NCBI GenBank assembly: GCA_020025875.1
Contig: JAHHRI010000004.1
Location: 125 to 64,124, forward strand
DNA length: 64,000 bases
Source of the DNA: Alphaproteobacteria bacterium
GTDB lineage: Bacteria; Pseudomonadota; Alphaproteobacteria; RF32; CAG-239
Direction of reading: 5' to 3'
Below the pieces are notes generated by a model that saw only the letters and a program-made list of their open reading frames with translations, was not told the origin of the DNA and did not search any database. Positions within the stretch are counted from its first letter, which is position 1, and every line of letters begins with the position of its first letter. Positions 1-64,000 of this stretch are shown here, one piece after another. The translations under genes were made by a program, and so were the position numbers.

Positions 1-417
1 AATCTTGATCAGCTGATAAAAGAGCTGGAAAGTATGGTTATTGCCGATTTGAGCGATAACGAGTTATGTAATCTGGGGCTAAAACTGCGGATGGCCTCGA
101 CTGTTATGTCGCAACAGCAAAATTTGACGGCAGTCCAGCAGCAGAGTGTTGAAACGATCTGTCGCTTTGACAGTTTGGTGGCTCGCGAAATGGAATATCG
201 TGGCTATCGGGTGGTTGACAGTGCGGAATTGACGGACATATCTCTTGAAGAAGTCGTGGAAGCTCTGTCCGAGATGGATTTTATTACTCTGCTCGATTGG
301 GTGGATGTGTTGCAGAAAACTGCGGCAGAAAATGAGCAAGATGCCGAATTGCTTGATTACGTTTATAACGAAATTGCCTACCGTTCGCTGAAAAACAGCG
401 GTGGTTTGCTCAATTAG
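1..417 (+). CDS. hypothetical protein, 5' end probably beyond window start
   Basis: Frame 1 is open from base 1 (NLDQLIKELES precedes the first ATG at 34) to TAG 415-417. The protein is acidic with no motif I recognise. A hairpin plus T-run follows. Confidence 0.4.
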   Translation, partial: NLDQLIKELESMVIADLSDNELCNLGLKLRMASTVMSQQQNLTAVQQQSVETICRFDSLVAREMEYRGYRVVDSAELTDISLEEVVEALSEMDFITLLDWVDVLQKTAAENEQDAELLDYVYNEIAYRSLKNSGGLLN

Positions 418-435
418 CAAAGGTATTGTTTTTAG

Positions 436-472
436 CAGCCTGCCGATTTGTTCGGTGGGCTGTTATGTTTTT
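436..472 (+). terminator. putative intrinsic terminator after the orphan ORF
   Basis: 11-bp stem CAGCCTGCCGA/TCGGTGGGCTG (two G-U wobbles), loop TTTG, then a T-rich tail TTATGTTTTT. Confidence 0.5.
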
Positions 473-887
473 AAATCGGTATCAAGATGTTTTATGTATG
501 CTGCCGATTGTTTCCTTTTTTTGCCGAACATGAGGAACCTTTGCTTTTTTTATCCGCTCAATTCATTTTTAAAAAAGATTGCCCGTGCTTTCCGCTAAAA
601 TCTGACGGAGTATTTTCTGCCGAAGATAAAAAATGTGCAGCATCGTTAGCTCTCAAAGAAAAAGATTTAAAAAACAGAAAGAAAAGAGATTGCAACCAAA
701 GCAATCCATCGGGCAGCCTGTCAAACAGGGAATCGGCGGGGAGATTGATGTTGCGGCGACTCCCCTGCGGCTGAGTGCAATCATAATCGGGGATAAGCCA
801 TCAATCGGAAAAAATTTTTATCTTGCTCTTTGTGCCGCCCTTTTTCGGCTTTGAGAGTGACAAGCTGCTGATGGCTGGCGGATAGAT

Positions 888-916
888 AAAGGCACCTCAT
901 TTCTGAGGTGCCTTTA
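888..916 (-). terminator. putative terminator downstream of tsf
   Basis: Perfect hairpin AAAGGCACCTCA-TTTC-TGAGGTGCCTTT lying 26 nt beyond the tsf stop. The T-tail is short (TTTAT), so the call is moderate. Confidence 0.5.
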
Positions 917-941
917 TGGGTTGTCTTTTGTTGAAAAACAA

Positions 942-1868
942 CTATTTGCTCAACTGTGCGGCAACTTCGGCGGCAAAGTCTTCTTCTTTTTTCTGAATAC
1001 CTTCGCCTAGTTTGAAGCAGACAAAATCCTTGATTTTGATGTCGGTGCCCAAGTCTTTGGCGGCATCGGCAACAACTTGCTTCACTTTTTTATCGGGATC
1101 CATAATGTATGCCTGTTCTTCAAGCACCACTTCGTCATAGTACTTGCGAATGCGGCCTTCGACCATTTTTTCGATAATGTTTTCCGGTTTGCCGGAGGCT
1201 TTGGCTTGTTCGGCAAAAATTGATTTTTCGTGTTCAACGGCAGCCGGATCGACATCGGCAACAGTCAGGAACAGAGGGCGGGAAGCTGCAATATGCATGG
1301 CGATATGTTTGCCTAGTTCTGCCAGTTTGCTTTTGTCCGCTTTGGATTCCAGCGCAACCAAGACACCGATTTTGCCAAGGTTGTTGCGGGTAACGTTGTG
1401 GATGTAAGGAGCAACCACACCTTCGTTGACCTCAACCAGTTTGGCGCGGCGCAAGTTCATGTTTTCGCCGATTTTGGCAATCATGTCCGTTAGGCGTTCT
1501 TCAAAAGATTTGTGAACTTTCGGGCATTGAAAATTTTTCATATCGCAGATTGCGCCGTTGTTCATCAGGGCAACCAGAGCGGCATCTTCGACATATTCTT
1601 GAAAGAGTTCGTTTTTGGCGACGAAGTCGGTTTCGGAGTTCACCTCGACCACGGCACCTTTATTGCCTTCAACGGCAACGGCAACCAAACCTTCGGCAGC
1701 AACGCGGCTGGCTTTTTTGGCAGCGGAGGCCAAACCTTTTTTGCGCAGCCAGTCAACGGCTTTTTCCATGTCGCCGTTTGCTTCAACCAAGGCCTTTTTG
1801 CAGTCAAGCATTCCGGCACTGGTTGTTTCTCTTAATTCTTTTACCTTTGCGGCAGTAATTTCGGTCAT
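942..1868 (-). CDS. tsf: elongation factor Ts
   Basis: 308 aa. N-terminal UBA-like MTEITAAKVKELRETTSAGMLDCKKAL..GDMEKAVDWLRKKG is classic EF-Ts, and it lies immediately downstream of rpsB. Confidence 0.96.
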   Translation of the reverse strand: MTEITAAKVKELRETTSAGMLDCKKALVEANGDMEKAVDWLRKKGLASAAKKASRVAAEGLVAVAVEGNKGAVVEVNSETDFVAKNELFQEYVEDAALVALMNNGAICDMKNFQCPKVHKSFEERLTDMIAKIGENMNLRRAKLVEVNEGVVAPYIHNVTRNNLGKIGVLVALESKADKSKLAELGKHIAMHIAASRPLFLTVADVDPAAVEHEKSIFAEQAKASGKPENIIEKMVEGRIRKYYDEVVLEEQAYIMDPDKKVKQVVADAAKDLGTDIKIKDFVCFKLGEGIQKKEEDFAAEVAAQLSK

Positions 1869-1974
1869 TTTTTATAATTCCCCAATTCTGATGATTTGAA
1901 TAAAAATGGCGATATTTTAGTTGGTAAAATACCGCCATTGTTTGAGTTTCAAGCGCTGATTTTCAGCAAAAGAA

Positions 1975-2802
1975 CTATTCGGCAGCTTTTTCTTTCTTGC
2001 TGTCTTTCGTTTCTTCTTCGCTTTCTGTCGCAGCTTTGGCAGCCTTTTTCTTGGCCGGCTTGGCATCGCTTTCTGCCATAATTTCTTCTACCTTAACGCC
2101 TTGAGCCGTAATTTCTGCCTGAATACCGTCCAAAACGGCAGCAGATATCAATTCGCAGTAGAACTGGATGGCACGGATGGCATCATCGTTGCCCGGAACC
2201 GGAAAGTCGACTAAAGTCGGGTCGGCGTTGGTATCGGCAATGGCGATGACCGGAATGCCCAGTTTTTTGGCTTCTTTGATTGCCAGATCTTCTTTCGGCA
2301 TATCGACAACAAACAGCAAGTCGGGTTGTCCGCCCATGTTCATAACACCGCTCAATTCTTTGGCCAGCTTTTCTTGTTCTTTGCGCAAGTTAAGCAGTTC
2401 CTTTTTGGTGTAGCCTTCGGTCGCGTTGTTATCAAACATCTCGTTTAATTTGACCAAACGGGAAATGGATTTGTAAACGGTTTTCCAGTTGGTCAGCATG
2501 CCGCCGAGCCAGCGGTAGTTGACATAGTATTGTCCGCATCTTTCCGCATTTTCTTTGATGATGTCCTGAGCCTGTCTTTTGGTGCCGACGAAAAGAACTT
2601 TGCCGCCGTTTGCCGCAATTTCTTTCGCAGCGTTCAAGGCCGTGTAGAGCATCGGATAAGACTGCTGCAAGTCAATGATGTGAACATTGTCTTTTTTGCC
2701 GTAGATGTAGCTGGCCATTTTGGGGTTCCAACGACGGGCGTGGTGACCAAAATGAACGCCGTTTTCAATCATTTGGCGGATTGTAAATTTAGGAAGTGAC
2801 AT
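1975..2802 (-). CDS. rpsB: 30S ribosomal protein S2
   Basis: 275 aa. Contains ..GVHFGHHARRWNPKM..YIYG.., in the rpsB-tsf pair, with a Lys/Glu-rich C-terminal tail. Confidence 0.96.
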   Translation of the reverse strand: MSLPKFTIRQMIENGVHFGHHARRWNPKMASYIYGKKDNVHIIDLQQSYPMLYTALNAAKEIAANGGKVLFVGTKRQAQDIIKENAERCGQYYVNYRWLGGMLTNWKTVYKSISRLVKLNEMFDNNATEGYTKKELLNLRKEQEKLAKELSGVMNMGGQPDLLFVVDMPKEDLAIKEAKKLGIPVIAIADTNADPTLVDFPVPGNDDAIRAIQFYCELISAAVLDGIQAEITAQGVKVEEIMAESDAKPAKKKAAKAATESEEETKDSKKEKAAE

Positions 2803-3022
2803 TGTATATATATCCTTATTTTCCGGTTAAACCTCCGCAAGCCTATCGGCTCGGTCAGCCCGAGCACCGGAGCGAATGCCCTTGAAAATAAAAAAACAAG
2901 GTGCTTCCGCCGCGCTTGCGTGTGAATTGTTAAAACAACGAATATCAAGCATTTGATATTCGCTGTCTTTTTTACACATATTTTACTTGTTTTGCAAGCA
3001 AAAAAATGAGATCGGAAAAAGA

Positions 3023-3553
3023 TTATTGAGGCTTAAACTTGCGGATGGCTTCAATGACGCGTTCAACCGTGTTGTCAACCATTTCTTCGCGGGTTTCCAC
3101 CACAATGTCGGCTTCCGAATAGTAAGGATATTCTTCCCTGATGTATTTTTCCAGTTTGTTTTTAAGATGTTCGTCGTTGCCTTCGATAAACGGGCGGTGA
3201 CGTCTTCCCGCAGTGCGGTGGTAGAGCACGTCGACATCGGCTTTAAGCCAGATGGTGACGGCGTGTTGTCGCGCCAGTTCGCGGGTTTGCGTGGGGACAA
3301 AAGAACCGCCGCCGGAAGCCAGCACGCAAGGCTCTCCCTGAAGTAACCGTTTCATAACTCGGGCTTCTCCGGCGCGGTATTCTTCTTCGCCGAAGCATTT
3401 TAAAACATCAACCAGCGGCAGCCCCGCTGCTTTTTCTATTTCCTGATCGCCGTCGACAAAAGGCAACCCCAGCTTTTTTGCCAGCCTTTTGCCAACGCTG
3501 GTTTTGCCGCTGCCCATCAGACCGACCAGTAAAATTATTTTATTGTTTTCCAT
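3023..3553 (-). CDS. aroK: shikimate kinase
   Basis: 176 aa with P-loop LVGLMGSGKTSVGKRLA and ..FVDGDQEIE..; size is typical. No aroB follows it. Confidence 0.9.
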   Translation of the reverse strand: MENNKIILLVGLMGSGKTSVGKRLAKKLGLPFVDGDQEIEKAAGLPLVDVLKCFGEEEYRAGEARVMKRLLQGEPCVLASGGGSFVPTQTRELARQHAVTIWLKADVDVLYHRTAGRRHRPFIEGNDEHLKNKLEKYIREEYPYYSEADIVVETREEMVDNTVERVIEAIRKFKPQ

Positions 3554-3640
3554 GGTTTGTTAATCTTTATTTCAAATATTTGTTGTCATAATATAAACAG
3601 TTTAAATTTTATCAATATTTTTTTTGTGAAAGGTGAACAT

Positions 3641-3784
3641 ATGCGTCAGAAAGGAAACGGTAAAATTTTGATTTATACGATTGCGGCAATTATTGCGGCA
3701 ACCGTTTTGTGGGTGATTTCCCGCGAGATTCCGTTTGCGCCGGAAAGAGTTGAACAGCCCATCGAAAATGTGTTTACCCGTTAG
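3641..3784 (+). CDS. small predicted membrane protein (47 aa)
   Basis: ATG 3641 is preceded by AAAGGTGAA. One hydrophobic helix (ILIYTIAAIIAATVLWVI). Ends 6 nt before xerD. No homology recognised. Confidence 0.35.
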   Translation: MRQKGNGKILIYTIAAIIAATVLWVISREIPFAPERVEQPIENVFTR

Positions 3785-3790
3785 AATGAG

Positions 3791-4693
3791 ATGATGGCAG
3801 AACAGCTGCTGAAAGATTTTCTAAATATGATTGCGGCAGAAAAAGGAGCCGCAGCGAACACGCTTGCCGCTTACCGGCGTGATGTGTTGCAGTTTTTGCA
3901 GTTTTTCGGCAAAGATTGTTTGGCGGCAGAAGACGACGATATTGCCGCCTTTGTCCGTGACCTCGGCAGCAGAGGGTTTGCTTCGAGGAGTATGGCACGC
4001 AAACTTTCGGCAATAAAAGAATTTTACAAATTTCTCTATTCGGAAGGAAAGATTAAAACGAATCCGGCAGCCGGCATCTTGTCGCCCCGACAGGAAAAGT
4101 CGTTGCCGAAATTTTTGAGCAAAGGAGAAATCAGGCGGTTGTTGCAGGCGGCGGAAGAAGAAAAGGATTTTGCCCATTGTCGGTTAAAAACCATGCTGAT
4201 ACTTATGTATGCCTGCGGTTTGCGCGTGTCGGAGTTGGTGGCGTTGCCCGTCAACAGCATCAATTTTGAAAAGAGGCAGGTTTGGGTTTTTGGCAAAGGG
4301 GCAAAAGAACGCTTGGTGCCGGCAGCGGCAGAAGCCATGACGGCGGTTGCCGACTATACGGTATGCCGCGAACAATATCTCAGCGGGCGCAAATCGCCGT
4401 GGCTGTTTCCTTCTCACACGGCAATATCCGGACATGTGACGCGTGATAATTTTTTTAAAAATCTGAAAAATTTGGCAGTCAAGGCGGGCATTTCCCCCGC
4501 ACGGGTATCGCCGCACATATTGCGCCATTCTTTTGCCACTCATCTTTTGAACCGTCGCGTTGATCTGCGCAGCGTGCAAAAACTGCTGGGGCACGAAGAT
4601 ATTTCCACAACCGAGATATACACTCATATTATTTCGGAGCAGCTGGTCGAAACGGTCAACAAAAATCATCCCTTGGCAAAAGCAAAGAGCTAA
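3791..4693 (+). CDS. xerD: site-specific tyrosine recombinase XerD
   Basis: 300 aa. C-terminal catalytic motifs ..LRHSFATHLL.. and ..LLGHEDISTTEIYTH.., plus an N-terminal SAM-like domain. Confidence 0.9.
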   Translation: MMAEQLLKDFLNMIAAEKGAAANTLAAYRRDVLQFLQFFGKDCLAAEDDDIAAFVRDLGSRGFASRSMARKLSAIKEFYKFLYSEGKIKTNPAAGILSPRQEKSLPKFLSKGEIRRLLQAAEEEKDFAHCRLKTMLILMYACGLRVSELVALPVNSINFEKRQVWVFGKGAKERLVPAAAEAMTAVADYTVCREQYLSGRKSPWLFPSHTAISGHVTRDNFFKNLKNLAVKAGISPARVSPHILRHSFATHLLNRRVDLRSVQKLLGHEDISTTEIYTHIISEQLVETVNKNHPLAKAKS

Positions 4694-4747
4694 ACCGCAT
4701 TTGCATCGTCGCCAATCAATTTTTTAAGATAAACGGATAGCTAGCGG

Positions 4748-5476
4748 TCAGCGCTTGATTTTGCCGTATATCTGATATTGGTAATGGATGTTTTGCAAAG
4801 CGTTTAGAAATTCTCCGTCATTTAAAAGTGCGTCGCAAGAATCGGGAAAAGGCTTTTCCAACAATTTTTTGACCGGCAGTTTGCCGATTTTTTTGGGCAG
4901 AAAACGGCGACAAAAAGCATAAGCGGCGGCGGTCAACGCGGTTTTGTCGCCGGTATTGTAGCCGATTTCGGAGAGCATTTCGGCAATGTCCGTTTTTGCC
5001 GAAAAACGGCTGCCGTACCAAATGCCGATGTTGGCGGCGGCCAGCTCACGCCACGGAAAGCCTTTGCCCGGATCCGGTTTACGTTCCGGTGCAATGTCCG
5101 AATGTCCGACAATCATGGTCGGTGCGATTTGTCGTCGGTTGACAATGTCGCCGCACAACTCAATCAGAGAAGCAATCTGCTTTCGGTTAAAGTGGCTTTG
5201 ACCAAGCGAACGATGGCAGACTTCGATGCCAACGGAGGCAGAATTGATGTCGGTGATACCGTTCCAGAAAGAAAGCCCTGCGTGCCAAGCGCGTTTGTCT
5301 TCGCTGACACATTGGTAAACGCTGCCGTCATAGTCGACGACATAATGGGCAGAGAGTTGCAAGTCTGCTAATTGTTTAATCCCTTCTTGCGCACCATGTG
5401 CCATCGAATGAATGACCAGCATACTGATCGGGAGTTTTCGTTCATTAAAGGAAAGGAGCGGGCTATATATCATCAT
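4748..5476 (-). CDS. N-acetylmuramoyl-L-alanine amidase (amidase_2, AmpD/AmiD-like) with C-terminal PG-binding-like region
   Basis: 242 aa. Contains ..SAHYVVDYDGSVYQCV..RAWHAG..SVGIEVCH..IVGHSDIAPERKPDPG... It is the last gene of the packed minus-strand operon. Confidence 0.8.
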   Translation of the reverse strand: MMIYSPLLSFNERKLPISMLVIHSMAHGAQEGIKQLADLQLSAHYVVDYDGSVYQCVSEDKRAWHAGLSFWNGITDINSASVGIEVCHRSLGQSHFNRKQIASLIELCGDIVNRRQIAPTMIVGHSDIAPERKPDPGKGFPWRELAAANIGIWYGSRFSAKTDIAEMLSEIGYNTGDKTALTAAAYAFCRRFLPKKIGKLPVKKLLEKPFPDSCDALLNDGEFLNALQNIHYQYQIYGKIKR

Positions 5477-5482
5477 GGCGGT

Positions 5483-6259
5483 TTATAATTTGATGGTTGA
5501 CAGTTCAATCGGAAAATCGTCTTTTTGGGTTATTTGTCCCTGATGGCGGCAACGGCGATAGCTGAAGTAAAGTTCCGGATTGGTGTAGGTGTCGATGCCG
5601 GAAAAAGAGGTGTTTTTTATGCCGATGAGGTTAAAACGGTGACAAACATATGCCTCCAGATCGCAAAGCCAGCGACCTTCGCCGCAGGGAGTGAAAAACC
5701 GGTCGTTAAGTTTATCCTGAGCCAGAAAAAGATCGCGCATATCGCTTTGTGTCGCAAAAGATTCTTTTTGCAGGCAAGGGCCTGCCGCTGCCGCAATATC
5801 TTCGATCGCGGCGCCTTTTTTGAGCATGATGTCAACAGTGTTTTCCATAACGCCGGCAAGCGCGCCCCGCCAGCCGGCATGGACGGCGCCGACAATGCCG
5901 TGTTTGGTATCGGCAAGCAAAATCGGCATACAATCGGCGGTGGTGATGCCGAGGATTATGTCCGGACGATCCGTAACAACCCCGTCGGCTTCTACCTCAT
6001 AGCGTGACGGCCGATCAACATAGGCGGCTTTGTTGGTGTGTCCTTGAGCGGGGCGCATGAGCGCATTGCCGGAAAGACCGTAAAATTTGCCGACAAGTTC
6101 AAGATGTTTTTCTATATGTTCCGGCTTGTCGCCGCTTTTGCGGTTGAAATTGAAACTGGCGTAAAGCTCTTTAGAAACGCCGCCGTTTCTGCCGAAAAAG
6201 GCGTGTTTGTCCGCCGGCAGATTGGGCGCAAGATAAAAATTGACCATTCCTTCCAACAT
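5483..6259 (-). CDS. pgeF: YfiH/PgeF family (laccase-domain) peptidoglycan-editing / purine nucleoside phosphorylase-like protein
   Basis: Motifs TADCMPILL and HAGWRG. Start is set at ATG 6259 (GGAG 8 nt upstream, 4 nt after the deoA stop) rather than the ORF-track start at 6283. Confidence 0.85.
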   Translation of the reverse strand: MLEGMVNFYLAPNLPADKHAFFGRNGGVSKELYASFNFNRKSGDKPEHIEKHLELVGKFYGLSGNALMRPAQGHTNKAAYVDRPSRYEVEADGVVTDRPDIILGITTADCMPILLADTKHGIVGAVHAGWRGALAGVMENTVDIMLKKGAAIEDIAAAAGPCLQKESFATQSDMRDLFLAQDKLNDRFFTPCGEGRWLCDLEAYVCHRFNLIGIKNTSFSGIDTYTNPELYFSYRRCRHQGQITQKDDFPIELSTIKL

Positions 6260-6263
6260 TGTT

Positions 6264-7574
6264 CTACTCCACGGTTGTGGCAATGACCGGTTTGAGCTGT
6301 GGTTTTTCGTTATCCGTCACAATATTTTGCTGCAGTTCGTTTTCGGCAAAACGATAATCCTCCTCGCTTTCGGCATGGATGAAGGCCAGCGGATTGTGCT
6401 CGTCGACATAGTCGCCGATTTGGCAAAATTCGGTATAGCCAGACGCATAGTCCAACTTTTGATCGGGGGCGGTGCGTCCGCCTTTCAGCCCAATGATGCT
6501 GAGCCCGATGTTGCGGGTGTTCATGCTTTTTACATAACCGGCGTTAAGCGGAAAAACCGGTTTGACGATGGTTGCTCGGGGGAGGTATTTTTCCGGCTGT
6601 TCGGTAAAGTCTGCCGGACCTCCGAGTTTTTTGACCATGCGCGCGAAAACTTCCAGCGATCTGCCGGAAGCAAGATCGGCGTTTAGGCGTTTTTGCGCAT
6701 CTTCGCGTGTTGAAAAACAGCCGGCGTTGACCAGCAGTTCGGCCGCAAGATCAAGCGTGATTTGGTGGAGGCGGGGATCAACGTTGATTCCTTTTAAATA
6801 ATCAACCGCTTCTTTAACCTCCAGCGCGTTGCCGACGGTTGTGCCCAACACTTGGTTCATGTCGGTAAGGAGAGCTTTGGTTTTGGTGCCGGACAAATTG
6901 GCGACGCGGACGATGGAGCGTGCCAGCGCGCAACCGTCTTCAAGGTTGCTCATAAAGGCGCCGTTGCCAAATTTTAAGTCCATGATCAGGCAGTTGAGAC
7001 CGGCAGCCAGTTTTTTTGAAAGAATGGAGGCGGTAATCAGCGGAATCGATTCAACGGTTGCCGAAACATCACGAATGGCATAAATTTTTTTATCTGCCGG
7101 CGCCAAGCTGCCGGTTTGCCCGATGACGGCGCAGCCGACTTCTTTGACCGTGTTGCGGAAAAGCTCATTGTCGGGGTGCGTTTGATAACCGGGGATCGAA
7201 TCGAATTTGTCGAGGGTGCCGCCGGTATGCCCCAGACCGCGACCGGAAATCATCGGCACAAAGACACCGGCAGCGGCAAGCATGGGTGCCAGCATCAGGC
7301 TGACTTTGTCGCCAACCCCGCCGGAAGAATGTTTGTCGACGACTGGCGCGTCCAGTTCCGGCCATTGCAAAACGTCGCCGGAATCGCGCATGGCAAGTGT
7401 CAGATCCTTGGTTTCTTCGTCATTCAGCCCGTTTAAGAAAGCCGCCATGGTAAAAGAACTGATCTGGCAGTCGGCAATGGTGCCGTCGGTAACACCGCGA
7501 ATGAAAAAATTGATTTCTTCGGCACTTAGGTTTAAATTGTTGCGTTTTTTGCGGATAATTTCTTGTGGCAGCAT
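6264..7574 (-). CDS. deoA: thymidine (pyrimidine-nucleoside) phosphorylase
   Basis: Contains ..VDKHSSGGVGDKVSLMLAPM.. and the N-terminal MLPQEIIRKKR... Start is set at ATG 7574 (GGAGA RBS, 4 nt after the deoC stop). The ORF-track start at 7589 is also possible. Confidence 0.92.
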   Translation of the reverse strand: MLPQEIIRKKRNNLNLSAEEINFFIRGVTDGTIADCQISSFTMAAFLNGLNDEETKDLTLAMRDSGDVLQWPELDAPVVDKHSSGGVGDKVSLMLAPMLAAAGVFVPMISGRGLGHTGGTLDKFDSIPGYQTHPDNELFRNTVKEVGCAVIGQTGSLAPADKKIYAIRDVSATVESIPLITASILSKKLAAGLNCLIMDLKFGNGAFMSNLEDGCALARSIVRVANLSGTKTKALLTDMNQVLGTTVGNALEVKEAVDYLKGINVDPRLHQITLDLAAELLVNAGCFSTREDAQKRLNADLASGRSLEVFARMVKKLGGPADFTEQPEKYLPRATIVKPVFPLNAGYVKSMNTRNIGLSIIGLKGGRTAPDQKLDYASGYTEFCQIGDYVDEHNPLAFIHAESEEDYRFAENELQQNIVTDNEKPQLKPVIATTVE

Positions 7575-7578
7575 ATTG

Positions 7579-8313
7579 TTAATCTCCATTTTCGATGACT
7601 CTGATCAAATCGTCTAAAAGCGAACTGGCGCCGATGCGGAAATGCTGAGGATTGGGCCAATCGGCTCCCAAGATCACTTCGGATAAAATCAGATATTTGC
7701 GTGCTTCTTCAAAAGTTTTGATACCGCCGCTGGCTTTGAAACCGACATCGCGACCGCTGTCACGGATGGTTTCCAAAATGATGTTTGCCGCGCCGATGGT
7801 TGCGGAAACAGGCGTTTTGCCGGTTGAGGTTTTGATGAAGTTTATGTCATATTCCAGACATAGTTTGACGGCGGCGCTGATTGTTGATATATGTTTGAGT
7901 TCACCTGTTTCGAGAATGATTTTAGCGGTATGTTTGGCACATTCGCGTTGGGTGATGTCGAGAAAGCGGCGACAGACGTCTAAGTTGCCGGCAAGAAAGT
8001 CGCGGTAGGGAAAAACGGCGTCAATTTCATCAGCGCCGCTGCTCAGGCTTTTTTTAATTTCTTCTTTGAGCAGTTTAAAGTCGTTGCCGCCGGCGGGAAA
8101 ATTGACCACCGTGGCAACTTTTATCGGTGTTTTTTTGAGCAGTTTGCGAGCAAGCGACACCCATTCCGGATACACGCAGACAGCGGCGGCAGTACCGTAC
8201 GGGGTTGAGGCCTTTGCGCACAAGCTGCTGATTTTTTCTTCCGTATCGTCATGGTTGAGCGAGGTCAGATCCAGGCTGCCGATCAGCCGAAAAGCGTTTT
8301 GAGTGTCACTCAT
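7579..8313 (-). CDS. deoC: deoxyribose-phosphate aldolase
   Basis: DeoC-like TIM barrel with ..IKTSTGK.. (Schiff-base Lys region) and ..FKASGGI... Start is set at ATG 8313 (AAGGAA RBS, 2 nt after the punA stop). The 38-codon upstream extension overlaps punA. Confidence 0.9.
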   Translation of the reverse strand: MSDTQNAFRLIGSLDLTSLNHDDTEEKISSLCAKASTPYGTAAAVCVYPEWVSLARKLLKKTPIKVATVVNFPAGGNDFKLLKEEIKKSLSSGADEIDAVFPYRDFLAGNLDVCRRFLDITQRECAKHTAKIILETGELKHISTISAAVKLCLEYDINFIKTSTGKTPVSATIGAANIILETIRDSGRDVGFKASGGIKTFEEARKYLILSEVILGADWPNPQHFRIGASSLLDDLIRVIENGD

Positions 8314-9115
8314 GGCAAAATTCCTTAACATAATTGGTGATGAATGTAGTGAGATTGTCGGCGGCTTGGGCGGCGCCGAGCATGGTATCTTCGTGGGAAA
8401 GCGGCGTTTTTTGCAAGCCGGTGCCAAAGTTGGTGATGGCGGAAACGGCCAGCACTTTTATGCCGGCATGGACGGCGGCAATCACTTCGGGAACCGTGGA
8501 CATACCGACGGCATCGGCGCCGAGAATGCGAAAGGCGCGGATTTCGGCCGCGGTTTCAAAATTTGGTCCGAGTACCATCAGGTAAACACCTTCCGGCAGG
8601 TTTAGCCCGAGTTTGGCAGCCAGTTCTTTTGCCTGCCGCCGCATATTGCGGTCGTATGCGTTGCTCATGTCCGGAAAACGGGGTCCGATGTTGTCGTCAT
8701 TGGCGCCGACAAGCGGATTTTGACCGGAAAAGTTGATATGATCGTTGATCAGCATCAAACTGCCAGGGGTAAAATCGGGATTAAGCGAACCGGCGGCATT
8801 GGTAATAATCAGCCTTTTGATGCCGACGGCTTTAAGGGTGTTGATCACTTCCGTCATTGTCTGCGGGGTATGCCCCTCATAGAGATGAAAGCGTCCCTGC
8901 AGGCAAAGCACTTCGCTGTTTCCTATTTTGCCGACGATCATTTGGCCGCAATGTCCGGCAACGGTGGTGCGGGGAAAGCCCTCGATTGCTTGGTACGAAA
9001 TGGTCAGCGGGGATTTGACGGCTTCGGCAACGGCACCGAGACCGGAGCCGAGAATGATTGCCGTTTGTGGTTTTCTGCCTGCCAGAAGTTGTTTGAATTG
9101 TTCACGATTGATCAT
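8306..9115 (-). CDS. punA: purine nucleoside phosphorylase (trimeric PNP/MTAP family)
   Basis: Contains ..ILGSGLG..FP..TVAGH.G..V.G...V.CLQGRFH.YEG... Start is set at ATG 9115 (TTAAGGAATTTTAAC upstream, 1 nt after the cdd stop). Confidence 0.88.
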   Translation of the reverse strand: MINREQFKQLLAGRKPQTAIILGSGLGAVAEAVKSPLTISYQAIEGFPRTTVAGHCGQMIVGKIGNSEVLCLQGRFHLYEGHTPQTMTEVINTLKAVGIKRLIITNAAGSLNPDFTPGSLMLINDHINFSGQNPLVGANDDNIGPRFPDMSNAYDRNMRRQAKELAAKLGLNLPEGVYLMVLGPNFETAAEIRAFRILGADAVGMSTVPEVIAAVHAGIKVLAVSAITNFGTGLQKTPLSHEDTMLGAAQAADNLTTFITNYVKEFCHE

Positions 9116-9116
9116 G

Positions 9117-9506
9117 TTAAAATTCCTTAAAAGCATTGGGCAGGAGTTCGTTAACGGACATTGTTTTTTTGACGCCTTCGCGATCGGCCAGCAAAATTTC
9201 CGTTTCCGGCAGGGAAAATTCTAAAATTCGTTGCAGGCAGGCACCGCAGGGGGTGATCAACGTTGCGCCGTCGGAGATAACGAGAATTCGGCGAATTTTT
9301 GTGCCGCCGCCGCAAACCATGGCGGCAATGGCTCCCGCTTCGGCACAGGTGCCGCAAGGGTAGGAAATATTTTCGACATTGCAGCCGGCAAAAATTTGCC
9401 CGTTGTCGCTTTCAACCGCGGCACCGACCTTAAAATGAGAATAGGGGGCGTATGCTTTGTTTTGCGCTTCGCTTGCAAAATTGAAAAGTTGATGATAATT
9501 TTTCAT
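9117..9506 (-). CDS. cdd: cytidine deaminase (zinc-dependent, homotetrameric type)
   Basis: 129 aa with zinc motifs ..CAEAGAI.. and ..PCGACLQ... It is the first gene of the nucleoside-catabolism operon. Confidence 0.92.
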   Translation of the reverse strand: MKNYHQLFNFASEAQNKAYAPYSHFKVGAAVESDNGQIFAGCNVENISYPCGTCAEAGAIAAMVCGGGTKIRRILVISDGATLITPCGACLQRILEFSLPETEILLADREGVKKTMSVNELLPNAFKEF

Positions 9507-9619
9507 GTTCGGGCTTGACCTTAAATATTTTATTTATCAATATAAGGTATATTATGCTACGATTACCGTTTTAGCAAAGATTATTTTTGATTTTTGCATT
9601 TTGAAAAAAGGAAGCGTCT

Positions 9620-12600
9620 ATGTGGAAAAAAGTTTTGCTGCTGATCATTATTTTGATTCTTGTTGCCGTCAGCGGGGTGACGATTTATTTCAACAATATC
9701 GACTGGAATCGTCATAAGGACAAAATCTCTCGGCAGTTTTCGGCGGCTACCGGCAAAGAGGTGGTGTTTGACGGTTCGGTGCGATTTAGTTTGTTCCCGT
9801 CCCCTTATTTGGAGGCGGGTGATATTTCCATATATAACCGTAACGCTTCCGGCGAAAGAGTGTTGTTGGCGAAAATTAAGAAATTGGTTTCCACCCTTTC
9901 GATCCGTTCGTTGGTCAGCGGCAATTTTAATGTTGAGCGTATGAGCCTGATCGAACCCGATATTTATGTCGAAGTTTATTCCGACGGCAAGCTGAATTGG
10001 CAGTCTTTAAGCGGCAACCAGCAGCAGTTTCAGATTGATAATGTGGAGATTTCTCTAAACAGCCTGACGGTGGAAAAGGCAAAAATGCATCTTATCAATC
10101 ATGATTACAACATCAATTCGGTGTTGGACAATATGAATGCCGAAATTATTGCCCAAAGCTTGTTTGGTCCTTATCGGATTGAGGGCAGCTATGTTAAAGA
10201 CAACAGTCCGGGCGGTTTTGCGGTTTCTCTCGGCCAGTTTTCCGACAGCTTTGCCACTTCCGTCAATGCGGTGATCAGTCATCCGCAGTCGGAAAGTTAT
10301 GTGCGTTTTGACGGTACAGTGTTGTTAAACAATGACGCCATTAACGGCAACCTGATTTTTGAATCGCAGAATCCGGTCAATTTTTTCAATACTAATTTCA
10401 AAAATACCGCAATCTCCGAAGATTATGAACGTCCGCTGGTTTTGTCAATGGAGCTTAAAACCGATAAGTCGCAGATCAGCCTCGGTAACATTGTCGTCAA
10501 ATATGGCGGCAGCGCCGGTGCCGGCAACATCTTGATTCCGAGAACCGAGCAAAAGATAGGCGACAACGGTATGGAGCGGCGGCGTATCGATGCGGTGTTC
10601 AACATGACCGAATTTGAACTGGAACCCGCCGTTTGGTTGGTGCGTGATTTTATCAAAAAATTTGACCGCAAGGAAAATTATGTGCCCGATTATGATTTTG
10701 ACATAATTGCCGATTTGAAAGCGCTAAAAACAATTTACAACGGACAAGTGATCAGAGATTTTGATTTAAGCGTTGATTTTATGAATAATATTTTGAAAAT
10801 TCAGAATCTGAGCGCCACTTTGCCGGGGGAGGCGTCCGTTAAAATCAGCGGCGAAGTTTTTGGCGTTGAAAAGAAGATGACCTACAATTTCAATCTTGCT
10901 TCCAGCATGAGCGATTTTGGAAAATTTATCCAATGGCTGAAGGTCGGGGTTGAACCGTTTGCACAAGGAACTTACAAAAAAGCAAGCCTGTCGGCAACCG
11001 TGGAAGGTACAACCGAAACGGTTAAAATTGCGCCGTTTGACTTTATGTTGGACAAGAGTGTGCTTTCCGGCAAAATCGGTATCGTTCGCGGCGAAAAAAA
11101 TCGCTGGTTTGTGATTGCCGACGGCGACAGCATCAACTTTGACAACTACATTGAGGCATTGCCGGCAGACGTGGCGGCGAAAGATTGGCGCGAACGTTTG
11201 CGCTATCGTTTCGGTAAGCTGGCGTTTTTGAAAAATACCGATTTGCAGTTTCGCACTTCGCTGAAGATGGGAATTTTTGAAAAGATTCCGTTTGAAGATT
11301 TGGCGATGGAAGCCACGGTTAAAAACGGGGTGATGAAGATTGACGATCTGTCGGTTAAAAGTGTGGCCAGCGGCGACTTTACCTTTAAGGGCGAAGTGAG
11401 CGGCTTTGGTCAGCTGCCACAGGTTAAAAATCTGAAATACAAAGCAGATATCAATGATACGCTCGCGTTTCTGAACAAGTTTGAAATTGATATTGCCGAT
11501 GTCGATTTCAACGAGTTACACAACTTTTCCGCCTCGGGAGTGGTGACCGGCGGCTTAGAGCGCGCGGCGACCAAAAGCGTTTTCCGTCTGGGAAATATCG
11601 ATGCCGCTTATCACGGTGAAGTATCTTATCGTCAAAATATATACCATCTTAACGGTAAGGTTGAAGTGCGCGCCCCCGATTTTGTTAAAATGCTGAATTG
11701 TTTTTCCATCGACTATTCGCCGGACTATCCGTTGGGGCTGTTTAAGATGTCGGCGGCGGTTAAAACCGGTGCTCACGTTGCCGTGTTTGACCAATTAAAT
11801 GCAAATATCGGCGCCAACAAATTTGCCGGCAGTCTTGCCTATCAACAGAAAGACGGACGTTATCAGGTTAAAACCGAACTTGATGTCAACCGTTTTGAGT
11901 TTGAAAAGTTTTTCTACAATATTAATCGTACCGATGACCAAACCAATTTCCGCAATCCGGCAGAAATGGCTACCTTTATCGTCAAGCCGCGTTTAAGCCA
12001 AACACGCATCAGTTATGACTGGTTGAAAAATTGGGACGTTAATGCTTCTTTGAAAGCAAACAACTTGTTGCTGAACAGTTTTTCGCTGCGCAAAACAGCG
12101 GGCAAGCTGATGCTGAACAAAGGCGTGCTTAAGCTGAATGATTTTGTCGGCACACATTCTAAAGGCACAATCAGCGGCGAAGCCGAGCTGAATATTGTGC
12201 AAGATGCCAAACTGAGCGGCAAGGCAAACATTAAGAATGTCGTTATTGGCAAAAACGGATGGGGCGGCAGCGTTTACGGGCTGACCGGAGGTACGCTTAA
12301 TGCCGATGTTGTTTTCGACACATCAGCGGTTTCTGTCGAAAGCCTGCTGAGCGGTTTGTCGGGCACGATCAAGTTTGACATTGTCAAGCCAACGGTAAAA
12401 GGCTGGAACTTTGAAAAAATCGAGAACGATTTGGATAAACGCGACGTGTCGGATGGGTTTACGGTGGTTGTTCGCGACGCTTTGGGACAAGGAGATACCG
12501 AGTTTGCTTCATTTGTCGGCGGCGTCACTTTGAACAAAGGTTCTTATGCGATTGACAACGCCCAATTTGTCGGTGACGGACTTGTGCTTGATCTGCAAGC

Positions 12601-13813
12601 CGACGGCAGCCTGAAAGATTGGAGTAATAAAGCCTTCCTAAAGGTTGCCTTTGATGAGAAAAAAGTTCCGGGGTTTGATTTTTCTTATGACGGATCCATC
12701 AATACGCCGATGCTGGCGGTTGACGTCAGTCGGACAACCGGCGTGTTTGATGCGCATTGGGAAAAATTGGCGGCCGAGGCCAAGGCGCAAGAAGCGGAGC
12801 GCATTGAGAAATATCGTCGGTTGATGGATGAGCAGCAAAAGAAAGCCCATGTTGCCGAAACCGAACTCAATGAAGAACTTATGCCAAACTTTCAGGCGTT
12901 CAGCCGGTTGGCTCACGACAAAGGTACGCGCGAAAGCTATCGGTTGCTGAAGCAAAAGATAGATTCTCTTCATATGCTTTTGCAGGAAATTTTTGTTAAA
13001 GACAATATGGTCAATATCGGTGATGAAATTGTAGCTCGTCTGGATGAGCAAAACAAAAAGGCGGTAACGCAATTGCGGCAAATTCGGGCGGAGTTGGAGC
13101 GTGTTCATCTGAAAGACGTCAAACTGCGGATTAACGAAAGCTATAATGTTATTTTTGAGCATTATAATCGTTCCAAGCAAGTGTCCGGCGTTTCCATAGA
13201 CAAATTGGGAGAAGTGGAAAAACGATTGGCGGCAATCAATACCTCGTTTTATCCCAAAAAAGATCCGTATATTATGGAACAGCAGAAGAAAATCGAAAGC
13301 GAACTGTTGCTGATTGATCAGATCAATTCAGACATTGCGAAAGACAATATCATTTTGCAAAATGTAAGAGATACGGAAAAGTTGGAACATTTTTACCGCA
13401 AATTTGATGAAGCGCGTCAAGAGGCGGTCAATGTGTTGGCGGCGATGGAAAAAGCCTCGGCGGAAATGGCCAGCTATCTTGAGAGCAAAGCGGCAGCGGA
13501 AGAAAAAGCCTATACCGATATGCTGCACCGTCAGGAAATTGAGCGCAAAATGCAGGAAAATACCGGACAAATTTCCACTGCCGGCAAAACCGTCAAAGTG
13601 GAGCGCAATATGGATGAAATTCGGCGGACGGAAGAAGCCGTCAAAGGGCAAAAAGTGCGGGTGCTTGATTTTTCAGATGATACGCAAAGCGGAAGCATGA
13701 CCGATTTTGAGCGACACCCGCAACACCAGAAGCAAGAAACGGAAACCGGTATCATCCTCCGTCCCATCGATACCGAATCGGCAGGAGACGGCGGAATAAT
13801 TGTGAAACAATAA
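9620..13813 (+). CDS. AsmA-family envelope protein with long C-terminal coiled-coil extension
   Basis: 1397 aa. N-terminal TM anchor (VLLLIIILILVAVSGVTIYF) is followed by the AsmA-type start ..ISRQFSAATGKEVVFDGSVRFSLFPSPYLEAGDISI... It then has a long beta-rich body and about 370 aa of E/K/Q-rich heptad-like sequence at the C-terminus. Confidence 0.75.
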   Translation: MWKKVLLLIIILILVAVSGVTIYFNNIDWNRHKDKISRQFSAATGKEVVFDGSVRFSLFPSPYLEAGDISIYNRNASGERVLLAKIKKLVSTLSIRSLVSGNFNVERMSLIEPDIYVEVYSDGKLNWQSLSGNQQQFQIDNVEISLNSLTVEKAKMHLINHDYNINSVLDNMNAEIIAQSLFGPYRIEGSYVKDNSPGGFAVSLGQFSDSFATSVNAVISHPQSESYVRFDGTVLLNNDAINGNLIFESQNPVNFFNTNFKNTAISEDYERPLVLSMELKTDKSQISLGNIVVKYGGSAGAGNILIPRTEQKIGDNGMERRRIDAVFNMTEFELEPAVWLVRDFIKKFDRKENYVPDYDFDIIADLKALKTIYNGQVIRDFDLSVDFMNNILKIQNLSATLPGEASVKISGEVFGVEKKMTYNFNLASSMSDFGKFIQWLKVGVEPFAQGTYKKASLSATVEGTTETVKIAPFDFMLDKSVLSGKIGIVRGEKNRWFVIADGDSINFDNYIEALPADVAAKDWRERLRYRFGKLAFLKNTDLQFRTSLKMGIFEKIPFEDLAMEATVKNGVMKIDDLSVKSVASGDFTFKGEVSGFGQLPQVKNLKYKADINDTLAFLNKFEIDIADVDFNELHNFSASGVVTGGLERAATKSVFRLGNIDAAYHGEVSYRQNIYHLNGKVEVRAPDFVKMLNCFSIDYSPDYPLGLFKMSAAVKTGAHVAVFDQLNANIGANKFAGSLAYQQKDGRYQVKTELDVNRFEFEKFFYNINRTDDQTNFRNPAEMATFIVKPRLSQTRISYDWLKNWDVNASLKANNLLLNSFSLRKTAGKLMLNKGVLKLNDFVGTHSKGTISGEAELNIVQDAKLSGKANIKNVVIGKNGWGGSVYGLTGGTLNADVVFDTSAVSVESLLSGLSGTIKFDIVKPTVKGWNFEKIENDLDKRDVSDGFTVVVRDALGQGDTEFASFVGGVTLNKGSYAIDNAQFVGDGLVLDLQADGSLKDWSNKAFLKVAFDEKKVPGFDFSYDGSINTPMLAVDVSRTTGVFDAHWEKLAAEAKAQEAERIEKYRRLMDEQQKKAHVAETELNEELMPNFQAFSRLAHDKGTRESYRLLKQKIDSLHMLLQEIFVKDNMVNIGDEIVARLDEQNKKAVTQLRQIRAELERVHLKDVKLRINESYNVIFEHYNRSKQVSGVSIDKLGEVEKRLAAINTSFYPKKDPYIMEQQKKIESELLLIDQINSDIAKDNIILQNVRDTEKLEHFYRKFDEARQEAVNVLAAMEKASAEMASYLESKAAAEEKAYTDMLHRQEIERKMQENTGQISTAGKTVKVERNMDEIRRTEEAVKGQKVRVLDFSDDTQSGSMTDFERHPQHQKQETETGIILRPIDTESAGDGGIIVKQ

Positions 13814-13891
13814 GATATTGGGCTTGTCGAATCGTTTTTTTGAGGTTATATTATTAAGTATTAACGTTGCAGTTATTATTTGGAGATTTTG

Positions 13892-14785
13892 ATGCATAGA
13901 AAACCCGAGGTTTGTATCCTCCCGGTGGCCGGATTGTCAACACGCAATCTGCCCGCCACCAAAGTTTTACACAAAGGCTTTTTAACCTTAAACAACCTGC
14001 CCATCATTCAATATGCGATCAATGCTTGTGCGGAAATCGGCATCAAAGATGTGGTTTTCGTTTACAGCGACCAGTCTTGCAAGCATTTGTTTGAAGCCTA
14101 TTTTTCTCGAAATGTCTGGCTGGAAAAACATCTGGAGGAAAAAGGCAAGACAGATTTGCTAAAAGCCGTGCAAGCGGTCATTCCCGACGGGATGAACTTT
14201 CATTTTGCCGAACAAAGCGAACCCAAAGGCAACGGCCATGCCGTGTTGATGGCCAAAGATATTGTCGGCAAGCGCGATTTTGTGGTGATGTGGCCTGACG
14301 ATGTTTACATTAACATTCACGGCGGCAAGGGTATCCTCAGCCAGCTGCTTGATGTTTATGAAACCGAAGGGGGTATGGTGGAAAACATTATGGAGTTTCC
14401 GCGCGAACAGATGGTGCGCTACGGTGCTTTGATCGGTGCCATGCGCGACGGCAGAATTGTGCGCGCCAAAGGTAAGATCGAAAAGCCGCCGTTGGATCAA
14501 GTCCCTTCCAATTATGCCAGTATGGGCCCCTATATTTTGCCTAATGAAATTATGGATATTTTGCCGGAAGTTAAAAAAGGCACCAATGGCGAAATTAATT
14601 TGGCAGACGCTGCCGGTTTGGCGGCAGAGCGCGGTATGAAACTGACCGGCGTTTTATGCGACGCCACACGTTTTGACTGCGGCACCAATGCCGATTTGGC
14701 CAAAGCAAACCTGAAACTTTCGTTGATGGAAAATCCGGATTTGCGAGCCTATTGCAAAGAACTGCTTGATACGATGATGGTTTGA
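13892..14785 (+). CDS. galU: UTP--glucose-1-phosphate uridylyltransferase
   Basis: Nucleotidyltransferase N-terminus ..ILPVAGLSTRNLPATKV..K..L.., then ..EPKGNGHAV... ATG 13892 is preceded by GGAG; the track's TTG at 13880 is less likely. Confidence 0.8.
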   Translation: MHRKPEVCILPVAGLSTRNLPATKVLHKGFLTLNNLPIIQYAINACAEIGIKDVVFVYSDQSCKHLFEAYFSRNVWLEKHLEEKGKTDLLKAVQAVIPDGMNFHFAEQSEPKGNGHAVLMAKDIVGKRDFVVMWPDDVYINIHGGKGILSQLLDVYETEGGMVENIMEFPREQMVRYGALIGAMRDGRIVRAKGKIEKPPLDQVPSNYASMGPYILPNEIMDILPEVKKGTNGEINLADAAGLAAERGMKLTGVLCDATRFDCGTNADLAKANLKLSLMENPDLRAYCKELLDTMMV

Positions 14786-14804
14786 CACCAAGAAGCCAAG
14801 CCGG

Positions 14805-14834
14805 AAAAAGGGTGATGTTCTCGCCCTTTTTTTT
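14805..14834 (+). terminator. intrinsic terminator after galU
   Basis: Stem GGGTGA/TCGCCC, loop TGTTC, followed by T8. Confidence 0.65.
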
Positions 14835-15067
14835 ATGCGCTGTCCGGTGTTGTTTTGAGATAAACGTTCGGAATGAAAAAAACGTCCATCTACTTTTGGA
14901 AATGTTTTTTGCTTTGTTCGGCAGAATATCGTTGCCGACGAGAGAGGTGAATTTTGTCACTAAAAAGACTTGAAAAAACGGAAATAAAGTTGTAAAAGCA
15001 TGAACATCCGCCGGACACCCCTGGAGGTTCGACGGAATAAAGTCAATTTTATATAAGGAATTTTAAA

Positions 15068-15358
15068 ATGGTAGATATTACTTTTAATGCTGAAAAACGC
15101 GAGAAAGCAGGTAAGGGGGCAGCTCGGGCATGTCGTCGTGAAGGACGCGTTCCTGCCGTCATTTATGGAGGAAAACAGGAGCCGGTTATGGTCAGCCTGC
15201 ATCCGGTTGAGTTGGAAAAAGCTCTGGATATGGTTGGTTTTTACGATGCCGATATTGAAATCTTGGTTGACGGTAAGAAGTTCAAAGTCAGCTGTCAGGA
15301 CGTTCAGTTCCATCCGGTCAGCGATCGTCCGATCCACGTTGACTTTTTGAGAAAATAA
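15068..15358 (+). CDS. rplY: 50S ribosomal protein L25, short (single-domain) form
   Basis: 96 aa. Contains ..REKAGKGAARACRREGRVPAVIYGG.. and ..VQFHPVSDRPIHVDF... Conserved L25-pth-ychF order. Confidence 0.88.
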   Translation: MVDITFNAEKREKAGKGAARACRREGRVPAVIYGGKQEPVMVSLHPVELEKALDMVGFYDADIEILVDGKKFKVSCQDVQFHPVSDRPIHVDFLRK

Positions 15359-15413
15359 AATTGCAAAAGGTCTGTGTTTTGCGACTGCCGTCCGTTGTTT
15401 GCCAACGGCGGTT

Positions 15414-15441
15414 GTCGGCGGAAAGCGCGGACCTTTTTTTT
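15414..15441 (+). terminator. putative intrinsic terminator between rplY and pth
   Basis: GTCGGCG-GAAAG-CGCGGAC stem (one mismatch) followed by T8, ending 17 nt before the pth ATG. Confidence 0.45.
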
Positions 15442-15457
15442 ATTTAAAGGTTTGTCA

Positions 15458-16030
15458 ATGTTTTTGATTGTCGGTTTGGGAAATCCGGGTATCGAATATG
15501 CGGGTACGCGGCACAATGTCGGTTTTGCGGCAGCAGATGCCGTTGCGGAAAAATACGGGTTCGGTGTTTTTCGCAACAAGTTTGACGGATTGATTGCCGA
15601 GGGCAAAATCGGTCATGAGAAAGTTTATCTGCTGAAACCGCAGACTTATATGAATCTTTCCGGCAATTCGGTGGTGAAAGCGGCGTCTTTTTACAAAATT
15701 CTGCCGGAGCATATTGTGGTTATTCACGATGACATGGATTTGCCTGTCGGCGGGCTGAAGGCCAAACTCGGCGGCGGTGCCGGAGGACACAACGGATTGA
15801 AGTCTGTGGATGCGGCAATCTCGTCCGGTTATAATCGAATCCGCATAGGCGTCGGGCATCCGGAAGGGCGCGGCGCGGAAGTGGTCAACCATGTGTTGGG
15901 AGGCTTTTCCAAAGTTGACAGAGAACGTGTCGACTCGGTGATTGAACTGGTGGTTGAAACGCTGCCGATACTGCTGGAAGAAGGTGTGTGTGCCTATTCT
16001 GCTCTGATCGGAATGAAAAAAGGCAAGTAA
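15458..16030 (+). CDS. pth: peptidyl-tRNA hydrolase
   Basis: Canonical start MFLIVGLGNPGIEYAGTRHNVGF at ATG 15458. The track's upstream extension crosses the terminator-like region. Confidence 0.93.
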   Translation: MFLIVGLGNPGIEYAGTRHNVGFAAADAVAEKYGFGVFRNKFDGLIAEGKIGHEKVYLLKPQTYMNLSGNSVVKAASFYKILPEHIVVIHDDMDLPVGGLKAKLGGGAGGHNGLKSVDAAISSGYNRIRIGVGHPEGRGAEVVNHVLGGFSKVDRERVDSVIELVVETLPILLEEGVCAYSALIGMKKGK

Positions 16031-16139
16031 ACAAAAGAAGTTTTTATCTGTTTGGGTTGCCCAATCGATGTAACCGCGGCTTTGAGCGAAATTGGCGACA
16101 AGCCGTTTAAAAGACTGGAAAATTTTAAGGAGTTTATTT

Positions 16140-17249
16140 ATGGGATTTAATTGCGGAATAGTCGGTTTGCCAAATGTCGGCAAGTCGACGTTGTTTAATG
16201 CGCTGACCCGCACGATAGCGGCGCAGGCGGCTAACTTTCCGTTCTGTACCATTGAGCCGAACACCGGACGGGTGGCGGTTCCCGACGCTCGGCTGCAGAA
16301 ATTGGAAGAAATCGTGCGCCCCAAAACGGTTACTCCGACACAGCTCGAATTTGTCGATATTGCCGGTTTGGTCAAAGGGGCTTCAAAAGGTGAGGGACTG
16401 GGCAATCAGTTTTTGGCCAATATCCGCGAAGTGGATGCCATTATCCATGTTCTTCGTTGTTTTGATGATGATAATGTTACTCATGTGGAAGGTGGTGTCG
16501 ACCCGATCCGCGATGCCGAAATTGTTGAAACGGAACTGATGATTGCCGATTTGGAATCGTTGGAAAAGCGTTTGGATCAGACGGTAAAAAAAGCTCGCGG
16601 CGGAGAAAAAGAAGCCAAAGTTCGCCTGTCGGTGATGGAGCCGGTGATGGCGGCTCTCAAAGCCGGCAAGCCCGCGCGTACGGCAGAACCGAATGCGGCT
16701 GACAAAGAAGCGTTAAAAGAATATCGGATGTTGCAGCTTTTGACAGCCAAACCGGTGTTGTATGTTTGCAACGTCGATGAAGGTTCGGCGGCGACAGGCA
16801 ATGCCTATTCTGAATCCGTGGCACAAAAGGCAGCGGCGGAAAATGCGCAGTCGGTCGTCATTTCGGCGGCAATCGAATCGGAGGTGGCTCAGCTGGAAAA
16901 CGAAGATGAACAAAAGGAATTTTTAGCCAGTTTGGGGTTGGAAGAAACCGGTTTATCGAAAGTTATCCGCGCCGGCTACAAACTTTTGGGGTTGGAAACC
17001 TATTTTACCGCCGGACCGAAAGAAGTGCGGGCGTGGACTTTCTTAAAAGGTTCAAAAGCACCGCAATGCGCCGGCATCATCCATTCGGATTTTGAACGCG
17101 GGTTTATCCGTGCTGAAACGATAGCTTATGACGATTTTGTTAAATACGGCGGTGAGCAGGCTTGCAAAGAGGCCGGTAAAATGCGCTCGGAAGGCAAAGA
17201 TTATGTCGTTTGCGACGGTGATCTGCTAAACTTTTTGTTTAATGTATGA
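16140..17249 (+). CDS. ychF: ribosome-binding ATPase YchF
   Basis: Canonical start MGFNCGIVGLPNVGKSTLFNALT at ATG 16140 with AAGGAG 8 nt upstream. C-terminal ..DGDLLNFLFNV. Confidence 0.95.
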   Translation: MGFNCGIVGLPNVGKSTLFNALTRTIAAQAANFPFCTIEPNTGRVAVPDARLQKLEEIVRPKTVTPTQLEFVDIAGLVKGASKGEGLGNQFLANIREVDAIIHVLRCFDDDNVTHVEGGVDPIRDAEIVETELMIADLESLEKRLDQTVKKARGGEKEAKVRLSVMEPVMAALKAGKPARTAEPNAADKEALKEYRMLQLLTAKPVLYVCNVDEGSAATGNAYSESVAQKAAAENAQSVVISAAIESEVAQLENEDEQKEFLASLGLEETGLSKVIRAGYKLLGLETYFTAGPKEVRAWTFLKGSKAPQCAGIIHSDFERGFIRAETIAYDDFVKYGGEQACKEAGKMRSEGKDYVVCDGDLLNFLFNV

Positions 17250-17296
17250 GGCAGATCATATAGCCATTGAGCAGAGCCGATAGGAAACTTTCAGAT

Positions 17297-17324
17297 AAAA
17301 AGAGCCTGATTTCAGGCTCTTTTT
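17297..17324 (+). terminator. intrinsic terminator after ychF
   Basis: A-tract, then a perfect 9-bp stem AGAGCCTGA/TCAGGCTCT, then a T-tract. Confidence 0.8.
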
Positions 17325-17431
17325 ATCTTTTGTCGGTGAGATGATGAAAAAAGTGTTTTTTAGGTAGATTTTAAAAAAAAAGATGCTAAAATTAACTATT
17401 ATTTAAGAAATTAACGATTGGGGGATCACTA

Positions 17432-19990
17432 ATGGATAAATTTTATTCTTTATTGCAAACCGGTGTTTCGGCGATTGCGTTGTGTTGTATGGCCGGTACT
17501 GTTTTTGCGGCAGATGTCACCAGCGAAGACGAGTTGAAAAATGCTTTGCAAAACGGCAGCGATGCGACTCTGAGCGATGATATCCTGTTGACCGGAAATT
17601 TGCCGGAAGCGGCAGCCGGTGACTTTAAGATCAACGGCAATATGCATACATTGTCGGGGAAAGTAGATGTCAATGCCGAAGGCGAAGAAGAAAAACCAAG
17701 TGTCGGCGGTTTTATAATCGGTGCCGGAGCAAAAGCAAATTTTTCTGATTTGAACGTCAAAAAATTGAAACAAGCTATTGCCAATAGTGGTACCATTGGC
17801 ACGATTGATAACGTGACATTTGAAAATAATCTTGTTGAAACGGATGCGGCAGACGCCAAAGGGGGAGCGATTGCCAACAGCGGCACGATCGGTACCATTT
17901 CGAATTCCGTTTTCCGCGGTAACTCGGCAGTTGCCCAAGGCGGAAATGCATACGGTGGGGCTATTGCAAATTTCGGCGGTAAAGAATTAACGCTGATCAA
18001 TACCAGTTTTTACGACAACGTTGTTCAGATAAATCCCGATCCGGCGGCTGCCGGTGGTGAACAAGCTTTTACAGCGGTCGGCGGTGCGGTTTATTCAAAT
18101 GGTAATTTGAATATTATTGCTCGTGGTCAAGATGTTGTCTTTTCCGGCAATCATGCATCAATTCCGTCATCCGGAGAGGATGAAAACGGCGATTCCGGAG
18201 AAGGTGGCGGTTCCGGAGAAAACGAAGGATCTGGCGGCGGATCGGAAGGGGATGGTGAAAATGCAGAAGCCCCTCAGCTGCCGGCAGAAGGCGGTTATGC
18301 CTTCGGTTTGATGGACGACGGCGATGAAGGCGGCGAAGGCGGCGAGGAAAAAGATGTTGTTATGAAATATGTCAGCAGCGCTATTGCCATGGACGGCGGT
18401 GTTCTCAATTTGGAAACCGATGGCGGACGCATCATTATTGATGACGACATTGTCAGCGTCAATTCTTTGTTTGATCTTAATATCAGAGGCAACGATGAAG
18501 TGGTGTTTAATCGCTCGGTTGAAGGGGTTAAAAATTTTGTTTTGGACAACTCTTTCCTTACGTTGGGAAGAGGGGCTTCTTTGTCGGTTAAAAAATATAC
18601 GGCAAAAGATGAAGCTCAGTTGACGGTTACGGTTAATCCGGATGAAAAGACAGCCTCCAAGCTGATTGTGAACGGTGACGTGGTCGGAACGACAAAAGTG
18701 GTGGTTCAGACAACCTCGGCAACGGTTTTGGGCGCGGAAGATTCTATCTTGTTTGTTATTGCCGATGCGGATAACAGAGACACGGCAGCCGATTTTGTTG
18801 TGTACCGCGTGTACGGCAGTCCGTATATGTGGAAATCTGAATATCGGGCACAAAGCGATGATGAAGGTGAGGAAGGAGGAGCTCCGTCAAACGGCGGCGG
18901 CGCGGGAGTGGTGCCTGCTCCCAAAGATGATACGGGCGGATCTGCTCCCGGCAACACTGAGGGAGGAGAAGGCTCCGAAAACGGAGGGTTTAACGGATGG
19001 TATCTGACGATGACCGGCGAATCTAATCCCGATTTTCGTCCGATGGCACCGGAAATTGCCTCGTTCTTGGCTCTGCACAGTGCGGCATTAGAACAAAATC
19101 GCGGTGTGATGAGCAGTGTGCGCAACTCTGTCGGGGTTAACAAGTTTTTGTTAAAGCGGTATGGTTTCCTGTATGAGGACGGCTATCGAACCAAAGCTGT
19201 TTCTCATTTGTGGGTTAACCCAGTCTATCGTTATGTTCAGGTCAGCGCGCCGCAGGAATGGGACGCGACCATTGCGGGCTTTGATGCGGGGCTTGATCTG
19301 CAAAGCGACGCTTCAAACAAGTTGGGTGTGTTCGGTTCTTATCGTTACGGTACTTACAGTGTCGGTAAAAACGGTTATTTTAAGGCCAATATGGACAGTG
19401 AACTTGAAATATCCAGCTTTTTGCTCGGTTTGTATTACCGCTACGACTACAACAATTTTTGGACTTTTGCGACGGCGTATACCGGAACGCAGCACGCGGA
19501 GCTTGAAACGGACGATCATCTGAAAACCGAAGCGGACGGTAGGCAGTATAGCGCGGGAATCGAGATGGGTTATGCTTTTATTCCGGGGCAAAATTGGACT
19601 TTGGAGCCGAGTTTGGGCGTGTTTTACAGCGGTATCGACTATGATGACATGAAAGACGAATATGGTAAGAGTGCAGAATATTCGATGCTGCATCAGGTTG
19701 AAGGTGAATTTGCTGTTAAACTGGAAAGAACGTACGAACATGTCTATGGTTACAGCAAGCTATACATTAAACCGAGTGTGATCCAGACGGTTAACTTCGG
19801 AAATGAAGTGAAGATCACTCACCTCGGCACGGTGGATACGCTGGAAGATCAAACGCTGGGACGGATTGAACTGGGCGGTCGTTATGCGCTTGACAACAAA
19901 ATGAGCCTGTTCGGTTATATCAACTATACGACAGGCAGCGACTATAATGACGTTGCCGCTGGTCTCGGCTTTAATTATCGCTGGTATTAA
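17432..19990 (+). CDS. autotransporter outer-membrane protein with Pmp-type (GGA[ILV]/FxxN) passenger repeats
   Basis: 852 aa. Signal peptide (..ALCCMAGTVFAADV). Repeated GGAIANSGTIGTI.N..F..N and GGAVYSNG...FSGN units. Three acidic Gly-rich low-complexity linkers. C-terminal beta-barrel ending ..GLGFNYRWY. Confidence 0.85.
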   Translation: MDKFYSLLQTGVSAIALCCMAGTVFAADVTSEDELKNALQNGSDATLSDDILLTGNLPEAAAGDFKINGNMHTLSGKVDVNAEGEEEKPSVGGFIIGAGAKANFSDLNVKKLKQAIANSGTIGTIDNVTFENNLVETDAADAKGGAIANSGTIGTISNSVFRGNSAVAQGGNAYGGAIANFGGKELTLINTSFYDNVVQINPDPAAAGGEQAFTAVGGAVYSNGNLNIIARGQDVVFSGNHASIPSSGEDENGDSGEGGGSGENEGSGGGSEGDGENAEAPQLPAEGGYAFGLMDDGDEGGEGGEEKDVVMKYVSSAIAMDGGVLNLETDGGRIIIDDDIVSVNSLFDLNIRGNDEVVFNRSVEGVKNFVLDNSFLTLGRGASLSVKKYTAKDEAQLTVTVNPDEKTASKLIVNGDVVGTTKVVVQTTSATVLGAEDSILFVIADADNRDTAADFVVYRVYGSPYMWKSEYRAQSDDEGEEGGAPSNGGGAGVVPAPKDDTGGSAPGNTEGGEGSENGGFNGWYLTMTGESNPDFRPMAPEIASFLALHSAALEQNRGVMSSVRNSVGVNKFLLKRYGFLYEDGYRTKAVSHLWVNPVYRYVQVSAPQEWDATIAGFDAGLDLQSDASNKLGVFGSYRYGTYSVGKNGYFKANMDSELEISSFLLGLYYRYDYNNFWTFATAYTGTQHAELETDDHLKTEADGRQYSAGIEMGYAFIPGQNWTLEPSLGVFYSGIDYDDMKDEYGKSAEYSMLHQVEGEFAVKLERTYEHVYGYSKLYIKPSVIQTVNFGNEVKITHLGTVDTLEDQTLGRIELGGRYALDNKMSLFGYINYTTGSDYNDVAAGLGFNYRWY

Positions 19991-20030
19991 GGCTTTGTGC
20001 CCGCGTTATTTGTAAGCAAGAAAGGGGTTC

Positions 20031-20063
20031 GGAATGAACTCCTTTCTTTTTTTGGCGCCAAAT
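20031..20063 (+). terminator. intrinsic terminator after the autotransporter gene
   Basis: 10-bp stem AAAGGGGTTC/GAACTCCTTT (one wobble), loop GGAAT, then a T-run. Confidence 0.7.
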
Positions 20064-20268
20064 TTTCTGTGCTTAAAAAATATGCGGCTGAAGGCGGGCG
20101 TTTGGGAATGATTTTTTGGAGAGGTTAAGGGTGATCTCCGACGGTTTTTATCAGGTAAAATTTTTGTCGTTTTTTTATGTCGAAAGTTAATGGGTGAATT
20201 TGACTCAACAAGAGTCTGAGCAAGCGATTTGTTGTTTGTAAAAAATTGAAAAAAAAGTAATTTTTTAC

Positions 20269-20297
20269 TTGCAAAGTTGGTTTGCTTATGTTACAAA
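20269..20297 (+). promoter_or_regulatory. candidate sigma70-type promoter of the S10 operon with A/T-rich UP-like element
   Basis: TTGCAA-17 nt-TACAAA, preceded by AAAAAATTGAAAAAAAAGTAATTTTTTA. The -10 is imperfect and nothing has been tested. Confidence 0.3.
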
Positions 20298-20401
20298 ACG
20301 CTCACGTTAACCGGCGCAAAAGGCGGGAGTCTGCCTGTCGGTTGTCATAAGAAATATCCCGCAGTCCTTGAGTTGCAAGGTTCTGCATAAGGTTAATTTT
20401 T

Positions 20402-20441
20402 TAGATGGCAAGATTGGCGCAGGCCGAATTGTTGCCATCTA
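20402..20441 (+). promoter_or_regulatory. 5'-UTR stem-loop immediately upstream of the rpsJ RBS
   Basis: Perfect 10-bp stem TAGATGGCAA/TTGCCATCTA with a 20-nt loop, 22 nt before the rpsJ ATG. It could be an L4-type leader element, but this is unproven. Confidence 0.35.
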
Positions 20442-20463
20442 GTTATAGGAAAAGTAATTTGAA

Positions 20464-20775
20464 ATGATGGATACACAAAACATAAGAATTCGCCTCAAGG
20501 CTTTTGATCATCGTCTGCTCGATTTGTCGACTAAGGAAATTGTTCATACGGCCAAAAGAACCGGGGCAAACGTAAGAGGACCGATCCCTCTGCCGACAAG
20601 AATTGAGAAGTTTACGGTCAATCGTTCTCCGCACGTAGATAAAAAATCTCGCGAGCAGTTCGAAATCAGAACTCATAAGAGACTTCTTGATATTGTCGAT
20701 CCGACACCGCAAACCGTAGATGCTTTGATGAAACTCGATCTGGCTGCCGGTGTTAACGTTGAAATCAAACTGTAA
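20464..20775 (+). CDS. rpsJ: 30S ribosomal protein S10
   Basis: 103 aa with ..[22 protein letters not shown].. and a conserved C-terminus. Confidence 0.97.
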
Positions 20776-20873
20776 TTGTTTTTTTAAGCAAAAATAATTA
20801 CCCGTAAATTAAAAGCAATGTTGGCTTTCGTGAAATATGGGAGGTCAACCAATTGAAAAAGGAAAATAAAATA

Positions 20874-21593
20874 ATGCGTACTGGTTTAATCGCAAAAAAA
20901 CTGGGGATGTCTCGCATTTTTGAGGCTAACGGAACCCATGTGCCGGTTACGGTTCTTTCCGTAGACAACCTGCAGGTTGTTGATGTTAGAACGATGGATC
21001 GGGACGGGTATGTTGCTGTTCAGTTGGGCAGCGGCGCCGTTAAGGCCAAAAATGTGTCGAAGGCAATGAAAGGTCATTTTGCCAAGGCAAATGTTGAGCC
21101 AAAGAAAAAATTGGGTGAGTTTAGAGTTTCCGAAGACTGCCTGCTCTCGGTAGGAGCGGAGTTGTCCGTGGAGCATTTTGTCCCCGGTCAATATGTTGAT
21201 GTGTGTGCCACTTCTATCGGTAAAGGTTTTGCCGGTGTTATGAAACGCCACAACTTTGCCGGTCTGGAAGCCAGCCACGGTGTATCTGTTTCTCACCGTT
21301 CTCATGGTTCTACAGGTCAAAGACAAGATCCCGGTCGAGTATTCAAGGGTAAGAAAATGGCAGGCCATATGGGTGCCGAGCGCGTAACCGTTCAGAATTT
21401 GAAAGTGGTTGCCGTTGATGCCGAAAAAGGCCTGATTATGGTCAAAGGCGGCGTGCCGGGTTGTGAAAACGCATGGGTTCGGATTACCGACGCTGTCAAG
21501 AAAAGCAGCAATGTCGAACTGCCGATGCCCGCTGGTTTGAAAAAAGTTGATGAACCTGTTGCAGTTAAAGCTGAAACAGCTGATAATGCTTAA
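20874..21593 (+). CDS. rplC: 50S ribosomal protein L3
   Basis: Starts [16 protein letters not shown].. at ATG 20874. The track's TTG at 20853 is less likely. Confidence 0.96.
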
Positions 21594-21612
21594 AGGATAA
21601 AGGATAGAAGTT

Positions 21613-22233
21613 ATGAAACAGGACATCTTAAGTTTAGAAAATAAAAATGTCGGCACCATTGAGCTGAACGAATCGATTTTCGGTTTGGAAGTTCGTGCAG
21701 ATATTTTGCAACGGGTTGTAAGATGGCAGTTGGCCAAAATGCAAGCCGGTACCCACAAAACTAAAGGGCGCTCCGAAGTTGCTCTGACACCTGCCAAACC
21801 TTTCAAACAGAAAGGAAGCGGCAATGCACGTCAGGGTTCACGCAAGGGCACTCAGTTTAGAAAGGGTGGAATCGTGTTTGGTCCGGTTGTTCGTGACCAT
21901 TCGCATGATTTGACCAAGAAATTTAGAAAGCTTGGTCTTAAAACAGCTCTCTCGGCCAAGGCTAAAGAGGGCAGCCTCGTTATCGTTGATGAGGCCAAGT
22001 TGAACAGTCCGAAAACCAAAGACTTGGAAGCTAAGCTCCGTCTTTGCGGGCTCACCAACTGCCTGTTCGTTGACGGACAAGAGGTTGATATTAATTTTGC
22101 ATTGGCTTCTCGTAATATTCTCGGCGTAGACGTCTTGCCGGCAATCGGTGCCAATGTGTATGACATCTTAAGAAAAGACAAATTGGTGTTGACTAAAGAT
22201 GCCGTCAGTTGCTTGGAGGAAAGATTGAAATGA
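21613..22233 (+). CDS. rplD: 50S ribosomal protein L4
   Basis: 206 aa with ..[11 protein letters not shown].. motif, in S10 operon order. Confidence 0.96.
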
Positions 22234-22547
22234 GTAAAAACGAGAAAACCAACAATGTAACTGCGCAGATGTACGATACACTGCTTCGTCCGGTAATCAC
22301 CGAAAAATCGATGCTTTCGAGCGAAGCCGGAAAAATTGTTTTCCGTGTTCCGTTAGAAGCTTCCAAAGACGAGATCAAGGCTGCTGTTGAAGCTATCTTC
22401 AACGTCAAAGTAACCAAGGTGAATACCATTCGTCAGGCTGGCAAGACCAAAAGATTCAGAAACAATCTGGGACGTCGTTCCGATTTTAAGAAGGCTTTGG
22501 TTACTCTTGCCGATGGTCAAAATATTGATGTTACAACAGGAATTTAA
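22230..22547 (+). CDS. rplW: 50S ribosomal protein L23
   Basis: ATGA overlap with the rplD stop. Contains ..[10 protein letters not shown]... Confidence 0.94.
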
Positions 22548-22550
22548 AAA

Positions 22551-23384
22551 ATGGTGTTAAAAACATATAAGCCCACGTCTCCCGGACTTCGGCAGTTGGT
22601 CATCGTTGACAGATCAGAACTGTACAAAGGAGCTCCTGAAAAGTCTTTGACAATCGGTCTTACTAAGACCGGTGGGCGTGATAATTTCGGACATGTTACA
22701 AGTCGGAGAAAGGGCGGCGGACATAAACGCAAGCTCAGAATTATCGACTTTAGACGTAATAAATTTGATGTTGAGGCAACTGTCGAGAGAATAGAATATG
22801 ATCCGAACCGTTCCGCTTTCATTGCGTTGATCTGCTATGAAGATGGCGAGAAGTCCTATATTCTGGCTCCGCAGAGATTGAAAGCCGGCGACAAAATTAT
22901 ATCGGCTGCCAAAGCTGATATTAAGCCGGGCAATGCCATGCCTCTTAAGAATATGCCGGTCGGTACCATTATTCACAACGTTGAGCTGCGTTCGGGCAAG
23001 GGCGGACAGTTGGTTCGTTCGGCCGGTTGCTATGCTCAGGTTGTCGGTAAAGACGGCGGTTATGCTCAGTTAAAACTGAGTTCCGGCGAATTGAGAGTTG
23101 TTCGCGAAGAGTGTTTGGCAACGGTTGGCGCCGTTTCCAATCCGGACAATCAGAACAAATCTCTCGGCAAAGCCGGTCGCACTCGTTGGCTGGGACTGCG
23201 TCCTGTTTCCCGCGGTGTTGCCATGAACCCTGTCGATCACCCGATGGGTGGTGGTGAAGGCCGTACTTCGGGCGGACGTCATCCGACCACGCCGTGGGGC
23301 AAACCGACTAAGGGCGGAAAGACTCGTTCTAACAAAAAGACGGATCGCTTTATTATGAGATCACGTCGCGACAATAAGAAATAA
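22551..23384 (+). CDS. rplB: 50S ribosomal protein L2
   Basis: 277 aa with ..[22 protein letters not shown]... Confidence 0.97.
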
Positions 23385-23399
23385 TAAGGAGATAAGCTA

Positions 23400-23678
23400 A
23401 TGACACGTTCAGTTTGGAAAGGACCGTTTGTTGATGGATATCTTCTGAAGAAAGCAGACGCAGCCAGAGCTTCGGGCAGAAACGAAGTAATTAAAATCTG
23501 GTCGCGCAGATCCACCATGTTGCCGCAGTTTGTCGGTTTGACATTTGGTGTTCACAATGGTCATAAGTTTATCCCGGTTCTCGTTACCGAAGATATGGTC
23601 GGCCACAAATTCGGTGAATTTGCCCCGACGCGCGTATTTTACGGTCACGCTGCCGATAAGAAAGCTAAGAGGAGTTAG
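23400..23678 (+). CDS. rpsS: 30S ribosomal protein S19
   Basis: 92 aa starting [12 protein letters not shown].., with ..HNGHKFIPV... Confidence 0.97.
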
Positions 23679-23680
23679 TG

Positions 23681-24055
23681 ATGGGAAAGTCTAAAGATAC
23701 AAGAAGACTGCAGGCAAATCAGGCTCAGGCCGTTTGCAATGCGCTGCGGACGAGCCCTCGCAAGCTTAATCTGGTTGCCGAATCGATCCGCGGATTGGCT
23801 GTTGAAAAGGCTGTTGCTGAGCTTACTTTCTCAAAGAAGAGAATTGCAAAGTCGGTTTTGAAAGTTTTGCAGTCGGCGATTGCAAATGCTGAAAACAATC
23901 ATCAGTTAAACATTGATAAGCTTTTTGTTAGTGAAGCTTATTGCGGAAAAGGTTTGGTAATGAAACGCATGCACGCAAGAGGTCGCGGCAGAGGAGCAAG
24001 AGTTTTGAAACCTTTCTCCAACATTACTATTGTTGTAACCGAGCGTCAGGAGTAA
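23681..24055 (+). CDS. rplV: 50S ribosomal protein L22
   Basis: 124 aa from ATG 23681 (GTG 23678 is possible). Contains ..[14 protein letters not shown]... Confidence 0.95.
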
Positions 24056-24059
24056 GTTG

Positions 24060-24728
24060 ATGGGACAGAAAGCAAATCCTACAAGTCTTCGTTTGGGTGT
24101 CAACCGTACATGGGATTCCCGTTGGTATGCCGACGATAACTATGCCGGTTACCTGCATGAAGACGTTAAAATTAAAGAATTCTTGAAAAAGAAACTGGCT
24201 CAGGCCGGCATCAGCAGAATCGTCATTGAACGTCCTGCGAAGAAGGCCAGAGTTACCATTCACTCGGCAAGGCCTGGTGTTGTTATCGGTAAAAAAGGTC
24301 AGGATATTGAAGCTTTGAGAAAAGAAATTCAATCGATGACCGCTTCCGAAGTTCAGCTGAACATTTTGGAAGTTAGAAAACCGGAACTGGATGCACAACT
24401 GGTTGCAGACAGCGTTGCTCAGCAGTTGGAAAGACGTGTGGCTTTCCGTCGCGCCATGAAACGCGTTATGCAGTCGGCCCTGCGTCTTGGAGCCGAAGGA
24501 ATTAAAGTAAGCTGCTCAGGTCGTTTGGGCGGTGCGGAAATTGCCAGAACCGAACATTATCGGGAAGGGCGGGTTCCATTGCACACCCTGCGTGCCGATA
24601 TTGATTATGCAACTTCAACGGCTCATACCACTTATGGTGCTTGCGGTGTAAAAGTTTGGATCTACAAAGGTGAGATTATGGCTCACGATCCAATGGCCCA
24701 AGACAAGAAGTTGGCTGAACAAAAGTAA
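24060..24728 (+). CDS. rpsC: 30S ribosomal protein S3
   Basis: Starts [13 protein letters not shown].. and carries a KH domain. ATG 24060 is chosen (TTG 24057 is possible). Confidence 0.96.
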
Positions 24729-24747
24729 ACATTGAGGTTTAAGTAAA

Positions 24748-25176
24748 ATGTTAAGTCCAAAAAGATTAAAATTCCGCAAGCAGCACAAAGGCCGTATCCA
24801 CGGTCTGACAAAGGGCGGCGCGGAACTGAGTTTCGGTACATATGGATTGAAAGCTCTGACACCGGATCGCATTACGGCACGCCAGATTGAAGCTGCGCGT
24901 CGTGCGATTACCCGTGAAATGAAAAGAGCCGGAAGAGTATGGATCCGAATTTTTCCGGATGTGCCGGTATCTGATAAACCTGCCGAAGTTCGTATGGGCA
25001 AAGGTAAGGGTTCGATTGAATACTGGTGCGCCAGAGTGCACCCCGGTCGGATTATGTTTGAAATCGACGGCGTGAGTGAGGAAGTTGCCCGCACGGCTTT
25101 TGCCTTGGGCGCAGCCAAACTCCCGATTAAAACAAAATTCGTCAAACGTCTTAATTCTGACCAAGGAGTAGCATAA
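24748..25176 (+). CDS. rplP: 50S ribosomal protein L16
   Basis: 142 aa starting [16 protein letters not shown]... Confidence 0.97.
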
Positions 25177-25177
25177 G

Positions 25178-25375
25178 ATGGCAAAAATAAAAGATCTTCG
25201 CAGCATGACGGCTGACGAGTTGGAAGCTAAATTGGTTGAAGCCAAAAAGGAACAGTTCAACCTGCGTATTCAGCAGTCTACCGGACAATTGCAGAACACA
25301 GCAAATGTCAAAAAAGTTCGCCGCGAAATTGCAAAAATCAACACGCTTTTAACCGAGCGTAAGAAGAATAGTTAG
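25178..25375 (+). CDS. rpmC: 50S ribosomal protein L29
   Basis: 65 aa with ..[21 protein letters not shown]... Confidence 0.95.
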
Positions 25376-25386
25376 GAGAAAAAGCT

Positions 25387-25626
25387 ATGCCTAAAAGAAT
25401 TCTTCAAGGTGTTGTTGTAAGTGATAAACAGGACAAGACCGTGGTCGTTAAAGTTGAACGTCAGGTTATGCATCCGGTTTATAAGAAATTCATCAAGAAA
25501 AGCAAAAAGTATGCCGCTCATGATGAAAACAACCAGTTCAAAATTGGTGATGAAGTTAGAATTATTGAGGCCAAGCCTTATTCTAAGACCAAGACTTGGA
25601 CCGTGTTAGTTGATAACGCCGAATAG
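25387..25626 (+). CDS. rpsQ: 30S ribosomal protein S17
   Basis: 79 aa starting [21 protein letters not shown]... Confidence 0.96.
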
Positions 25627-25641
25627 AGAAGGAAGAGAAAA

Positions 25642-26010
25642 ATGATACAAATGCAAACCAACCTGGATGTTGCAGACAACTCAGGAGCACGTCAGGTGCA
25701 GTGCATAAAGGTTCTTGGCGGTTCTAAGAGAATGCACGCGACTGTCGGAGACATAATCGTCGTATCGATTAAGGAAGCATTGCCGAAGGGACGCGTTAAG
25801 AAAGGCGATGTCCACAAAGCCGTTATCGTTCGCACTGCAAGCGACATTCGCCGCAAAGACGGATCAGTCATTCGTTTTGACAGCAATGCCGCGGTTCTGA
25901 TCAACAAAGACGGTGAGCCGATCGGCACCCGTATTTTTGGCCCTGTGACCAGAGAATTGCGTGCAAAGAAATTTATGAAAATAATTTCATTAGCGCCGGA
26001 GGTATTATAA
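25642..26010 (+). CDS. rplN: 50S ribosomal protein L14
   Basis: 122 aa starting [17 protein letters not shown]... Confidence 0.97.
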
Positions 26011-26330
26011 TGAACCTTAAGTTGAAAGTAAAAAAAGGTGATCAGGTTATTGTATTGTCGGGTGACGACAAAGGCAAAACCGGAGAGGTCATGAAAGCTA
26101 TGCCGAAAGAAGGCAAAGTCGTTGTTCAAGGTGTCAATCTGGTTAAAAGACACACCAAGCCCAGCCAGACATCTGCAGGGGGCATTATCACCAAAGAAGC
26201 GCCGATTCACGTTTCCAATGTGGCTTTGGTTGATTCTCAGTCCGGAAAAGCAACTAAGGTCGGATATAAGGAAGAAAATGGCCGTAAGGTTCGTTTTGCC
26301 CGTAAATCCGGTGAAGTAATCGATAAATAA
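26010..26330 (+). CDS. rplX: 50S ribosomal protein L24
   Basis: TAATG overlap with rplN. KOW motif ..[20 protein letters not shown]... Confidence 0.96.
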
Positions 26331-26342
26331 GGGATCAGATTG

Positions 26343-26882
26343 ATGACAAATTTTGAAAAATTGTATAATGAGGTCATTAAGAAATCTCTCGTGGACAAAT
26401 TCGGTTACACCAATAGCCACGAGATTCCGAAGCTGACCAAAATCGTCCTTAACATGGGTGTCGGTGATGCCGTTATGGACAAGAAAAAACTCAACAATGC
26501 GGCAGAAGAAATGGGCATTATCGCCGGTCAAAAGCCGATTGTTACCAAAGCTCGCAAATCTATCGCTACCTTTAAGGTAAGAGAAGAAATGCCGATTGGC
26601 TGCAAAGTTACTCTGAGAAGAGAAAGAATGTACGAATTTTTGGAAAGACTGGTTAACATGGCTTTGCCGCGAATCAGAGATTTCCACGGCATTCAGGGCA
26701 AAAACTTTGACGGACGCGGCAATTTTGCGTTCGGCATTAAAGAGCAGATTATTTTTCCTGAAATCAACTATGAAAAAGTTGATGCCGTACGCGGTATGGA
26801 TATTGTTATCTGCACATCTGCCAAAACTGACGAAGAAGCCAAAGCGCTTCTGACCGGTTTCAACTTACCGATTAAGAATTAA
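26343..26882 (+). CDS. rplE: 50S ribosomal protein L5
   Basis: 179 aa with ..[11 protein letters not shown].. and ..GNFAFGI.EQ.IFPEI... Confidence 0.96.
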
Positions 26883-26896
26883 GCGGAGATTTTACC

Positions 26897-27202
26897 ATGG
26901 CAAAAAAGAGTTCTATTTACAGAAACCTGAAAAGAATCCGTAAAGCCGAGAAGTTTGCTGCTGTTCGTGGCAAGTTGATCGCCGAGATTAAAGATAAGAA
27001 CACTTCTCCTGAAGAAAGATTCAAGAAAGTGTTAAAATTAGCCGAACTGCCTCGCAATTCGTCCAAGGTTCGCATTAAGAACCGTTGCGAAAATACGGGC
27101 CGTTCCCGTGGTGTTTACCGCAAGTTTAAGCTGTGCCGCAACGAACTGAGAAGAATGGCCAGCTTCGGTGAGATCCCCGGTTTAGTAAAATCCAGCTGGT
27201 AG
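26897..27202 (+). CDS. rpsN: 30S ribosomal protein S14 (long, non-zinc form)
   Basis: 101 aa with C-terminus ..[21 protein letters not shown]. Confidence 0.96.
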
Positions 27203-27219
27203 TAGGAGGTTTTTAGATT

Positions 27220-27618
27220 ATGTCTATGTCTGATCCTTTGGGCGATATGCTCACACGCATTAGAAACGCACAAAGCGCGAAGAAAAAGGAAGTCGTTTCT
27301 CCTGCTTCTCGCTTGCGTGAAAATGTTTTAGAAGTTCTCAAAAAAGAGGGTTATATCCTCGGTTACGAAAAATACAACGTTCGTGCAGGTATTGATGAAC
27401 TTCGCATTCAGTTGAAGTACTTTGAAGGTGCTTCGGTTATTAACGAAATTTACCGTGTCTCTACACCGGGTCGTCGCGTTTATTCGAGTGTTAAAGACCT
27501 GCCGAGAGTGTACAACGGTCTGGGTATCTCGATCATTTCGACTCCTCAGGGCGTTATGAGCGACAATGAAGCCAGAAAGGCCAATGTCGGCGGTGAAATT
27601 CTTTGTCAAGTATTTTAG
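27220..27618 (+). CDS. rpsH: 30S ribosomal protein S8
   Basis: 132 aa with ..[13 protein letters not shown]... Confidence 0.96.
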
Positions 27619-27633
27619 TTAGGGGGAATTGGT

Positions 27634-28173
27634 ATGTCTAGAATTGGAAAATATCCAGTTATCGTCCCTGAAGGCGTTACCGTAACCATCGATGGCAATG
27701 TCGTCTCCGCCAAGGGTAAAAACGGCGAGTTGAAATTTGCTTTTGACAGCGGTATGGTCAATGCTAAATTGGAAGAAAACAAGGTTGTGGTTGCGCCTTT
27801 GCATCAGTCACAACAGGCCCGTGCTTTATGGGGAACGACCAGAGCCCAGATCAATTCGATTGTTAAAGGTGTAAGCGAAGGCTTTACCAAGCAGTTGGAA
27901 TTGATCGGCGTTGGTTATAAGGCCAGAATGGAAGGCAACAGCAAGTTGGTGCTTTCTCTCGGTTTTTCGCACGATGTTATCTTCAATGCCCCCGAAGGCA
28001 TTAAGATTACCTGCGTTTCGCCGACGCAGCTGACCGTTTTCGGCGCTGACAAGCAGCTGGTTGGTCAGGTTGCGGATAAAATTCGCGAGTATAGAAAACC
28101 CGAACCTTATAAGGGTAAAGGCGTAAGATATACCGGTCAGTACGTCCGTCGTAAAGAAGGCAAGAAGAAATAA
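27634..28173 (+). CDS. rplF: 50S ribosomal protein L6
   Basis: 179 aa starting [14 protein letters not shown].., with ..EPYKGKG.RY... Confidence 0.96.
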
Positions 28174-28184
28174 GGAATAGTTTA

Positions 28185-28547
28185 ATGAATACGCCAAGAA
28201 AATTGTTTAAAAAGAGACAAGCTCGTGCGAGAACAGCTTTGAAAAACGTTGCTAACGGCAAGTTAAGATTGTCGGTTTTCCGCAGCGGTAAGCACATCTA
28301 TGCACAAATCATTGACGACATTAAAGGTGTGACTGTTGCTTCGGCCTCTACTTTGGATAAGGAAGTCAGAGAAAGCCTGAAGAAAACTTCAACCATTGAA
28401 GCAGCCGGTGTTATTGGTAAAACTGTTGCTGAGAGAGCCATTAAGTCGGGTGTAAGCGAAGTGGTCTTTGACCGCGGCGGTTACATTTTTCACGGTCGTG
28501 TCAAGGCCCTGGCTGATGCTGCTCGCGAAGCTGGTTTGAAATTTTAG
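28185..28547 (+). CDS. rplR: 50S ribosomal protein L18
   Basis: 120 aa with ..RL.VFRS.KHIYAQ.IDD.. and ..[23 protein letters not shown]. Confidence 0.96.
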
Positions 28548-28559
28548 GAGTAAAGAGAA

Positions 28560-29123
28560 ATGGCACAAGCTGTAGATCGTCGTAAAACAGAGAAAAAAGA
28601 AGAATTGGTTGAAAAACTGGTTCACATTAACCGCGTCGCCAAAACTGTCAAGGGCGGCCGCAACATGTCTTTTGCTGCGGTTGTCGTTGTCGGTGATCAA
28701 AAAGGTCGCGTCGGTTATGGTTCGGGTAAGGCTGCGGAAGTTCCGGAAGCCATTACCAAAGCAACCAACGAAGCTAAGAAGAACATGGTTCGCATTCCTT
28801 TGCGCGAAGGCAGAACGCTGCACCATGATGTTGCCGGACATTTCGGCGCCGGAAAGGTCGTTCTGAGAACGGCTCCTGCCGGTACCGGTGTTATTGCCGG
28901 CGGCCCGATGCGTGCAATTTTTGAAGTTCTGGGTGTTCAGGACGTGGTTGCCAAGTCGCTCGGCTCCAATAACCCGTACAATATGATCAAAGCCACTTTT
29001 GATGCTTTGCAGTCGATTTGTTCTCCACGGATGGTGGCTGCAAAGAGAGGCAAAAAAGTCGGTGACATCGTCAGTCGCAGAGAAGTCGCTGGCGGCGTAA
29101 AGACTGAAAAAGAGGAGGCTTAA
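28560..29123 (+). CDS. rpsE: 30S ribosomal protein S5
   Basis: 187 aa with ..INRV.KTVKGGR..SF.A.VVVGD..G.VG.G.GKA.EVP.AI.KA... Confidence 0.96.
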
Positions 29124-29126
29124 ACC

Positions 29127-29309
29127 ATGGCTAACAAAACAATAAAAGTCAAGCAGGTCGCCAGTCCGATCGGACGTCCGGCCAAGCAGAAAGCCGTTTT
29201 AATCGGACTTGGTTTGAACAAGATGAACAAAGTGGTTGAACTGGAGGATACTCCGTCGATCCGCGGAATGATCAACAAAGTTCCGCATCTTGTCAAAATT
29301 GTGGATTAA
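29127..29309 (+). CDS. rpmD: 50S ribosomal protein L30
   Basis: 60 aa with ..IKVKQV.S.IGR....A.L.GLGL... in spc operon order. Confidence 0.94.
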
Positions 29310-29321
29310 TAATTCGGACAT

Positions 29322-29350
29322 AAAAAGGGGCGGCAAGCCTGCCCCTTTTT
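29322..29350 (+). terminator. terminator/attenuator-like hairpin between rpmD and rplO
   Basis: A5-GGGGC-ggcaagcct-GCCCC-T5, lying inside the spc operon. Confidence 0.5.
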
Positions 29351-29377
29351 AGCCGAAGATGAGATTAGGTGAAAAAA

Positions 29378-29833
29378 ATGAAACTTAACGAATTAAAAGA
29401 CAACGGCGGAGCAACTAAGAACCGTATTCGTGTCGGGCGCGGCATCGGCAGCGGTAAAGGTAAAACCTCCGGACACGGTCAGAAGGGTCAGAAAGCTCGC
29501 AGCGGCGTTGCTATCAATGGTTTTGAAGGCGGGCAGATGCCGATTTACCGCAGACTGCCGAAACGCGGTTTCAAAAATCCGTTTGCCAAAGTTTTCGCTG
29601 TTGTTAACCTTGATACTTTGCAGACGGCAATCGATGCCGGTAAATTGAAGGCTGATGCCGTTGATTTGGCTGCTTTGTCGGATGCCGGCATTGTGACCAA
29701 GGCTTACGACGGTGTTCGTCTGTTGGCTCGCGGTGCGGTTACCACTGCGGTTGTGATTTCGGTCAACTCGGCTTCCAAAGCTGCCGTTGCCGCAATCGAA
29801 AAAGCCGGCGGTAAAGTCAATATCATTGCTTAA
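29378..29833 (+). CDS. rplO: 50S ribosomal protein L15
   Basis: Starts [39 protein letters not shown] 29378 has AGGTGA 6 nt upstream (GTG 29369 is possible). Confidence 0.95.
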
Positions 29834-29851
29834 GCGCAAATCGTGATTTGT

Positions 29852-29880
29852 AAAAAACCTCCCATTCGGGAGGTTTTTTT
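29852..29880 (+). terminator. strong intrinsic terminator between rplO and secY
   Basis: A6-CCTCCC-ATTC-GGGAGG-T7, a perfect stem with a long T-tract. Confidence 0.75.
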
Positions 29881-30170
29881 ATGTTCTCCCCGTACTTGCG
29901 GATCAGGTTAAGAGGTTGGCCTCCCGCAAGGAATAAGCAGGAGCTCTGAAAGGTTAAGTTTTTGCCGTTTGTATGCGCAAGCTGCGGTTTTGGTCGCTGC
30001 CGATCAAAAAGGGAGCCCTCGGAGGCGGGGTGTCTTGCCGCCGACTGCCAATATAAAGATTGAGGATAAAGAGAAAGTTGTTGCAATAATTTAAAAACTG
30101 TGTATTAATTTGTTTCCAAATGGGCACTTCTGCGCCCCAATTCGGTTATTTTAAAGATAAGGAAATAAAA

Positions 30171-31529
30171 ATGGTATCGTTAGCAGAAAAAATGGCTGCC
30201 AATCTGGATATGTCGGCGTTTGGTAAAGCCGAAGAACTGAAAAAAAGACTATGGTTCACAATTTTGGCTTTGATTGTTTTCCGGCTGGGGACTTTCATTC
30301 CGTTGCCGGGGATTGATCCGAAGATTTTGGCGGATATTTTTTCACGCAATTCAAACGGCATTTTGGGTATGTTTAATATGTTCGCCGGCGGCGCGCTTGA
30401 ACGTATGACAATTTTTGCTCTCAACATCATGCCTTATATTTCGGCCTCCATTATTCTGCAGCTCGGGCAGTCGGTGATTCCGTCGCTTGCGGCTCTTAAG
30501 AAAGAGGGCGAGGCCGGACACCGCAAAATCGTTCATTATACCAAAGTGCTGACCGTGCTGATCACGGTTATACAGGGATACGGTATTGCCGTAGGACTTG
30601 AGGGAATGGTCGGCAGCGCCGGTCTTTCGGCGGTGGTTATGCCCGGTTTTGTTTTCAAATTCACAACCATTGTTTCGCTGGTCGGCGGCACGATGTTCAT
30701 TGTTTGGTTGGGTGATCAAATCACTTCTCGCGGAGTCGGTAACGGTTCGTCGCTGATCATTACGGTCGGTATTATTGCCAACATTCCGACGGCTTTGGCG
30801 CAAACGTTTGAATTGGGACGTGTCGGCTCGATGTCGCTGTGGGTTATTTTGCTGTTGATGGTTATGGTTTTGGGACTGATTTATGTGATTGTTTTGGTCG
30901 AAAGAGCTCAACGCAAAATTACCATTCAATACCCGAAGCGTCAGGTTGGCGCGCGGATGATGACATCTTCGGAAAGTTCGCATCTGCCGCTTAAAATCAA
31001 TCCGACCGGTGTTATTCCGCCGATCTTTGCCAGTTCGCTTTTGCTGCTGCCGATTACGATTGCTAATTTTTCGGCGGCCAACGGTCCGAGCTGGGCGCAG
31101 ACACTGAGTCAGCTTTTGGGGCACGGGCAACCGTTGTATTTGGCTCTTTATGCCGGCTTGATTATTTTCTTCGCCTTTTTCTACACCGCCGTGGTGTTTA
31201 ATCCGGAAGAAACGGCAGACAATCTGAAAAAACACGGTGGCTTTATTGCCGGTATCCGTCCGGGCAAAAATACCGCCGAATATCTTGACTATGTCATTAC
31301 CCGCCTGACCGTGCTCGGCGCAGCCTATTTGACAGCTCTGTGCATTCTGCCGGAGATTCTCATTTCTCGATTGTCGGTTCCGTTTGTTCTCGGCGGTACC
31401 ACACTGCTGATTGTCGTTCAGGTAACTATGGATTTTGTCGGTCAAGTGCAAACACACCTGATTGCCTATCAATATGAGGGGCTTTTGAAAAAGGCGGCTT
31501 TGGTCAATAAAAAAGGGAAACGGCGGTAA
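30171..31529 (+). CDS. secY: preprotein translocase subunit SecY
   Basis: 452 aa from ATG 30171 (AAGGAA RBS). Contains ..LKKRLWFTILALIVFRLGTFIPLPGI.. and about 10 TM segments. Confidence 0.95.
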   Translation: MVSLAEKMAANLDMSAFGKAEELKKRLWFTILALIVFRLGTFIPLPGIDPKILADIFSRNSNGILGMFNMFAGGALERMTIFALNIMPYISASIILQLGQSVIPSLAALKKEGEAGHRKIVHYTKVLTVLITVIQGYGIAVGLEGMVGSAGLSAVVMPGFVFKFTTIVSLVGGTMFIVWLGDQITSRGVGNGSSLIITVGIIANIPTALAQTFELGRVGSMSLWVILLLMVMVLGLIYVIVLVERAQRKITIQYPKRQVGARMMTSSESSHLPLKINPTGVIPPIFASSLLLLPITIANFSAANGPSWAQTLSQLLGHGQPLYLALYAGLIIFFAFFYTAVVFNPEETADNLKKHGGFIAGIRPGKNTAEYLDYVITRLTVLGAAYLTALCILPEILISRLSVPFVLGGTTLLIVVQVTMDFVGQVQTHLIAYQYEGLLKKAALVNKKGKRR

Positions 31530-32203
31530 TGAGTTTTAAAAACGGGGAAGGTCTTCATCTGGTGATGACCGGCGCGCCGGGGACCGGAAAAGGCACTCAG
31601 GCCAGTGTGCTGAAACGCAAGTATAACATTGGGCATCTTTCGACGGGCGAAATGCTGCGCGAAGAAGTAAAGAAAGGAACCGAGGTTGGAAATCAGCTGA
31701 AAAGCCACTTGGCAGACGGCGGTTTTGCCCCCGATGAATTGATGATACAAATGGTTTCCAACCGGATTGAGGAAGATGATTGTCGGCACGGGTTTATTTT
31801 GGACGGCTTTCCGCGGACTTTGAAGCAGGCTAAAGTTTTGGAAAAGATGCTTGACGAAAAAGGAATTGCACTGGATGCCGTCATTGAAATTCAGGTGCCC
31901 GACCATATTATTGTTGACCGCATTCTGGGACGCTATACCTGCGTGACCTGCGGGGAAAGCTACAGCAACAACTATCATAAGCCGAAAGTTCCCGGTGTGT
32001 GTGATATCTGCGGCGGAACAAAATTTTCCAGACGACTCGATGATACGCAAAAAACCATAGAGCGCCGTTTGGAAAAATATCGCAATTATACTTATCCGAC
32101 AATTGCGTATTATAAGGAAAACGGATTGCTGCGCAGTATTGACGGCAATGGTTCGGTAGAGGTTGTTGCCGAACGGATTAATAAGGCGTTGCAGAGCAAA
32201 TAA
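31529..32203 (+). CDS. adk: adenylate kinase (zinc-lid type)
   Basis: TAATG overlap with secY. P-loop GAPGTGKGTQA. Lid cysteines C.TCG...CD.CGG. Confidence 0.93.
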   Translation: MSFKNGEGLHLVMTGAPGTGKGTQASVLKRKYNIGHLSTGEMLREEVKKGTEVGNQLKSHLADGGFAPDELMIQMVSNRIEEDDCRHGFILDGFPRTLKQAKVLEKMLDEKGIALDAVIEIQVPDHIIVDRILGRYTCVTCGESYSNNYHKPKVPGVCDICGGTKFSRRLDDTQKTIERRLEKYRNYTYPTIAYYKENGLLRSIDGNGSVEVVAERINKALQSK

Positions 32204-32250
32204 GTGTTTCACAAAAAATAACTTTTTTGGAAAAATGCTGAAAGTAATGG

Positions 32251-32278
32251 TTGACACAAACAAATATTAGCATATAAT
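32251..32278 (+). promoter_or_regulatory. consensus sigma70 promoter of the alpha operon (rpsM-rpsK-rpoA)
   Basis: TTGACA (32251-32256), 16-nt spacer, TATAAT (32273-32278). Lies 70 nt upstream of the rpsM start. Confidence 0.65.
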
Positions 32279-32347
32279 CCGGCTTAATTTTGAAAAGTGG
32301 TGATCAACTTTTTGAGTTTTAATTTTTAAAAATAATGGAGATGAAAT

Positions 32348-32716
32348 TTGGCTCGTATAGCTGGTGTAAATATTCCGACTGCCAAAAGAATTGAAATCGC
32401 TTTGACTTATATTTTTGGTATCGGTAGAAAAACTGCTCAGGACATTTGTATGAAATCCGGCGTTAAACCGGAAGTGCTCGTACAGGATATGTCCGAGGAA
32501 GACATTGCCAAGGTGCGTGAAGTTATTGATCACAGCTACCTGGTTGAAGGGGAACTGCGTCGCGACGTTGGGGTGAACATTAAACGGCTGATGGATCTTG
32601 GCTGCTACCGTGGGCTGCGGCACCGCAGAGGCCTGCCGGTTCGCGGTCAGAGCACCAAACAGAACGCTCGCACCCGCAAAGGTAAACGCAAAACCGTTGC
32701 AAACAAGAAGAAATAA
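32348..32716 (+). CDS. rpsM: 30S ribosomal protein S13
   Basis: 122 aa starting (TTG)[10 protein letters not shown]......L.YI.GIG. GGAG RBS. Confidence 0.96.
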
Positions 32717-32734
32717 GAAGAGGTAGGGTCCCAA

Positions 32735-33118
32735 ATGGCAAAAGCAACACAGAAGAAAAAAGAAAAGAAGAATATCACGGCCGGCGTCGCGCATGTGAAT
32801 TCTACTTTTAACAACACTCGAATCACTATTACCGACGCTCAGGGAAATACCGTGGCTTGGTCTACGGCAGGTGCACAGGGCTTTAAAGGCTCGCGCAAGT
32901 CGACTCCTTATGCAGCGCAGATTGCTGCCGAAGAAGCCGGTAAAAAGGCTATTGAAAACGGCATGAAAACTTTGGAAGTTGAGGTAAAAGGTCCCGGTTC
33001 GGGAAGAGAATCCGCAATCAGAGCTTTGCAGGTTGTCGGTTTTACCATTACTACCATCCGTGACGTTACTCCGATTCCGCACAACGGCTGTCGTCTGCGC
33101 AAACGCCGCCGCGTGTAG
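32735..33118 (+). CDS. rpsK: 30S ribosomal protein S11
   Basis: 127 aa with ..G.AHV.STFNNT.ITITD..GN...[17 protein letters not shown]... Confidence 0.96.
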
Positions 33119-33214
33119 TTTATAGCTTTTTGATAGTGAGGCTAAAATTTTTTAGCCTCGCCGTCTTTTGATTTTTTGTAAATATGCATATGCACTTTAA
33201 ATGAGGATATCCAC

Positions 33215-34225
33215 GTGATTCAAAAGAATTGGCAAGAACTTATTAAACCGACTAATCTTGAAATTGTTCCCAGCGATGGCGGCAACAAGGCTAAGATTGT
33301 GGTTGAACCTTTGGAGAGAGGATTTGGTCTTACTCTCGGCAACGCGTTAAGACGCATTTTACTCTCTTCTTTGCAGGGTGGCGCCGTAACGGCAATTAAA
33401 ATCGACGGTGTCTTACATGAATTTTCGGTTATCCCCGGTGTAAGAGAAGATGTTACGGATATTGTCTTAAACATCAAAGGGTTGGCCGTTGCCGTTCACA
33501 ACGAGGGTATGAAAACCATGTATCTGAAGGCCGAAGGGCCGTGCGAAGTGACGGCAGCAATGATTGAGACAGGACATGACGTTGAAATCAAAAATCCTGA
33601 TCTTTTTATTTGCACGCTTGATGCCGGCGCCAAACTCAACATGGAACTGACTGTCAATACAGGCAAAGGCTATGTTCCGGCAAGCCAAAACAAGCCGGTG
33701 GATGCACCGATCGGGTTGATTGCCGTTGATGCTATCTATTCGCCGGTTAAGCGCGTTTCGTACCGTGTTGATCGTACTCGTGTCGGTCAAGTTACCGATT
33801 ATGATAAATTGACATTGGTGGTTGAAACAAACGGCGTTGTTACACCGGAAGATGCGGTTGCTTTCTCGGCTCGCATTCTGCAAGATCAGTTGAAACCGTT
33901 TATTAATTTCGATGAACCGGAAAATGAAGCAGAAGTTGAAAAAGAAGAACTGCCGTTTAACAAGAATTTGTTGAAAAAGGTTGAAGAACTTGAACTTTCC
34001 GTTCGCTCCGCCAACTGCTTGAAGAACGATAACATCGTTTATATCGGTGATTTGGTGCAGAAGACAGAAGCTGAAATGCTGAGAACGCCGAACTTCGGGC
34101 GCAAGTCTTTGAACGAGATCAAAGAAGTTTTAGCCAAAATGGGTATTCATCTGGGTATGGAAACTCCAGGATGGCCGCCGGAAAATATTGAAGAATTGAT
34201 CAAACGGGTTGATGATCACTTTTAA
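33215..34225 (+). CDS. rpoA: DNA-directed RNA polymerase subunit alpha
   Basis: 336 aa with GTG start, beginning [12 protein letters not shown]... Contains ..[11 protein letters not shown].. and the C-terminal domain ..[19 protein letters not shown]... Confidence 0.96.
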
Positions 34226-34243
34226 TCTTGGATATGATTAAGC

Positions 34244-34279
34244 AAAAAACTCTCCTACCACGGTAGGGGAGTTTTTTTG
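34244..34279 (+). terminator. intrinsic terminator directly after rpoA
   Basis: A6-CTCTCCTACC-acg-GTAGGGGAG-T7, starting 19 nt after the rpoA stop. Confidence 0.8.
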
Positions 34280-34438
34280 TAACCGAAGAGGAATGCAAAA
34301 ACATTTGCAAAGAATGGACGGAAGCCGCCGAGGTTAGATGATAACGGGGCGTGGCGTCAGATGTATGATGATTAATTGAGGCTAAAAAAAGAATCGGCGA
34401 GCGTGATTTAAGGGGTAGGAAATAAAGGGATATTAAAT

Positions 34439-34776
34439 GCTTGCTGTGGAGGTGGTGCGGCAGGCGGTTGTGGTGCTTGTTGTCGGTAGGTGGTGCGTTA
34501 GGCGGTAGGGCGCTTGCTGTCGGTAGGTGGTGAGTTAGGCGGAAGGGCGGTTGCTGTCGGTAAGTGATGGGGCAGGCGGTAGGGTGCTTGCTGTCAGAGG
34601 TGGTGCGGCAGGCGGAAGGGCGGTTGTTGTCGGTAGGTGATGCGCTAGGCGGAAGGGCGGTTGTTGTCGGTAGGTGGTGCGCTAGGCGGAAGGGCGGTTG
34701 CTGTCGGTAAGTGATGGGGCAGGCGGAAGGGTGCTTGTTGTCGGTAGGTGGTGCGTTAGGCGGTAGGACGGTTGCT
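34439..34776. repeat. tandem array of 9 copies of a degenerate 36-37-bp unit (plus a partial unit)
   Basis: Unit is roughly GTCGGTAGGTGGTGCGYTAGGCGGWAGGGCGGTTGYT. Unit boundaries fall at 34446, 34482, 34519, 34556, 34593, 34629, 34666, 34703 and 34740. Each unit holds two copies of a 9-mer core GKCGGWAGG. The plus strand is strongly G-rich and C-poor. Confidence 0.9.
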
Positions 34777-35416
34777 TGAAACAAACAGATAAAGTTGCGA
34801 TGAGGCGTTGGGCGAATCGAGCTTGCTTGATTGCGTATCCTGCTTTTGGTATCTCCCGATGATGCTTGTCGGTGGCGAAAACGGGCGTTTCCCAACACAT
34901 CAAGTAAGTATCTTTTTGGCGGCGGTATCGGAGCGTGTCTTTTTCGAGATGGCGGTCATATCGAAAGGTTTTGGATATTGTTCGTCATGCTTCAAAGAGG
35001 CCGTCAAAATCTAATAAATTGTTTTTTGATTTAAAAATTCTCTTTTGACGAATTTTTGTATTAATTATGTGTCAGTACGGCGGCAATCATGGCATTTATC
35101 CTTGTTTTTTAGCAGAAATGTAGTAGATTGTAAAAAAGTCCGATCACAAACTTTGTGTCATTTTTCGGCAAAATGCGAAAAAGCGGTTTGGCGGTGAGTT
35201 GAAAACAGTATGTGTTTCGGAAAAGCTGATAAAACAAGGCTGGATTTTGATAATCTTTTCTATAAAACGCGCCAAGACGATATGGCTTTTTTGTATTCTT
35301 ATATCGTTGAAAAAGCGTGTTTTTGGCACTGCGCGGATGGTGATGTCAGTGGGGTGGCAAATGTTATGTGAACTGATTTTTTTACAGCCGCAACGAAAGA
35401 AAGGAAAAGGGTGTCA

Positions 35417-36454
35417 ATGGTTGAAGATTGGCAAAAACTGAATGCTTGCCGCTTGGGCTTGGTGTCTTCTTTTTTGTGGCACTACAAAGCTGTCGGCTAT
35501 CATGAAGCCCCACCGTTGCCGGTTACTTCCAAACAAGACGAAAGCGTGATTTTTGTCGGTGCGGCGATTTCGGCATTAAAAAAGGATTACATTTATCCGC
35601 AGGCCATTCCGAGCGGCGGGTTGGTCATAGCTCAGGACGCCATCCGCACGCGTAACATCAAAAATATGCTTGCCGATGACTTTCAGCCCAAATGGGGATC
35701 CTATTTTACCAATATCGACACGGTGTTTCCCTACGAACACAAGAACGAAGCCTTTGCTCAGGCCTTAGCTTTTTTTACGGACAAAGTAAAACTCGCGCCT
35801 GAGGATTTGTTGTTGCGTGTTCGTTCAAAAGACGAAGAATTGTATCAATTAGTGCAAGCAAGCCGTTGGCCGACGGTGGAGGTTGATGCTCATCCGGAAA
35901 AATACTACCGTCATACGGTTGGTATTGACGATGTTTACGGAGAAAATTTTAATTTTGCCGTGCGCCATAAACACACCGGCGAATATTGCGATGTCGGCAA
36001 CTTTATCGTGTTCCGCGATTGCGGAAGCCGACAGCCGCTGTTTATGGAAGTCGGTTTCGGAGATACGGTGATTATGCAGGCCAAATATGGGTTGCCTCAT
36101 GTTACGGATTGTTATCCGTTTCCCAAACATCCGGCGCTGGATCAAAACCATAAGTTCAAAGACTGCATTATAACCTCGCAAGCGATGATGCGCGAGGGGC
36201 TTATGCCGTCCAGCCGCGATGAACAGTGTAAAATTCTTTACAAATATCTACGCAGTATTTATTATTTTGCAGATCAGGCAAGATTGAAGCCGCAGGAGCT
36301 TTCAAAACTGTTGCATCATTCCGAGGCGATGATTTTCGGCAATGTGCGGGCAGCACCGGTCATGACGGAGCTGTTTGCCGCAAAAAGCGGGAGAATGGAA
36401 GAACTGAACAGGGTAACTTTATGGAAATTACAACAACAAAGAGAGGGAAGATGA
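35417..36454 (+). CDS. stand-alone paralog of the class II alanyl-tRNA synthetase catalytic core (no tRNA-binding, editing or C-Ala domains)
   Basis: 345 aa (GTG 35411 also possible). The by-eye alignment to the AlaRS N-terminal domain is collinear throughout. FLWHYKAVGYHEAPPLPVTSKQDESVIFVGAAISALKK matches FLDFFHSKGH..V.SSSLVP.NDPTLLFTNAGMNQFK. IAQDAIRT matches SQRCVRA. WGSYFTNIDTVFPYEHKNEAFAQALAFFTDKVKLAPEDLLLRV matches HHTFFEMLGNFSFGDYFK.DAI.FAWELLT....LPKERLWVTV. VGNFIVF matches IWNIVFMQ. FMEVGFGDTVIMQAKYGLPHVTDCYPF matches SVDTGMGLERIAAVLQ.V.SNYDIDLF. CIITSQAMMREGLMPSSRDEQCKILYKYLRSI matches IADHIR...FLI.DGV.PSNE.RGYVLRRIIRRA. Confidence 0.7.
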   Translation: MVEDWQKLNACRLGLVSSFLWHYKAVGYHEAPPLPVTSKQDESVIFVGAAISALKKDYIYPQAIPSGGLVIAQDAIRTRNIKNMLADDFQPKWGSYFTNIDTVFPYEHKNEAFAQALAFFTDKVKLAPEDLLLRVRSKDEELYQLVQASRWPTVEVDAHPEKYYRHTVGIDDVYGENFNFAVRHKHTGEYCDVGNFIVFRDCGSRQPLFMEVGFGDTVIMQAKYGLPHVTDCYPFPKHPALDQNHKFKDCIITSQAMMREGLMPSSRDEQCKILYKYLRSIYYFADQARLKPQELSKLLHHSEAMIFGNVRAAPVMTELFAAKSGRMEELNRVTLWKLQQQREGR

Positions 36455-37416
36455 TAGCAAAAAAATTAAAGAAAGGCTCGCATGTGCGAGTTATTGCACC
36501 TGCACGCAGCTTGGGGATTGTGAGTGAAAATTGTCGGAAAATTGCCGATAAGCGGCTTGCAGAGATGGGCTTGCGGGTTTCGTTCGGGCGGCATGCGGAA
36601 GAAATGGACGGGGTTGCTTCTTCTTCCGTTGCGTCCCGATTGGAAGATTTGCATGAAGCTTTTGCCGATAAAACGGTTGACGGCATTCTGACGGTTATCG
36701 GCGGGTTTAATTCGATTGAACTTCTTTCCGGAATAGATTATCGGTTGATCGCCGATAACCCAAAGATTTTGTGCGGCTTTTCCGATATTACCGGACTGGC
36801 CAACGCCATTTATGCCAAAACGGGGTTGGTGACTTATTCGGGGCCGCATTACTCTACTTTCGGTATGCTGAAAGGAAACGAATATACGCTTGAATATTTT
36901 AAAAAATGCCTGTTTCAGAGCGAGTCCTTTGAGTTGCATCCGGCAGCCGAGTGGTCGGATGATCCATGGTATCTGGATCAGGAAAACCGCAAATTTATAA
37001 AAAATGACGGCTACTGGGAAATAGCTTCCGGTGCCGCGGAAGGTCGGTTGGTCGGCGGCAATTTGGGGCTTTTGGACGAGTTGAAAGGAACGCCTTATTT
37101 TCCGGACATCAAAGACAGTATTTTGTTTTTGGAACATTGTGCGGAAAATGAAGTTTGGACTTTTAACCGCAATCTGCAGGCACTCTGCCTGCATCCGGAT
37201 TTTGCTTCGGTTAGGGCGATTGTGTTCGGACGTTTTGAGCCGGAAAACCAAATTGATCGGTCGAAGTTGGAGCAGATATTGAGCACAAAGAAAGAATTGG
37301 TCGGAAAACCGATTATTGCCAATGTCGATTTTGGGCATACAACACCGATCATTACCTTTCCTATCGGCGGCAGCTGCCGAATCGATAACGGGCGGATTGA
37401 ACTGACGGCATTTTAG
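36451..37416 (+). CDS. peptidase S66 family serine hydrolase (LD-carboxypeptidase LdcA / microcin C7 immunity MccF-like)
   Basis: 321 aa. Its ATG overlaps the upstream stop as ATGA. Nucleophile elbow ..ILCGFSDITGL.., acidic ..ILFLEHC.., and His in ..NVDFGHTTP.. occur in the Ser-Glu-His order of S66 enzymes. N-terminal ..VRVIAPA... Confidence 0.8.
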   Translation: MIAKKLKKGSHVRVIAPARSLGIVSENCRKIADKRLAEMGLRVSFGRHAEEMDGVASSSVASRLEDLHEAFADKTVDGILTVIGGFNSIELLSGIDYRLIADNPKILCGFSDITGLANAIYAKTGLVTYSGPHYSTFGMLKGNEYTLEYFKKCLFQSESFELHPAAEWSDDPWYLDQENRKFIKNDGYWEIASGAAEGRLVGGNLGLLDELKGTPYFPDIKDSILFLEHCAENEVWTFNRNLQALCLHPDFASVRAIVFGRFEPENQIDRSKLEQILSTKKELVGKPIIANVDFGHTTPIITFPIGGSCRIDNGRIELTAF

Positions 37417-37423
37417 GGCGCAA

Positions 37424-37933
37424 ATGATTCTGACTGGTTCGGAAATTAAGAAATATGTTCTTAACGGCGATATCGTTATTGAGCCGTTTTGCGAAGATCA
37501 GCTCAATCCCAACAGCTACAACTATCGGTTGGGAAAAACCCTGACGTTTAAGGAAGATGACGGAAAGTACCACACGCTTAAAATTCCCGATGAAGGCTTG
37601 ATTCTTTATCCTAATCGGGTGTATTTGGGACATACGTTTGAAACGTTGGGCAGCAGCAAATGTGCCATGTCGCTGATTGGGCGCAGTTCGACCGGACGGC
37701 TGGGGCTGTTTTTGCAGGTTTCCGCCGATCTCGGTCATACCGGTTCCGTTCATAAATGGACTCTGGAACTGGTCACGGCTAAGCCTTTTCGGGTTTATCC
37801 GGAGATGATTATCGGGCAGATTTCATTCTGGCTCAATGATGGTGATGCCTCTTTGTACAAGGGAGGATACTCGGCCTATTCCTGCCCGCAAATATCGAAA
37901 ATGGAGAAAGAAATTGATACTGACGGGAAATAA
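37424..37933 (+). CDS. dCTP deaminase-fold protein, paralog 1 (catalytic Glu retained)
   Basis: 169 aa. Starts MILTGSEIKKYV..G.IVIEPF....LNPNSY..RLG, with GRSSTGRLGLF (compare Dcd GRSSLARLGL) and WTLELV, where Glu aligns with the Dcd catalytic Glu of ..IVLEF... The C-terminal tail diverges from Dcd. Confidence 0.8.
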   Translation: MILTGSEIKKYVLNGDIVIEPFCEDQLNPNSYNYRLGKTLTFKEDDGKYHTLKIPDEGLILYPNRVYLGHTFETLGSSKCAMSLIGRSSTGRLGLFLQVSADLGHTGSVHKWTLELVTAKPFRVYPEMIIGQISFWLNDGDASLYKGGYSAYSCPQISKMEKEIDTDGK

Positions 37934-38432
37934 AATTGCCGAAGAAGTTTTGAACGGAAAAATTGTGATTGAGCCGTTTGAGCTTTCCGGCATAACGACA
38001 AATTCTTATGATCTGACCTTGGGCAACAAGCTGTTGATGTATAATGACGAGGTGCTGGATCCTAAAAAAGAGCCGCAAACAACCATGTTTGAAATTCCCG
38101 ACTCCGGATATGAAATGAAACGCGGAGAATTTTTGCTCGGGTGCAGCAATGAATTTGTCGGCAGCGACTTTTATGTGCCGATTGTTCATGCCAAATCAAG
38201 CATTGCCAGACTGGGGCTGTTTATTCACATTACCTCCGGCTTGTTTGACATCGGTTGCAAATGCAATGTCACTTTTCATCTGTATGCAACAATGCCGATC
38301 AGGTTATACAAAAATATGCCGATTGCGCAAATAACATTTTGGAAAACCACGGGCGAAATAAAACACTACCACGGCAAATATCAGAATGATACAGGTCCCG
38401 TGGCTTCGCGCATTTGCAAAGATTTCAAATAA
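37914..38432 (+). CDS. dCTP deaminase-fold protein, paralog 2 (His replaces the catalytic Glu)
   Basis: 172 aa from in-frame TTG 37914, preceded by GGAGAAAG. This gives (M)ILTGNKIAEEVLNGKIVIEPF, parallel to paralog 1, and overlaps paralog 1 by 20 nt. It has AKSSIARLGLF and VTFHLY at the ..LE.. position, and a Dcd-like C-terminus KYQNDTGPVASRICKD. The track's start at 37836 adds an implausible extension. Confidence 0.72.
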   Translation: MILTGNKIAEEVLNGKIVIEPFELSGITTNSYDLTLGNKLLMYNDEVLDPKKEPQTTMFEIPDSGYEMKRGEFLLGCSNEFVGSDFYVPIVHAKSSIARLGLFIHITSGLFDIGCKCNVTFHLYATMPIRLYKNMPIAQITFWKTTGEIKHYHGKYQNDTGPVASRICKDFK

Positions 38433-38435
38433 AGA

Positions 38436-38873
38436 TTATTTTTCCAGTACGAAAGTGACCGGTCCGTCGTTGATCAGTTCCACCGCCATGTCGGCTTGAA
38501 AAATACCGTTTTCCACATTAAGCCCTTCGGCTTGCAGACATTCGGAAAAATATTCGTAGAGCGGTTTTGCCGTTTCCGGTCCGGCGGCATGGTCAAAACC
38601 GGGGCGGTTGCCGCGAGATGTGTCGCCTGCCAGCGTAAATTGGGAAACAACCAGCGCGCTGCCGCCCACATCTTTGAGCGAAAGATTCATTTTGCCGTTC
38701 CCGTCTTCAAAGATGCGCAATGCCGCCGTCTTTTTTGCAAGAGCCGCCGCTTGTTCTTTGCCGTCATTTTTGAAAACACCGATAAAGATGAGTAAACCGA
38801 CGCCGATTGCCGATACACTCCGATCGTTAACCGAAACCGAAGCTCTTTTGACACGCTGAATAAGAAGCTTCAT
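38436..38873 (-). CDS. dtd: D-aminoacyl-tRNA deacylase
   Basis: 145 aa from ATG 38873 (GGAGG RBS). Starts MKLLIQRV..A.V.V, with ..VSQFTL.. and ..NDGPVTF... Its stop lies only 3 nt from the stop of Dcd-like paralog 2 (convergent). Confidence 0.92.
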   Translation of the reverse strand: MKLLIQRVKRASVSVNDRSVSAIGVGLLIFIGVFKNDGKEQAAALAKKTAALRIFEDGNGKMNLSLKDVGGSALVVSQFTLAGDTSRGNRPGFDHAAGPETAKPLYEYFSECLQAEGLNVENGIFQADMAVELINDGPVTFVLEK

Positions 38874-38977
38874 TTTTATCCTCCAAAGTTTTTTTATGAT
38901 AAAGGGTAGCGTTGAGAAAGCCGGAATGCAAGCTTTATTTTGTGGTTTTTGGTGTTCAATATGCAAATAAAAAAGGC

Positions 38978-39006
38978 TTGCCAAAAAGAAAAATCTTCTG
39001 TATATT
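38978..39006 (+). promoter_or_regulatory. near-consensus sigma70 promoter dedicated to rplQ
   Basis: TTGCCA (38978-38983), 17-nt spacer, TATATT (39001-39006). Lies about 120 nt upstream of the rplQ ATG. Confidence 0.55.
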
Positions 39007-39126
39007 GCGCCTGAAATCGTGAGTTTGAAATTCGCGGAATGCCGGCATTTATGAAGGTAGTGACGGCTTTTTATGTTTTATCCGCTTTGCCTGTCAAAGC
39101 ATTTAGAGAAAAGAAAGGAAACAGCC

Positions 39127-39633
39127 ATGAGACATGGTGATAAACACAGAAAATTTAACATGCCGAGAAGCCAGAGAAGAGCTTTGTTCTCAAACCTGAC
39201 CAACGCGTTGTTGACGCATGAGCAGATCACAATCACTTTGCCGCGCGCCAAAGAACTGAGAACTTTTGCCGACAGCATGATCACGTTTGCCAAAAAAGGC
39301 GATCTGAACAGTCGTCGTATGGCGTTGGCCTTTTTGCGTGACAACGAAGTTGTTGCCAAATTGTTCTCTACTTTAGCCGAACGTTATAAAGAACGTAACG
39401 GTGGTTATACGCGTGTTCTTAAAGCCGGCATTCGCTATGGCGATGCTGCTCCGATGGCGATTATCGAACTGGTTGACCGTGATGTTAATGCCAAAGGTGC
39501 CAAAGATTTGGCACGAGTAGCCGCCGAGAAGGCCGCTGCCGAAGCTGCTGAAAAAGCGGTTGAGGAAGAAGCTAAAAAAGAAGAAGCCAAAGTAGAAAAA
39601 AAGGCTGAAAAAAAATCGAAAAAAGCCGAATAA
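39127..39633 (+). CDS. rplQ: 50S ribosomal protein L17 with Ala/Glu/Lys-rich C-terminal tail
   Basis: Starts [23 protein letters not shown]...L..HE.I.T at ATG 39127 (AAGGAA RBS). The tail is ..[37 protein letters not shown]. Confidence 0.95.
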
Positions 39634-39658
39634 TCGAGTAGGATAAGATTTTTTTAAG

Positions 39659-39692
39659 AAAAACGGAAGATCGGAAGTTCTTCCGTTTTTTT
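39659..39692 (+). terminator. intrinsic terminator after rplQ
   Basis: 8-bp stem ACGGAAGA/TCTTCCGT, 8-nt loop, T7. Confidence 0.75.
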
Positions 39693-39895
39693 GTATTGAT
39701 TGCTTTACAATCGAATCCTTCTTTAACGGGGAGAGGTTTGTGCCAGCCGGATCAGCGGCGGGGCAATATTAAATTTTGCATAGGCCAAGCCGGAAAGTTC
39801 GTAATGTGGCTTATTTTTGCGCGGTAAAGACAAACAGCCAAACATTTTGAGGCTGCCGACTTATGGCCGCCGATCGGCAAAAGGTTTGTCGGCGG

Positions 39896-41716
39896 TTATC
39901 CTTTTGCTAAATTTTCCGCCAGTTCCAAGAGTTCCAGCCATTGATTTTCGTCGGCTTCCTTTTTTTGTTCCAGCTCTTCCAGTTGGTCGGTGAGGGTCAG
40001 AAAACGGCTTGGGGAATTTTGGTAAAGTGCCGTATCGTTCAATGCGGTGCGGATGAGGGCAATTTGCTTTTCGCTTTCCTCAATTTGTTTGGGGAGTACG
40101 GAAAGTAAACGCTGCTGGTTGTAGCTGAGCTTGCCGCGGGCGTTCTCCTGACGTTGGCTGCCGGTGTTTTTGGCGGCATTTGTTTTGCTTTTGTTGGGGG
40201 CAGGCAACGGCTCTCTTTGATTGAGGTTTGCAAGCATATCGCTGTAACTGCCGACATATTCTTCAATTTTTCCGTTTCCGTTCATATAGATAATGGAGGT
40301 GACGATTTTATCCAAAAAATCTCGGTCATGGCTGACGATCATAATGGTTCCGTCATAGTCGCCGAGAGTTTCCTGCAAAAGGTCCAAAGTGTCCATATCC
40401 AGATCGTTGGTCGGTTCGTCTAACAGCAAAAAGTTTGACGGCAGCGCCAGTACCTTGGCAAGCATCAACCGATTTTTTTCGCCGCCCGACAGAGCGGCTA
40501 CCGGAGATTTGGCTTGTTCCGGCGTAAACAGAAAGTCTTTCAGGTATGCCACCACATGCCGCCAACTGCCGCGAACCCAAATATGATCTCCTTGGTCGCA
40601 AAGCGTTTGCCACAGAGTTTTGTTTGGATCCAAGGTGAAGCGGTTTTGGTCAAAATAGGCTTCTTCCATGTTTTTGCCAATTCTGACAAAGCCGGAATCC
40701 GGTGTTAATTTTTTGGTCAACAGTTTAATGAGAGTGGTTTTGCCGGCGCCGTTGGGGCCGACGATGCCAATTCTGTTGCCGCGGATGATTTTTGTTGAAA
40801 AATCGTTGACGATTGTTCTGTCGGCAAAGGATTTGCACAGATGTTTGGCCTCAATCACCAGCTTGGAGCGCCACGGCGTGTTTTCTATATCCATGTTGAC
40901 TGAGCCGATTTGCCTGATTTGTTCCTTGCGCTCTTGCCTCAGTTGTATCAGCCGCCGCAGGCGTCCCATGTTGCGTTTGCGGCGAGCCGTCACACCTTTG
41001 TGTAACCATTCCGTTTCTTCGGCAATTTTTTTATTGAGGTATTTTTGAGCAATGATTTCTTGTTCGATGACTTGGTCCTGCCATTCTTCAAAACTGCCGA
41101 AGCCTTTGTTGTTGCGGCGCAAAGTTCCTCGGTCGAGCCAGAAAGTGGTGCGCGAAATGTTGGTCAGAAAACGTCTGTCGTGGCTGATAACGACAACGGC
41201 GCCACCGTAGTTGCCGATGATTTTTTCCAGAGTTTCGATGGTTGGCATATCGAGATGGTTCGTCGGCTCGTCTAAGAGCAGAATGTCCGGTTCTTCAATG
41301 AGGGCTCTGGCAAGCGTCGCTTTGCGTTTTTCTCCGCCGGAGGCGGTGGCGGGATCTGCGTCGGCAGCGATATCCAGCTGTTTGATCCATATGTCTGTTT
41401 TGTAGTCTTCGCTGCCGTCGTGACGGTTAAGTCCGTCGGCAACGGCTTCGCGCAGGGTTTTGAATTTGCTTAAGTCGGCATCTTGGGGCATATAGCCGAT
41501 TTTGATATTGGGCTGGATGAAAATTTCTCCGTCGTCGGGTTCAATCAAGCCGGCGATTATTTTCAGCAATGTCGATTTACCGGAGCCGTTGCGTCCGACC
41601 AGTGAAATTTTATCACCGCGGTTGATGTATAGTTCGACATCTTCAAACAGCTGTTTGCTGCCGAAACGGATTTTGATACCTTTCAAAGTGTAAATGGGCG
41701 CTTCAAATGCCGGCAT
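39896..41716 (-). CDS. uup: ABC-F family ATPase, Uup-like
   Basis: 606 aa with two ABC cassettes (GRNGSGKST, GPNGAGKTT, two LSGGE signatures), an inter-domain linker, and a C-terminal coiled coil ..KLSYNQQRLL..LP..IE..E..I.., as in Uup. Confidence 0.85.
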   Translation of the reverse strand: MPAFEAPIYTLKGIKIRFGSKQLFEDVELYINRGDKISLVGRNGSGKSTLLKIIAGLIEPDDGEIFIQPNIKIGYMPQDADLSKFKTLREAVADGLNRHDGSEDYKTDIWIKQLDIAADADPATASGGEKRKATLARALIEEPDILLLDEPTNHLDMPTIETLEKIIGNYGGAVVVISHDRRFLTNISRTTFWLDRGTLRRNNKGFGSFEEWQDQVIEQEIIAQKYLNKKIAEETEWLHKGVTARRKRNMGRLRRLIQLRQERKEQIRQIGSVNMDIENTPWRSKLVIEAKHLCKSFADRTIVNDFSTKIIRGNRIGIVGPNGAGKTTLIKLLTKKLTPDSGFVRIGKNMEEAYFDQNRFTLDPNKTLWQTLCDQGDHIWVRGSWRHVVAYLKDFLFTPEQAKSPVAALSGGEKNRLMLAKVLALPSNFLLLDEPTNDLDMDTLDLLQETLGDYDGTIMIVSHDRDFLDKIVTSIIYMNGNGKIEEYVGSYSDMLANLNQREPLPAPNKSKTNAAKNTGSQRQENARGKLSYNQQRLLSVLPKQIEESEKQIALIRTALNDTALYQNSPSRFLTLTDQLEELEQKKEADENQWLELLELAENLAKG

Positions 41717-41928
41717 GGTCTGATCCCTTTGTTTTTTTTAAATTCGGGCGCATTATAACCGCGGCAAAGGCAAAAATAAACAAAAATCTTAAAATTGCGG
41801 CAGAGCGGTTGCCGCTTTGTTGAACGCCATCGGCAAAAATAGGCCGAAAAAACGGTAAAAAAGTTTGAATGTGAGGAATTTTCGTATATGATGAAAGAAA
41901 ACGCTGGTCTAATAATGGGATTTTAAAA

Positions 41929-43155
41929 ATGCCGAAAATATTTGTGCTTTTCGCCTATGTCATGCTTGTTGCTTTTTCTGCCAAAGCGGCTGATGATATG
42001 TCGTTGATTGATCTGTTCGGAGAAGAACCGAAAAAGGAAGAAACAATTTCCGCGCCCGCAGAAGTCAAACATCGGACAGAGCCGGAGAAAAAACAAAAAG
42101 AGGAGAAGGTGCGGGTAGATGATGAGGGAATGTTTTCTTTTCTGAATTTTTCATTTCTTAAAAATAAAAAGAAAGTGGAAGAGTTTGCCCGTAAACCCGA
42201 TGAGCCGCAGGAAAACTTCCTTGACCGCATGACACGTATGGCGGAAGAAGGTGATGTCGATGCCTGCTTGACACTCGGCTATATGTATCTTTACGGCGAA
42301 AAAGGAGTTGCACGCAATGAGGAAAAGGCGTTTCGTTACTATTCGATGGCGGCTTCTCAAAAAGATATGATTGCGATCAACAATCTCGGCAGCCTCTATT
42401 ACAGCGGAATCGGCACGGAAAAAGATGTGAACAAAGCGGTGGAGATGTTTAATAAAGCAGCCAAACTCGGCAACAAAGAAGCCGCTATCAATTTGGCGTT
42501 TATCTATCTGACTTCGCCTTCAAAAAACATCTCCGCACAGCGGATTATCGAACTTTTGCAACAGGCGGCGGAAGGTAACAATATCACGGCTCAATATATG
42601 ATGGGCTATTCCTATTATCGCGGCTTTGTGGTGCCTAAGGATTTTAAAAAGTCTTTTGAGCTGATCAAGCAGGCCGCCGTATCCTATGACGAGGCCCAAT
42701 ATGAACTGGCTTTGCGTTATATCAATGCAGAAGGCACCCCCCGCAACTATAACAATGCCGTCAAATATCTTAACCAATCCGCTCATCAGGGAAATGTTCA
42801 GGCAATGATGGAACTCGGCAATATTTTAGCGGCGGGAACGTCTTATCAAAAGAACGAATATCAGGCTTATATTTGGTTTAACATTGCTTCGGTATATGGC
42901 ATTGAAGGCGCAGCGGAAAAACGAGATATTTTGGAAAGAATCTTAAAAATTGAGGAGGTTCTGCAGGCGCAGTCGGCGGCAGAAACTTTTAAGGAAAAAC
43001 CGAGTGAGATGACGCAATATATTCGCCAAACTTTCGGGCGCAATCTGGGAAGTTATATTGATAAGAAAATGGGCTACCACGCACCGAAAAAGCAGTCGCA
43101 AGATGCTTCGAAAAAACAAGAGCGTGAGCCATCGCAGCCGTTAAAGCTGTTATAG
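41929..43155 (+). CDS. secreted Sel1-like repeat (SLR/TPR-like) protein
   Basis: 408 aa. Signal peptide (..LVAFSAKAADD). About 7 repeats of the form ..A..Y...A..G...A...LG..Y..G.G...D..KA... Confidence 0.8.
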   Translation: MPKIFVLFAYVMLVAFSAKAADDMSLIDLFGEEPKKEETISAPAEVKHRTEPEKKQKEEKVRVDDEGMFSFLNFSFLKNKKKVEEFARKPDEPQENFLDRMTRMAEEGDVDACLTLGYMYLYGEKGVARNEEKAFRYYSMAASQKDMIAINNLGSLYYSGIGTEKDVNKAVEMFNKAAKLGNKEAAINLAFIYLTSPSKNISAQRIIELLQQAAEGNNITAQYMMGYSYYRGFVVPKDFKKSFELIKQAAVSYDEAQYELALRYINAEGTPRNYNNAVKYLNQSAHQGNVQAMMELGNILAAGTSYQKNEYQAYIWFNIASVYGIEGAAEKRDILERILKIEEVLQAQSAAETFKEKPSEMTQYIRQTFGRNLGSYIDKKMGYHAPKKQSQDASKKQEREPSQPLKLL

Positions 43156-43471
43156 GTACAAAAAAGCGCCGGAAAATTGGCTGTCGGCGGTGAATAGGCC
43201 GCCGATATCTCCGAATACTTTTGTTCAACGGGCGAGGGCGTGCGTGATAAAGCCCTCTTAAACCATAGGAACGGTGCGGCGGAAAATTATAGGAACGGCA
43301 AGGCGAGGTATGCGCAACCAAGTCGTTTTGCAAACGGATTTTGTGTCCGTTTGCCGGCAGCAAGCCGGTCGGGACAGGTTGGGTTTATGTTTGTTCTTAT
43401 AGGGCGAAGTGTCTTACCCTATATATAGATATTTGCCGATAAACCGAGGATGGTCGTCAGGAATCGATAAA

Positions 43472-43506
43472 GAAAAACCCGTATAAAAACGGGTTTTTCT
43501 TTTTTG
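43472..43506. terminator. bidirectional intrinsic terminator shared by the Sel1-repeat gene and metG
   Basis: GAAAAACCCGT-ataaaa-ACGGGTTTTTC, flanked by an A-tract and a T-tract. Ends 14 nt before the metG stop. Confidence 0.7.
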
Positions 43507-43519
43507 GTCGTCTTTGAGC

Positions 43520-45043
43520 TTAATCTTCAATCATCGGAAACAGCGGGTCGCCGACTTTAATCTCTGTTCCTTCCGGCAACGAAAACGGTTTGAACTCCGC
43601 TTTGAAGGTTTCCGGTTCACTTCCGAGAGAAGCTTCGATTTGGCGTGCCACGGCAGGTGTCAGCGGGTACATTGCCAGCCCGATTAGGCGCAAACATTCG
43701 AGCGTGGTATAGACCACCGCTTCAAAACGGGGGCGTTCAAGCGGGTTTTTGGCCAGCACCCATGGTGTGTTGGCAGCAAAATAAGCATTGACGGCATCTC
43801 CCGCCTTAACAATGCTTTCGGCAAGTTCGCTCACTGTTTCAAGCGACATATCCTGACGATAAATCCGCTCAAAGTTGCCGGCGATTTCATGAATCAGCGT
43901 TTTGTCCTTGTCGTTGAGATCGGCAGCCGAAGGAACTTTCCCGTCAAGGCTTTTTTGCACCATTTTCAACACGCGCATTTGTAAATTGCCGATATTGTTT
44001 GCCAGCATTTTGTATCCCTGCTTCAGCATTGCCACGCTGATCTGAGAATCGCCGCCGAGTGTCATGTTGGCAATCAGATAAAAACGCAGAGCGTCGACAC
44101 CGAGCAAGCTGACCACTTCTACCGGATCAACCACATTGCCGAGAGATTTTGACATTTTAACACCGCCTTCGCCGATCCAATAGCCGTGGATAAAGTAATG
44201 TTCCACCGGTGGAACCCCCAGTGCGTGCAGCATAATCGGCCAGTATATACAGTGAGGCTTGAGAATATCTTTGGCGATAAGATGGTGAGAATGTGCCCAA
44301 ACTGTTTCAAAGTCGGGATTGTGTCCATAATTTAAGGTAGAAATGTAGTTGACCAATGCGTCAAACCAGATGTAGGTTACATAGTCGCGGTCAAAGGGCA
44401 ATTCAACTCCCAACCACACCCGCGATTTTGGGCGTGAGATACAAAGATCTTCCAACGGCTCCTTGAGCATACCCAAGACCTCGTTTGCGTATTTTGCCGG
44501 ACGAATCCAGTCCGGATGACTCTTGATATAGTCGATCAGCCATTGGCGATAGGGTTCCAAACGGAAGAAGTAGTTTTCTTCGCTGATTGCTTTGGGGGCT
44601 GTTTTGTGGTCGGGACAACAGCCGTTTTCGTCAAGATCAGATTTTTTCTTAAACTGCTCGCAGCCTTCGCAGTAGAGTCCCTCATACGATTTTTTGACAA
44701 TCAGCCCTTTGTTGTAGATGTTTTGCAAAATTTCTTGCACAATCTTTTTATGTTCCGGCCGCGAGGTGCGCACAAAGTAGTCAAAATCAATACCCAGCTT
44801 CACAAACAGATTGCGAAAATTGTCGCTTTGTCGGGTTAAAAATTCGTCGGCGGCAAGGTTGCTTGCTTCGATACTGTGTTGATTTTTTTGCCCGTGTTCG
44901 TCCGTGCCGGTGGTATAATAGACGCCGTTGCCCCGCATTTGTTCAAATTTTTTCATCACGTCGCCCAAAACAGACGTGTAGGCGTGCCCAATATGGGGCA
45001 GCCCGTTTAAATAATAAATCGGGGTGGTAATATATTTTTGCAT
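43520..45043 (-). CDS. metG: methionyl-tRNA synthetase (short form, no C-terminal EMAPII/Trbp111 domain)
   Basis: 507 aa from ATG 45043, starting MQKYITTPIYYLNGLPHIGHAYT (HIGH). KMSKS is present (VKMSKSLGN). Single Cys knuckle CEGCEQF..CCPDH. Confidence 0.94.
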   Translation of the reverse strand: MQKYITTPIYYLNGLPHIGHAYTSVLGDVMKKFEQMRGNGVYYTTGTDEHGQKNQHSIEASNLAADEFLTRQSDNFRNLFVKLGIDFDYFVRTSRPEHKKIVQEILQNIYNKGLIVKKSYEGLYCEGCEQFKKKSDLDENGCCPDHKTAPKAISEENYFFRLEPYRQWLIDYIKSHPDWIRPAKYANEVLGMLKEPLEDLCISRPKSRVWLGVELPFDRDYVTYIWFDALVNYISTLNYGHNPDFETVWAHSHHLIAKDILKPHCIYWPIMLHALGVPPVEHYFIHGYWIGEGGVKMSKSLGNVVDPVEVVSLLGVDALRFYLIANMTLGGDSQISVAMLKQGYKMLANNIGNLQMRVLKMVQKSLDGKVPSAADLNDKDKTLIHEIAGNFERIYRQDMSLETVSELAESIVKAGDAVNAYFAANTPWVLAKNPLERPRFEAVVYTTLECLRLIGLAMYPLTPAVARQIEASLGSEPETFKAEFKPFSLPEGTEIKVGDPLFPMIED

Positions 45044-45241
45044 CGACACGTTCTCCAAGTTAAACAAAATCTGTCCGGCAGAGTATAACAACTTGTCGGC
45101 AAAATCAACGCTTTTTCGGCTCTTGTCGACAGTCTTGGCGGTAGGTGGGCACGTTTTTCTGACATAAAAGAAAAAAGTGCTTTATTTTTTAAAAAAATAT
45201 GCTATATACAAAGATATTCTTTCATAAAAATTAAATTGAAA

Positions 45242-45266
45242 GTGGGGCCGCAAGCCCCGCTTTTTT
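45242..45266 (+). promoter_or_regulatory. leader terminator/attenuator-like hairpin upstream of rimP-nusA
   Basis: GTGGGGC-cgcaa-GCCCCGC followed by T6, ending 20 nt before the rimP ATG. Confidence 0.45.
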
Positions 45267-45286
45267 GTTAATAACAAGGAGTCTGT

Positions 45287-45811
45287 ATGCAAAAGAAACA
45301 TCCGTTGCAGGAAATGATAGAACCGCTCGTCAACGACATGGGTTTTGATCTGGTGCGCGTTATCACCATCGGCAATGTCAATCCCACATTGCAGATTATG
45401 ATCGAACGCAAGGATCGGGAGAACATTATCGTCGATGACTGCGCTGCCGTCAGCCGCGCCGTTTCGGCTTTGTTTGACGAAAAAGATCCCATTTCGGGGC
45501 GCTATACTTTGGAAGTGAGTTCGCCGGGGCTTGACCGCCCGCTGACCGCGCTTGAAAATTTTGTTCGGTTTGCCGGCTTCGAAGCCAAGATAGAAACCGA
45601 TTTGGAAATTGAAAAACGCAAGCGCTTCAAAGGGCGTATCGTGCGGGTGGACGAAAACGACGACATTGTTTTTGCAATGGACGGGGAGCAATACTTTATT
45701 CCCTATGACGCCATTACCAAAGCCAAATTGCTTTTAACCGACGAACTGCTGGCTGCCGCAGCGGCAGAAAGCGGCGAGGAAAGTGAAGAAGAAACCGAAA
45801 TTGAAGAATAA
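45287..45811 (+). CDS. rimP: ribosome maturation factor RimP
   Basis: 174 aa with ..G..LV.V... and ..YTLEVSSPGLDRPL... Immediately upstream of nusA. Confidence 0.92.
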   Translation: MQKKHPLQEMIEPLVNDMGFDLVRVITIGNVNPTLQIMIERKDRENIIVDDCAAVSRAVSALFDEKDPISGRYTLEVSSPGLDRPLTALENFVRFAGFEAKIETDLEIEKRKRFKGRIVRVDENDDIVFAMDGEQYFIPYDAITKAKLLLTDELLAAAAAESGEESEEETEIEE

Positions 45812-45835
45812 AACTAAATTTTAACGAGGGAAAAA

Positions 45836-47371
45836 ATGCCAAATATCGAAAATATGCCGAGACCTGAAATTATTCTGGTTGCCGACACCGTTGCCCGCGA
45901 AAAGAATATTGACAAAGAAGACGTTTTTGTCGCCATGGAAGTTGCCATCCAGAAAGCCGCCCGTTCCCGCTACGGTTTTGAACACGACATTCGTGCGCAA
46001 ATTGATCGCAAGACGGGAGCCATTACGTTGGAGCGCTATCGGGAAGTGGTCGAAGAAATAGAAAACGAAGTGACACAGTTGACGGTCGAAGATGCCAAGG
46101 CCTATAAAGAAGACGCCGTTGTCGGCGATTTTATCATTGACACCTTGCCGCCGATTGATTTCGGACGAGTGGCAGCCCAAACCGCCAAGCAAGTGATTGT
46201 GCAAAAAGTGCGTGATGCCGAGCGTAACCGCCAATATGAAGAATATAAGGAAAAAATGGGTACAATTGTTAACGGTACCGTTAAGCGGATCGAGTTTGGC
46301 AATGTTGTGCTGGATATCGGCAAGACCGAGGCGGTGCTGCGCCGTGACGAAATTATTCCGCGGGAAAAATTTAAAAACGGCGATCGTATTCGCGCCTATG
46401 TGCTTGATGTTCGCCGCGAAGCCAAAGGCCCGCAGATTTTCCTTTCCCGCACTTGTCCGGAATTTTTGGCAGCCCTGTTTACGCAGGAAGTTCCTGAAAT
46501 TTATGACGGTATTGTCAAAATTATGGGCGTTGCCCGTGATCCGGGGTCTAAAGCCAAGTTGACGGTCAAAGCAGAAGATGTTACCATTGATCCGGTCGGC
46601 GCCTGTGTCGGGTTGCGCGGTATTCGCGTACAAGCCGTGGTTGCCGAATTGCAAGGCGAAAAAATTGACATCATTCCCTATTCCGAAGACCGCGCTCAGT
46701 ATATCGTCAGTGCTTTAGCGCCCGCAGAAGTGAGCAAGGTGGTGATTGACGAAGACAACAACCGCATTGAGGCCGTTGTGCCGAAAGAACAGTTTTCGAT
46801 TGCCATCGGTCGCCGCGGACAAAATGTTAAATTGGCATCTCAGCTTTTGAACTGTGATATTGACGTTTTGACCGAAGAACAGGAAGCCGAGCGTCGCTCA
46901 AACGAAAACAAAGTGCGTTCGCAACGCTTTATGGAAGCTCTTGATGTTGACGAAATGATTGCCCATCTGCTGATTGCCGAAGGTTTTTCAACGGTTGACG
47001 AAGTGGCTCTGGTGGCGCTGCACGAACTGGCGGAGATTGAAGGCTTTGACGAAGATATTGCCGGCGAACTGCAAAACCGCGCCAAAGAGTTTATTGCCAA
47101 GCGCGATGCCGAGTTTGCCGAAAAGAGCAAAACTTTGGGGATTGACGATACTCTCAAAACAGTAACCGGACTTGACCAAGAAATGATTTTGACATTGGCG
47201 GAAGACGGCATCAAGACATTGGACGATCTGGCGGATCTTGCGGCAGACGAGCTGATAGAGATTCTTGGTGAAAACACGTTGTCGCAAACAGAAGCCAACA
47301 AAGTGATCATGGCTGCGCGGGAGCATTGGTTTGAAAACGAAGGACAAGAAGACGGGGATGAAAAGCAATAG
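45836..47371 (+). CDS. nusA: transcription termination/antitermination factor NusA
   Basis: 511 aa with S1 and KH domains (..VG.CVG.RG.RVQAV..EL.GEKIDI.., ..AIGRRGQNV.LAS.L) and C-terminal acidic repeats. Confidence 0.96.
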   Translation: MPNIENMPRPEIILVADTVAREKNIDKEDVFVAMEVAIQKAARSRYGFEHDIRAQIDRKTGAITLERYREVVEEIENEVTQLTVEDAKAYKEDAVVGDFIIDTLPPIDFGRVAAQTAKQVIVQKVRDAERNRQYEEYKEKMGTIVNGTVKRIEFGNVVLDIGKTEAVLRRDEIIPREKFKNGDRIRAYVLDVRREAKGPQIFLSRTCPEFLAALFTQEVPEIYDGIVKIMGVARDPGSKAKLTVKAEDVTIDPVGACVGLRGIRVQAVVAELQGEKIDIIPYSEDRAQYIVSALAPAEVSKVVIDEDNNRIEAVVPKEQFSIAIGRRGQNVKLASQLLNCDIDVLTEEQEAERRSNENKVRSQRFMEALDVDEMIAHLLIAEGFSTVDEVALVALHELAEIEGFDEDIAGELQNRAKEFIAKRDAEFAEKSKTLGIDDTLKTVTGLDQEMILTLAEDGIKTLDDLADLAADELIEILGENTLSQTEANKVIMAAREHWFENEGQEDGDEKQ

Positions 47372-47924
47372 TCAAAACCGTACTTGTTTGGTTACGGGGG
47401 AGGAAAAAAACAAAGAGGAGCTGTTGCGCTTCTGCCTCACCCCTGACCATCAGGTGATACCCGATTTTAAAAAGAAACTGCCGGGGAAAGGCTTTTATCT
47501 GACCAACTCCCGCGCTGTTTTGGAACAGGCCATAAAGAAAAACGTGTTCAAAAAAATCGGCAAAAATACCCAAATTGATCCGAACTTTGGGGAAATTGTC
47601 GAAAATATCTTGAAAAATCGGGCACTTGAGGCTATAAATCTGGCGAAGAAAGCCGGCGCACTGATTACCGGATTTGAAAAAGTTCGGGAAAATCTGCACA
47701 AAGGTCGGGTTGCCTTTATCGTCGAAGCCATCGACGCCGGCAGTGACGGCCATGCAAAAATCAGAGCCGCCGCCGGAAATACGGAAATTTTGACATTGTT
47801 TGAAGTTGAGGAGTTGGACAAGGCATTAAACAGAACAAACACGGTACACGCCGCCGTGCTGAAAGGCGGGATGGCGGAAATGGTCCGCAGCCAGTTACGG
47901 AAATGGCAGAATTTCAATTCCTAA
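47358..47924 (+). CDS. YlxR (DUF448)-like RNA-binding protein fused to an L7Ae/YlxQ-like domain
   Basis: Contains ..RTCLVTGEEK.KEELLRF... and ..PGKGFYL.. (DUF448), then ..A.KAGALITGFEKV......G.VAF.VEA.D... ATG 47358 is chosen (47331 is possible). Located between nusA and infB. Confidence 0.8.
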   Translation: MKSNSQNRTCLVTGEEKNKEELLRFCLTPDHQVIPDFKKKLPGKGFYLTNSRAVLEQAIKKNVFKKIGKNTQIDPNFGEIVENILKNRALEAINLAKKAGALITGFEKVRENLHKGRVAFIVEAIDAGSDGHAKIRAAAGNTEILTLFEVEELDKALNRTNTVHAAVLKGGMAEMVRSQLRKWQNFNS

Positions 47925-47952
47925 AAAATGATAAAACGGAGAAAAATTAAGT

Positions 47953-50436
47953 ATGACAGAAGATAATGCAAAATCAAAGTTAACATTATCGGGGAAAAAG
48001 ACGCTCACCCTTAAAAACCTGAGCGACGTCAGATCCGCCGGTGACGGTAAGAAAGTGGTGCAGGTTGAAGTGCGCAGAAAAAGAGTGATCAACCCGACGG
48101 CTTCCGTAGCCAAAAAAGTTAAAATCGACGAAGCGACTGCCGCCAAGCTCAAGCTGATTGCCGAAGGTAAAGAACACGAAGCGCGCCGCCAGCATGAAGA
48201 GGAGGAAAAAGCAGCTCTCCGACAAATGCAGAAAGAGGAAGAAGCCCGCTTACTCAAAGAGCAAGAAGAAATGAAACGCCGCGAAGAAGAACGTTTGGAG
48301 CGGGAAAAGGCGGAAAAAGCCCGACAGGCACAAGAAAAAGCCCGTCCGGAAAAAGCGGAAGACGAACGCGATTTCAAAAACAAAGAAAAAGACCGTCGGG
48401 GCAAAGATTTTGACGATGAGGACGAGGACGACGACCACGTCAAAAGAAGCCGTCCGGCAGCGGAAAAAGGCAAAAGCAAGGAGGAAGTCTTTGAGCAAGA
48501 ACGCAAAAAGATTACCAAACGTAGTTTTGAACCGCAGCGTCGCAACCCGAAAGTAAACATCCACACCTTCGGCAGCAGCGACGATGATGAAGAAGATTAT
48601 GGCTATGCCGCTCCTCGTCGCCGTTTTAAGAAAAAACAGCCCAAACCGGCACCGGTTATTCAACCGCAGGAAAAAATCATAAAAGAAGTGATTATTCCGG
48701 AGGTGATTACCGTTCAGGAATTGGCCGGACGAATGGCGGAAAAAGGTGCGGAAGTTATCAAAAAGCTCATGTCGTTGGGGGTTATGGCAACCATCAACCA
48801 GCCGATTGATGCCGATACGGCACAGATTATTGTTGAAGAAATGGGGCATAAATGGAAACGGGTTGCCGACAGCGATGTCGAGATTGTTTTAAATGATGCG
48901 GAAAGCAAGCCCGAAAATATGTGTGCCCGCGCGCCGGTGGTTACGGTTATGGGACACGTTGACCACGGCAAGACCTCCCTTTTGGACGCCTTGCGTGAAA
49001 CCAATGTCGCCGCAAAGGAAGCCGGTGGCATTACGCAACATATCGGTGCTTATCAGATCACTCTCGGCGACGGACAAAAAATTACTTTTATTGATACGCC
49101 CGGACACGAAGCCTTTTCAGAAATGCGCGCTCGCGGCGCCAAAGTCACGGATATTGTGGTGTTGGTTGTTGCCGCCAACGACGGTATTATGCCGCAAACG
49201 GTGGAAGCTATCCGCCATGCGCAGGCGGCAGAAGTTCCGATTGTCGTTGCCATCAACAAAATAGATTTGCCCGGTGCCGATCCGCTGAAAGTTAAAACGG
49301 CATTGCTGCAGCACGGTATTGCGGTGGAGGAAATGGGCGGCGAGTGTCTATGCGCCGAAGTTTCCGCCAAAAAGCGGATGAATATCGACAAACTGGTGGA
49401 AGCCATCTTGCTGCAGGCGGAAATTCTTGATCTTAAAGCCGATCCGACCTGCAAAGCCAGCGGTACCGTTATTGAAGCCAAAATGGAAAAAGGGCGCGGT
49501 TCGGTTGCCACGTTGTTGGTGCAGAAAGGTACTTTGAAAATCGGCGACATTATTATTGCCGGAAAGGAATGGGGACACGTTCGCGCCATGTTTAACGAAC
49601 ATGGTCACAAGATTTTTGAAGCCGGTCCCGCTGCGCCGGTTGAAGTTCTCGGCTTGCAGGGAACACCTGCCGCCGGCGACAACTTTAACATGGTGGAAAG
49701 CGAATCCCAAGCCAAGGAAATCACCAACTACCGCATTCAGAAAGAACGTGATGCCAAGTTGGTCAAGAGTGCCAAATCGGCGATGGAACAAATGCTCGAC
49801 AAAATTAAATCGGGAGAATCTAAATATCTGCCGGTTATTATCAAGGCTGATGTTCAGGGGTCTATCGAGGCTATTGAAGGTACTTTGAATAAGCTGTCAA
49901 ATGACGAAGTCAGCGTTCAGATTTTGCACTCGGCAGTCGGTCCGATTTCAGAATCCGACATCACGCTGGCGAAAGCCTCCAACGCGCTGATTATCGGCTT
50001 TAATGTTCGGGCCATTCCTCAGGCACGTGACATGGCTCGTCGGGACGGGGTGGATATTCGTTATTATTCCATCATTTATGATGTGGCAGATGACGTCAAA
50101 AAAGGCTTGGAAGGTTTGCTCTCGCCCGAATTGCGGGAAAAACTTCTCGGCTACGCGGAAATTCGCAATGTATTCAACATCACCGGCGTTGGCAAAGTGG
50201 CTGGCTGCATGGTCACTGAAGGTATTGTCAAACGGGGAGCCAAAGTTCGCTTGCTGCGTGACAATGTGGTTATCCATGACGGCAGCCTCGGTCAGCTTAA
50301 ACGCTTTAAGGACGATGTTAAGGAAGTTAAAGACGGTTATGAATGCGGTATGAGTTTTGAAAACTACAACGACATTCAGGTCGGTGACTTTATTGAATGT
50401 TACGAAATAGAAACCATTGCCGCCAAATTGGCGTAA
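47953..50436 (+). CDS. infB: translation initiation factor IF-2
   Basis: 827 aa. E/K/R-rich N-terminal region. GTPase with ..[20 protein letters not shown].., DTPGHEAF and NKID. Confidence 0.97.
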
Positions 50437-50517
50437 ACAATTAACCTTGAAACAGATCGGAAATCCGGTGCCGCCGGTCTTTCGGTCTGTTTCGCATCAA
50501 AAAAAGAGGAATCAGAG

Positions 50518-50898
50518 ATGGCTATCAAAGAACAGTCGCAGCGACAGCTCCGCGTCGGGCAAGAAATTAAAAGAATTATCGCTGCCGAGATCAATCAGGG
50601 GAGAATCCGCAATTTGGAAGGAATCGGCGCATTGGTCACTATCATGGAGGCGCAAGTTTCGCCGGATTTGAAATATGCCGATGTTTACTTTATCACTTCC
50701 GATTCTGAAGCGGACAAGGAAGTGCTTGAGGGGTTGCAGTTGGCGTCTAACCATTTCCGCAAAGTTGTCGCTTCTAAAACGGCGTTGCGCTATGTGCCGG
50801 AAATTCGTTTTAAAATTGATGATAGTTTTGCCGAAGCGGACAAAATAGAAAAGCTGCTTCACGATCCGAAAGTGACACGTGATTTAAGCGAAAATTAA
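50518..50898 (+). CDS. rbfA: ribosome-binding factor A
   Basis: 126 aa with ..QRQLRVGQEI.R.I.. and ..LRYVPE..F..D... Confidence 0.92.
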   Translation: MAIKEQSQRQLRVGQEIKRIIAAEINQGRIRNLEGIGALVTIMEAQVSPDLKYADVYFITSDSEADKEVLEGLQLASNHFRKVVASKTALRYVPEIRFKIDDSFAEADKIEKLLHDPKVTRDLSEN

Positions 50899-50974
50899 AC
50901 CCATTCCCCTCGATATTGCAGGGGAATTTTTACACTCTGCGGAAACTTTTTGTCTGCCGCCAAGGAGAAAAACG

Positions 50975-51919
50975 ATGAAACATCGCAAAGGCGCTCCCGT
51001 TAACGGGTGGTTGGTGATTGACAAGCCGGAGGGCATGGGCTCGACCACCGTTGTCAATCTGACCCGCCGTTTGCTTAATGCCCAAAAAAACGGACATACC
51101 GGCACGCTGGATCCTTTTGCCAGCGGTATTTTGCCTATTGCTTTCGGCGAAACAACCAAACTGATCGATTTTCTCGGTGACGAAACCAAAGAATATGAAT
51201 TTACCATTCAATGGGGAGCGGAAACCGACAGCGCCGACAGCGACGGGGTGGTTGTTGCCACCAACGAGAAGGTGCCCACGGACGAAGAAATTCAAGCCGT
51301 CTTGCCGTCCTTTTGCGGTCAAATCATGCAAGTGCCACCTGCCTTTTCTGCCATCAAAATCAATGGACGTCGTGCCTATGAACTGGCGAGAAAGGGAGAA
51401 AAAGTTAATATGCCCGAACGCCAAGTCAGCATTTTCAGTCTGGAATTTTTGGGGAGTGAAGCCGGCGGACGCAGCCGTTTTAAGGTCTGTTGCTCTAAAG
51501 GCACATATGTGCGCAGCCTTGGTCGCGATATGGCTCGCAGCCTCGGTACTTTGGGGCATCTTTGCCGCCTGCGCCGCACACGTTCGGGAATTTTTGACCA
51601 ATCCGCAAAAATTTTGCTGGAAACATTGCAAAATGTAGTGTATATTGACGAACGTCAACAATTTTTGCTTCCGTCAGAAACCTCTCTGCGCGACATCGCG
51701 GTTATGGCTGTTTCGGAAGCGGAAGCCGCCAAACTCCTCCACGGACAGGCGTTGTCGCCTAAGTTGCGGGAAATATCTTTTTCCGCCGGACAGACGGTTG
51801 CCGCCGTTTGTAAAGGGGAGCTGGTGGCAATGGTGCGGATTGAAGAAAACAGAATTTCTCCGGTTCGCGTATTTAATTTTAACCAGAAAAAAAGGGAAAA
51901 TAAAGATGTCGATCAGTAA
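50975..51919 (+). CDS. truB: tRNA pseudouridine(55) synthase
   Basis: 314 aa with ..[12 protein letters not shown]......R......K.GH.GTLDP.A.G.LPI..G..TK... Confidence 0.94.
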
Positions 51920-52175
51920 AGAAGTTAAGAACGAATTGGCTCAAACTTACGGTTTGGCGGAAGGTGATACAGGTTCGCCGGAAGTTCAGATTGCAATCTG
52001 GACAACCCGCATCAATAACCTGATTGAGCACTTCAACGTTCACCACAAAGATCTGCACTCTCGTCTGGGCTTGATGAAGATGGTCAGCAAACGCCGCCAC
52101 CTTCTCGACTATTTGAAGAAAAAAGACGAAACGCGGTATCAGGAAATCATTAAAAAGCTTAACATTCGTCGTTAA
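51906..52175 (+). CDS. rpsO: 30S ribosomal protein S15
   Basis: 89 aa from ATG 51906, starting [11 protein letters not shown]......GDTGS.EVQIA..T.RIN.L.EHF..H.KD.HSR.GL. Overlaps the truB end by 14 nt. Confidence 0.95.
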
Positions 52176-52183
52176 GGTTTTGC

Positions 52184-52226
52184 AAGTATTGCGGAGCATT
52201 AAACAAGTTCCGCAATACTTTTATTA
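52184..52226 (+). terminator. rpsO-pnp intercistronic stem-loop (terminator/processing hairpin)
   Basis: 12-bp stem AAGTATTGCGGA/TCCGCAATACTT followed by TTTATT. Its position matches the known rpsO terminator / RNase III site upstream of pnp in E. coli. Confidence 0.6.
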
Positions 52227-52295
52227 AAATCCTGTCTGTTTTTTGACAGGTGATGTTTTATAAAAGATGTGAGACGAAAAGAAAGGTAAGATAAT

Positions 52296-54419
52296 ATGAA
52301 TAACTTAAAAGTATCCACCCGTGAAATGGAATGGGGCGGACGCAAGCTGGTCATTGAGACCGGCAAAGTCGCCAAGCAGGCGACCGGCTCGGTTGTTGTC
52401 ACTTATGGCGAAACCAAAGTGCTGGCCACCGTTTGTGCGGCCAAAGAGGCAAAAGCCGATCAGGACTTTTTCCCCTTAACCGTTAATTATCAGGAAAAAT
52501 ACTATGCTACCGGTAAAGTACCCGGTGGTTTCATGAAAAGAGAAGGCAAACCTTCCGAACAAGAGGTGCTGATCTCTCGCCTGATTGATCGCCCGATTCG
52601 CCCATTGTTCCCAGATGCTTTTAAGAATGAAGTGCAAATTATTTGTACCACGCTTTGCCACGATCAGAAAACCACCTCCGATGTGGTGGCCATGATTGCG
52701 GCTTCCGCCGCGTTGGCGGTTTCGGGCATTCCGTTCATGGGACCGATCGGTGCTGCCAAGGTAGGGTACAAAGATAATGCTTTTATCTTAAACCCGACGC
52801 TTGACGAACAAAAAGAATCTGAACTGGAGCTGACTGTTGCCGGTACCAAAGAAGGCGTGCTGATGGTAGAATCCGAAGCTAACGAACTTTCGGAAGAAAC
52901 CATGCTGAATGCCGTTATGTTCGGTTTTGACAGTTTTCAGCCGGTTATCGACATGATTTGCGATTTGGCCAAAGAGGCCGGCAAAGCTCCGTGGGAAGCT
53001 CCCGCATTTCCGAAAGAGTTTGACGAAATGTATGAGCGCATTGCCAAAGACTTCCGCGCTCGTTACGAAGAAGCTTTTACGGAAACCGACAAACTCGCCC
53101 GCGGTACTCTGGTGGGCAAGCTGGACGAAGAAGTTAAAGCCGGTATCGACTCCGAAAATGAAACAGAAAACAAATATCTGCTTGATGTTTTGGAAAAGTT
53201 AAAACATGTTGTCGTTCGCGAAAAAGTGCTTTCTACCGGTAAGCGCATTGACGGACGCGATACCAAAACCGTTCGCCCGATTTGGTGCGAAACCGACGTT
53301 TTGCCGACAGCCCACGGTTCTGCCGTCTTTACCCGCGGTGAAACTCAGGCGCTGGTTGTGACGACACTCGGCACAGGCGAAGATGCGCAGATTATCGACG
53401 GGTTGATGGCCGAGTACAAAGAAGACTTTATGCTCAACTACAATTTCCCGCCGTTTTCCGTGGGTGAATGCGGACGCATGGGCAGCCCCGGACGCCGCGA
53501 AATCGGTCACGGCAAATTGGCATGGCGCGCCATTCATCCGATGATGCCCAAAGATAAAGATGCTTTCCCCTATACCATTCGTGTCGTATCCGAAATTTTG
53601 GAATCTAACGGATCTTCCTCGATGGCTACGGTGTGCGGCACAACCATGTCGTTGATGGCTGCCGGTGTGCCGTTAAGCAAACCGGTTGCCGGTATTGCCA
53701 TGGGGCTGATTAAGGAAAACGACGGCAGAGTTGCCATCTTGACGGATATCTTGGGTGATGAAGATCATCTGGGCGATATGGACTTTAAGGTTGCCGGTAC
53801 CAAAGACGGTGTCACGGCGCTGCAAATGGATATTAAAATTACCTCCATTACCAAGGAAATTATGCAAAAGGCACTGGCTCAGGCACATGAAGGACGTATT
53901 CATATTCTCGGCGAAATGGCCAAAACCATTGCCGAACCGCGTCCCCATGTTGCAGAACACGCCCCCCGTATTATTGCCTTGAAGATCCCTGTTGACAAGA
54001 TCCGCGAAGTTATCGGTTCGGGCGGCAAGGTTATTCGTGAAATTACCGAAAAAACCAACTCCAAGATCGATATCAGCGATGATGGGGTAATCCGCATAGC
54101 CACTGTCAACAGTGTTGACGGACAGGCTGCTTTGGATTGGATTATGGGAATTATTGCCGAACCGGAAGAAGGTAAAATCTATAAAGGTGTGATCACTAAG
54201 ATTATGGATTTTGGTGCGTTTGTAAAATTTGTCGGTTCGACCGAAGGACTGGTTCATATTTCCGAAGTGAAAAATGAGCGGATTGCTTCCGTTTCTGATT
54301 TTTACAAAGAAGGTGATGCCATCTGGGTTAAATGTCTGGGAATGGACAACCGCGGCAAGTTCAAACTTTCTGCCAAACGGGTTAATCAGGAAACCGGCGA
54401 AGATTTGGAAAACAAATAA
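52296..54419 (+). CDS. pnp: polyribonucleotide nucleotidyltransferase (PNPase)
   Basis: 707 aa with two RNase PH domains, KH (..I.EVIG.GGK.IR.I.E..) and S1 (..G.V..I..FGAFV.F.G...GLVHISE.). Confidence 0.97.
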
Positions 54420-54440
54420 GTTTTTGCCGCTTTTTATGCA

Positions 54441-54468
54441 AAAGCCGCTCCGCAAGGGGCGGCTTTTT
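54441..54468 (+). terminator. intrinsic terminator after pnp
   Basis: 9-bp stem with a GCAA tetraloop (AGCCGCTCC-GCAA-GGGGCGGCT), then T5. Confidence 0.75.
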
Positions 54469-54810
54469 GTCGATTAATGAATAACGGAACAAAAGATTTT
54501 TTTAAAAAAAATAATGTGTTGTGCCGTTTTGTGGTTTTGGTTTTGCGGTGTGGAAGTTAAACGCTTGTTTGCCCCTAACGCCCCTTGTTAAAACGGCAAA
54601 ATGTCGGTGGGTGTCGTCGGCTTTTGGCGGCATCTTATTTTGGGGTTGTCGTGACCGCGAGCCTGCTTTAAAAATTCTGCCGCGGCGGCAACCCGCATAT
54701 AAAATGTTCAAGCGTGGAAAGGCGTTATTTGTGCTTGCAATAATAAAAGAGAAGTTATAGGCTGACTGCATTAAGTTGTTTAACCTAATTTAATCATAAG
54801 GAATAATACT

Positions 54811-57234
54811 ATGAAATTTTTAAAGAAGTGCAGCTTGTTTGCTCCGGCAATCATGTTGCTTTTGTGCCTTTTTGCCCAAACGGCACAAGCTTCCGAGATT
54901 GATTTAAAAATTCCGCTGCTTGATGTGGAATACAATTTTTGGGGCTATGCCGTTACCGGTTCGCAAATTTTGCTGTATGGTTTGATTATTTGTGCGCTGG
55001 GAATGGTTTTCGGCTTTTACGAATTTTGCAAAATCAAAAAGATGCCTGCTCACAAATCAATGCTGAACATGGCATCTTTAATTTATGAAACCTGCAAAAC
55101 CTATATGAAACAGCAGGCTGTTCTTTTGGTGATTTTAGAAGCTTTTATCGCCGTTTGCATCTTCTACTATTTCTTTTTCTTAAACCAAACCCCGCTGCCG
55201 ATGGTGATGAATATTTTGTTGTGGTCGGTGTTGGGTATTCTCGGTTCTTTTGCCGTTGCTTGGTTCGGTATGCGTATCAACACCTATGCCAACGCCCGCA
55301 CGGCCTTTGCCTCGCTTGAAGGAAAGGCGCTGCCCGTTATGAACTTGCCGCTCCGCTCTGGTATGTCGATCGGCGTTCTTTTGATTTGCGTTGAACTGGT
55401 GATGATGATTATCATCTTGCTGTTTATCCCGCGGGAAAATGCCGGCGCCTGTTTTATCGGTTTTGCCATCGGAGAATCTCTCGGGGCTTCGGCTTTGCGT
55501 ATTTGCGGCGGTATTTTTACCAAAATTGCCGATATCGGTGCCGATTTGATGAAAATTATTTTCAAAATTGACGAAGATGATGCCCGTAATCCGGGGGTGA
55601 TTGCCGACTGTACCGGTGACAATGCGGGAGATTCCGTAGGCCCGACTGCCGACGGTTTTGAAACCTATGGCGTTACCGGCGTTGCGCTCATCAGCTTTAT
55701 CGTTTTGGCTGCCGGTATGAATTATACCGATGGCGGTCAGCTGGCTTTGATGGCAGACGGTATTGATATTCAGGCGCGTCTGATTGTTTGGATCTTTACA
55801 ATGCGTTTGCTGATGATCGTCACCTCGATTGTTTCCTACATGATCAACAATCGCTTTTCAAAACTCCGTTTTGAAAACAAGCAGGATTTTGACTTTGAAG
55901 CACCGTTGACGTCACTTGTTTGGATCACTTCGTTGCTCTCGATTGCCGTTACTTTCGGCGTTTCCTACATCATGATCGGCAGCATGGGCGAGGACTTGTG
56001 GTGGAAACTGTCGGTTATTATCAGCTGCGGCACTTTGGCGGCGGCGCTGATTCCGGAATTTACCAAAATTTTCACTTCGTCAAAATCCAAACATGTGCAG
56101 GAAATTGTTGATGCCAGCCGTGAGGCCGGCGCTTCGCTCAATATCATTTCCGGTATTGTGGCGGGCAATTTCTCCGCTTTTTGGAAAGGGTTGGTTATCA
56201 TCGGATTGATGACAATAGCCTATTTTGCCGCTGCTAACGGGCTTGATGCCTACATGGTTTATCCGACGGTCTTTGCTTTTGGTCTGGTTGCTTTCGGTAT
56301 GCTCGGCATGGGGCCGGTCACCATTGCCGTTGACAGCTACGGACCGGTAACCGACAATGCCCAATCCGTTTTTGAACTTTCCCAAATTGAACAAATCAAA
56401 GGTATTGATCAGGAAATTGAAAAAGATTACGGATTTAAACCCGATTTTGAAACCGGTAAGGAGCTTTTGGAGAAAAACGATTCTGCCGGTAACACTTTCA
56501 AGGCAACAGCCAAACCGGTTTTGATCGGTACTGCGGTTATCGGTGCCACCACCATGATCTTTTCGATCATTTTGCTGTTAAATCTTGAGTTAAATCTGAT
56601 GAATCCGATGGTCTTTTTCGGGCTGCTTTTGGGTGGCGCCGTTATCTATTGGTTTTCGGGGGCTTCGATGCAGGCCGTTTCCACGGGAGCTTATCGTGCG
56701 GTTGCCTACATCAAAGAGCATATCAAGCTGGACACCAACCAAGCTGCTTCCATCGAAGATTCTAAAAAAGTGGTTCGGATCTGCACCATCTATGCGCAAA
56801 AAGGGATGTTTAACATCTTTATGGTCATCTTCTGCTTTACCATTGCGTTTGCGTGCTTCGATGCCAATCTGTTTGCCAGCTATCTGATTTCGATTGCCTC
56901 TTTTGGTCTTTTTCAAGCCCTTTATATGGCCAATGCCGGCGGCGCTTGGGACAATGCCAAAAAGGTGGTGGAAGTGGACTTGAAAGAAAAAGGGACGCCG
57001 CTGCACGATGCCGCGGTGGTTGGCGATACTGTCGGTGATCCATACAAAGATACCTCTTCGGTTGCCTTGAACCCGATTATTAAGTTTACGACTTTGTTCG
57101 GGCTTTTGGCTGTTGAAATGGCGGTTGCCGCTCCGCGTTGCTTGTCGCTGGGGCTTGGTGTCAGCTTTTTCCTGATCGGACTCATTTTTGTATGGCGTTC
57201 GTTCTACCGTATGCGTATCAGTTCGCAGAAATAA
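54811..57234 (+). CDS. hppA: membrane-bound pyrophosphate-energised ion pump (M-PPase), divergent long form
   Basis: 807 aa and polytopic. Contains ..KIADIGADLMK..DEDDARNPGVIADCTGDNAGDSVGPTADGFETYG.., ..AGNTFKATAKPVLIG.. and ..GGAWDNAKK..GDTVGDPYKDTSSVALNP... Has an N-terminal signal-like segment. Confidence 0.85.
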   Translation: MKFLKKCSLFAPAIMLLLCLFAQTAQASEIDLKIPLLDVEYNFWGYAVTGSQILLYGLIICALGMVFGFYEFCKIKKMPAHKSMLNMASLIYETCKTYMKQQAVLLVILEAFIAVCIFYYFFFLNQTPLPMVMNILLWSVLGILGSFAVAWFGMRINTYANARTAFASLEGKALPVMNLPLRSGMSIGVLLICVELVMMIIILLFIPRENAGACFIGFAIGESLGASALRICGGIFTKIADIGADLMKIIFKIDEDDARNPGVIADCTGDNAGDSVGPTADGFETYGVTGVALISFIVLAAGMNYTDGGQLALMADGIDIQARLIVWIFTMRLLMIVTSIVSYMINNRFSKLRFENKQDFDFEAPLTSLVWITSLLSIAVTFGVSYIMIGSMGEDLWWKLSVIISCGTLAAALIPEFTKIFTSSKSKHVQEIVDASREAGASLNIISGIVAGNFSAFWKGLVIIGLMTIAYFAAANGLDAYMVYPTVFAFGLVAFGMLGMGPVTIAVDSYGPVTDNAQSVFELSQIEQIKGIDQEIEKDYGFKPDFETGKELLEKNDSAGNTFKATAKPVLIGTAVIGATTMIFSIILLLNLELNLMNPMVFFGLLLGGAVIYWFSGASMQAVSTGAYRAVAYIKEHIKLDTNQAASIEDSKKVVRICTIYAQKGMFNIFMVIFCFTIAFACFDANLFASYLISIASFGLFQALYMANAGGAWDNAKKVVEVDLKEKGTPLHDAAVVGDTVGDPYKDTSSVALNPIIKFTTLFGLLAVEMAVAAPRCLSLGLGVSFFLIGLIFVWRSFYRMRISSQK

Positions 57235-57332
57235 GCCTCTTAAAACAGGTATGCCATAAAAATCCTCAAAATTGCTCACAATTTTGAGGATTTTATTGCA
57301 TATTCATTTTATATCTTATAGTATCGCCTAAA

Positions 57333-58454
57333 ATGAAAAAACTGAACATTTACATTTTCCGACAGATATTTGTCGGGTTTCTGCTGGTCACTTTTTCGCT
57401 GATGTCGATTTTGTGGCTTACTCAATCTTTGCGATTTGTCGAACTGGTGACCAACAAAGGGCTGCCGCTCAGCCTGTTTATTAAAATGACTTCTTGCCTG
57501 ATGCCCCGCCTTTTTTCTTTGTTGTCGCCGATTTCGGTATTTGTGGCCGTTTTGTTCGTTTACAACCGAATGCTTTCGGATCGGGAACTGGTCGTTATGC
57601 AGTCTGCCGGCATCAGCCCTTGGCAAAATGCCAAACCGGCTCTTTATTTTGGGGTGATGATGTCGTTTTTTGGGCTCTATGTGAACAATTTTGCCATTCC
57701 CGATGCGGAAAAGGCTTTTGCCGATTTGGAGTGGCAGGTTAAAAACGACGTTTCGCACCTGATGTTCAGAGAAGGAGAATTTGCCACCTTGCAAAACGGT
57801 CTTACCGTTTTTATCACCACACACGAAAAAGATGGTTCGGTAAGCGGCGTTTTGATCAACGATGAGCGTATGCCAAACACGAAAATGACGGTTTCGGCAG
57901 AGCACGGTATTATCGTCTATACCGGCAAAGGGCCTCGGCTGATTATGATTAATGGCGTTCGTCAGGAAATTGACAACCGAAGCGGTCAGTTTTCTTCGCT
58001 TTCGTTTGATCGCTATTCCATCGATTTCGGCACTTCTTCAACCGGCAAAAAACGTGACGATTCGGCGCGTTCAAAAACATTGACCGAGCTGTTTGATGCC
58101 AAATCGAACTCCGAACTGACACCTCAGGAAGCCAACCGCTACATTCTGGAAGGACACCGCCGATTGATGAATCCGTTGTATAATCTGGTTATGGCGTTGC
58201 TGGCCTGTGTCGGCCTGCTGGTCGGCAATTTTAACCGTCGCGGACAGGGGAAAATCATTTCCTACTCAATTATGTCCATGGTTGCGGTTGAGGTTGGTGA
58301 TCTTGCGTTTGGCAATCTGTGCAGCAAAAACCTCTACTTTCTTGCTTTGTTCTATGCCAATTTGATCGTGCCTTTTGTTGCTTGCTTATATCTGTTGTTC
58401 TTTTATAATCCGGCGTGGTTTATCCGCCGCCATCATCATCGGAGCGCAAGATAA
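57333..58454 (+). CDS. lptG: LPS export ABC permease, LptF/LptG family (LptG by synteny with lptD)
   Basis: 373 aa starting MKKLNIYIFRQIF..F......L....W, the YjgP/YjgQ topology. TAATG overlap with lptD. Confidence 0.75.
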   Translation: MKKLNIYIFRQIFVGFLLVTFSLMSILWLTQSLRFVELVTNKGLPLSLFIKMTSCLMPRLFSLLSPISVFVAVLFVYNRMLSDRELVVMQSAGISPWQNAKPALYFGVMMSFFGLYVNNFAIPDAEKAFADLEWQVKNDVSHLMFREGEFATLQNGLTVFITTHEKDGSVSGVLINDERMPNTKMTVSAEHGIIVYTGKGPRLIMINGVRQEIDNRSGQFSSLSFDRYSIDFGTSSTGKKRDDSARSKTLTELFDAKSNSELTPQEANRYILEGHRRLMNPLYNLVMALLACVGLLVGNFNRRGQGKIISYSIMSMVAVEVGDLAFGNLCSKNLYFLALFYANLIVPFVACLYLLFFYNPAWFIRRHHHRSAR

Positions 58455-60670
58455 TGTTTTGCAAACCATTGAAATATGCCCTGTTGGCAGCCGGTTTCGG
58501 AAGTGTGGCGTTGCTGTCTTTTCGCTCGTTTGCCGAAGTTGCGCCGGCAACAAAGCGCGCGCGGACGGAAATCCATTTCAGCGCCGATCAAGTGGAAGAA
58601 AATTCTGCCACCAAAGTGATTACCGCCGTCGGACATATCAACATTGTCCGCGAAGGCGTTACCCTCAAAGCCGACAAACTTGTTTACGACCGCAAAAACG
58701 ACAAAATATCCGCCAAAGGCAATATCATCATTGTTCAGCCGGACGGCACCACTCTTTTTGCCGATACTGCCGAATTGGAAGACAAAATGTCTAAAGGGGT
58801 TATTCGTGATGTGAAAATGATACTTGCCGATAAGAGCAGGGTGGCAGCCCGACGGGTTAAACAATCGGAAAACAAAAACAAATATTTTTTCTATGGTGTC
58901 TATTCTCCCTGTGATGTTTGCGAGGACAACCCCTCTCCTTTGTGGCAGATCAAGGCGCGCAAAATAACCCACGATGCCGCCAACAAAGATGTTTACTATC
59001 GGGACGCCTTTATCCAGATCAAAGATATTCCGGTGTTTTATACGCCCTTTATGTCGCATCCGGATCCGACGGTGAAACGCCGCTCCGGTTTTCTGCCGCC
59101 GTCGGTGCGCTCTACTTCTTACCTCGGCAGTTCGCTTGAGCTTCGCTATTTTTGGAATATATCCGATCATGAAGATCTGCTGTTTTCTCCGATTCTGAGT
59201 GCGGATCAAGGGGTTGTTTGGGGCGGACGTTACCGAAAAATGCTCTATAACGGAGAACTGGACATCAACGGATCTTATATGACGGATCGTGACACGGACG
59301 AAAGCCGTTATGGTCTTTTTGCCAAAGGACGTTACGAGATCAATGACTTCTGGTTGGGGAGTTTTAACATTAATTATGCATCGGACAGCTCTTATCTGAA
59401 AGATCTTTCTCTCCCCGGAAAAACCGAAACTTGGCTTACGTCACACGCCGCCTTGGAGCGTTTCGAAAATCGGAATTATGCTGCCGTGGAGGCCTATTCT
59501 TATAAGTTGGTCAGCTATTCGCTTAAAGAATATCATGCTTCCGAATTTGAAAAACGCGACTACAGCAAGCCCTATATCTTGCCGCTGGTGACCTATGAAC
59601 ATATCGGCGATGCCAATCGCTACGGTGCTTATTTCAAAAATACCGTCAGTACGGCTTCCGTGTATCGTGAACGAGATGAAACCAAAACCCAGCGGGCTTC
59701 CATGATCAATTCGTGGAACTTACCCTATACCAGCCCTTACGGAGAAAAATACAAGTTCGTGGCTTCCGTGAAATCGGACATCTACTATATAGACAAATAT
59801 GTTAACAATTATGATAACAGCTATAGCGGTGCCGTCGGGCGCGTTTTTCCGCAGGCGGGGTTGGAATGGCGGTTGCCGTTCGTGAAGGCGACGGAAACCA
59901 CCCGACAGATTGTTGAACCGATTATCGTGGCCGTGGCCGCGCCGAACGGGGGAAACAAAATTAACAAGATCCCCAACGAGGACAGCTTAATTGCGCAGCT
60001 TGACGATACCAACATCTTAAATTTGGATCGCTACAACGGTTATGACAGAAACGACACCGGCAGCCGCATCAGTTATGGTTTTAACTGGAGTTCATACGGC
60101 AATATCATTGGGCGGACATCAATGTTTATTGCTCAAAGCTACTATTTTAACGAAGAAGAAAGTTTTTCCCAAAGCCTTGGTGATAACAGCCATTTCAGCG
60201 ATTATGTCGGGCGTATTTATGCCTCGCCGACCTCTTATCTCGATTTTAACTATCGTTTCCGTATTGATCGTACCGACTATCAGTTGAAGTATAACGAAAT
60301 CAATGCGCGAATCGGTCCTGATGTGTTGTCTGCCTATATTGCTTTTACCTCCATCAACGGACGTAAGGACAAGCGGGCGGACAGCGGGCTTTATTTCTTT
60401 GATGACTATCGGGAAAAAAAGGAACTTTATACCTCTGTTCAGGCCAAAATTTCTCGCGATTGGAGAATCACCGCCTACAATCGTCAAGATCTGACCAAAG
60501 GGTCTGTCGGTTCACTTGAACACGGCGGGCAGATCATTTATGAGGACGAATGCTTTAAATTGGTCTTTGATATTCATAAATACAATTCAACCGATCCGGA
60601 TTATGAAGATGGCTATGAATATTCCGCCACGTTCTTGCTGAAAACATTAGGCGGAATCGGTTCAAACTAA
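58454..60670 (+). CDS. lptD: LPS-assembly outer-membrane protein LptD
   Basis: 738 aa from ATG 58454. Signal peptide, an OstA-like N-terminal domain (..A.GNV.I......L.AD.L.Y......) and a large beta-barrel. Followed by surA. Confidence 0.88.
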   Translation: MFCKPLKYALLAAGFGSVALLSFRSFAEVAPATKRARTEIHFSADQVEENSATKVITAVGHINIVREGVTLKADKLVYDRKNDKISAKGNIIIVQPDGTTLFADTAELEDKMSKGVIRDVKMILADKSRVAARRVKQSENKNKYFFYGVYSPCDVCEDNPSPLWQIKARKITHDAANKDVYYRDAFIQIKDIPVFYTPFMSHPDPTVKRRSGFLPPSVRSTSYLGSSLELRYFWNISDHEDLLFSPILSADQGVVWGGRYRKMLYNGELDINGSYMTDRDTDESRYGLFAKGRYEINDFWLGSFNINYASDSSYLKDLSLPGKTETWLTSHAALERFENRNYAAVEAYSYKLVSYSLKEYHASEFEKRDYSKPYILPLVTYEHIGDANRYGAYFKNTVSTASVYRERDETKTQRASMINSWNLPYTSPYGEKYKFVASVKSDIYYIDKYVNNYDNSYSGAVGRVFPQAGLEWRLPFVKATETTRQIVEPIIVAVAAPNGGNKINKIPNEDSLIAQLDDTNILNLDRYNGYDRNDTGSRISYGFNWSSYGNIIGRTSMFIAQSYYFNEEESFSQSLGDNSHFSDYVGRIYASPTSYLDFNYRFRIDRTDYQLKYNEINARIGPDVLSAYIAFTSINGRKDKRADSGLYFFDDYREKKELYTSVQAKISRDWRITAYNRQDLTKGSVGSLEHGGQIIYEDECFKLVFDIHKYNSTDPDYEDGYEYSATFLLKTLGGIGSN

Positions 60671-60684
60671 CCAAGGAGTTACTG

Positions 60685-61725
60685 ATGATTAAGAAAATAC
60701 TGCTGGCTCTTTGCCTGATATTCTCTGCCGATGCTCAAGCGCAATTTGCCGCCCCCGCCCGTCCGCAACCGGCAGAAGAACGGCAATCGGTTTTGTTCCG
60801 TCAGACGCCGCCGACGGCACCCGCCGCTCGTCCCGCGGAACCGGAGAATATCCGCAAGCCGACACCTTATGCCGGATCTATCCGCATTTTGGCGCAAGTT
60901 AACGGTGATATTATTACCACCGAAGATATCAATCACCGTGTGCGTGCCTTCTGCATGACTACGGGCATTCCCTATAATCGGCAGACGAAACTGTTGATCA
61001 TAAACAAAGTGATGCAAAACACCATCGACGAAAAACTAAAAAATCAAGAGGCCGCCCGCAGTCATATCGACATCGGAGAAAAAGAAATTGACAATGCTGT
61101 CGGCGTTTTCTGTCAAAACAATGGTTTCAGTCGCAGCCAGCTGAAGCAAATGTTGAAAGATTCCGGTATTAGCTTTGATATATTCCGCGAGCAACTAAAA
61201 ACCGACCTTGCGTGGATTCGCGTTGTTCAGCGCGGCACCATGGGCGAGCGGATTACTCAGCCGGAAATTGAGGAAGCCTTAGCCATTGCCAAAAGAGATA
61301 TGAGCAAGCCCAAATTTATGCTTTCGGAAATCGTTATTCCGAGCAAAGATGCCAAACATATTTCTCAACTGACGGAGAACCTCCGTCAAGATCCTCGTTT
61401 TGAATTGTATGCAGCGCAGTTTTCACAAAGTCCGAGCGCCTCTTCGGGCGGCAAACTCGGTTGGGTGACGGAAGGACAGCTCCCGCAAGAGCTGGAAAAA
61501 CAAATTAAAAAGCTGTCTTCCGGTCAGGTCAGCGATCCCATTCTTTACAACGGTGATTATCATATTTTCAAAGTTGAGCAAAAGTTTGATCCGCAAACAG
61601 ATCAAATGCCGCTGCCCTCGAACGAGGAAGTGAAAGATATGCTGCAAAATCAAAAAAGCAAGCGTTATGCCGAAGAACATATGCAGGAACTGCGCCAACG
61701 AGCCATTATTGAACTGAAAGAGTAG
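60685..61725 (+). CDS. surA: periplasmic chaperone/peptidyl-prolyl isomerase SurA-like (single parvulin domain)
   Basis: 346 aa. Signal peptide, a Pro/Ala-rich linker, a SurA N-terminal domain, and parvulin ..GGKLGWVTEGQLP.EL......L..GQVS.P.......HIFKV... Confidence 0.82.
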   Translation: MIKKILLALCLIFSADAQAQFAAPARPQPAEERQSVLFRQTPPTAPAARPAEPENIRKPTPYAGSIRILAQVNGDIITTEDINHRVRAFCMTTGIPYNRQTKLLIINKVMQNTIDEKLKNQEAARSHIDIGEKEIDNAVGVFCQNNGFSRSQLKQMLKDSGISFDIFREQLKTDLAWIRVVQRGTMGERITQPEIEEALAIAKRDMSKPKFMLSEIVIPSKDAKHISQLTENLRQDPRFELYAAQFSQSPSASSGGKLGWVTEGQLPQELEKQIKKLSSGQVSDPILYNGDYHIFKVEQKFDPQTDQMPLPSNEEVKDMLQNQKSKRYAEEHMQELRQRAIIELKE

Positions 61726-61728
61726 GTT

Positions 61729-62553
61729 ATGAACTATAGTCTTCGGGAAATTGTCGAGAGGCACCATTTGCTTGCTTCCAAAGCATTGGGACAAAATTTT
61801 TTGCTTGACGGCAACATTACCCGCAAAATTATTACCCTTAGCCTAAGACAGCAGGGGATAGCCTCTTTCGGCGGCTGCAATTTATGCGAAATCGGCCCCG
61901 GTCCGGGCGGATTGACACGGGCGGCACTGGCAGAGGAGCCGGCTTCGATGACGGTGATTGAAATGGATTCCCGTTGTATTGCAATTATGGAAGAACTCAA
62001 AGAAGAAACCGACATTCCTTTTCGCATCATCAACGGCGACGCTCTCAAATTTGACCTTGTCCGCGAAATTGAAGCCCCCCGCCAGCTGATCAGCAACTTA
62101 CCCTATAACGTTTCGGTGCCGCTTTTAACCGGTTGGCTGAAACAGGCGGCAAATTATCAGGCAATGACACTTATGTTTCAGAAAGAAGTGGCGGAAAGAA
62201 TCGTTGCGCCTACCAGATGTAAAGACTATGGACGGCTTTCGGTGCTCTCCCAGCTGACTTGCACCATGAGCAAGCTGATTGAGCTGCCGCCGGAATGTTT
62301 TACGCCGTCGCCCAAAATTCGTTCAACGGTTGTGCTTTTTGTCCCCAAGAAAGAAGTTCCTAACGGTGAGAGGTTGGCAAAAGTCGAAAAATTGACATCG
62401 CTTGCATTCGGTCAACGGCGAAAAATGTTGCGTCAAAGTCTGAAATCAATGCCGCAACTTCTCGATAAGTGCAGAGATATCGGGATTGAGCTGACGGCGC
62501 GCGCCGAGGAGCTGCCGCCGGAAGCTTTTTTGCAGCTGGCTGATTGCTTGTGA
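61729..62553 (+). CDS. rsmA: 16S rRNA (adenine1518/1519-N6)-dimethyltransferase
   Basis: 274 aa with ..LGQNFL.D.NI..KI.. and ..EIGPG.GGLT...., then ..SNLPYN... Confidence 0.93.
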   Translation: MNYSLREIVERHHLLASKALGQNFLLDGNITRKIITLSLRQQGIASFGGCNLCEIGPGPGGLTRAALAEEPASMTVIEMDSRCIAIMEELKEETDIPFRIINGDALKFDLVREIEAPRQLISNLPYNVSVPLLTGWLKQAANYQAMTLMFQKEVAERIVAPTRCKDYGRLSVLSQLTCTMSKLIELPPECFTPSPKIRSTVVLFVPKKEVPNGERLAKVEKLTSLAFGQRRKMLRQSLKSMPQLLDKCRDIGIELTARAEELPPEAFLQLADCL

Positions 62554-62704
62554 ATATTTCTTTTGAGGCTTCGCCGTTTTGTTAAAACAGGCTTTGTGCC
62601 GATTAAAAACTTTTTGCTTTTGTCGGTTTCTTGACACACTCCAAAAACTTTTCCGACAGAAAATTCTTTTTTGTCAAATTTTTCCTTGAAAATTTTTGAT
62701 AAAT

Positions 62705-63376
62705 ATGGTATTTGTGCAGCTAATTGATCAATTATTAATTAAATTAAAAACTTTCGATATGAAAAGAAAAGATGTTTTTGCTGCTTTTTCCGGCAAATTC
62801 GGCACCGGTAAACAGAATTTGGGAAATTATCGCGTTAACGACGGGCGAATTTATTTTCCGTATTTACAGAGTGTTTTCGCCGATATCAAAAAACAACTTC
62901 AAGGCGACTATACGAATTACGACTTTGTTGACGAGTTTTGCAAAAAGTCTGTGAACCCATGGGGCTATCTTCGCAAAGACGCAGATCTTCTCACCTTGGC
63001 ACGCCTGTTGACGCTCCATAGCGGACGAACAGCATCGTCGGTCAGAGCAGAATGCACCCGCCCGCGGATAACCATCTCCCTGTTGTGGGAGTTCTTGGCG
63101 GCACAGATGGAAACTTCCGTCGACAAACTGGATAAGGAAATGTCGGTTCGCAAGATCAGGCTGCCGTTAACCGACAACGACAAGCATTCGTGGCTTACTT
63201 TTGTCATCTGGGGCGATAACCTGTTTGGTGACGGCACCTTGAAAGAACGTGCCGATGATATTGCCGATATGAAAGTCAGCGCATTGTTTGCGTTTTGGGT
63301 AACTGGCAATGGCTCCGACGAAACATCGGAATGCCCCCAAAAAAATCAGAACTCCGAAAACTTTTTTAAGGAATAA
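62705..63376 (+). CDS. hypothetical protein (orphan), start uncertain
   Basis: The ORF is open from 62696. Candidate starts are TTG 62696, ATG 62705 and ATG 62759, none with a clear RBS. No motif recognised. Followed by a strong terminator and then an IS200 end. Confidence 0.4.
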   Translation: MVFVQLIDQLLIKLKTFDMKRKDVFAAFSGKFGTGKQNLGNYRVNDGRIYFPYLQSVFADIKKQLQGDYTNYDFVDEFCKKSVNPWGYLRKDADLLTLARLLTLHSGRTASSVRAECTRPRITISLLWEFLAAQMETSVDKLDKEMSVRKIRLPLTDNDKHSWLTFVIWGDNLFGDGTLKERADDIADMKVSALFAFWVTGNGSDETSECPQKNQNSENFFKE

Positions 63377-63401
63377 TCGGAGAACGAAGGGGGAAAATCA
63401 A

Positions 63402-63432
63402 ATGACATCGACGTTTGTCGGTGTCATTTTTT
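63402..63432 (+). terminator. intrinsic terminator after the orphan ORF
   Basis: 11-bp stem ATGACATCGAC/GTCGGTGTCAT (one wobble), loop GTTT, T6. Confidence 0.7.
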
Positions 63433-63443
63433 GTATCCCTGAA

Positions 63444-64000
63444 AACTACCGGCTAGGCCGGTAGTTCCAAAGAGCTTACAGCTTTGCACATAAAAAACTC
63501 CTTTGCTAAATTAAGTTAGACGGTCTGGCAAAAGTCTAACAAAAGCAAAGGAGTTTTTTATGAACACACATACAATAGCACATACGACATGGAATTGTAA
63601 ATACCATGTCGTTTTCGCCCCGAAATATAGGAGAAAGGCCTTTTATGGAGGGCTTCGCCTAGAAATAGGTCAAATTTTAAGAGAATTGTGTCGATGGAAA
63701 GGAATAAGTATAATAGAAGCAGAGGTCTGCCCCGACCATATCCATATGTTAATAGAGATACCGCCGAAATTTTCGGTAAGTTCGGTTATGGGTTATCTCA
63801 AAGGTAAAAGTAGTCTGGCAATATATGAAAGGTGGGGAAATGCAAAATTCCGATATCGCAACAGGGAATTTTGGTGTCGAGGGTATTATGTGGATACCAC
63901 CGGAAAGAATACCCAAAAAATTACCGAGTATATAAGGAAACAACTTAAGGAAGATGCGGAGCAAAGTCAATTAACAATGGATTTAGACCTGTTTACGGGT
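63444..64000 (+). mobile_element. IS200/IS605-family insertion sequence, left end and tnpA (right end beyond the window)
   Basis: Perfect subterminal hairpin AACTACCGGC-TAG-GCCGGTAGTT (63444-63466). A second long stem AAAAAACTCCTTTGCT/AGCAAAGGAGTTTTTT (63492-63559) sequesters the AAGGAG RBS. The Y1 HUH transposase ORF follows. Confidence 0.85.
63560..64000 (+). CDS. tnpA: IS200/IS605 family Y1 (HUH) transposase TnpA, 3' end cut by the window
   Basis: My own translation from ATG 63560 gives MNTHTIAHTTWNCKYHVVFAPKYRRKAFYG..CPDHIHMLIEIPPK.SVS...GYLKGKSS......REFWCRGYYVDTTG... This shows HUH (HIH) and the catalytic Tyr region. It is missing from the ORF track because no stop occurs before the window end. 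Confidence 0.9.
   Translation, partial: MNTHTIAHTTWNCKYHVVFAPKYRRKAFYGGLRLEIGQILRELCRWKGISIIEAEVCPDHIHMLIEIPPKFSVSSVMGYLKGKSSLAIYERWGNAKFRYRNREFWCRGYYVDTTGKNTQKITEYIRKQLKEDAEQSQLTMDLDLFTG

Follow-up and report, generated by a model that had tools for sequence, protein, structure and literature searches.

What a four-gene cassette encoding an alanyl-tRNA synthetase (AlaRS)-like protein, an S66 hydrolase, and two dCTP-deaminase-fold paralogs might do between rpoA and rplQ is the question raised by this locus, which lies in a 64-kb window (the whole stretch of DNA analyzed, 64,000 nucleotides) from an uncultured gut bacterium. We consider it somewhat probable that the cassette still functions, has been inherited vertically, and represents a reduced form of a widespread specialized-metabolism gene cluster family, working by the mechanism proposed below. 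The preliminary description did not recognize the combination from any described pathway, biosynthetic gene cluster, or defense system; literature searches likewise returned no published account of the cluster or gene combination, and none of the four proteins had a PADLOC match. The window holds a trimmed-down version of an undescribed gene cluster family.

The four ORFs lie on the forward strand at positions 35411 to 38432, and their earlier description, including the three junctions, was reproduced base for base. The stop of ORF1 (35411 to 36454) and the start of ORF2 (36451 to 37416) share the ATGA at 36451 to 36454, with GAGAGGGAAG just before it. The ORF2 stop codon TAG (37414 to 37416) is followed by the 7-nt GGCGCAA and then by the ATG of ORF3 (37424 to 37933). 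The TTG start of ORF4 (37914 to 38432) lies 3 nt past GGAGAAAG (37903 to 37910), so that ORF3, with its stop at 37931 to 37933, overlaps ORF4 by 20 nt; ORF4 stops at 38430 to 38432. Alignments indicate that these short start choices are correct, since ORF2 aligns with solved S66 structures from residue 1 and both the MILTG N-terminus and the ORF4 TTG start are kept in relatives. Purifying selection acts on each of the four genes (omega 0.04 to 0.07).

An intrinsic terminator follows rpoA on the forward strand (34242 to 34280), consisting of a 17-bp hairpin and a U-run (-21.3 kcal/mol, z = -6.0; none of 200 shuffled sequences folds as stably). Because this strong terminator is succeeded by ~1.1 kb of non-coding DNA (34281 to 35410) before ORF1, the four genes are probably transcribed as a unit of their own. 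The earlier view of an insertion into a ribosomal operon is therefore upheld for the position between rpoA and rplQ, but probably not for shared transcription. No Rfam family was found in the spacer, which contains a G-rich 37-nt tandem repeat (34439 to 34776, 9.2 copies by TRF) that is absent from the related loci compared (L001 to L025). Downstream, the gene for D-aminoacyl-tRNA deacylase (dtd, 38436 to 38876, reverse strand; PF02580 185 bits, TIGR00256 177 bits) is convergent with ORF4, 3 nt from its stop. It follows the ORF4 ortholog in most gut alphaproteobacterial loci and is not found beside distant family members; dtd is probably outside the system, a conserved neighbor only in the gut clade.

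ORF1, here called AlaL, encodes a 347-aa stand-alone AlaRS-like protein with an aminoacylation domain and a helical C-terminal part. It scores 28.5 bits against PF01411, just under the 30.3 cut-off, and also matches TIGR00344 weakly. The top Foldseek matches of its AF2 model (pLDDT 91) are the AlaRS catalytic fragments 3hxu and 1riq (TMq 0.70 to 0.73), identifying ORF1, on the basis of this model, as a truncated AlaRS-like protein with the AlaRS catalytic-fragment fold. An exhaustive profile search recovered a family of 579 cluster representatives, none with an assigned name and mostly 320 to 400 aa long, in which the motif-2 Arg, a stacking Phe, a metal-site acid, and an Asn (kept in 133/141) are conserved, along with most ATP-site residues. 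The family includes fusions of AlaL with a methyltransferase, of GNAT with AlaL, and of AlaL with HD. A decayed alaS fragment was considered and ruled out: dN/dS is 0.07, the family signature residues are intact, and the family members are of the same length. ORF1 lacks the motif-3 arginine and has Glu in place of the AlaRS amino-group-binding Asp, and so may be an aminoacyl-tRNA-dependent transferase, by analogy with AcmF, rather than an adenylate-forming enzyme. These two changes weaken the earlier proposal of an adenylate former while leaving its AlaRS fold in place, and the missing arginine may be compatible with both ATP-dependent and tRNA-dependent options.

ORF2 matches both S66 domains (PF02016 and PF17676, E values of 1e-31 and 2e-28), in agreement with its original assignment as an MccF/LdcA-like hydrolase, and the evidence favors the MccF side. 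Its closest PDB matches are 4e5s, 5usd, and 4h1h (1e-106 to 1e-103), followed by MccF (1e-39) and LdcA (1e-22), and it aligns end to end with Bacillus anthracis MccF (7e-39). The catalytic Ser (GFSDIT), Glu (LFLEH), and His (FGHTTP) motifs are intact, the Ser position being the residue mutated to Ala between two Lmo1638 entries, and dN/dS is 0.065. By homology, ORF2 is a cytoplasmic S66 serine hydrolase nearer to MccF than to LdcA, and it belongs to the uncharacterized BA_5613/Lmo1638 subfamily, outside MccF proper. A plain LdcA can be dismissed, given a score of 122 bits against the 378-bit cut-off of NF008424 and the far stronger matches to MccF-type structures.

ORF3 (DCDa) and ORF4 (DCDb) both match PF22769 (8e-29, 101 bits and 4e-31, 108 bits, respectively); against the dCTP deaminase model TIGR02274 (cut-off 92.8) they score 63.5 and 108.5. 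Aligned with Escherichia coli Dcd and orthologs, ORF3 retains the catalytic Glu and the GRSS..R motif and has LGHTGS in place of IDPGW. ORF4 retains the motif-III-like Asp and the C-terminal lid residues but has His, or in distant orthologs Gln, where the catalytic Glu would be, with TFHL/TFQL replacing VLEF. Serratia and Pseudomonas viridiflava orthologs are 62% identical to ORF3 and 53% to 55% identical to ORF4, and both signatures are kept in loci whose AlaL is just 24% to 31% identical to ORF1, indicating orthologous DCDa/DCDb pairs across loci. Judged by these residues, the two are complementary degenerate paralogs and neither is a canonical dCTP deaminase; the fold named in the preliminary description is right, but each active site is incomplete. 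Since DCDb passes the NCBI cut-off, a housekeeping role in dUMP supply may be compatible with what the 64-kb window alone contains.

All related alphaproteobacterial loci share the gene order of the cassette, and other phyla have the genes in a different order. Among 34 well-flanked, non-redundant AlaL loci, 28 have an S66 gene, 27 a SAM methyltransferase (MT; plus one fusion protein), 18 an AsnA-like class II synthetase core, and 13 the DCD pair, a frequency inflated by five loci that came from a DCDa-based search; the DCD pair and the AsnA-like gene never co-occur. Neighbors in metagenome loci were annotated with home-made phmmer seeds. The order MT-AlaL-S66-DCDa-DCDb is present in 12/12 alphaproteobacterial genome loci and in the gut metagenome loci with sufficient flanks; some of these loci lie outside the rpoA-rplQ site. 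The DCD pair adjoins AlaL in nine separate lineages (gut Alphaproteobacteria, two unassigned environmental metagenome contigs, Serratia, P. viridiflava, Burkholderia lata, Bdellovibrionales, Actinoallomurus, and a DPANN archaeon), and all five DCDa homologs looked up (Serratia marcescens, P. viridiflava, Bdellovibrionales, a Nanobdellota archaeon, and B. lata) have AlaL adjacent. The suggestion that S66 and paired Dcd-like genes would neighbor ORF1 homologs in unrelated taxa is thus borne out, and comparative gene order argues that the arrangement is not due to chance but is a real conserved functional unit. AlaL is the anchor gene of this family, whose recurring core, as read from gene neighborhoods, is AlaL, usually with the methyltransferase, joined by either the DCD pair or the AsnA-like core. 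Cluster architectures include MT-DCDb-DCDa-AlaL-metallophosphoesterase-2x ATP-grasp-MFS, DCD-DCD-AlaL-PLP decarboxylase-MT-ATP-grasp-MFS, and NRPS-DCD-DCD-AlaL-sulfotransferase-MATE-peptidase-GNAT-PKS. In cultured hosts the DCD-DCD-AlaL triad sits amid ATP-grasp ligases, NRPS/PKS genes, and MFS/MATE exporters, giving it the appearance of a biosynthetic cassette.

The preliminary description missed that a gene is absent here: the spacer at 34281 to 35410 occupies the position of the methyltransferase gene of all relatives. No methyltransferase remnant was detected by tblastn in the whole 64-kb window, and only positions 35094 to 35155 of the spacer match DNA immediately upstream of the methyltransferase in two related loci (L011 and L012). 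The comparison indicates that the gene was deleted and the cassette is incomplete, and this copy may be unable to yield the compound normally made by the family.

The closest precedent for AlaL, a likeness drawn from the published description, is AcmF of the ascamycin producers Streptomyces sp. JCM9888 / 80H647, where AcmF, AcmD, and AcmE are found. AcmF is a 370-aa stand-alone truncated AlaRS-like protein that uses Ala-tRNA to alanylate a sulfamoyl nucleoside; it has the same Asp-to-Glu change, and the separate hydrolase AcmE strips the alanyl group (PMC12945691, PMC4257720). Its product is thus an aminoacyl-nucleoside built on a nucleoside-derived acceptor, and a full-length synthetase gene adjoins acmF (PMC12945691, PMC4257720), as ThrRS or GlyRS genes adjoin AlaL in several distant loci. 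The acm cluster table, however, contains no Dcd-fold pair, S66, or AsnA-like gene, the remaining genes building 5'-O-sulfamoyl adenosine (PMC4257720). AcmF also has an Asn-to-Gln change at the position where AlaL retains Asn. Microcin C (MccA-F, MccH) combines synthesis of a non-hydrolyzable aminoacyl-nucleotide, tailored by the SAM-utilizing MccD, with the known immunity enzymes against aminoacyl-nucleotides MccF (S66), MccE (GNAT, its C-terminal domain), and MccH (HIT), and methyltransferase, S66, GNAT, and HIT genes recur around AlaL. Unlike microcin C, the cassette has no ThiF-like MccB, no precursor-peptide gene, and no MccF proper; the nucleotide-handling enzymes of AlaL clusters are Dcd-fold, HD, or HIT, and their ligase is synthetase-like. 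Dcd and the bifunctional dCTP deaminase-dUTPase share fold, length, and the Ser-Ser-x-x-Arg motif with both DCD paralogs, but DCDa and DCDb are always paired, divide the signature residues between them (the IDPG Asp being lost from DCDa and the Glu from DCDb), and have their genomic linkage with AlaL, not with genes of nucleotide metabolism. AsnA, GluQRS/YadB, EpmA/PoxA, HisZ, and the amino acid:carrier-protein ligases are, like AlaL, recruited synthetase cores without the full tRNA-handling apparatus; to our knowledge none is AlaRS-derived or linked to S66 or Dcd-fold pairs.

Folds and neighbors together suggest the following chemistry. DCDa and DCDb, probably as a hetero-oligomer with complementary active-site residues, would convert a cytosine (deoxy)nucleoside triphosphate to a uracil-type nucleotide or monophosphate precursor, and AlaL would join an amino acid to the nucleotide-derived acceptor, via aminoacyl-tRNA (as AcmF does) or an aminoacyl-adenylate. 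In relatives the methyltransferase would decorate the product, lineage-specific ATP-grasp ligases, NRPS/PKS, decarboxylase, and sulfotransferase would extend it, and MFS/MATE pumps would export it. The S66 hydrolase would cut the aminoacyl-nucleotide bond for self-protection or turnover. The family product is probably an amino-acid-linked pyrimidine nucleotide compound, here also cleaved; with its methyltransferase lost, the window's strain would yield an unmethylated compound or carry out only part of the pathway. Of the three roles initially proposed (synthesis plus self-immunity, an anti-phage module, and detoxification or salvage), the first fits best, owing to the ligases, NRPS/PKS, and exporters around the triad in cultured bacteria. 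Against a producer stand the absence of exporters and ligases from the gut alphaproteobacterial and candidate-phyla versions and the location of these versions beside ribosomal genes, unusual for an antibiotic cluster.

Those exporter-less S66-type clusters, which also occur in the DPANN archaeon, could instead dismantle imported aminoacyl- or peptidyl-nucleotides from other microbes, S66 cutting the aminoacyl bond, the DCD pair processing the freed pyrimidine nucleotide, and AlaL binding or re-routing the aminoacyl part. We regard such a resistance or salvage island as unlikely. In its favor, clusters with S66 lack ATP-grasp ligases and exporters and vice versa, the S66 subfamily occurs alone in B. 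anthracis and Listeria (55% to 60% identical), like orphan MccF homologs, HIT and GNAT genes, known aminoacyl-nucleotide detoxifiers, often adjoin AlaL, and the methyltransferase was lost without relaxed selection on the remaining genes. However, the AlaL fold, with its conserved catalytic residues, is that of a synthetase or transferase and not a hydrolase, the triad also lies within obvious biosynthetic clusters, and no importer is linked. It is distinctly improbable that AlaL aminoacylates a tRNA base or protein, with the methyltransferase completing a translation-related housekeeping modification in the clade. GluQRS and EpmA, truncated synthetase paralogs that modify tRNA or EF-P, offer a precedent, and the site between rpoA and rplQ beside dtd in several gut lineages and the ThrRS/GlyRS neighbors are consistent with it, but tRNA genes are not consistently linked, the AlaL family is rare and patchy over phyla instead of lineage-wide, and the Dcd-fold pair, S66, NRPS/PKS, ligases, and exporters fit poorly.

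Defense systems based on dCTP deaminase are known, and the DCD pair might deplete dCTP while AlaL and S66 make or control a toxic or signaling aminoacyl-nucleotide upon infection. In P. viridiflava the genes sit on an island flanked by integrase/IS66, and one distant locus (L104), with a radical-SAM/NDK/HD fusion, is next to holin and endolysin genes. We give this reading little credence, as PADLOC was negative, AlaL is absent from IMG/VR viral contigs, GenBank phages, and plasmids, inheritance in the gut clade is stable, at a core-genome position outside defense islands, and both DCD paralogs lack part of the canonical deaminase site. Very improbable is a chance juxtaposition of a housekeeping dcd (ORF4), a murein LD-carboxypeptidase (ORF2), and a decaying alaS fragment (ORF1), for which the TIGR02274 score of ORF4 and the surrounding housekeeping genes might speak. 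It is contradicted by the replacement of the catalytic Glu with His or Gln in ORF4 and its orthologs, the failure of ORF2 against the LdcA model, the strong constraint on ORF1 and its family of equal length, and the AlaL-S66 and AlaL-DCDa/DCDb linkages that recur over bacterial phyla and in an archaeon.

The four genes between rpoA and rplQ are a selected, conserved functional unit and a reduced member of a cluster family that crosses domains. They are co-directional and closely packed: ORF1 (35411-36454, hereafter AlaL) has a weak match to the class II core of alanyl-tRNA synthetase (AlaRS), ORF2 (36451-37416) carries the N- and C-terminal domains of an S66 hydrolase, and ORF3 (37424-37933, DCDa) and ORF4 (37914-38432, DCDb) are both dCTP-deaminase-like, all by Pfam and NCBIfam. 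ORF1 and ORF2 share ATGA at 36451-36454, ORF2 and ORF3 are separated by 7 nt (GGCGCAA), and ORF3 and ORF4 overlap by 20 nt, with the start region of ORF4 reading GGAGAAAG-AAA-TTG, exactly as these junctions were first described. Upstream, rpoA (33215-34225) is followed by a gap of ~1.2 kb before ORF1, and downstream lies dtd (38436-38876), convergent to the cassette, with rplQ next. The preliminary description had the cassette inserted into a ribosomal operon; it does sit inside the rpoA-rplQ stretch, but it is probably not co-transcribed with it, because a strong intrinsic terminator (-21.3 kcal/mol, z = -6.0) follows rpoA. No Rfam element (riboswitch, T-box) was detected in 34200-39200, and scans with promoter and terminator consensus sequences yielded background levels only. 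None of the four ORFs matched a family of the PADLOC-DB 2.0 defence-system models at E <= 0.1.

The genome-collection matches come from the guts of humans, mice, and ruminants and are metagenome-assembled genomes (MAGs) labelled as uncultured gut 'Azospirillum' or Alphaproteobacteria. All 12 of these genome loci share the gene order SAM methyltransferase-AlaL-S66-DCDa-DCDb, as do those gut metagenome loci whose flanks are long enough to tell; dtd usually comes next on the opposite strand, and the order also holds where the flanking genes are other than rpoA and rplQ. Among these gut relatives, the group to which the window belongs is alone in lacking the methyltransferase. No remnant of this gene is detectable in the window, and of the DNA upstream of the relatives' methyltransferase only 62 nt survive. 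The gap left by the deleted gene is occupied by a G-rich 37-nt tandem repeat (34439-34776; 9.2 copies, 82% matches, higher-order period of 147 nt), which is absent from the related loci compared (L001-L025). The four remaining genes have dN/dS values of 0.04-0.07, and no rate acceleration of ORF1 and ORF2 was seen in the window lineage. A 232-aa minus-strand ORF is a spurious by-product of this tandem repeat.

The spacer between rpoA and the cassette, compared for window positions 34281-35410, L011:6737-9200, and L012:5669-9179 (two related loci), is 1.1 kb in the window, without a methyltransferase, and 2.4-3.5 kb in L011 and L012, where it includes a 230-aa ORF with no Pfam match; in two other relatives (L005 and L016) it is ~120 nt. 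Such widely differing spacers among close relatives point to a local hotspot of rearrangement.

ORF1 encodes 347 aa and lacks the full-length AlaRS architecture of tRNA-recognition, editing, and C-Ala domains. It scores 26.3 bits with TIGR00344 (cut-off 457) and 28.5 bits with PF01411 (cut-off 30.3), covering only the first ~135 model residues. Its AF2 model (pLDDT 91) has the catalytic-domain fold of AlaRS, and in a Foldseek search of the PDB its top 19 matches (TMq 0.66-0.73) are all to AlaRS, either as a catalytic fragment or at full length. Since hhalign of the family with E. coli AlaRS reached no further than the N-terminal ~135 residues, residues were placed by hand on E. coli AlaS, guided by the secondary structure of the model. 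The profile alignment spans the N-terminal half only, and the C-terminal assignments rest on motif and secondary-structure matching. By this mapping, the motif-2 Arg69 of E. coli AlaS corresponds to R79 (kept in 134 of 141 family members) and Asn212 to N197 (133 of 141). The amino-group-binding Asp235 is replaced by E213, a near-invariant Glu (133 of 141). Gly237 corresponds to G215, a position with Ala or Gly in the family, and the motif-3 Arg appears lost, with V220 in ORF1 and Thr or Val in the family. The stacking Phe (F99) and an acidic residue (D194) are conserved as well. The possibility that ORF1 is a decayed alaS fragment was rejected given its low dN/dS and a family of 579 representatives, nearly all of 320-400 aa.

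Both S66 domains are recognized in ORF2 (PF02016, 107 bits; PF17676, 99.8 bits), and its triad motifs GFSDIT (Ser), LFLEH (Glu), and FGHTTP (His) line up with those of solved homologs. The closest of these are Bacillus anthracis BA_5613 (4e5s, 5fd8, 5usd) and Listeria Lmo1638 (4h1h, 4inj), which are 55-60% identical to ORF2 over its full length (E about 1e-105); in 4inj, the second Lmo1638 entry, the Ser position is Ala. MccF (E 1e-39; structures 3tyx and 3gjz at 7e-39) matches ORF2 in a single stretch (residues 3-312, WSD aligned), continuous across the inter-domain loop with its conserved Trp, whereas the match to LdcA (5z01) has an E value of 1e-22 and is broken into two stretches. Judged by these alignments, ORF2 is much nearer to MccF than to LdcA. 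A plain LdcA was thus rejected, as ORF2 reaches 122.2 bits with the LdcA equivalog NF008424, below its cut-off of 378, and the MccF match is far stronger. No functional study of BA_5613 or Lmo1638 was found in the literature searched, and their PDB molecule names are generic. AlaL is not known from the genomes that encode them, and they may serve as orphan enzymes of resistance to what the cluster family produces.

ORF3 and ORF4 are paralogs (34% identical) whose defects, compared with E. coli Dcd, complement each other, and neither chain has the complete active site (Ser111, Arg115, Asp128, Glu138; E. coli numbering). DCDa retains Glu138 and GRSS..R, with LGHTGS in place of IDPGW and His for Asp128. 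DCDb retains Asp128 and the C-terminal lid, with Lys at 110 and His at 138, the latter being Gln in the AlaL-bearing loci L102 and L104 and in the Serratia and Pseudomonas orthologs. With the dCTP deaminase model TIGR02274 (cut-off 92.8), ORF4 scores above (108.5) and ORF3 below (63.5). Despite passing this model, ORF4 was rejected as an ordinary dcd because of the His or Gln at the catalytic Glu138.

A word-index protein search with ORF1 returned 21 relatives, and 26 with a broad alignment, none of them named. The impression of a tiny family from this search was overturned by an exhaustive profile search, which recovered 579 AlaL representatives at 50% clustering, 209 of them with E <= 1e-30. 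All members sampled are annotated as 'hypothetical', and no named AcmF, the AlaRS-like alanyl transferase of ascamycin biosynthesis, is among the 20 representatives looked up. Searches of IMG/VR, GenBank phages, and PLSDB plasmids gave no AlaL. Fusion partners include SAM methyltransferase, GNAT, HD, and receiver domains; for example, the members P0047, P0076, and P0124 include fusions of AlaL to a response-regulator receiver domain, a GNAT acetyltransferase, and an HD phosphohydrolase. The receiver-domain fusion hints at a regulation by phosphorylation.

Metagenomes were scanned for AlaL with a 14-sequence alignment, and 113 AlaL loci, the most distant mainly metagenomic, were annotated by seed-based phmmer (home-made seeds) and unbiased neighbour clustering. 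These collapse into 58 non-redundant groups, 34 of which are flanked by 2.5 kb or more on each side. The most frequent neighbours in these 34 groups are S66 (28), methyltransferase (27), and an AsnA-like class II core (18), followed by the DCD pair (13, a frequency inflated because five DCD-bearing loci came from searching with DCDa), HD (9), radical SAM (6), and HIT (4). DCD and AsnA-like genes never co-occur (0/34). One dominant architecture comprises methyltransferase, AlaL, and the DCDa/DCDb pair, with or without S66; the other is HD-methyltransferase-AlaL-S66-AsnA-like, to which a ThrRS paralog is added in some loci. Consistent linkage to a tRNA gene was not observed. A microbial-mat contig (L027:2070-8507; also L028 and L070) has a compact six-gene operon for an unknown 184-aa protein, a ThrRS paralog, an AsnA-like core, AlaL, a methyltransferase, and S66, in which three class II synthetase-derived genes are consecutive; the gene set recurs in a Pseudonocardiaceae MAG.

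The predicted linkage of AlaL with S66 and paired DCD genes in unrelated taxa is borne out by the S66 frequency and by the contexts recovered with DCDa. A search with DCDa identified ~60% identical proteins in cultured bacteria, and AlaL is present in all five contexts examined. Serratia marcescens and Pseudomonas viridiflava share the order methyltransferase-DCDb-DCDa-AlaL-metallophosphoesterase-two ATP-grasp ligases-MFS; the P. viridiflava copy sits on an integrase/IS66 island, and E. coli genomes do not carry the Serratia cluster. The other contexts are radical SAM-DCD-AlaL-DCD-hydrolase-NUDIX in Bdellovibrionales, AlaL-S66-methyltransferase-DCD-DCD-GNAT in a Nanobdellota archaeon, and DCD-DCD-AlaL-PLP decarboxylase-methyltransferase-ATP-grasp-MFS in Burkholderia lata. 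In Actinoallomurus, a DCD-DCD-AlaL triad lies between NRPS genes and genes for a sulfotransferase, a MATE pump, a peptidase, a GNAT, and a PKS. In cultured hosts, the family core is accompanied by ligases, megasynthases, and exporters in the same cluster. Two distant loci, with AlaL 30-31% identical to ORF1, have the order AlaL-DCDa-DCDb without S66, and their DCD pair divides the signature residues in the same way, with position 138 being Gln. The DCD proteins of the window are far better conserved in the gammaproteobacterial clusters (53-62% identical) than AlaL is (24-28%); one reading of this difference is a shared nucleotide-processing step combined with a diversifying aminoacylation step. 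At L104, the operon AlaL-DCDa-DCDb-GNAT-amidohydrolase ends with a 644-aa fusion (11474-13408) of MoaA-like radical SAM, nucleoside-diphosphate kinase, and HD domains; this locus may be a prophage, since a holin and an M15 endolysin lie upstream.

Microcin C immunity enzymes include S66, GNAT, and HIT proteins, and the S66, GNAT, and HIT neighbours of AlaL parallel them. No ThiF-like (MccB-type) protein is encoded by the four ORFs or by the recurrent AlaL neighbour families. AcmF is a 370-aa AlaRS-like enzyme with an Asp-to-Glu substitution that uses Ala-tRNA to alanylate a sulfamoyl nucleoside, a step reversed by the hydrolase AcmE (PMC12945691, PMC4257720). Compared by published description (PMC4257720, PMC12945691), ORF1 is likewise stand-alone and truncated (347 versus 370 aa), with Glu at the amino-group-binding site. 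However, AcmF has an Asn-to-Gln substitution and has lost most ATP-binding residues, whereas ORF1 keeps N197, R79, F99, and D194 and has lost only the motif-3 Arg. AcmF is the best precedent for AlaL, and the cassette is best placed among the synthetase-paralog-based aminoacyl-nucleoside pathways.

In the pathway that we propose, the DCD pair would supply a pyrimidine nucleotide precursor, AlaL would aminoacylate it, and S66 would cleave the bond so formed. The gut version, which has no exporter, may be a producer, a module for turnover or resistance, or something different, and AlaL may work by either an ATP-dependent or a tRNA-dependent mechanism. The linkage, the novelty, and the general aminoacyl-nucleotide direction of the preliminary description stand; the loss of the methyltransferase had been missed. 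More tentatively, and with somewhat less than even confidence, we suggest that an undescribed class of natural products or metabolites is marked by the DCDa/DCDb-AlaL triad, in most cases together with a methyltransferase. Its members would consist of an amino acid conjugated to a pyrimidine (deoxy)nucleotide and would arise through a hetero-oligomeric, sub-functionalised Dcd-fold enzyme and a truncated AlaRS-like aminoacyl transferase in human-gut Alphaproteobacteria, DPANN archaea, Serratia, Pseudomonas, Burkholderia, and actinomycetes, with the BA_5613/Lmo1638 subfamily of S66 as dedicated hydrolase and resistance enzyme. If so, this would suggest a function for these structurally solved proteins and an unrecognised metabolite from a common uncultured human-gut lineage. 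An aminoacyl-pyrimidine nucleotide product would be a new chemotype among the translation-targeting aminoacyl-nucleotide antimetabolites (microcin C, ascamycin, agrocin 84, albomycin) and would add a non-ThiF, non-NRPS route.

No description of an AlaL/DCD cluster was found in the literature, for which subscription journals were partly searchable; the sole multi-term match (PMC13149037) treats another protein family, the AlaX deacylases, as cluster markers. The conserved cross-domain family is unannotated, its sampled members being 'hypothetical' or mislabelled 'dCTP deaminase', and its core enzymes are unusual, namely a stand-alone paralog of the AlaRS catalytic fragment and an obligate Dcd-fold pair that shares out the active-site residues. 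As the cluster is present in the cultured, tractable Serratia marcescens, Pseudomonas viridiflava, Burkholderia lata, and Actinoallomurus, the proposal is directly testable.

Beyond the cassette, rplQ (39073-39633) has a Lys/Ala/Glu-rich C-terminal extension of ~40 aa, and this tail is variable, as related loci in several lineages match the first ~130 residues only. Just downstream of rplQ, the minus strand (39896-41716) encodes a 606-aa protein that combines two ABC ATPase cassettes with a C-terminal coiled coil and is, by eye, of the ABC-F type.

What the first reader, a model, noticed from the sequence alone, without database searches (positions are those of the whole stretch)
35417..36454. 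Truncated, diverged alanyl-tRNA synthetase catalytic-domain paralog
The 345-aa ORF aligns by eye, segment after segment and in order, with the N-terminal aminoacylation domain of bacterial AlaRS (see the feature evidence). It ends about 100 aa after the motif-3 region. It therefore lacks the tRNA-recognition, editing and C-Ala domains, whereas E. coli AlaRS is about 875 aa. Key positions are altered. The motif-3 GMGLER becomes GFGDT, so the Arg is lost. The FSFGDYFK block becomes VFPYEHKN. The motif-2-like Arg (IRTR versus CVRAGG) and the Asn of WN(I/L)VF (GNFIVF) appear to be kept. Stand-alone catalytic-core paralogs are well known for other aaRS (HisZ, EpmA/PoxA, GluQRS, AsnA, SerRS-like amino acid:carrier-protein ligases). 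I am not aware of a characterised AlaRS-core paralog. The intact reading frame and the ATGA coupling to the next gene argue against a pseudogene.
Basis: partly seen in the sequence, partly recalled or inferred. Interest (0 to 1): 0.8.

Follow-up and report, generated by a model that had tools for sequence, protein, structure and literature searches.

The report
Stand-alone AlaRS-like enzyme in MccF-linked cassette
The ORF is a real, conserved, shortened relative of alanyl-tRNA synthetase that can no longer bind ATP in the usual way and always sits next to a microcin-C-type immunity peptidase, so it most likely helps make (or handle) an amino-acid–nucleotide antibiotic rather than charging tRNA.

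Summary
The ORF (35411/35417-36454) is intact and under purifying selection. Its fold and sequence profile match the AlaRS catalytic fragment. It is not a degraded alaS.

It belongs to an unannotated family, named only "hypothetical protein". The family has at least 400 clusters at 50% identity, and nearly all members are 320-400 aa.

- **Kept:** the motif-2 Arg, the WN-box Asn and the first helical part of the tRNA-recognition domain.
- **Changed:** the motif-3 Arg is lost and the alanine-binding Asp is now Glu, across the whole family.

In all 14 lineages examined the gene lies next to an S66 peptidase of the MccF type. In 13 of 14 it also lies next to a SAM methyltransferase. A third component is either a pair of dCTP-deaminase-like genes (as here) or an AsnA-like core with a full-length ThrRS or GlyRS. 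Fusions to methyltransferase, GNAT, HD and receiver domains occur.

The window copy alone lacks the methyltransferase.

One characterised analogue exists: AcmF of ascamycin biosynthesis, which is tRNA-dependent.

My best reading is that the protein is the aminoacyl-transfer enzyme of a compact, mobile cassette for an aminoacyl-nucleotide-type inhibitor, with the S66 peptidase giving self-immunity. The product and the aminoacyl donor are inferred, not shown.

The parts
35411..36454 (+). AlaRS-like stand-alone protein ('AlaL'), 347 aa from GTG 35411 (345 aa from ATG 35417). It comprises a class II catalytic core plus the first helical subdomain of the tRNA-recognition domain.
   Evidence: ORF. 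Pfam and NCBIfam weak AlaRS hits. Family profile against AlaRS structures E 2.5e-21. hhalign 98.2%. Foldseek top hits are all AlaRS. dN/dS 0.07.
36451..37416 (+). S66 serine peptidase of the MccF-like type, 321 aa. Its start overlaps the AlaL stop (ATGA).
   Evidence: Pfam Peptidase_S66 and S66C. B. anthracis BA_5613 'MccF-like' 4e5s E 1e-106; MccF 3tla 4e-33; LdcA only 1e-22. Ser/His/Glu motifs GFSDIT, FGHT and LFLE are visible in the sequence. Adjacent to AlaL in 14/14 lineages.
37424..37933 (+). dCTP-deaminase-like protein 1 (DCD1), 169 aa, catalytic Glu retained (TLEL).
   Evidence: Pfam DCD E 8e-29. Below the TIGR02274 cut-off. PDB 4xjc alignment. Alignment of cassette orthologues.
37914..38432 (+). 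dCTP-deaminase-like protein 2 (DCD2), about 172 aa from TTG 37914 (MILTG). The catalytic Glu is replaced (TFHL), as in all cassette orthologues.
   Evidence: Pfam DCD E 7e-31. PDB 2qxx alignment. Orthologue alignment shows H/Q/M at the Glu position. Start inferred from homologues and DNA.
34226..35410 (.). Non-coding stretch in the slot where all 12 related species carry a SAM methyltransferase gene. It holds an rpoA terminator-like hairpin (~34243-34278), a 37-bp tandem repeat x9.2 (34439-34776), and a 64-nt piece (35094-35155) matching the region upstream of the methyltransferase in L017/L018.
   Evidence: tblastn with four cassette methyltransferases finds nothing in the whole window. Tandem repeats. 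blastn. Sequence. Relatives' maps.
38436..38876 (-). dtd (D-aminoacyl-tRNA deacylase). A neighbour on the opposite strand, probably not part of the cassette.
   Evidence: Pfam Tyr_Deacylase and TIGR00256 above cut-off. Present at this position in most but not all alphaproteobacterial relatives, and absent from cassettes in other phyla.
33215..34225 (+). rpoA, left boundary of the insertion site.
   Evidence: ORF. Same flank in relatives.
39127..39633 (+). rplQ (L17), right boundary of the insertion site.
   Evidence: ORF. Same flank in relatives.

Best explanation
AlaL is the amino-acid-handling enzyme of a small, horizontally mobile gene cassette. The core of the cassette is AlaL, an MccF-type S66 peptidase and a SAM methyltransferase. 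A third part is either two dCTP-deaminase-like proteins or an AsnA-like class II core with a full-length ThrRS or GlyRS. The cassette makes an aminoacyl-nucleotide or aminoacyl-nucleoside type compound, a mimic of an aminoacyl-adenylate that inhibits an aaRS.

**Shown:**
- AlaL is a true homologue of the AlaRS catalytic fragment.
- It keeps the motif-2 Arg, the Asn of the WN box, an acidic residue at the alpha-amino site and the first tRNA-binding helices.
- It has lost the motif-3 Arg that class II enzymes need for ATP.
- Its gene neighbours are conserved across phyla.

**Inferred:**
- AlaL does not activate an amino acid with ATP.
- By analogy with AcmF, it holds a nucleotide or nucleoside acceptor in the old AMP site and receives the aminoacyl group from an aminoacyl-tRNA.
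- The methyltransferase modifies the product.
- The S66 peptidase protects the producer by cutting the aminoacyl-nucleotide amide bond.
- The DCD pair or the AsnA-like enzyme supplies or tailors the nucleotide part.

In this window the methyltransferase gene is missing. The cassette here would make an unmethylated product, depend on a gene elsewhere, or be on its way to loss.
For: **Homology and active site**
-.
- Family-wide near-invariant D41, Q73, R77, F97, D192, N195, E211, G215, D249 and Y277. There is no Arg at the motif-3 position; T/V stands at 218.
- In the same clusters the AsnRS-like paralogue keeps its motif-3 'GLGVER', visible in the translation. The loss is therefore specific to AlaL.

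**Neighbourhood**
- S66 is adjacent in 14/14 lineages and the methyltransferase in 13/14. These span gut Alphaproteobacteria, Kitasatospora, Streptomyces, Arthrobacter, Pseudonocardiaceae, Microbacteriaceae, Catabacter, a locus with the gene neighbourhood of a small-genome (CPR-like) bacterium (my reading, not tested), and unnamed metagenome contigs.
- An AlaL-methyltransferase fusion (P0080) links the two genes.

**Match to microcin-C immunity enzymes**
- The linked S66, the HIT genes (L011, L005) and a GNAT fusion (P0066) are the three enzyme classes known to detoxify microcin-C-type aminoacyl-nucleotides: MccF, MccH and MccE2 (review PMC8323819).
- The window S66 is far closer to MccF-type structures than to LdcA.

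**In-cluster full-length aaRS genes**
- ThrRS in L001, L032, L033 and L036, and two GlyRS in L035, all score above the NCBIfam cut-offs.
- Such genes are the hallmark of aaRS-inhibitor gene clusters, for example AgnB2 and AcmD.
- Exporters, a P450 and a PCP lie beside the actinobacterial copies.

**Precedent**
- AcmF is a truncated AlaRS-like enzyme without ATP-binding residues and with the same Asp-to-Glu change. It transfers Ala from Ala-tRNA to a nucleoside sulfamate.
Against: - No product, donor or acceptor is known. Nothing here tests tRNA use.
- Cassettes of the window's type (DCD pair) contain no exporter and no aaRS copy. Three of their five genes look like hydrolases or deaminases, which fits detoxification as well as biosynthesis.
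- The family keeps the WN-box Asn, which AcmF changed to Gln. Its spacing of active-site residues differs from the AcmF numbering, and no AcmF-like numbering was found among the top 150 hits. Homology to AcmF beyond the shared AlaRS origin is therefore unproven.
- The conserved basic residues of the helical subdomain (R/K263, R/K275) are M and Y in the window protein.
- The window copy lacks the otherwise constant methyltransferase.
- Promoter-like sites are no more frequent than chance.
Confidence: 0.45

Rival explanations
1. AlaL is an ATP-dependent amino acid:amine (or carboxylate:amine) ligase. It forms an acyl-adenylate itself, like AsnA, EpmA or the SerRS-like amino acid:carrier-protein ligases, and passes the acyl group to a small-molecule acceptor made by the neighbouring genes.
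For: - Most stand-alone class II paralogues work this way (established knowledge).
- The motif-2 Arg, the adenine-stacking Phe (F97), D192 (E. coli E209) and N195 are kept.
- The DCD-type cassettes have no linked aaRS to supply aa-tRNA.
Against: - The motif-3 Arg, which is kept by class II adenylate-forming enzymes, is missing in essentially every member. The AsnRS-like paralogue in the same clusters retains it.
- The part of the tRNA-recognition domain that is kept would be unnecessary.
- AcmF, the only characterised truncated AlaRS, is tRNA-dependent.
Confidence: 0.17
2. The cassette is protective or catabolic rather than biosynthetic. It is a resistance or salvage island against aminoacyl-nucleotide antibiotics made by other microbes. 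S66, HIT, HD, NUDIX and DCD proteins degrade the compound. AlaL acts as a binding, decoy or re-routing protein and the methyltransferase as a modifying, inactivating enzyme.
For: - Accessory genes are overwhelmingly hydrolases: S66, HIT, HD, NUDIX and DCD.
- Stand-alone MccF homologues are known to confer resistance.
- The cassette occurs in a locus whose gene neighbourhood looks like that of a small-genome bacterium (the organism was not identified) and in gut bacteria exposed to microcins.
- The window keeps S66, AlaL and both DCD genes without the methyltransferase, and AlaL shows no specific relaxation of constraint.
Against: - Conserved catalytic-type residues in AlaL and its fusion to the methyltransferase suggest a synthetic step.
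- In-cluster ThrRS or GlyRS copies, exporters, a P450 and a PCP in actinomycetes look like producer clusters.
- A pure decoy would not need the aminoacyl-site residues.
Confidence: 0.2
3. The cassette manipulates the pyrimidine nucleotide pool or makes a modified nucleotide signal, for example for phage defence. The DCD pair is the effector and AlaL a sensor or regulator.
For: - Two DCD genes, one catalytically altered, are conserved with AlaL in distant lineages.
- A NUDIX gene lies in L015.
- A receiver-domain fusion (P0047) points to regulation.
- Cassettes are bracketed by tRNA genes like islands.
Against: - No PADLOC defence model matches any of the five proteins.
- About half of the cassettes examined have no DCD genes and carry an AsnA-like gene and an aaRS instead.
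- There are no hits in phage or plasmid collections.
- S66 is the constant partner, not DCD.
Confidence: 0.08
4. The ORF is a decaying fragment or split piece of the housekeeping alaS.
For: It covers only the N-terminal 40% of AlaRS, and no alaS lies in the window.
Against: - dN/dS is 0.07.
- 532 family representatives of the same 320-400 aa length have their own conserved motifs.
- The locus and partners are the same in 12 related species.
- The family occurs in Streptomyces, Kitasatospora and Arthrobacter genomes.
- Pairwise BLAST with E. coli AlaRS does not even detect it.
Confidence: 0.02

Closest known systems
AcmF, the AlaRS-like aminoacyl transferase of ascamycin biosynthesis (Streptomyces sp. 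80H647 / JCM9888; Zheng et al., ACS Catal 2024; review PMC12945691)
   Same: - A stand-alone truncated AlaRS paralogue of similar size (370 aa against 345-347 aa).
- It has a catalytic domain plus part of the tRNA-recognition domain.
- ATP-binding residues are lost.
- The alanine-binding Asp is replaced by Glu.
- It sits in a cluster with a hydrolase that removes the aminoacyl group and, in the type-B relatives of this family, with a full-length aaRS.
   Different: - AcmF changed the WN-box Asn to Gln. This family keeps Asn in 136/141 members.
- The spacing between active-site residues differs, and AcmF still shows 27% BLAST identity to a canonical AlaRS. This ORF is invisible to BLAST with AlaRS.
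- No sulfamate-pathway genes are linked here. The partners here (S66, methyltransferase, DCD pair or AsnA-like) are not among the acm genes in the part of the table retrieved. Whether the full acm cluster lacks them was not checked.
- The linked aaRS is ThrRS or GlyRS, not AlaRS.
- Direct sequence comparison was not possible.
Canonical alanyl-tRNA synthetase catalytic fragment (E. coli AlaRS 1-461, A. aeolicus AlaRS 1-453; PDB 3hxu, 1riq)
   Same: The fold and the order of motifs match. R69, F90, E209/N212, G237/G239 and the 'ADH...PSN...GYVLRR' helices have counterparts.
   Different: - No motif-3 Arg.
- Asp235 is Glu; Trp170 is His (H in 121 and W in 20 of 141 members).
- The protein ends near AlaRS residue ~340-370, so the second half of the tRNA-recognition domain (including the Asp400 region), the editing domain and C-Ala are absent.
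- TIGR00344 scores 26 bits against a cut-off of 457.
Microcin C-type (mcc) clusters and their immunity enzymes MccF, MccE2 and MccH
   Same: - The constant partner is an S66 peptidase of the MccF type.
- HIT genes, a GNAT fusion and SAM methyltransferases also recur.
- The theme is an aminoacyl-nucleotide aaRS inhibitor.
   Different: - No MccB (ThiF-like) gene appears in any cassette examined. No precursor-peptide gene was found, although small ORFs were not searched systematically. One uncharacterised 49-aa ORF precedes AlaL in L033.
- The amino-acid-handling enzyme is instead an aaRS-like protein.
Other stand-alone class II aaRS-core paralogues (AsnA and archaeal AS-AR, EpmA/PoxA, HisZ, SerRS-like amino acid:carrier-protein ligases)
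   Same: Each is a catalytic core without an anticodon-binding or editing module, recruited to non-translational chemistry. An AsnA-like member is itself a partner in many of these cassettes.
   Different: They derive from other class II subfamilies. Those that are catalytic keep the motif-3 Arg and use ATP (established knowledge; for the cassette AsnA-like protein).

Membership tests
Canonical AlaRS (alaS, TIGR00344 / Pfam PF01411) | Whole-protein score above the curated cut-off | tested here: not met
   TIGR00344 scores 26.4 bits against 457. PF01411 scores 28.5 bits against 30.3.
Canonical AlaRS (alaS, TIGR00344 / Pfam PF01411) | Class II catalytic fold of the AlaRS type | tested here: met
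   Foldseek top 18 hits are all AlaRS, E 8e-13, TM 0.65-0.72. Profile E 2.5e-21. hhalign 98.2%.
Canonical AlaRS (alaS, TIGR00344 / Pfam PF01411) | Motif-3 Arg (GMGLER) for ATP binding, and Asp235 for the alanine alpha-amino group | tested here: not met
   V218 (family T/V) stands at the Arg position. Glu211 stands at the Asp position in 134/141 members.
Canonical AlaRS (alaS, TIGR00344 / Pfam PF01411) | Complete tRNA-recognition domain, editing domain and C-Ala | tested here: not met
   The protein ends at 345 aa. The alignment reaches only AlaRS ~326-343.
AcmF-type AlaRS-like aminoacyl-tRNA-dependent transferase | Truncated AlaRS with a catalytic domain plus (part of) the tRNA-recognition domain, ~370 aa | tested here: met
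   345-347 aa. Aligned to AlaRS 5-343. AcmF size.
AcmF-type AlaRS-like aminoacyl-tRNA-dependent transferase | Loss of ATP-binding residues and an Asp-to-Glu change at the alpha-amino site | tested here: met
   Motif-3 Arg absent and E211 present. AcmF features.
AcmF-type AlaRS-like aminoacyl-tRNA-dependent transferase | Asn-to-Gln change at the WN-box Asn (AcmF Q219) | tested here: not met
   N195 is kept in 136/141 members.
AcmF-type AlaRS-like aminoacyl-tRNA-dependent transferase | Direct sequence relationship to AcmF (same clade apart from canonical AlaRS) | not testable with these tools
   The AcmF sequence was not obtainable. No protein with AcmF's residue numbering is among the top 150 family hits. 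No hit is named AcmF.
AcmF-type AlaRS-like aminoacyl-tRNA-dependent transferase | Aminoacyl transfer from aa-tRNA to a nucleoside amine | not testable with these tools
   This needs biochemistry.
AcmF-type AlaRS-like aminoacyl-tRNA-dependent transferase | Linked full-length aaRS that supplies aa-tRNA and resists the product | tested here: inconclusive
   Absent from the window and from all DCD-type cassettes. Present as ThrRS or GlyRS in AsnA-type cassettes.
Microcin C-like (mcc) gene cluster | MccB ThiF-like nucleotidyltransferase and a short precursor peptide gene | tested here: not met
   No ThiF-like gene appears in the window cassette or in any of the 14 contexts. Small precursor-peptide ORFs were not searched systematically.
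Microcin C-like (mcc) gene cluster | MccF-type S66 immunity peptidase | tested here: met
   The S66 partner matches MccF-type structures at E 1e-106 to 4e-33, stronger than LdcA at 1e-22. The catalytic Ser, His and Glu motifs are present. Activity was not tested.
Known anti-phage defence systems (PADLOC) | Match to any defence-system protein model | tested here: not met
   Zero hits for all five proteins.

The most novel reading that the evidence does not exclude
The AlaL / S66 / methyltransferase cassette encodes a previously unrecognised, very compact, tRNA-dependent route to aminoacyl-nucleotide inhibitors of aaRS. The targets would include ThrRS and GlyRS, for which no natural aminoacyl-adenylate mimic is known to me. 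The route would be spread by horizontal transfer from human-gut Alphaproteobacteria to Streptomycetes and, judging by one locus's gene neighbourhood, small-genome bacteria. In the version seen here, a heteromeric pair of dCTP-deaminase-like proteins (one active, one Glu-less) would build or tailor a pyrimidine nucleotide scaffold.
Probability: 0.3. Interest if true: 0.85.

Novelty: new variant of a known kind. Interest (0 to 1): 0.66.

Why it matters
- **A second lineage of truncated AlaRS.** If the reading is right, this is a second and much more widespread lineage of truncated AlaRS enzymes recruited to small-molecule chemistry. It would come with a recognisable 3-5 gene signature that can be mined.
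- **A handle on new aaRS inhibitors.** These would include compounds made by uncultured human-gut bacteria. The in-cluster ThrRS or GlyRS copies would predict the targets.
- **An evolutionary pattern.** It would show that losing the motif-3 Arg while keeping the aminoacyl site and the first tRNA-binding helices is a repeatable route from synthetase to transferase.
- **An annotation gap.** Hundreds of proteins now called 'hypothetical', and many 'LD-carboxypeptidase' and 'dCTP deaminase' calls beside them, probably belong to one pathway.

Tried and rejected
- **Weak single-sequence and small-profile comparisons.** phmmer gave E 0.013. The 13-sequence profile against E. coli AlaRS gave hhalign probability 18%. 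Both aligned only the N-terminal ~130 aa. A 141-sequence profile was needed.
- **BLAST.** BLAST with E. coli AlaRS does not detect the ORF at all.
- **Methyltransferase remnant.** tblastn with four orthologues found nothing in the window. blastn found only a 64-nt upstream piece.
- **AcmF identification.** No protein matched AcmF's residue numbering among the hits. The two further homologue searches returned only 'hypothetical protein' names.
- **Genome-collection scan.** It was rerun with the close alignment.
- **Searches with no hits.** PADLOC, plasmids and phages, and literature searches for MccF together with aaRS-like enzymes or for 'AlaRS-like' beyond the AcmF review.
- **Phosmidosine.** The literature gave no gene cluster to compare with.
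- **Promoter and terminator scan.** Counts were at chance level.
- **Relaxed-selection test.** It showed no AlaL-specific acceleration on the window branch, so it gave no evidence for decay after the methyltransferase loss.
- **tRNA genes as functional partners.** Rejected, because their identities differ between loci. They look like island boundaries.
Full report
**1. What is at the coordinates**

An uninterrupted frame runs from 35411 (GTG) or 35417 (ATG) to 36454 on the + strand. The GTG start gives MSMVEDW..., matching the relatives' MSAVENW... and their 347-aa length. An AGGA lies 5 nt upstream.

The stop overlaps the start of the next gene in an ATGA at 36451-36454.

The gene sits in a ~4.8-kb insert between rpoA (33215-34225) and rplQ (39127-39633). 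Its neighbours there are:
- an S66 peptidase (36451-37416);
- two dCTP-deaminase-like genes (37424-37933 and 37914-38432);
- dtd on the opposite strand.

**2. Is it AlaRS-like?**

The single sequence gives only borderline signals:

| Search | Result |
|---|---|
| Pfam tRNA-synt_2c | E 7e-7, 28.5 bits (cut-off 30.3), residues 17-148 only |
| TIGR00344 alaS | 26 bits (cut-off 457) |
| A. aeolicus AlaRS, phmmer | E 0.013 |
| tblastn with E. coli AlaRS | no hit on the ORF |

The family settles the question. An exhaustive profile search found 532 representatives at 50% identity with E <= 1e-3, of which 416 had E <= 1e-10. Nearly all are 320-400 aa.

A 141-sequence profile gave these results:
- It matches AlaRS catalytic fragments at E 2.5e-21, profile 21-327 against AlaRS 6-343.
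- It aligns to E. coli AlaRS residues 5-326 with 98.2% hhalign probability.

The AlphaFold model (pLDDT 86, pTM 0.87) has AlaRS catalytic fragments as its 18 best PDB matches (E 8e-13 to 4e-10, TM 0.64-0.72). GlyRS-alpha and AsnA follow.

**3. Anatomy relative to AlaRS**

| | Window residue | E. coli AlaRS |
|---|---|---|
| Kept | R77 | R69 (motif-2 Arg) |
| Kept | F97 | adenine-stacking Phe |
| Kept | D192 / N195 | E209 / N212 |
| Kept | G213 / G215 | G237 / G239 |
| Changed | E211 | D235 (E in 134/141 members) |
| Changed | H166 | W170 (121 H, 20 W) |
| Lost | V218 | motif-3 Arg (family consensus T) |

Residues ~245-330 align with the first helical part of the AlaRS tRNA-recognition domain: D249 with 'ADH', 'EGLxPSS' with 'DGVMPSN', and Y277 with 'GYVLRR'. 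The family carries conserved basic positions there (R/K263, R272, R/K275). Those at 263 and 275 are M and Y in the window protein, and 272 is K.

The rest of that domain, the editing domain and C-Ala are absent. The statement that the tRNA-recognition domain is wholly missing was not.

**4. Not a pseudogene**

- dN/dS against the closest relative is 0.067, with dS about 1.5.
- Twelve related gut alphaproteobacterial species carry the orthologue at the same site. The records call them 'uncultured Azospirillum sp.' or 'Alphaproteobacteria bacterium'.
- A relative-rate comparison shows no AlaL-specific acceleration on the window's branch.

**5. The conserved neighbourhood**

I looked at 14 lineages in all. 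An S66 peptidase is adjacent in 14/14 and a class I SAM methyltransferase in 13/14. Two architectures recur.

- **Type A:** methyltransferase, AlaL, S66, DCD, DCD. It occurs in the gut Alphaproteobacteria and in three very distant members with 22-27% identity (L013, L015, L034). L015 adds a NUDIX gene.
- **Type B:** an AsnRS-core / archaeal-AsnA-like protein, AlaL, methyltransferase and S66.
  - It often carries a full-length aaRS that passes the NCBIfam cut-off. ThrRS is present in Kitasatospora, Arthrobacter sp. AG258, Streptomyces and L036. Two GlyRS are present in a human-gut contig, L035.
  - Pseudonocardiaceae and Microbacteriaceae contigs show ThrRS-like matches by tblastn only.
  - HIT and HD genes occur in L011 and L005.
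  - Exporters, a P450 and a PCP lie beside the actinobacterial copies. A LanB-like gene lies next to the Kitasatospora cassette.

Fusion proteins join AlaL to a methyltransferase (P0080), a GNAT (P0066), an HD domain (P0102) and a receiver domain (P0047).

Every name that a source gives to a family member is 'hypothetical protein'. No member was found in the plasmid or phage collections.

Cassettes outside the Alphaproteobacteria are often bracketed by tRNA genes of varying identity, as islands are.

**6. The partners**

- **S66.** It is about 60% identical to B. anthracis BA_5613 ('MccF-like', E 1e-106) and to Lmo1638. It matches MccF (4e-33) better than LdcA (1e-22). The Ser, His and Glu motifs are intact.
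- **DCD1.** It keeps the deaminase Glu (TLEL).
- **DCD2.** Every cassette orthologue has H, Q or M at that position. The pair therefore looks like one active and one non-deaminating subunit.
- **Methyltransferase.** It has only weak matches, several of them to N-methyltransferases such as CcbJ and the daptide methyltransferase.
- **AsnA-like protein.** It keeps its motif-3 'GLGVER'. The loss of the Arg in AlaL is therefore specific.

**7. The window copy is atypical**

All 12 relatives have the methyltransferase immediately upstream of AlaL and translationally coupled to it. The window has none, and tblastn with four orthologues finds nothing in 64 kb. The slot holds:
- an rpoA terminator-like hairpin;
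- a 37-bp tandem repeat x9.2 at 34439-34776;
- ~640 bp of non-coding DNA, including a 64-nt piece matching the region upstream of the methyltransferase in L017/L018.

**8. What is known**

One exists: AcmF of ascamycin biosynthesis.
- It is 370 aa.
- It lacks the ATP-binding residues and carries D232E and N219Q.
- It uses Ala-tRNA, made by the in-cluster AlaRS AcmD, to N-alanylate the sulfamate of dealanylascamycin.
- AcmD also resists the product, and AcmE removes the alanyl group.

The microcin C literature defines three immunity enzymes for aminoacyl-nucleotides: the S66 peptidase MccF, the GNAT MccE2 and the HIT protein MccH. It also notes resistant aaRS copies in producer clusters.

All three enzyme classes, and in-cluster aaRS genes, recur around AlaL. 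No MccB-like gene does.

**9. Interpretation**

The combination points to an aminoacyl-nucleotide or aminoacyl-nucleoside compound. The elements are an aminoacyl-binding class II site without ATP capacity, retained acceptor-stem helices, an MccF-type peptidase as the constant partner, HIT and GNAT genes as occasional partners, and ThrRS or GlyRS copies.

In this reading AlaL installs the aminoacyl group. Most likely it takes it from aa-tRNA, as AcmF does.

The roles of the methyltransferase, the DCD pair and the AsnA-like enzyme are inferred only from position. One idea I could not test is that the DCD pair or the AsnA-like enzyme, both of which handle ammonia, generates an amino- or amido-bearing nucleotide acceptor.

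The main rival is that the cassette is protective or catabolic. The rival fits type A (the window's type) better than type B. I put about 0.45 on the biosynthetic, tRNA-dependent reading, 0.17 on an ATP-dependent ligase, 0.20 on a resistance or salvage island, 0.08 on a nucleotide-pool or defence role, and 0.02 on a pseudogene.

**10. Novelty and score**

The kind of thing is known from one example: a truncated AlaRS-like enzyme in aminoacyl-nucleoside antibiotic biosynthesis. This family differs in several ways:
- It is far more diverged from AlaRS.
- It keeps the WN-box Asn.
- It has different and highly conserved partners.
- It spans several phyla and is unannotated.

I rate it a new variant of a known kind, with interest 0.66.

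Noticed in passing
window 34439-34776: A G-rich 37-bp tandem repeat, 9.2 copies with 82% matches (also readable as a 147-bp period). It occupies the slot where every related species has the cassette methyltransferase gene. It creates spurious low-complexity ORFs on the minus strand (34200-34898).
   Followed up: partly
window 37914-38432 (DCD2); L002, L013, L015 orthologues: The second dCTP-deaminase-like gene scores above the TIGR02274 'dCTP deaminase' cut-off, yet it has His (Gln or Met in distant orthologues) in place of the catalytic Glu. Automatic annotation as dCTP deaminase would probably be wrong.
   Followed up: partly
window 38436-38876 (-): dtd (D-aminoacyl-tRNA deacylase) lies tail-to-tail with DCD2 inside the rpoA-rplQ insert in most alphaproteobacterial relatives. 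L024-L026 have an HD-domain gene there instead. The link to the cassette is probably coincidental but was not excluded.
   Followed up: partly
L013 5702-5778 and 10219-10293; L011 10913-10987; L015 4940-5022; L005 11598-11684: tRNA genes of differing identity (Pro, Gly, Gln, Leu) directly flank the cassette in non-alphaproteobacterial loci. This suggests island-type insertion.
   Followed up: no
L001 6560-8926 (Kitasatospora); L032 12845-15662 (Arthrobacter sp. AG258): In Kitasatospora a LanB-like protein (Lant_dehydr_N plus a PqqD-like element, PEARL-type) lies next to the cassette. In Arthrobacter the cassette is followed by a P450, a carrier protein and a 363-aa class II core (weak tRNA-synt_2b match). 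The actinobacterial clusters may therefore be larger pathways rich in aaRS-like enzymes.
   Followed up: no
L035 503-9201 (human gut metagenome contig): The cluster has two full-length GlyRS genes, an AsnA-like core, AlaL, an amidohydrolase-like gene, a methyltransferase, S66 and an upstream RelA/SpoT homologue.
   Followed up: partly
window 63444-63551 (+) and 2808-2924 (-): Rfam matches above the gathering score: STnc490 Hfq-binding sRNA (62 bits) and the rpsB leader/sRNA (44 bits).
   Followed up: no
window 33215-39633 compared with L017, L019, L022, L023: The window lineage has the longer branch for every gene compared, rpoA and dtd included. Cassette proteins evolve about 10-17 times faster than rpoA.
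   Followed up: partly

Follow-up and report, generated by a model that had tools for sequence, protein, structure and literature searches.

Enzymes of the Dcd/dUTPase fold are described, in the literature that we found, as homo-oligomers; the P-loop motif is missing from Dcd-type proteins (PMC4827122). The bifunctional DCD-DUT enzymes of M. jannaschii (1ogh), M. tuberculosis (2qxx and 4a6a), and B. halodurans (4xjc) form homotrimers or homohexamers encoded by one gene, with both Glu and Asp present in each subunit, and both half-reactions are performed in the site of a single polypeptide. The Dcd of E. coli (1xs1; TIGR02274) is likewise a single-gene housekeeping enzyme. "Long" two-domain DCDs (PF06559; A. 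tumefaciens 2r9q) are covalent fusions that form oligomers from non-identical domains, in which the pocket and motif II are segregated. At the level of gene clusters, the closest described system is the E. coli mcc operon; published work describes what MccD, MccE1, and MccF do and that copies of aaRS genes can confer immunity (PMC8323819). The stretch of 64,000 nucleotides analyzed here (the window) encodes instead two diverged, adjacent Dcd-like genes.

DcdA (ORF1, positions 37424–37933, forward strand) starts with ATG and comprises 169 amino acids (MILTGSEIKK...), and DcdB (ORF2, positions 37914–38432, forward strand) starts with TTG and comprises 172 amino acids (MILTGNKIAE...). A longer ORF from ATG 37836 could be drawn mechanically for DcdB, but its homologues start at the MILTG position, where ATG is present in 67 of 85 loci. 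Together with a GGAG at 37903–37906, 7 nt 5' of the TTG, this backs the start given in the original prediction. With this start, the two frames overlap by 20 nt (37914–37933), as had been predicted, and the GGAG and the overlap make up a translational-coupling junction (37903–37933, forward strand). The same 20-nt overlap was found in 14 loci, and an overlap of 4 nt in 39 of 85.

Both proteins matched the Pfam family PF22769 (7.7e-29 for DcdA and 4.4e-31 for DcdB) and are 35% identical to each other (5e-29). DcdB scored above the TIGR02274 cut-off of 92.8 bits (108.5) and DcdA below it (63.5); the match of DcdA to PF06559 was weak (1.9e-4). Comparison of AF2 models with the structures of bifunctional DCD-DUT enzymes gave TM scores of 0.82 for DcdA and 0.92 for DcdB, and the top Foldseek matches of both models were all Dcd or DCD-DUT structures. 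No match to the trimeric dUTPase family PF00692 was found for either protein in Pfam, dUTPase structures reached TM scores of about 0.5 or less, and the Tyr/Trp position of dUTPase is occupied by Ser or Cys. The Dcd architecture proposed for both ORFs is thus confirmed by the Pfam and Foldseek matches. The tandem duplication proposed along with it was not upheld as a recent local event: A and B are only 30%–50% identical in all loci, and since each is also about 30% identical to canonical Dcd, the split between them is ancient.

In an alignment with E. coli Dcd and the Dcd structure from M. tuberculosis (2qxx), Glu115 of DcdA (TLELV) fell into the column of the catalytic Glu (ITLEL / VLEF), and His122 of DcdB (TFHLY) stood in exactly the same column. 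The assignment of catalytic Glu and GRSS to the first paralog and of His at the Glu position to the second was therefore correct. Motif II reads GRSStGRLGL in DcdA and AKSSiARLGL in DcdB; the latter had been correctly read, but it does not amount to a loss, given the GKSS of M. tuberculosis Dcd. DcdB ends with the Dcd lid, GKYQNDTGPVASRICKDF, which is nearly identical to that of E. coli Dcd (KYQN..GPVASRI.KD) and is shared with DCD-DUT enzymes. The lid Lys and Gln are missing from DcdA, in agreement with the prediction of a Dcd-like lid in the second paralog only. A further reciprocal change had been missed: the motif-III Asp (E. coli Asp128) is replaced by His105 in DcdA and kept as Asp112 in DcdB. 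The motif order and the allosteric-loop peptide are as in DCD-DUT enzymes.

The deamination triad is present in DcdA as Ser88, Arg92, and Glu115 (Ser111, Arg115, and Glu138 of E. coli Dcd). Its nucleoside pocket is remodeled, with His105 in place of Asp128 and with His110 and Trp112 added, so that two invariant His and a Trp distinguish it from DCD-DUT enzymes; the motif-I Asp position is Asn33. DcdB retains the motif-I Asp33, Lys94-Ser95...Arg99, the allosteric-loop His, the motif-III Asp112, and a full lid (Tyr152, Lys155, Tyr156, Gln157, and Ser165). Its catalytic Glu position is His in the clade of the window and Gln in most of the family. The reciprocal pattern holds family-wide, as determined for about 80 distinct sequences per type and given here in E. 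coli numbering: the DcdA family has Glu138 (100%), His128 (96%), His133 (98%), Trp135 (99%), and Asn34 (93%), and the DcdB family Asp34 (99%), Ser111 and Arg115 (100%), Asp128 (97%), Lys178 (99%), and Gln138 (85%). The catalytic column is without Glu in all of the 120 best DcdB homologues, and the triphosphate, Mg2+, and sugar ligands of DcdB are each 90%–100% conserved. In the pair, Glu138 is on a different chain from Asp128 and the lid (Tyr171, Lys178, and Gln182 in E. coli Dcd): the former belongs to DcdA and the latter two to DcdB, and the residues serving the two half-reactions are divided between the subunits. A and B together match the complete set of residues in a single DCD-DUT subunit. 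The aromatic residue that E. coli Dcd has as Trp131, three positions past the motif-III Asp, has been lost from both proteins, and most A and B sequences have Ser instead; by analogy with the motif-III Tyr of dUTPase, we infer that this residue would exclude ribonucleotides.

The DcdB gene adjoins the DcdA gene on the same strand in 85 of 87 loci, and the two remaining loci are both cut by a contig end. The proposed survey of Glu-less (Gln or His) paralogs thus found them always in pairs. The A and B genes overlap in 58 of the 85 pairs and lie within 35 nt of each other in 25 more. Pair-bearing hosts include gut Alphaproteobacteria, CPR bacteria, DPANN archaea, endosymbionts, Enterobacterales, Pseudomonas, Streptomyces, and Enterococcus. 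Trees of the two families are correlated (mirror-tree/Mantel r = 0.83), and none of 1,000 permutations reached this value. These comparisons of genes and genomes support DcdA and DcdB as functional partners forming an ancient pair and not a local duplication.

Unlike the DCD-DUT genes, the always paired genes occur in specialized clusters. In a set of 73 dereplicated loci, cluster genes were sought within 8 kb of the pair and were present in 65, including an aaRS-like ligase (58 loci), a methyltransferase (53), and an S66 peptidase (33). S66 homologues adjoin the pair in 42 loci, and an AlaRS-like family in 47. E. coli MccD, a carboxy-aminopropyl transferase, matched the neighboring methyltransferase in 44 loci (to 1e-34), and the immunity peptidase MccF matched the S66 gene in 42 (to 1e-50). 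The decarboxylase domain of MccE matched a PLP decarboxylase in about 13 loci, a weak similarity (24% identity) that is to be expected for any Orn/DAP decarboxylase. The ThiF-like nucleotidyltransferase MccB (searched by BLASTP) and MccC had no matches among the ORFs of 87 loci; aaRS-like ligases and the Dcd pair are found in their place. Other recurrent genes beside the pair encode LeuRS, class I LysRS, SerRS, and the "PheS-related mystery ligase SrmL", and further genes in a cluster on a Streptomyces plasmid code for HIT, an aaRS-related protein, glycosyltransferases, radical SAM enzymes, and an LD-carboxypeptidase. The extra LeuRS, class I and class II-like LysRS, SerRS, and SrmL recall agnB2 and abmK of the agrocin 84 and albomycin clusters, but no homology to agn or abm biosynthetic genes was seen. 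Taxonomically, the clusters range over CPR bacteria, DPANN archaea, gut Alphaproteobacteria, plant-associated Gammaproteobacteria, and actinomycetes.

Judging from these neighborhoods, the pair is a signature of clusters that carry aaRS-like ligases and MccD-, MccE-, and MccF-like genes and lack MccB. It appears to mark a widespread, apparently undescribed cluster type that looks suited to producing or handling amino-acid-linked nucleotide antibiotics; no description of paired Dcd proteins, or of Dcd in mcc-like clusters, was found in the openly accessible full-text literature. Treating the pair as a variant of the housekeeping dCTP deaminase was not supported, since neighbors such as the aaRS-like ligase and the MccF-, MccD-, and MccE-like genes indicate a specialized nucleotide metabolism. 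Our best guess is that DcdA and DcdB constitute a heteromeric enzyme processing a cytosine nucleotide for an aminoacyl-nucleotide product. The proposal as a whole, that is, an ancient heteromeric DcdA/DcdB acting as a mixed trimer and supplying the nucleotide building block of an aminoacyl-nucleotide compound, is favored with slightly better than even confidence. As suggested by gene context, the enzyme would make or remodel the pyrimidine nucleotide block of a tRNA-synthetase inhibitor of the microcin C or agrocin type. The aaRS-like ligase would add the amino acid, in many clusters the product would be further modified by MccD- and MccE-like enzymes, and self-protection would be provided by MccF-like hydrolases, by HIT in some clusters, and by extra aaRS copies. 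Only tentatively, a composite site of the A pocket and the B phosphate site may be proposed to build the warhead of hitherto unrecognized MccB-free aminoacyl-nucleotide clusters, by attack of an amine or amide nucleophile in place of water at the alpha-phosphate, by substitution at cytosine C4, or both.

The presence of Glu only in A, and of the motif-III Asp and the lid only in B, would also be expected if a housekeeping bifunctional enzyme had been split, so that DcdA deaminates dCTP and DcdB converts dUTP to dUMP, feeding thymidylate synthesis. The nearest structures are indeed bifunctional DCD-DUT enzymes, DcdB exceeds the TIGR02274 cut-off, and there are pair-only loci in reduced genomes. 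No cluster gene was found within 8 kb in 8 of the 73 loci; one of these (L023) is cut at a contig end, and most of the others belong to endosymbionts, predatory bacteria, and CPR bacteria. In the pair-only locus of a Rickettsiales MAG (L054), thyA-folA is located 2 kb downstream, which fits a housekeeping supply of dUMP. However, in the other 65 loci the pair lies among ligase, methyltransferase, decarboxylase, and S66 genes, on islands and plasmids. Islands with the pair occur in Pantoea, Serratia, Erwinia, and Pseudomonas, and canonical dcd and dut are already present in Enterobacterales, including these genera, and in Pseudomonas. Moreover, a dCTP site would need the lid Lys, the motif-I Asp, and the sugar-binding Asp, all of which are missing from DcdA, and the aromatic residue at position 131, with its presumed role in excluding ribonucleotides, is lost from both subunits. 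A split housekeeping enzyme is therefore considered unlikely.

The high conservation of DcdB bears on whether it is a catalytically dead pseudoenzyme, serving as a scaffold or a nucleotide-sensing regulator of the DcdA deaminase. Replacement of Glu by Gln is a classic inactivating change, E145Q and E138A variants are present in the PDB, and DcdB retains the HVTA-type allosteric loop, which serves dTTP feedback in Dcd enzymes (PMC4827122). On the other hand, the conservation of its ligands exceeds the needs of a scaffold, and the motif-III Asp is catalytic in dUTPases (PMC4827122). Elsewhere, Gln-type Dcd domains are found in fusions with kinase-like, methyltransferase, and HAD domains, a hint of a role in substrate handling. 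A purely scaffolding or sensing DcdB thus seems improbable. In the favored heteromeric enzyme, the B pocket would be an additional site, where a cytosine nucleotide is bound but not deaminated; this site would either catalyze cleavage or transfer at the alpha-phosphate, in the manner of dUTPase, or be regulatory.

Natural single-chain fusions provide clues to the arrangement of subunits. The proteins P0242 and P0247 contain three Dcd domains each, one with the pocket, Asp, Glu, and the lid but without motif II, and another with motif II but without Asp or Glu. P0287, the sole A/B fusion, comes from a single 2-kb metagenome contig and consists of B-like, B-like, and A-like domains, in which an A-type pocket and one B-type motif I/II are all that survive; this composition would predict a subunit ratio of 1A:2B. 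As in the "long" DCDs, the pocket and motif II are segregated between non-identical domains of these proteins, but DcdA and DcdB are not covalently joined; they are products of translationally coupled genes, each with its own motif II. From the fusions it appears that motif II acts in trans and that one trimer combines A with B domains; motif I/II would be what B gives to the A pocket. We infer a physical association of A and B from the arrangement of their genes, their co-evolution, and a small number of fusions. Of the heterotrimer or regulatory subunit put forward in the original prediction, the functional partnership is supported, by pairing, by the tree correlation, by the reciprocal residues, and by the A/B fusion, but it is doubtful that the Glu of one subunit is covered by the lid of the other. 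In the triple-Dcd proteins the lid resides on the Glu/Asp-pocket domain itself, with just motif II contributed by another; therefore, the A pocket probably works without the canonical lid.

The same features were weighed against two separate homotrimers catalyzing consecutive steps of a pathway and co-transcribed for stoichiometry without forming a complex. Both subunits retain a pocket and motif II, and therefore the interfaces of homotrimers would be complete too; gene overlap and co-inheritance are also expected of enzymes of consecutive steps. Nevertheless, the fusions divide the pocket and motif II between domains, and one of them mixes B-like and A-like domains. The motif-I Asp is lost in DcdA and kept in DcdB, which fits a phosphate side provided by B for the A pocket, and the pairing has no exception in 85 loci, among which every other cluster gene varies. 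Independent homotrimers thus appear rather improbable. Under the favored proposal, A and B would be placed in the same trimer, as in the fusion proteins, and the A pocket completed in trans by motif I/II of B would be the conserved catalytic site.

If confirmed, an obligate two-gene Dcd with reciprocal subunits and pseudo-trimers would be a clear case of subfunctionalization at an active site shared between subunits, and the invariant His-His-Trp-Glu pocket probably brings new chemistry. The search with DcdA returned 2,788 clusters at 90% identity, canonical Dcd perhaps among them, and thousands of "dCTP deaminase" entries without the catalytic Glu or the sugar-binding Asp are probably misannotated. 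The pair also offers a simple genomic marker for a large and phylogenetically very broad set of clusters. These bring together aaRS-like ligases, genes for tailoring and immunity of the microcin C type, and additional aaRS copies, all of them features typical of Trojan-horse tRNA-synthetase inhibitors. Hosts of such clusters include human-gut bacteria as well as the CPR and DPANN lineages, which are not known to produce antibiotics.

Some other connections were considered and rejected. Known defensive dCTP deaminases have the zinc CDA fold and not the Dcd fold, and neither DcdA nor DcdB had a match in PADLOC-DB 2.0 at E <= 0.1, arguing against a role in anti-phage defense. PHROG 1663 matches both proteins, but the viral contigs scanned contain only single-copy Dcd with Asp and Glu, which does not support a phage origin. 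A link to agrocin 434, a cytidine nucleoside from Agrobacterium, was dropped, since the pair is absent from the plasmids of Agrobacterium and R. rhizogenes in the collection searched.

In the window, the pair belongs to a group of four genes inserted between rpoA and rplQ and coding for AlaRS-like, MccF-like, DcdA, and DcdB proteins. The S66 serine peptidase (36421–37416, forward strand) contains the Pfam S66 N and C domains; its likely true start is ATG 36451, giving a 4-nt overlap with the upstream stop, and its own stop codon lies 7 nt ahead of the DcdA start. Its best PDB matches were MccF-like BA_5613 / Lmo1638 (1e-106), followed by MccF (5e-39) and LdcA (only 1e-22), and it is 29% identical to E. 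coli MccF (1.7e-32); the protein is thus predicted to be MccF-like rather than LdcA-like. Upstream is a stand-alone homologue of the AlaRS catalytic core (35411–36454, forward strand; 347 amino acids), recognized by PF01411 (7.4e-07, just under the cut-off) and TIGR00344 (2e-06), without matches among PDB sequences. It has no tRNA-binding, editing, or C-terminal domains and is presumed to be an amino-acid-activating ligase; as a lead, the motif-2 Gln/Arg and an E-G-G equivalent to D235-G237 appear conserved relative to E. coli AlaRS.

In the close relatives L007 and L015, a methyltransferase gene precedes the AlaRS-like gene. At the corresponding synteny break, the window has positions 34277 to 35421 and L007 has 3.2 kb. 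A full methyltransferase gene is absent from the window (no tblastn match), and a possible remnant of a class I SAM methyltransferase (35210–35371, forward strand) consists of a weak 20-residue match, NLFYKTRQDDMAF (E = 3e-4 for a single comparison). MccD- and MccE-like genes are absent from the window as well. The cluster is thus probably a reduced version that has lost the methyltransferase gene, and it may be decaying or serve resistance only. That its four genes are a resistance or salvage island, with the MccF-like protein cleaving toxins of the aminoacyl-nucleotide type after their import and DcdAB breaking down the nucleotide thus released, agrees with the lack of MccD/MccE-like, exporter, and methyltransferase genes and with the resistance known from stand-alone MccF homologues (PMC8323819), but is quite improbable given an amino-acid-activating ligase with no obvious role in detoxification and the presence of the same core within clearly biosynthetic clusters elsewhere. 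By base composition, the four-gene insert was not distinguishable from its flanks, and a scan of 34200–39100 for promoters and terminators gave counts at the background level. Besides the pair, the 64-kb window contains no other Dcd-like ORF and, in a regex scan, no credible ORF with dUTPase motif 3. It also encodes cdd and two nucleoside phosphorylases.

DcdA (37424-37933, plus strand, ATG start, 169 aa) and DcdB (37914-38432, plus strand, TTG start, 172 aa) both open with MILTG, carry the Pfam PF22769 DCD domain and are 35% identical to each other. Their frames overlap by 20 nt, and a GGAG is located 7 nt 5' of the DcdB TTG codon. A longer mechanical ORF for DcdB runs from ATG 37836, but the homologues instead open at the MILTG position, where 67 of 85 loci have an ATG; the arrangement in close relatives is either that of the window, with a TTG start and a 20-nt overlap, or an ATGA with a 4-nt overlap. 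Both proteins are publicly annotated as 'dCTP deaminase'; the NCBIfam dCTP-deaminase model (cut-off 92.8 bits) scores DcdB above (108.5) and DcdA below (63.5) its cut-off. The best structural matches of their AF2 models (pLDDT 82 for DcdA and 93 for DcdB) were bifunctional DCD-DUT enzymes, with TM scores of 0.82 and 0.92, respectively.

In alignments to solved Dcd structures and E. coli Dcd, His122 of DcdB and Glu115 of DcdA share the catalytic-Glu column, which bears out the predicted replacement of Glu by His in the second paralog. A second reciprocal change affects the motif-III Asp (E. coli Asp128), represented by His105 in DcdA and Asp112 in DcdB. The AKSS of DcdB, earlier noted as standing in place of GRSS, is no loss, since M. 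tuberculosis Dcd has GKSS. Among about 80 distinct sequences per type (E. coli numbering), position 34 in motif I is Asn in 93% of DcdA and Asp in 99% of DcdB. Motif II comprises Arg110 (95%), Ser111 (96%), Ser112 (99%) and Arg115 (98%) in DcdA and Lys110 (90%), Ser111 (100%) and Arg115 (100%) in DcdB, and the allosteric loop contains Gln121 (98%) in the former and His121 and Thr123 (both 100%) in the latter. Position 128, Asp in Dcd, is His in 96% of DcdA and Asp in 97% of DcdB, while position 138, Glu in Dcd, is Glu in 100% of DcdA but Gln in 85% of DcdB, with His in the clade of the window. Pocket additions, His133 (98%) and Trp135 (99%), were found in DcdA and none in DcdB, whereas the C-terminal lid, which in DcdA is without Lys178 and Gln182, is conserved in DcdB (Tyr171 100%, Lys178 99%, Tyr179 100%, Gln180 93%, Ser188 100%).

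Judging by these residues, DcdA keeps all three positions assigned to deamination, which we take to be Ser111, Arg115 and Glu138 of E. coli Dcd, and lacks the predicted ligands for the deoxyribose 3'-OH, Mg2+ and triphosphate lid. DcdB has all the putative nucleotide-binding ligands, together with the motif-III Asp that is the catalytic residue in dUTPases (PMC4827122), and is predicted to be unable to deaminate. Position 131 is Ser or Cys in both proteins and Trp or Phe in Dcd; since it is equivalent to the dUTPase Tyr that excludes ribonucleotides, ribonucleotide substrates are conceivable.

The distribution of the pair was analyzed in 87 loci (80 from a one-genome-per-species scan, 6 further loci and the window). 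A DcdA-type gene adjoins a DcdB-type gene on the same strand in 85 of them, and a contig end cuts the remaining two, so the question whether Glu-less Dcd paralogs always occur in pairs is answered in the affirmative. DcdA comes first in 72 loci and DcdB in 13; the genes overlap in 58 of the 85 loci and lie within 35 nt of each other in 25 more. The catalytic column of the best 120 database homologues of DcdB contained Gln in 84 cases, His in 33 and Glu in none, the His type representing a clade at least 67% identical to the window protein. DcdA and DcdB of one locus are 30-50% identical, each shares about 28-32% identity with the Dcd enzymes of E. coli and M. tuberculosis, and their distance matrices are correlated (r = 0.83; 0 of 1000 permutations as high). 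A DcdA profile search among representatives of 50%-identity clusters found 230 at E <= 1e-30 and 2068 at E <= 1e-10. The hosts include gut Alphaproteobacteria labelled 'Azospirillum sp. 51_20' (88% identity), relatives of the window's organism. Others are many Patescibacteria, Nano- and Woesearchaeota, Rickettsiales, Cardinium, Parachlamydiales and Bdellovibrionales, as well as Serratia, Erwinia, Ewingella, Pantoea, Photorhabdus, Pseudomonas, Burkholderia, Bordetella, Streptomyces, Micromonospora and Enterococcus caccae. No paired Dcd genes were found in viral contigs, where Dcd is single-copy and keeps both Asp and Glu. DcdA and DcdB are an ancient, obligate two-gene module, and they are likely to be functionally obligate partners.

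In the window, the pair closes a tight four-gene unit that begins with an AlaRS-catalytic-core-like gene (35411-36454, plus strand; PF01411, 7.4e-07; TIGR00344, 2e-06) and an S66 peptidase gene (36421/36451-37416, plus strand), whose likely start, ATG 36451, has a 4-nt overlap with the upstream stop; DcdA starts 7 nt past the S66 stop. The S66 protein matched MccF-like structures at 1e-106 and MccF at 5e-39, and murein LD-carboxypeptidase only at 1e-22. The unit and a convergent dtd gene for D-Tyr-tRNA deacylase (38436-38984, minus strand; stop 3 nt from that of DcdB) sit between rpoA (33215-34225) and rplQ (39073-39633), two genes that normally adjoin each other in bacterial operons. The arrangement is shared by relatives (L007-L017), and the base composition of the insert is not distinctive. 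A class I methyltransferase gene precedes the AlaRS-like gene in the close relatives L007 and L015; only a possible 20-codon remnant of it is present in the window. Between rpoA and the cluster there is a 37-bp tandem repeat (34439-34776; 9.2 copies, 82% match), G-rich on the plus strand with GC skew up to 0.47 and crossed by a spurious 232-aa minus-strand ORF (34200-34898). A minus-strand salvage block (6264-9506) encoding pyrimidine nucleoside phosphorylase (6264-7589), a PNP/UDP phosphorylase-family protein (8306-9136) and zinc cytidine deaminase (9117-9506) indicates a conventional cytidine-to-uridine route in this organism.

At least one recurrent neighbour was found within 8 kb of the pair in 65 of 73 dereplicated loci. 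Ligases resembling aminoacyl-tRNA synthetases (aaRS) were present in 58 loci (AlaRS-like in 37, a LysRS-like class II paralogue in 22, the 'PheS-related mystery ligase SrmL', NF051887 above cut-off, in 7), methyltransferase-fold proteins in 53 (MccD-like in 42), S66 peptidases in 33, Orn/DAP-type PLP decarboxylases in 23 and ATP-grasp ligases in 15. Other recurrent neighbours are MFS or MatE exporters, metallophosphoesterases, radical SAM enzymes and Asp/Glu racemases. Full-length LeuRS, resembling the resistant LeuRS of the agrocin 84 cluster, adjoins the pair in five loci of widely different phyla (L020, L023, L027, L032 and L069), from Roseateles, two CPR bacteria, a Woesearchaeote (DPANN) and Pseudomonas batumici; class I LysRS adjoins it in five loci and SerRS in Pantoea. 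A Streptomyces plasmid cluster encodes an Erm-like methyltransferase, phosphodiesterase, TauD, DcdA, DcdB, PIG-L and WbqC, followed by GT4, an aaRS-related protein, MurG-like, HIT, two radical SAM enzymes and LD-carboxypeptidase. The pair neighbours a tandem-HIT/GalT-like protein and a MatE exporter in Dyella, and a methyltransferase, a zinc-deaminase-like protein, NUDIX and a metallophosphoesterase in R. etli.

SrmL is a 372-aa protein (NF051887 match, 6e-127) found in L024, L025, L026, L028, L033, L043 and L046, mostly from CPR and other uncultured (MAG) lineages. Its gene lies on the minus strand, past the LysRS-like gene, at the end of an S66/decarboxylase/MccD-like/DcdA/DcdB/LysRS-like cluster, and the Dcd-pair cluster may supply context for this 'mystery ligase'.

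The authentic mcc operon of E. coli, as verified in L087, served as the query for comparison with microcin C. In 44 loci the methyltransferase beside the pair matched MccD (28-31% identity along the whole protein, E-values down to 1e-34), in 42 the S66 protein matched MccF (down to 1e-50), and in about 13 the PLP enzyme matched the MccE decarboxylase domain (identity 23-26%); MccB and MccC had no match among the Dcd-pair loci. MccD and MccE1 attach an aminopropyl group to the peptidyl-nucleotide phosphate, MccF and HIT enzymes confer immunity as hydrolases, and extra aaRS copies are the usual self-resistance device against Trojan-horse aaRS inhibitors (PMC8323819). The MccD-, MccE- and MccF-like genes, HIT and extra aaRS copies around the pair thus point to clusters that probably make, or at least handle, aminoacyl-nucleotide compounds without using MccB.

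In some lineages the pair may instead serve housekeeping or salvage. In 8 of the 73 loci no cluster gene lies within 8 kb; one of these (L023) is cut at a contig end, and the others are from Cardinium, two Rickettsiales, Bdellovibrionales, Parachlamydiales, one CPR bacterium and one Streptomyces. In one Rickettsiales locus (L054) thyA-folA lies 2 kb downstream of the pair, the Parachlamydiales pair lies beside genes for an amidohydrolase, a small kinase and an MTAP-like phosphorylase, and the CPR and Streptomyces pairs are followed by a GT4 glycosyltransferase gene. In Cardinium, where the pair is otherwise isolated, an ORF about 7 kb away (L019, 17402-17977) shares 28% identity with the immunity domain of MccE, its C-terminal acetyltransferase (2.5e-20), which may be coincidence.

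Natural fusions bear on the assembly of the two proteins. P0242 (532 aa) and P0247 (549 aa) contain three Dcd domains per chain: domain 1 has the pocket (Asp128, Trp135, Glu138) and lid (Tyr171, Lys178, Tyr179, Gln182, Ser188) without motif II, domain 2 has neither set, and domain 3 has Arg-Ser-Ser...Arg without Asp128 and Glu138. They amount to a natural complementation experiment, with motif II acting in trans and the lid in cis with the pocket. P0287 (466 aa; L104, 551-1951), known from one 2-kb contig, has the domain order B-like, B-like, A-like (hmmscan with separate A and B profiles); domain 3 scores 113 bits with the A profile and 55 with B, and domains 1 and 2 score higher with B. Its A-type pocket (His128, His133, Trp135, Thr136, Glu138) is found only in domain 3, which lost motif II, and its B-type Asp34, Lys110, Ser111 and Arg115 only in domain 1, which lost its own pocket. 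This fusion suggests that A and B share one trimer, with the indispensable site formed by the A pocket and B motif I/II. Such an arrangement would explain why DcdA could lose the motif-I Asp while DcdB keeps it. The suggested heterotrimer gains support in this form, but the placement of the Glu of A beneath the lid of B does not, since the fusions suggest that pocket and lid belong to one domain. A second site, for alpha-phosphate catalysis or regulation, must then be formed by the pocket and lid of B, which are strongly conserved. We consider mixed oligomers with an A-pocket/B-motif-I/II site fairly probable; non-identical Dcd domains are also known from the 'long' DCD of A. tumefaciens (PDB 2r9q), which has two Dcd-like domains. 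P0242, P0247 and P0287 look like covalent pseudo-trimers with pocket/lid and motif II on separate domains and one complete active site left, and are perhaps worth studying in their own right.

Most economically, DcdB would bind a cytosine nucleoside triphosphate and break or transfer at the alpha-phosphate; the A pocket could then use its Glu to deaminate or substitute at C4 of a substrate that has no further need of the triphosphate lid, and the resulting pyrimidine nucleotide scaffold would be handed to the aaRS-like ligase. More speculatively, an amine or amide could replace water at the alpha-phosphate, yielding an N-P bond as made by MccB in microcin C. The Dcd fold and superfamily are already known. 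Full-text literature searches yielded no account of Dcd-like proteins in pairs, nor of mcc-like clusters with a Dcd gene, and NCBIfam has a model for the adjacent 'mystery ligase' but not for DcdA or DcdB. No earlier description appears to exist of the obligate heteromeric organisation, of the pocket remodelled to His/His/Trp/Glu or of the pair as a signature of a very widespread cluster type.

Gln-type Dcd domains were also found fused to other modules in P0263, P0264, P0268, P0272 and P0273 (actinobacterial, 611-840 aa), P0281, P0286 and P0292; by eye, the partners are a PEP-utilising/PPDK-like phosphotransferase, a class I methyltransferase, or HAD plus a kinase-like module. These fusions suggest that further nucleotide-tailoring pathways may be built on a non-deaminating Dcd variant.
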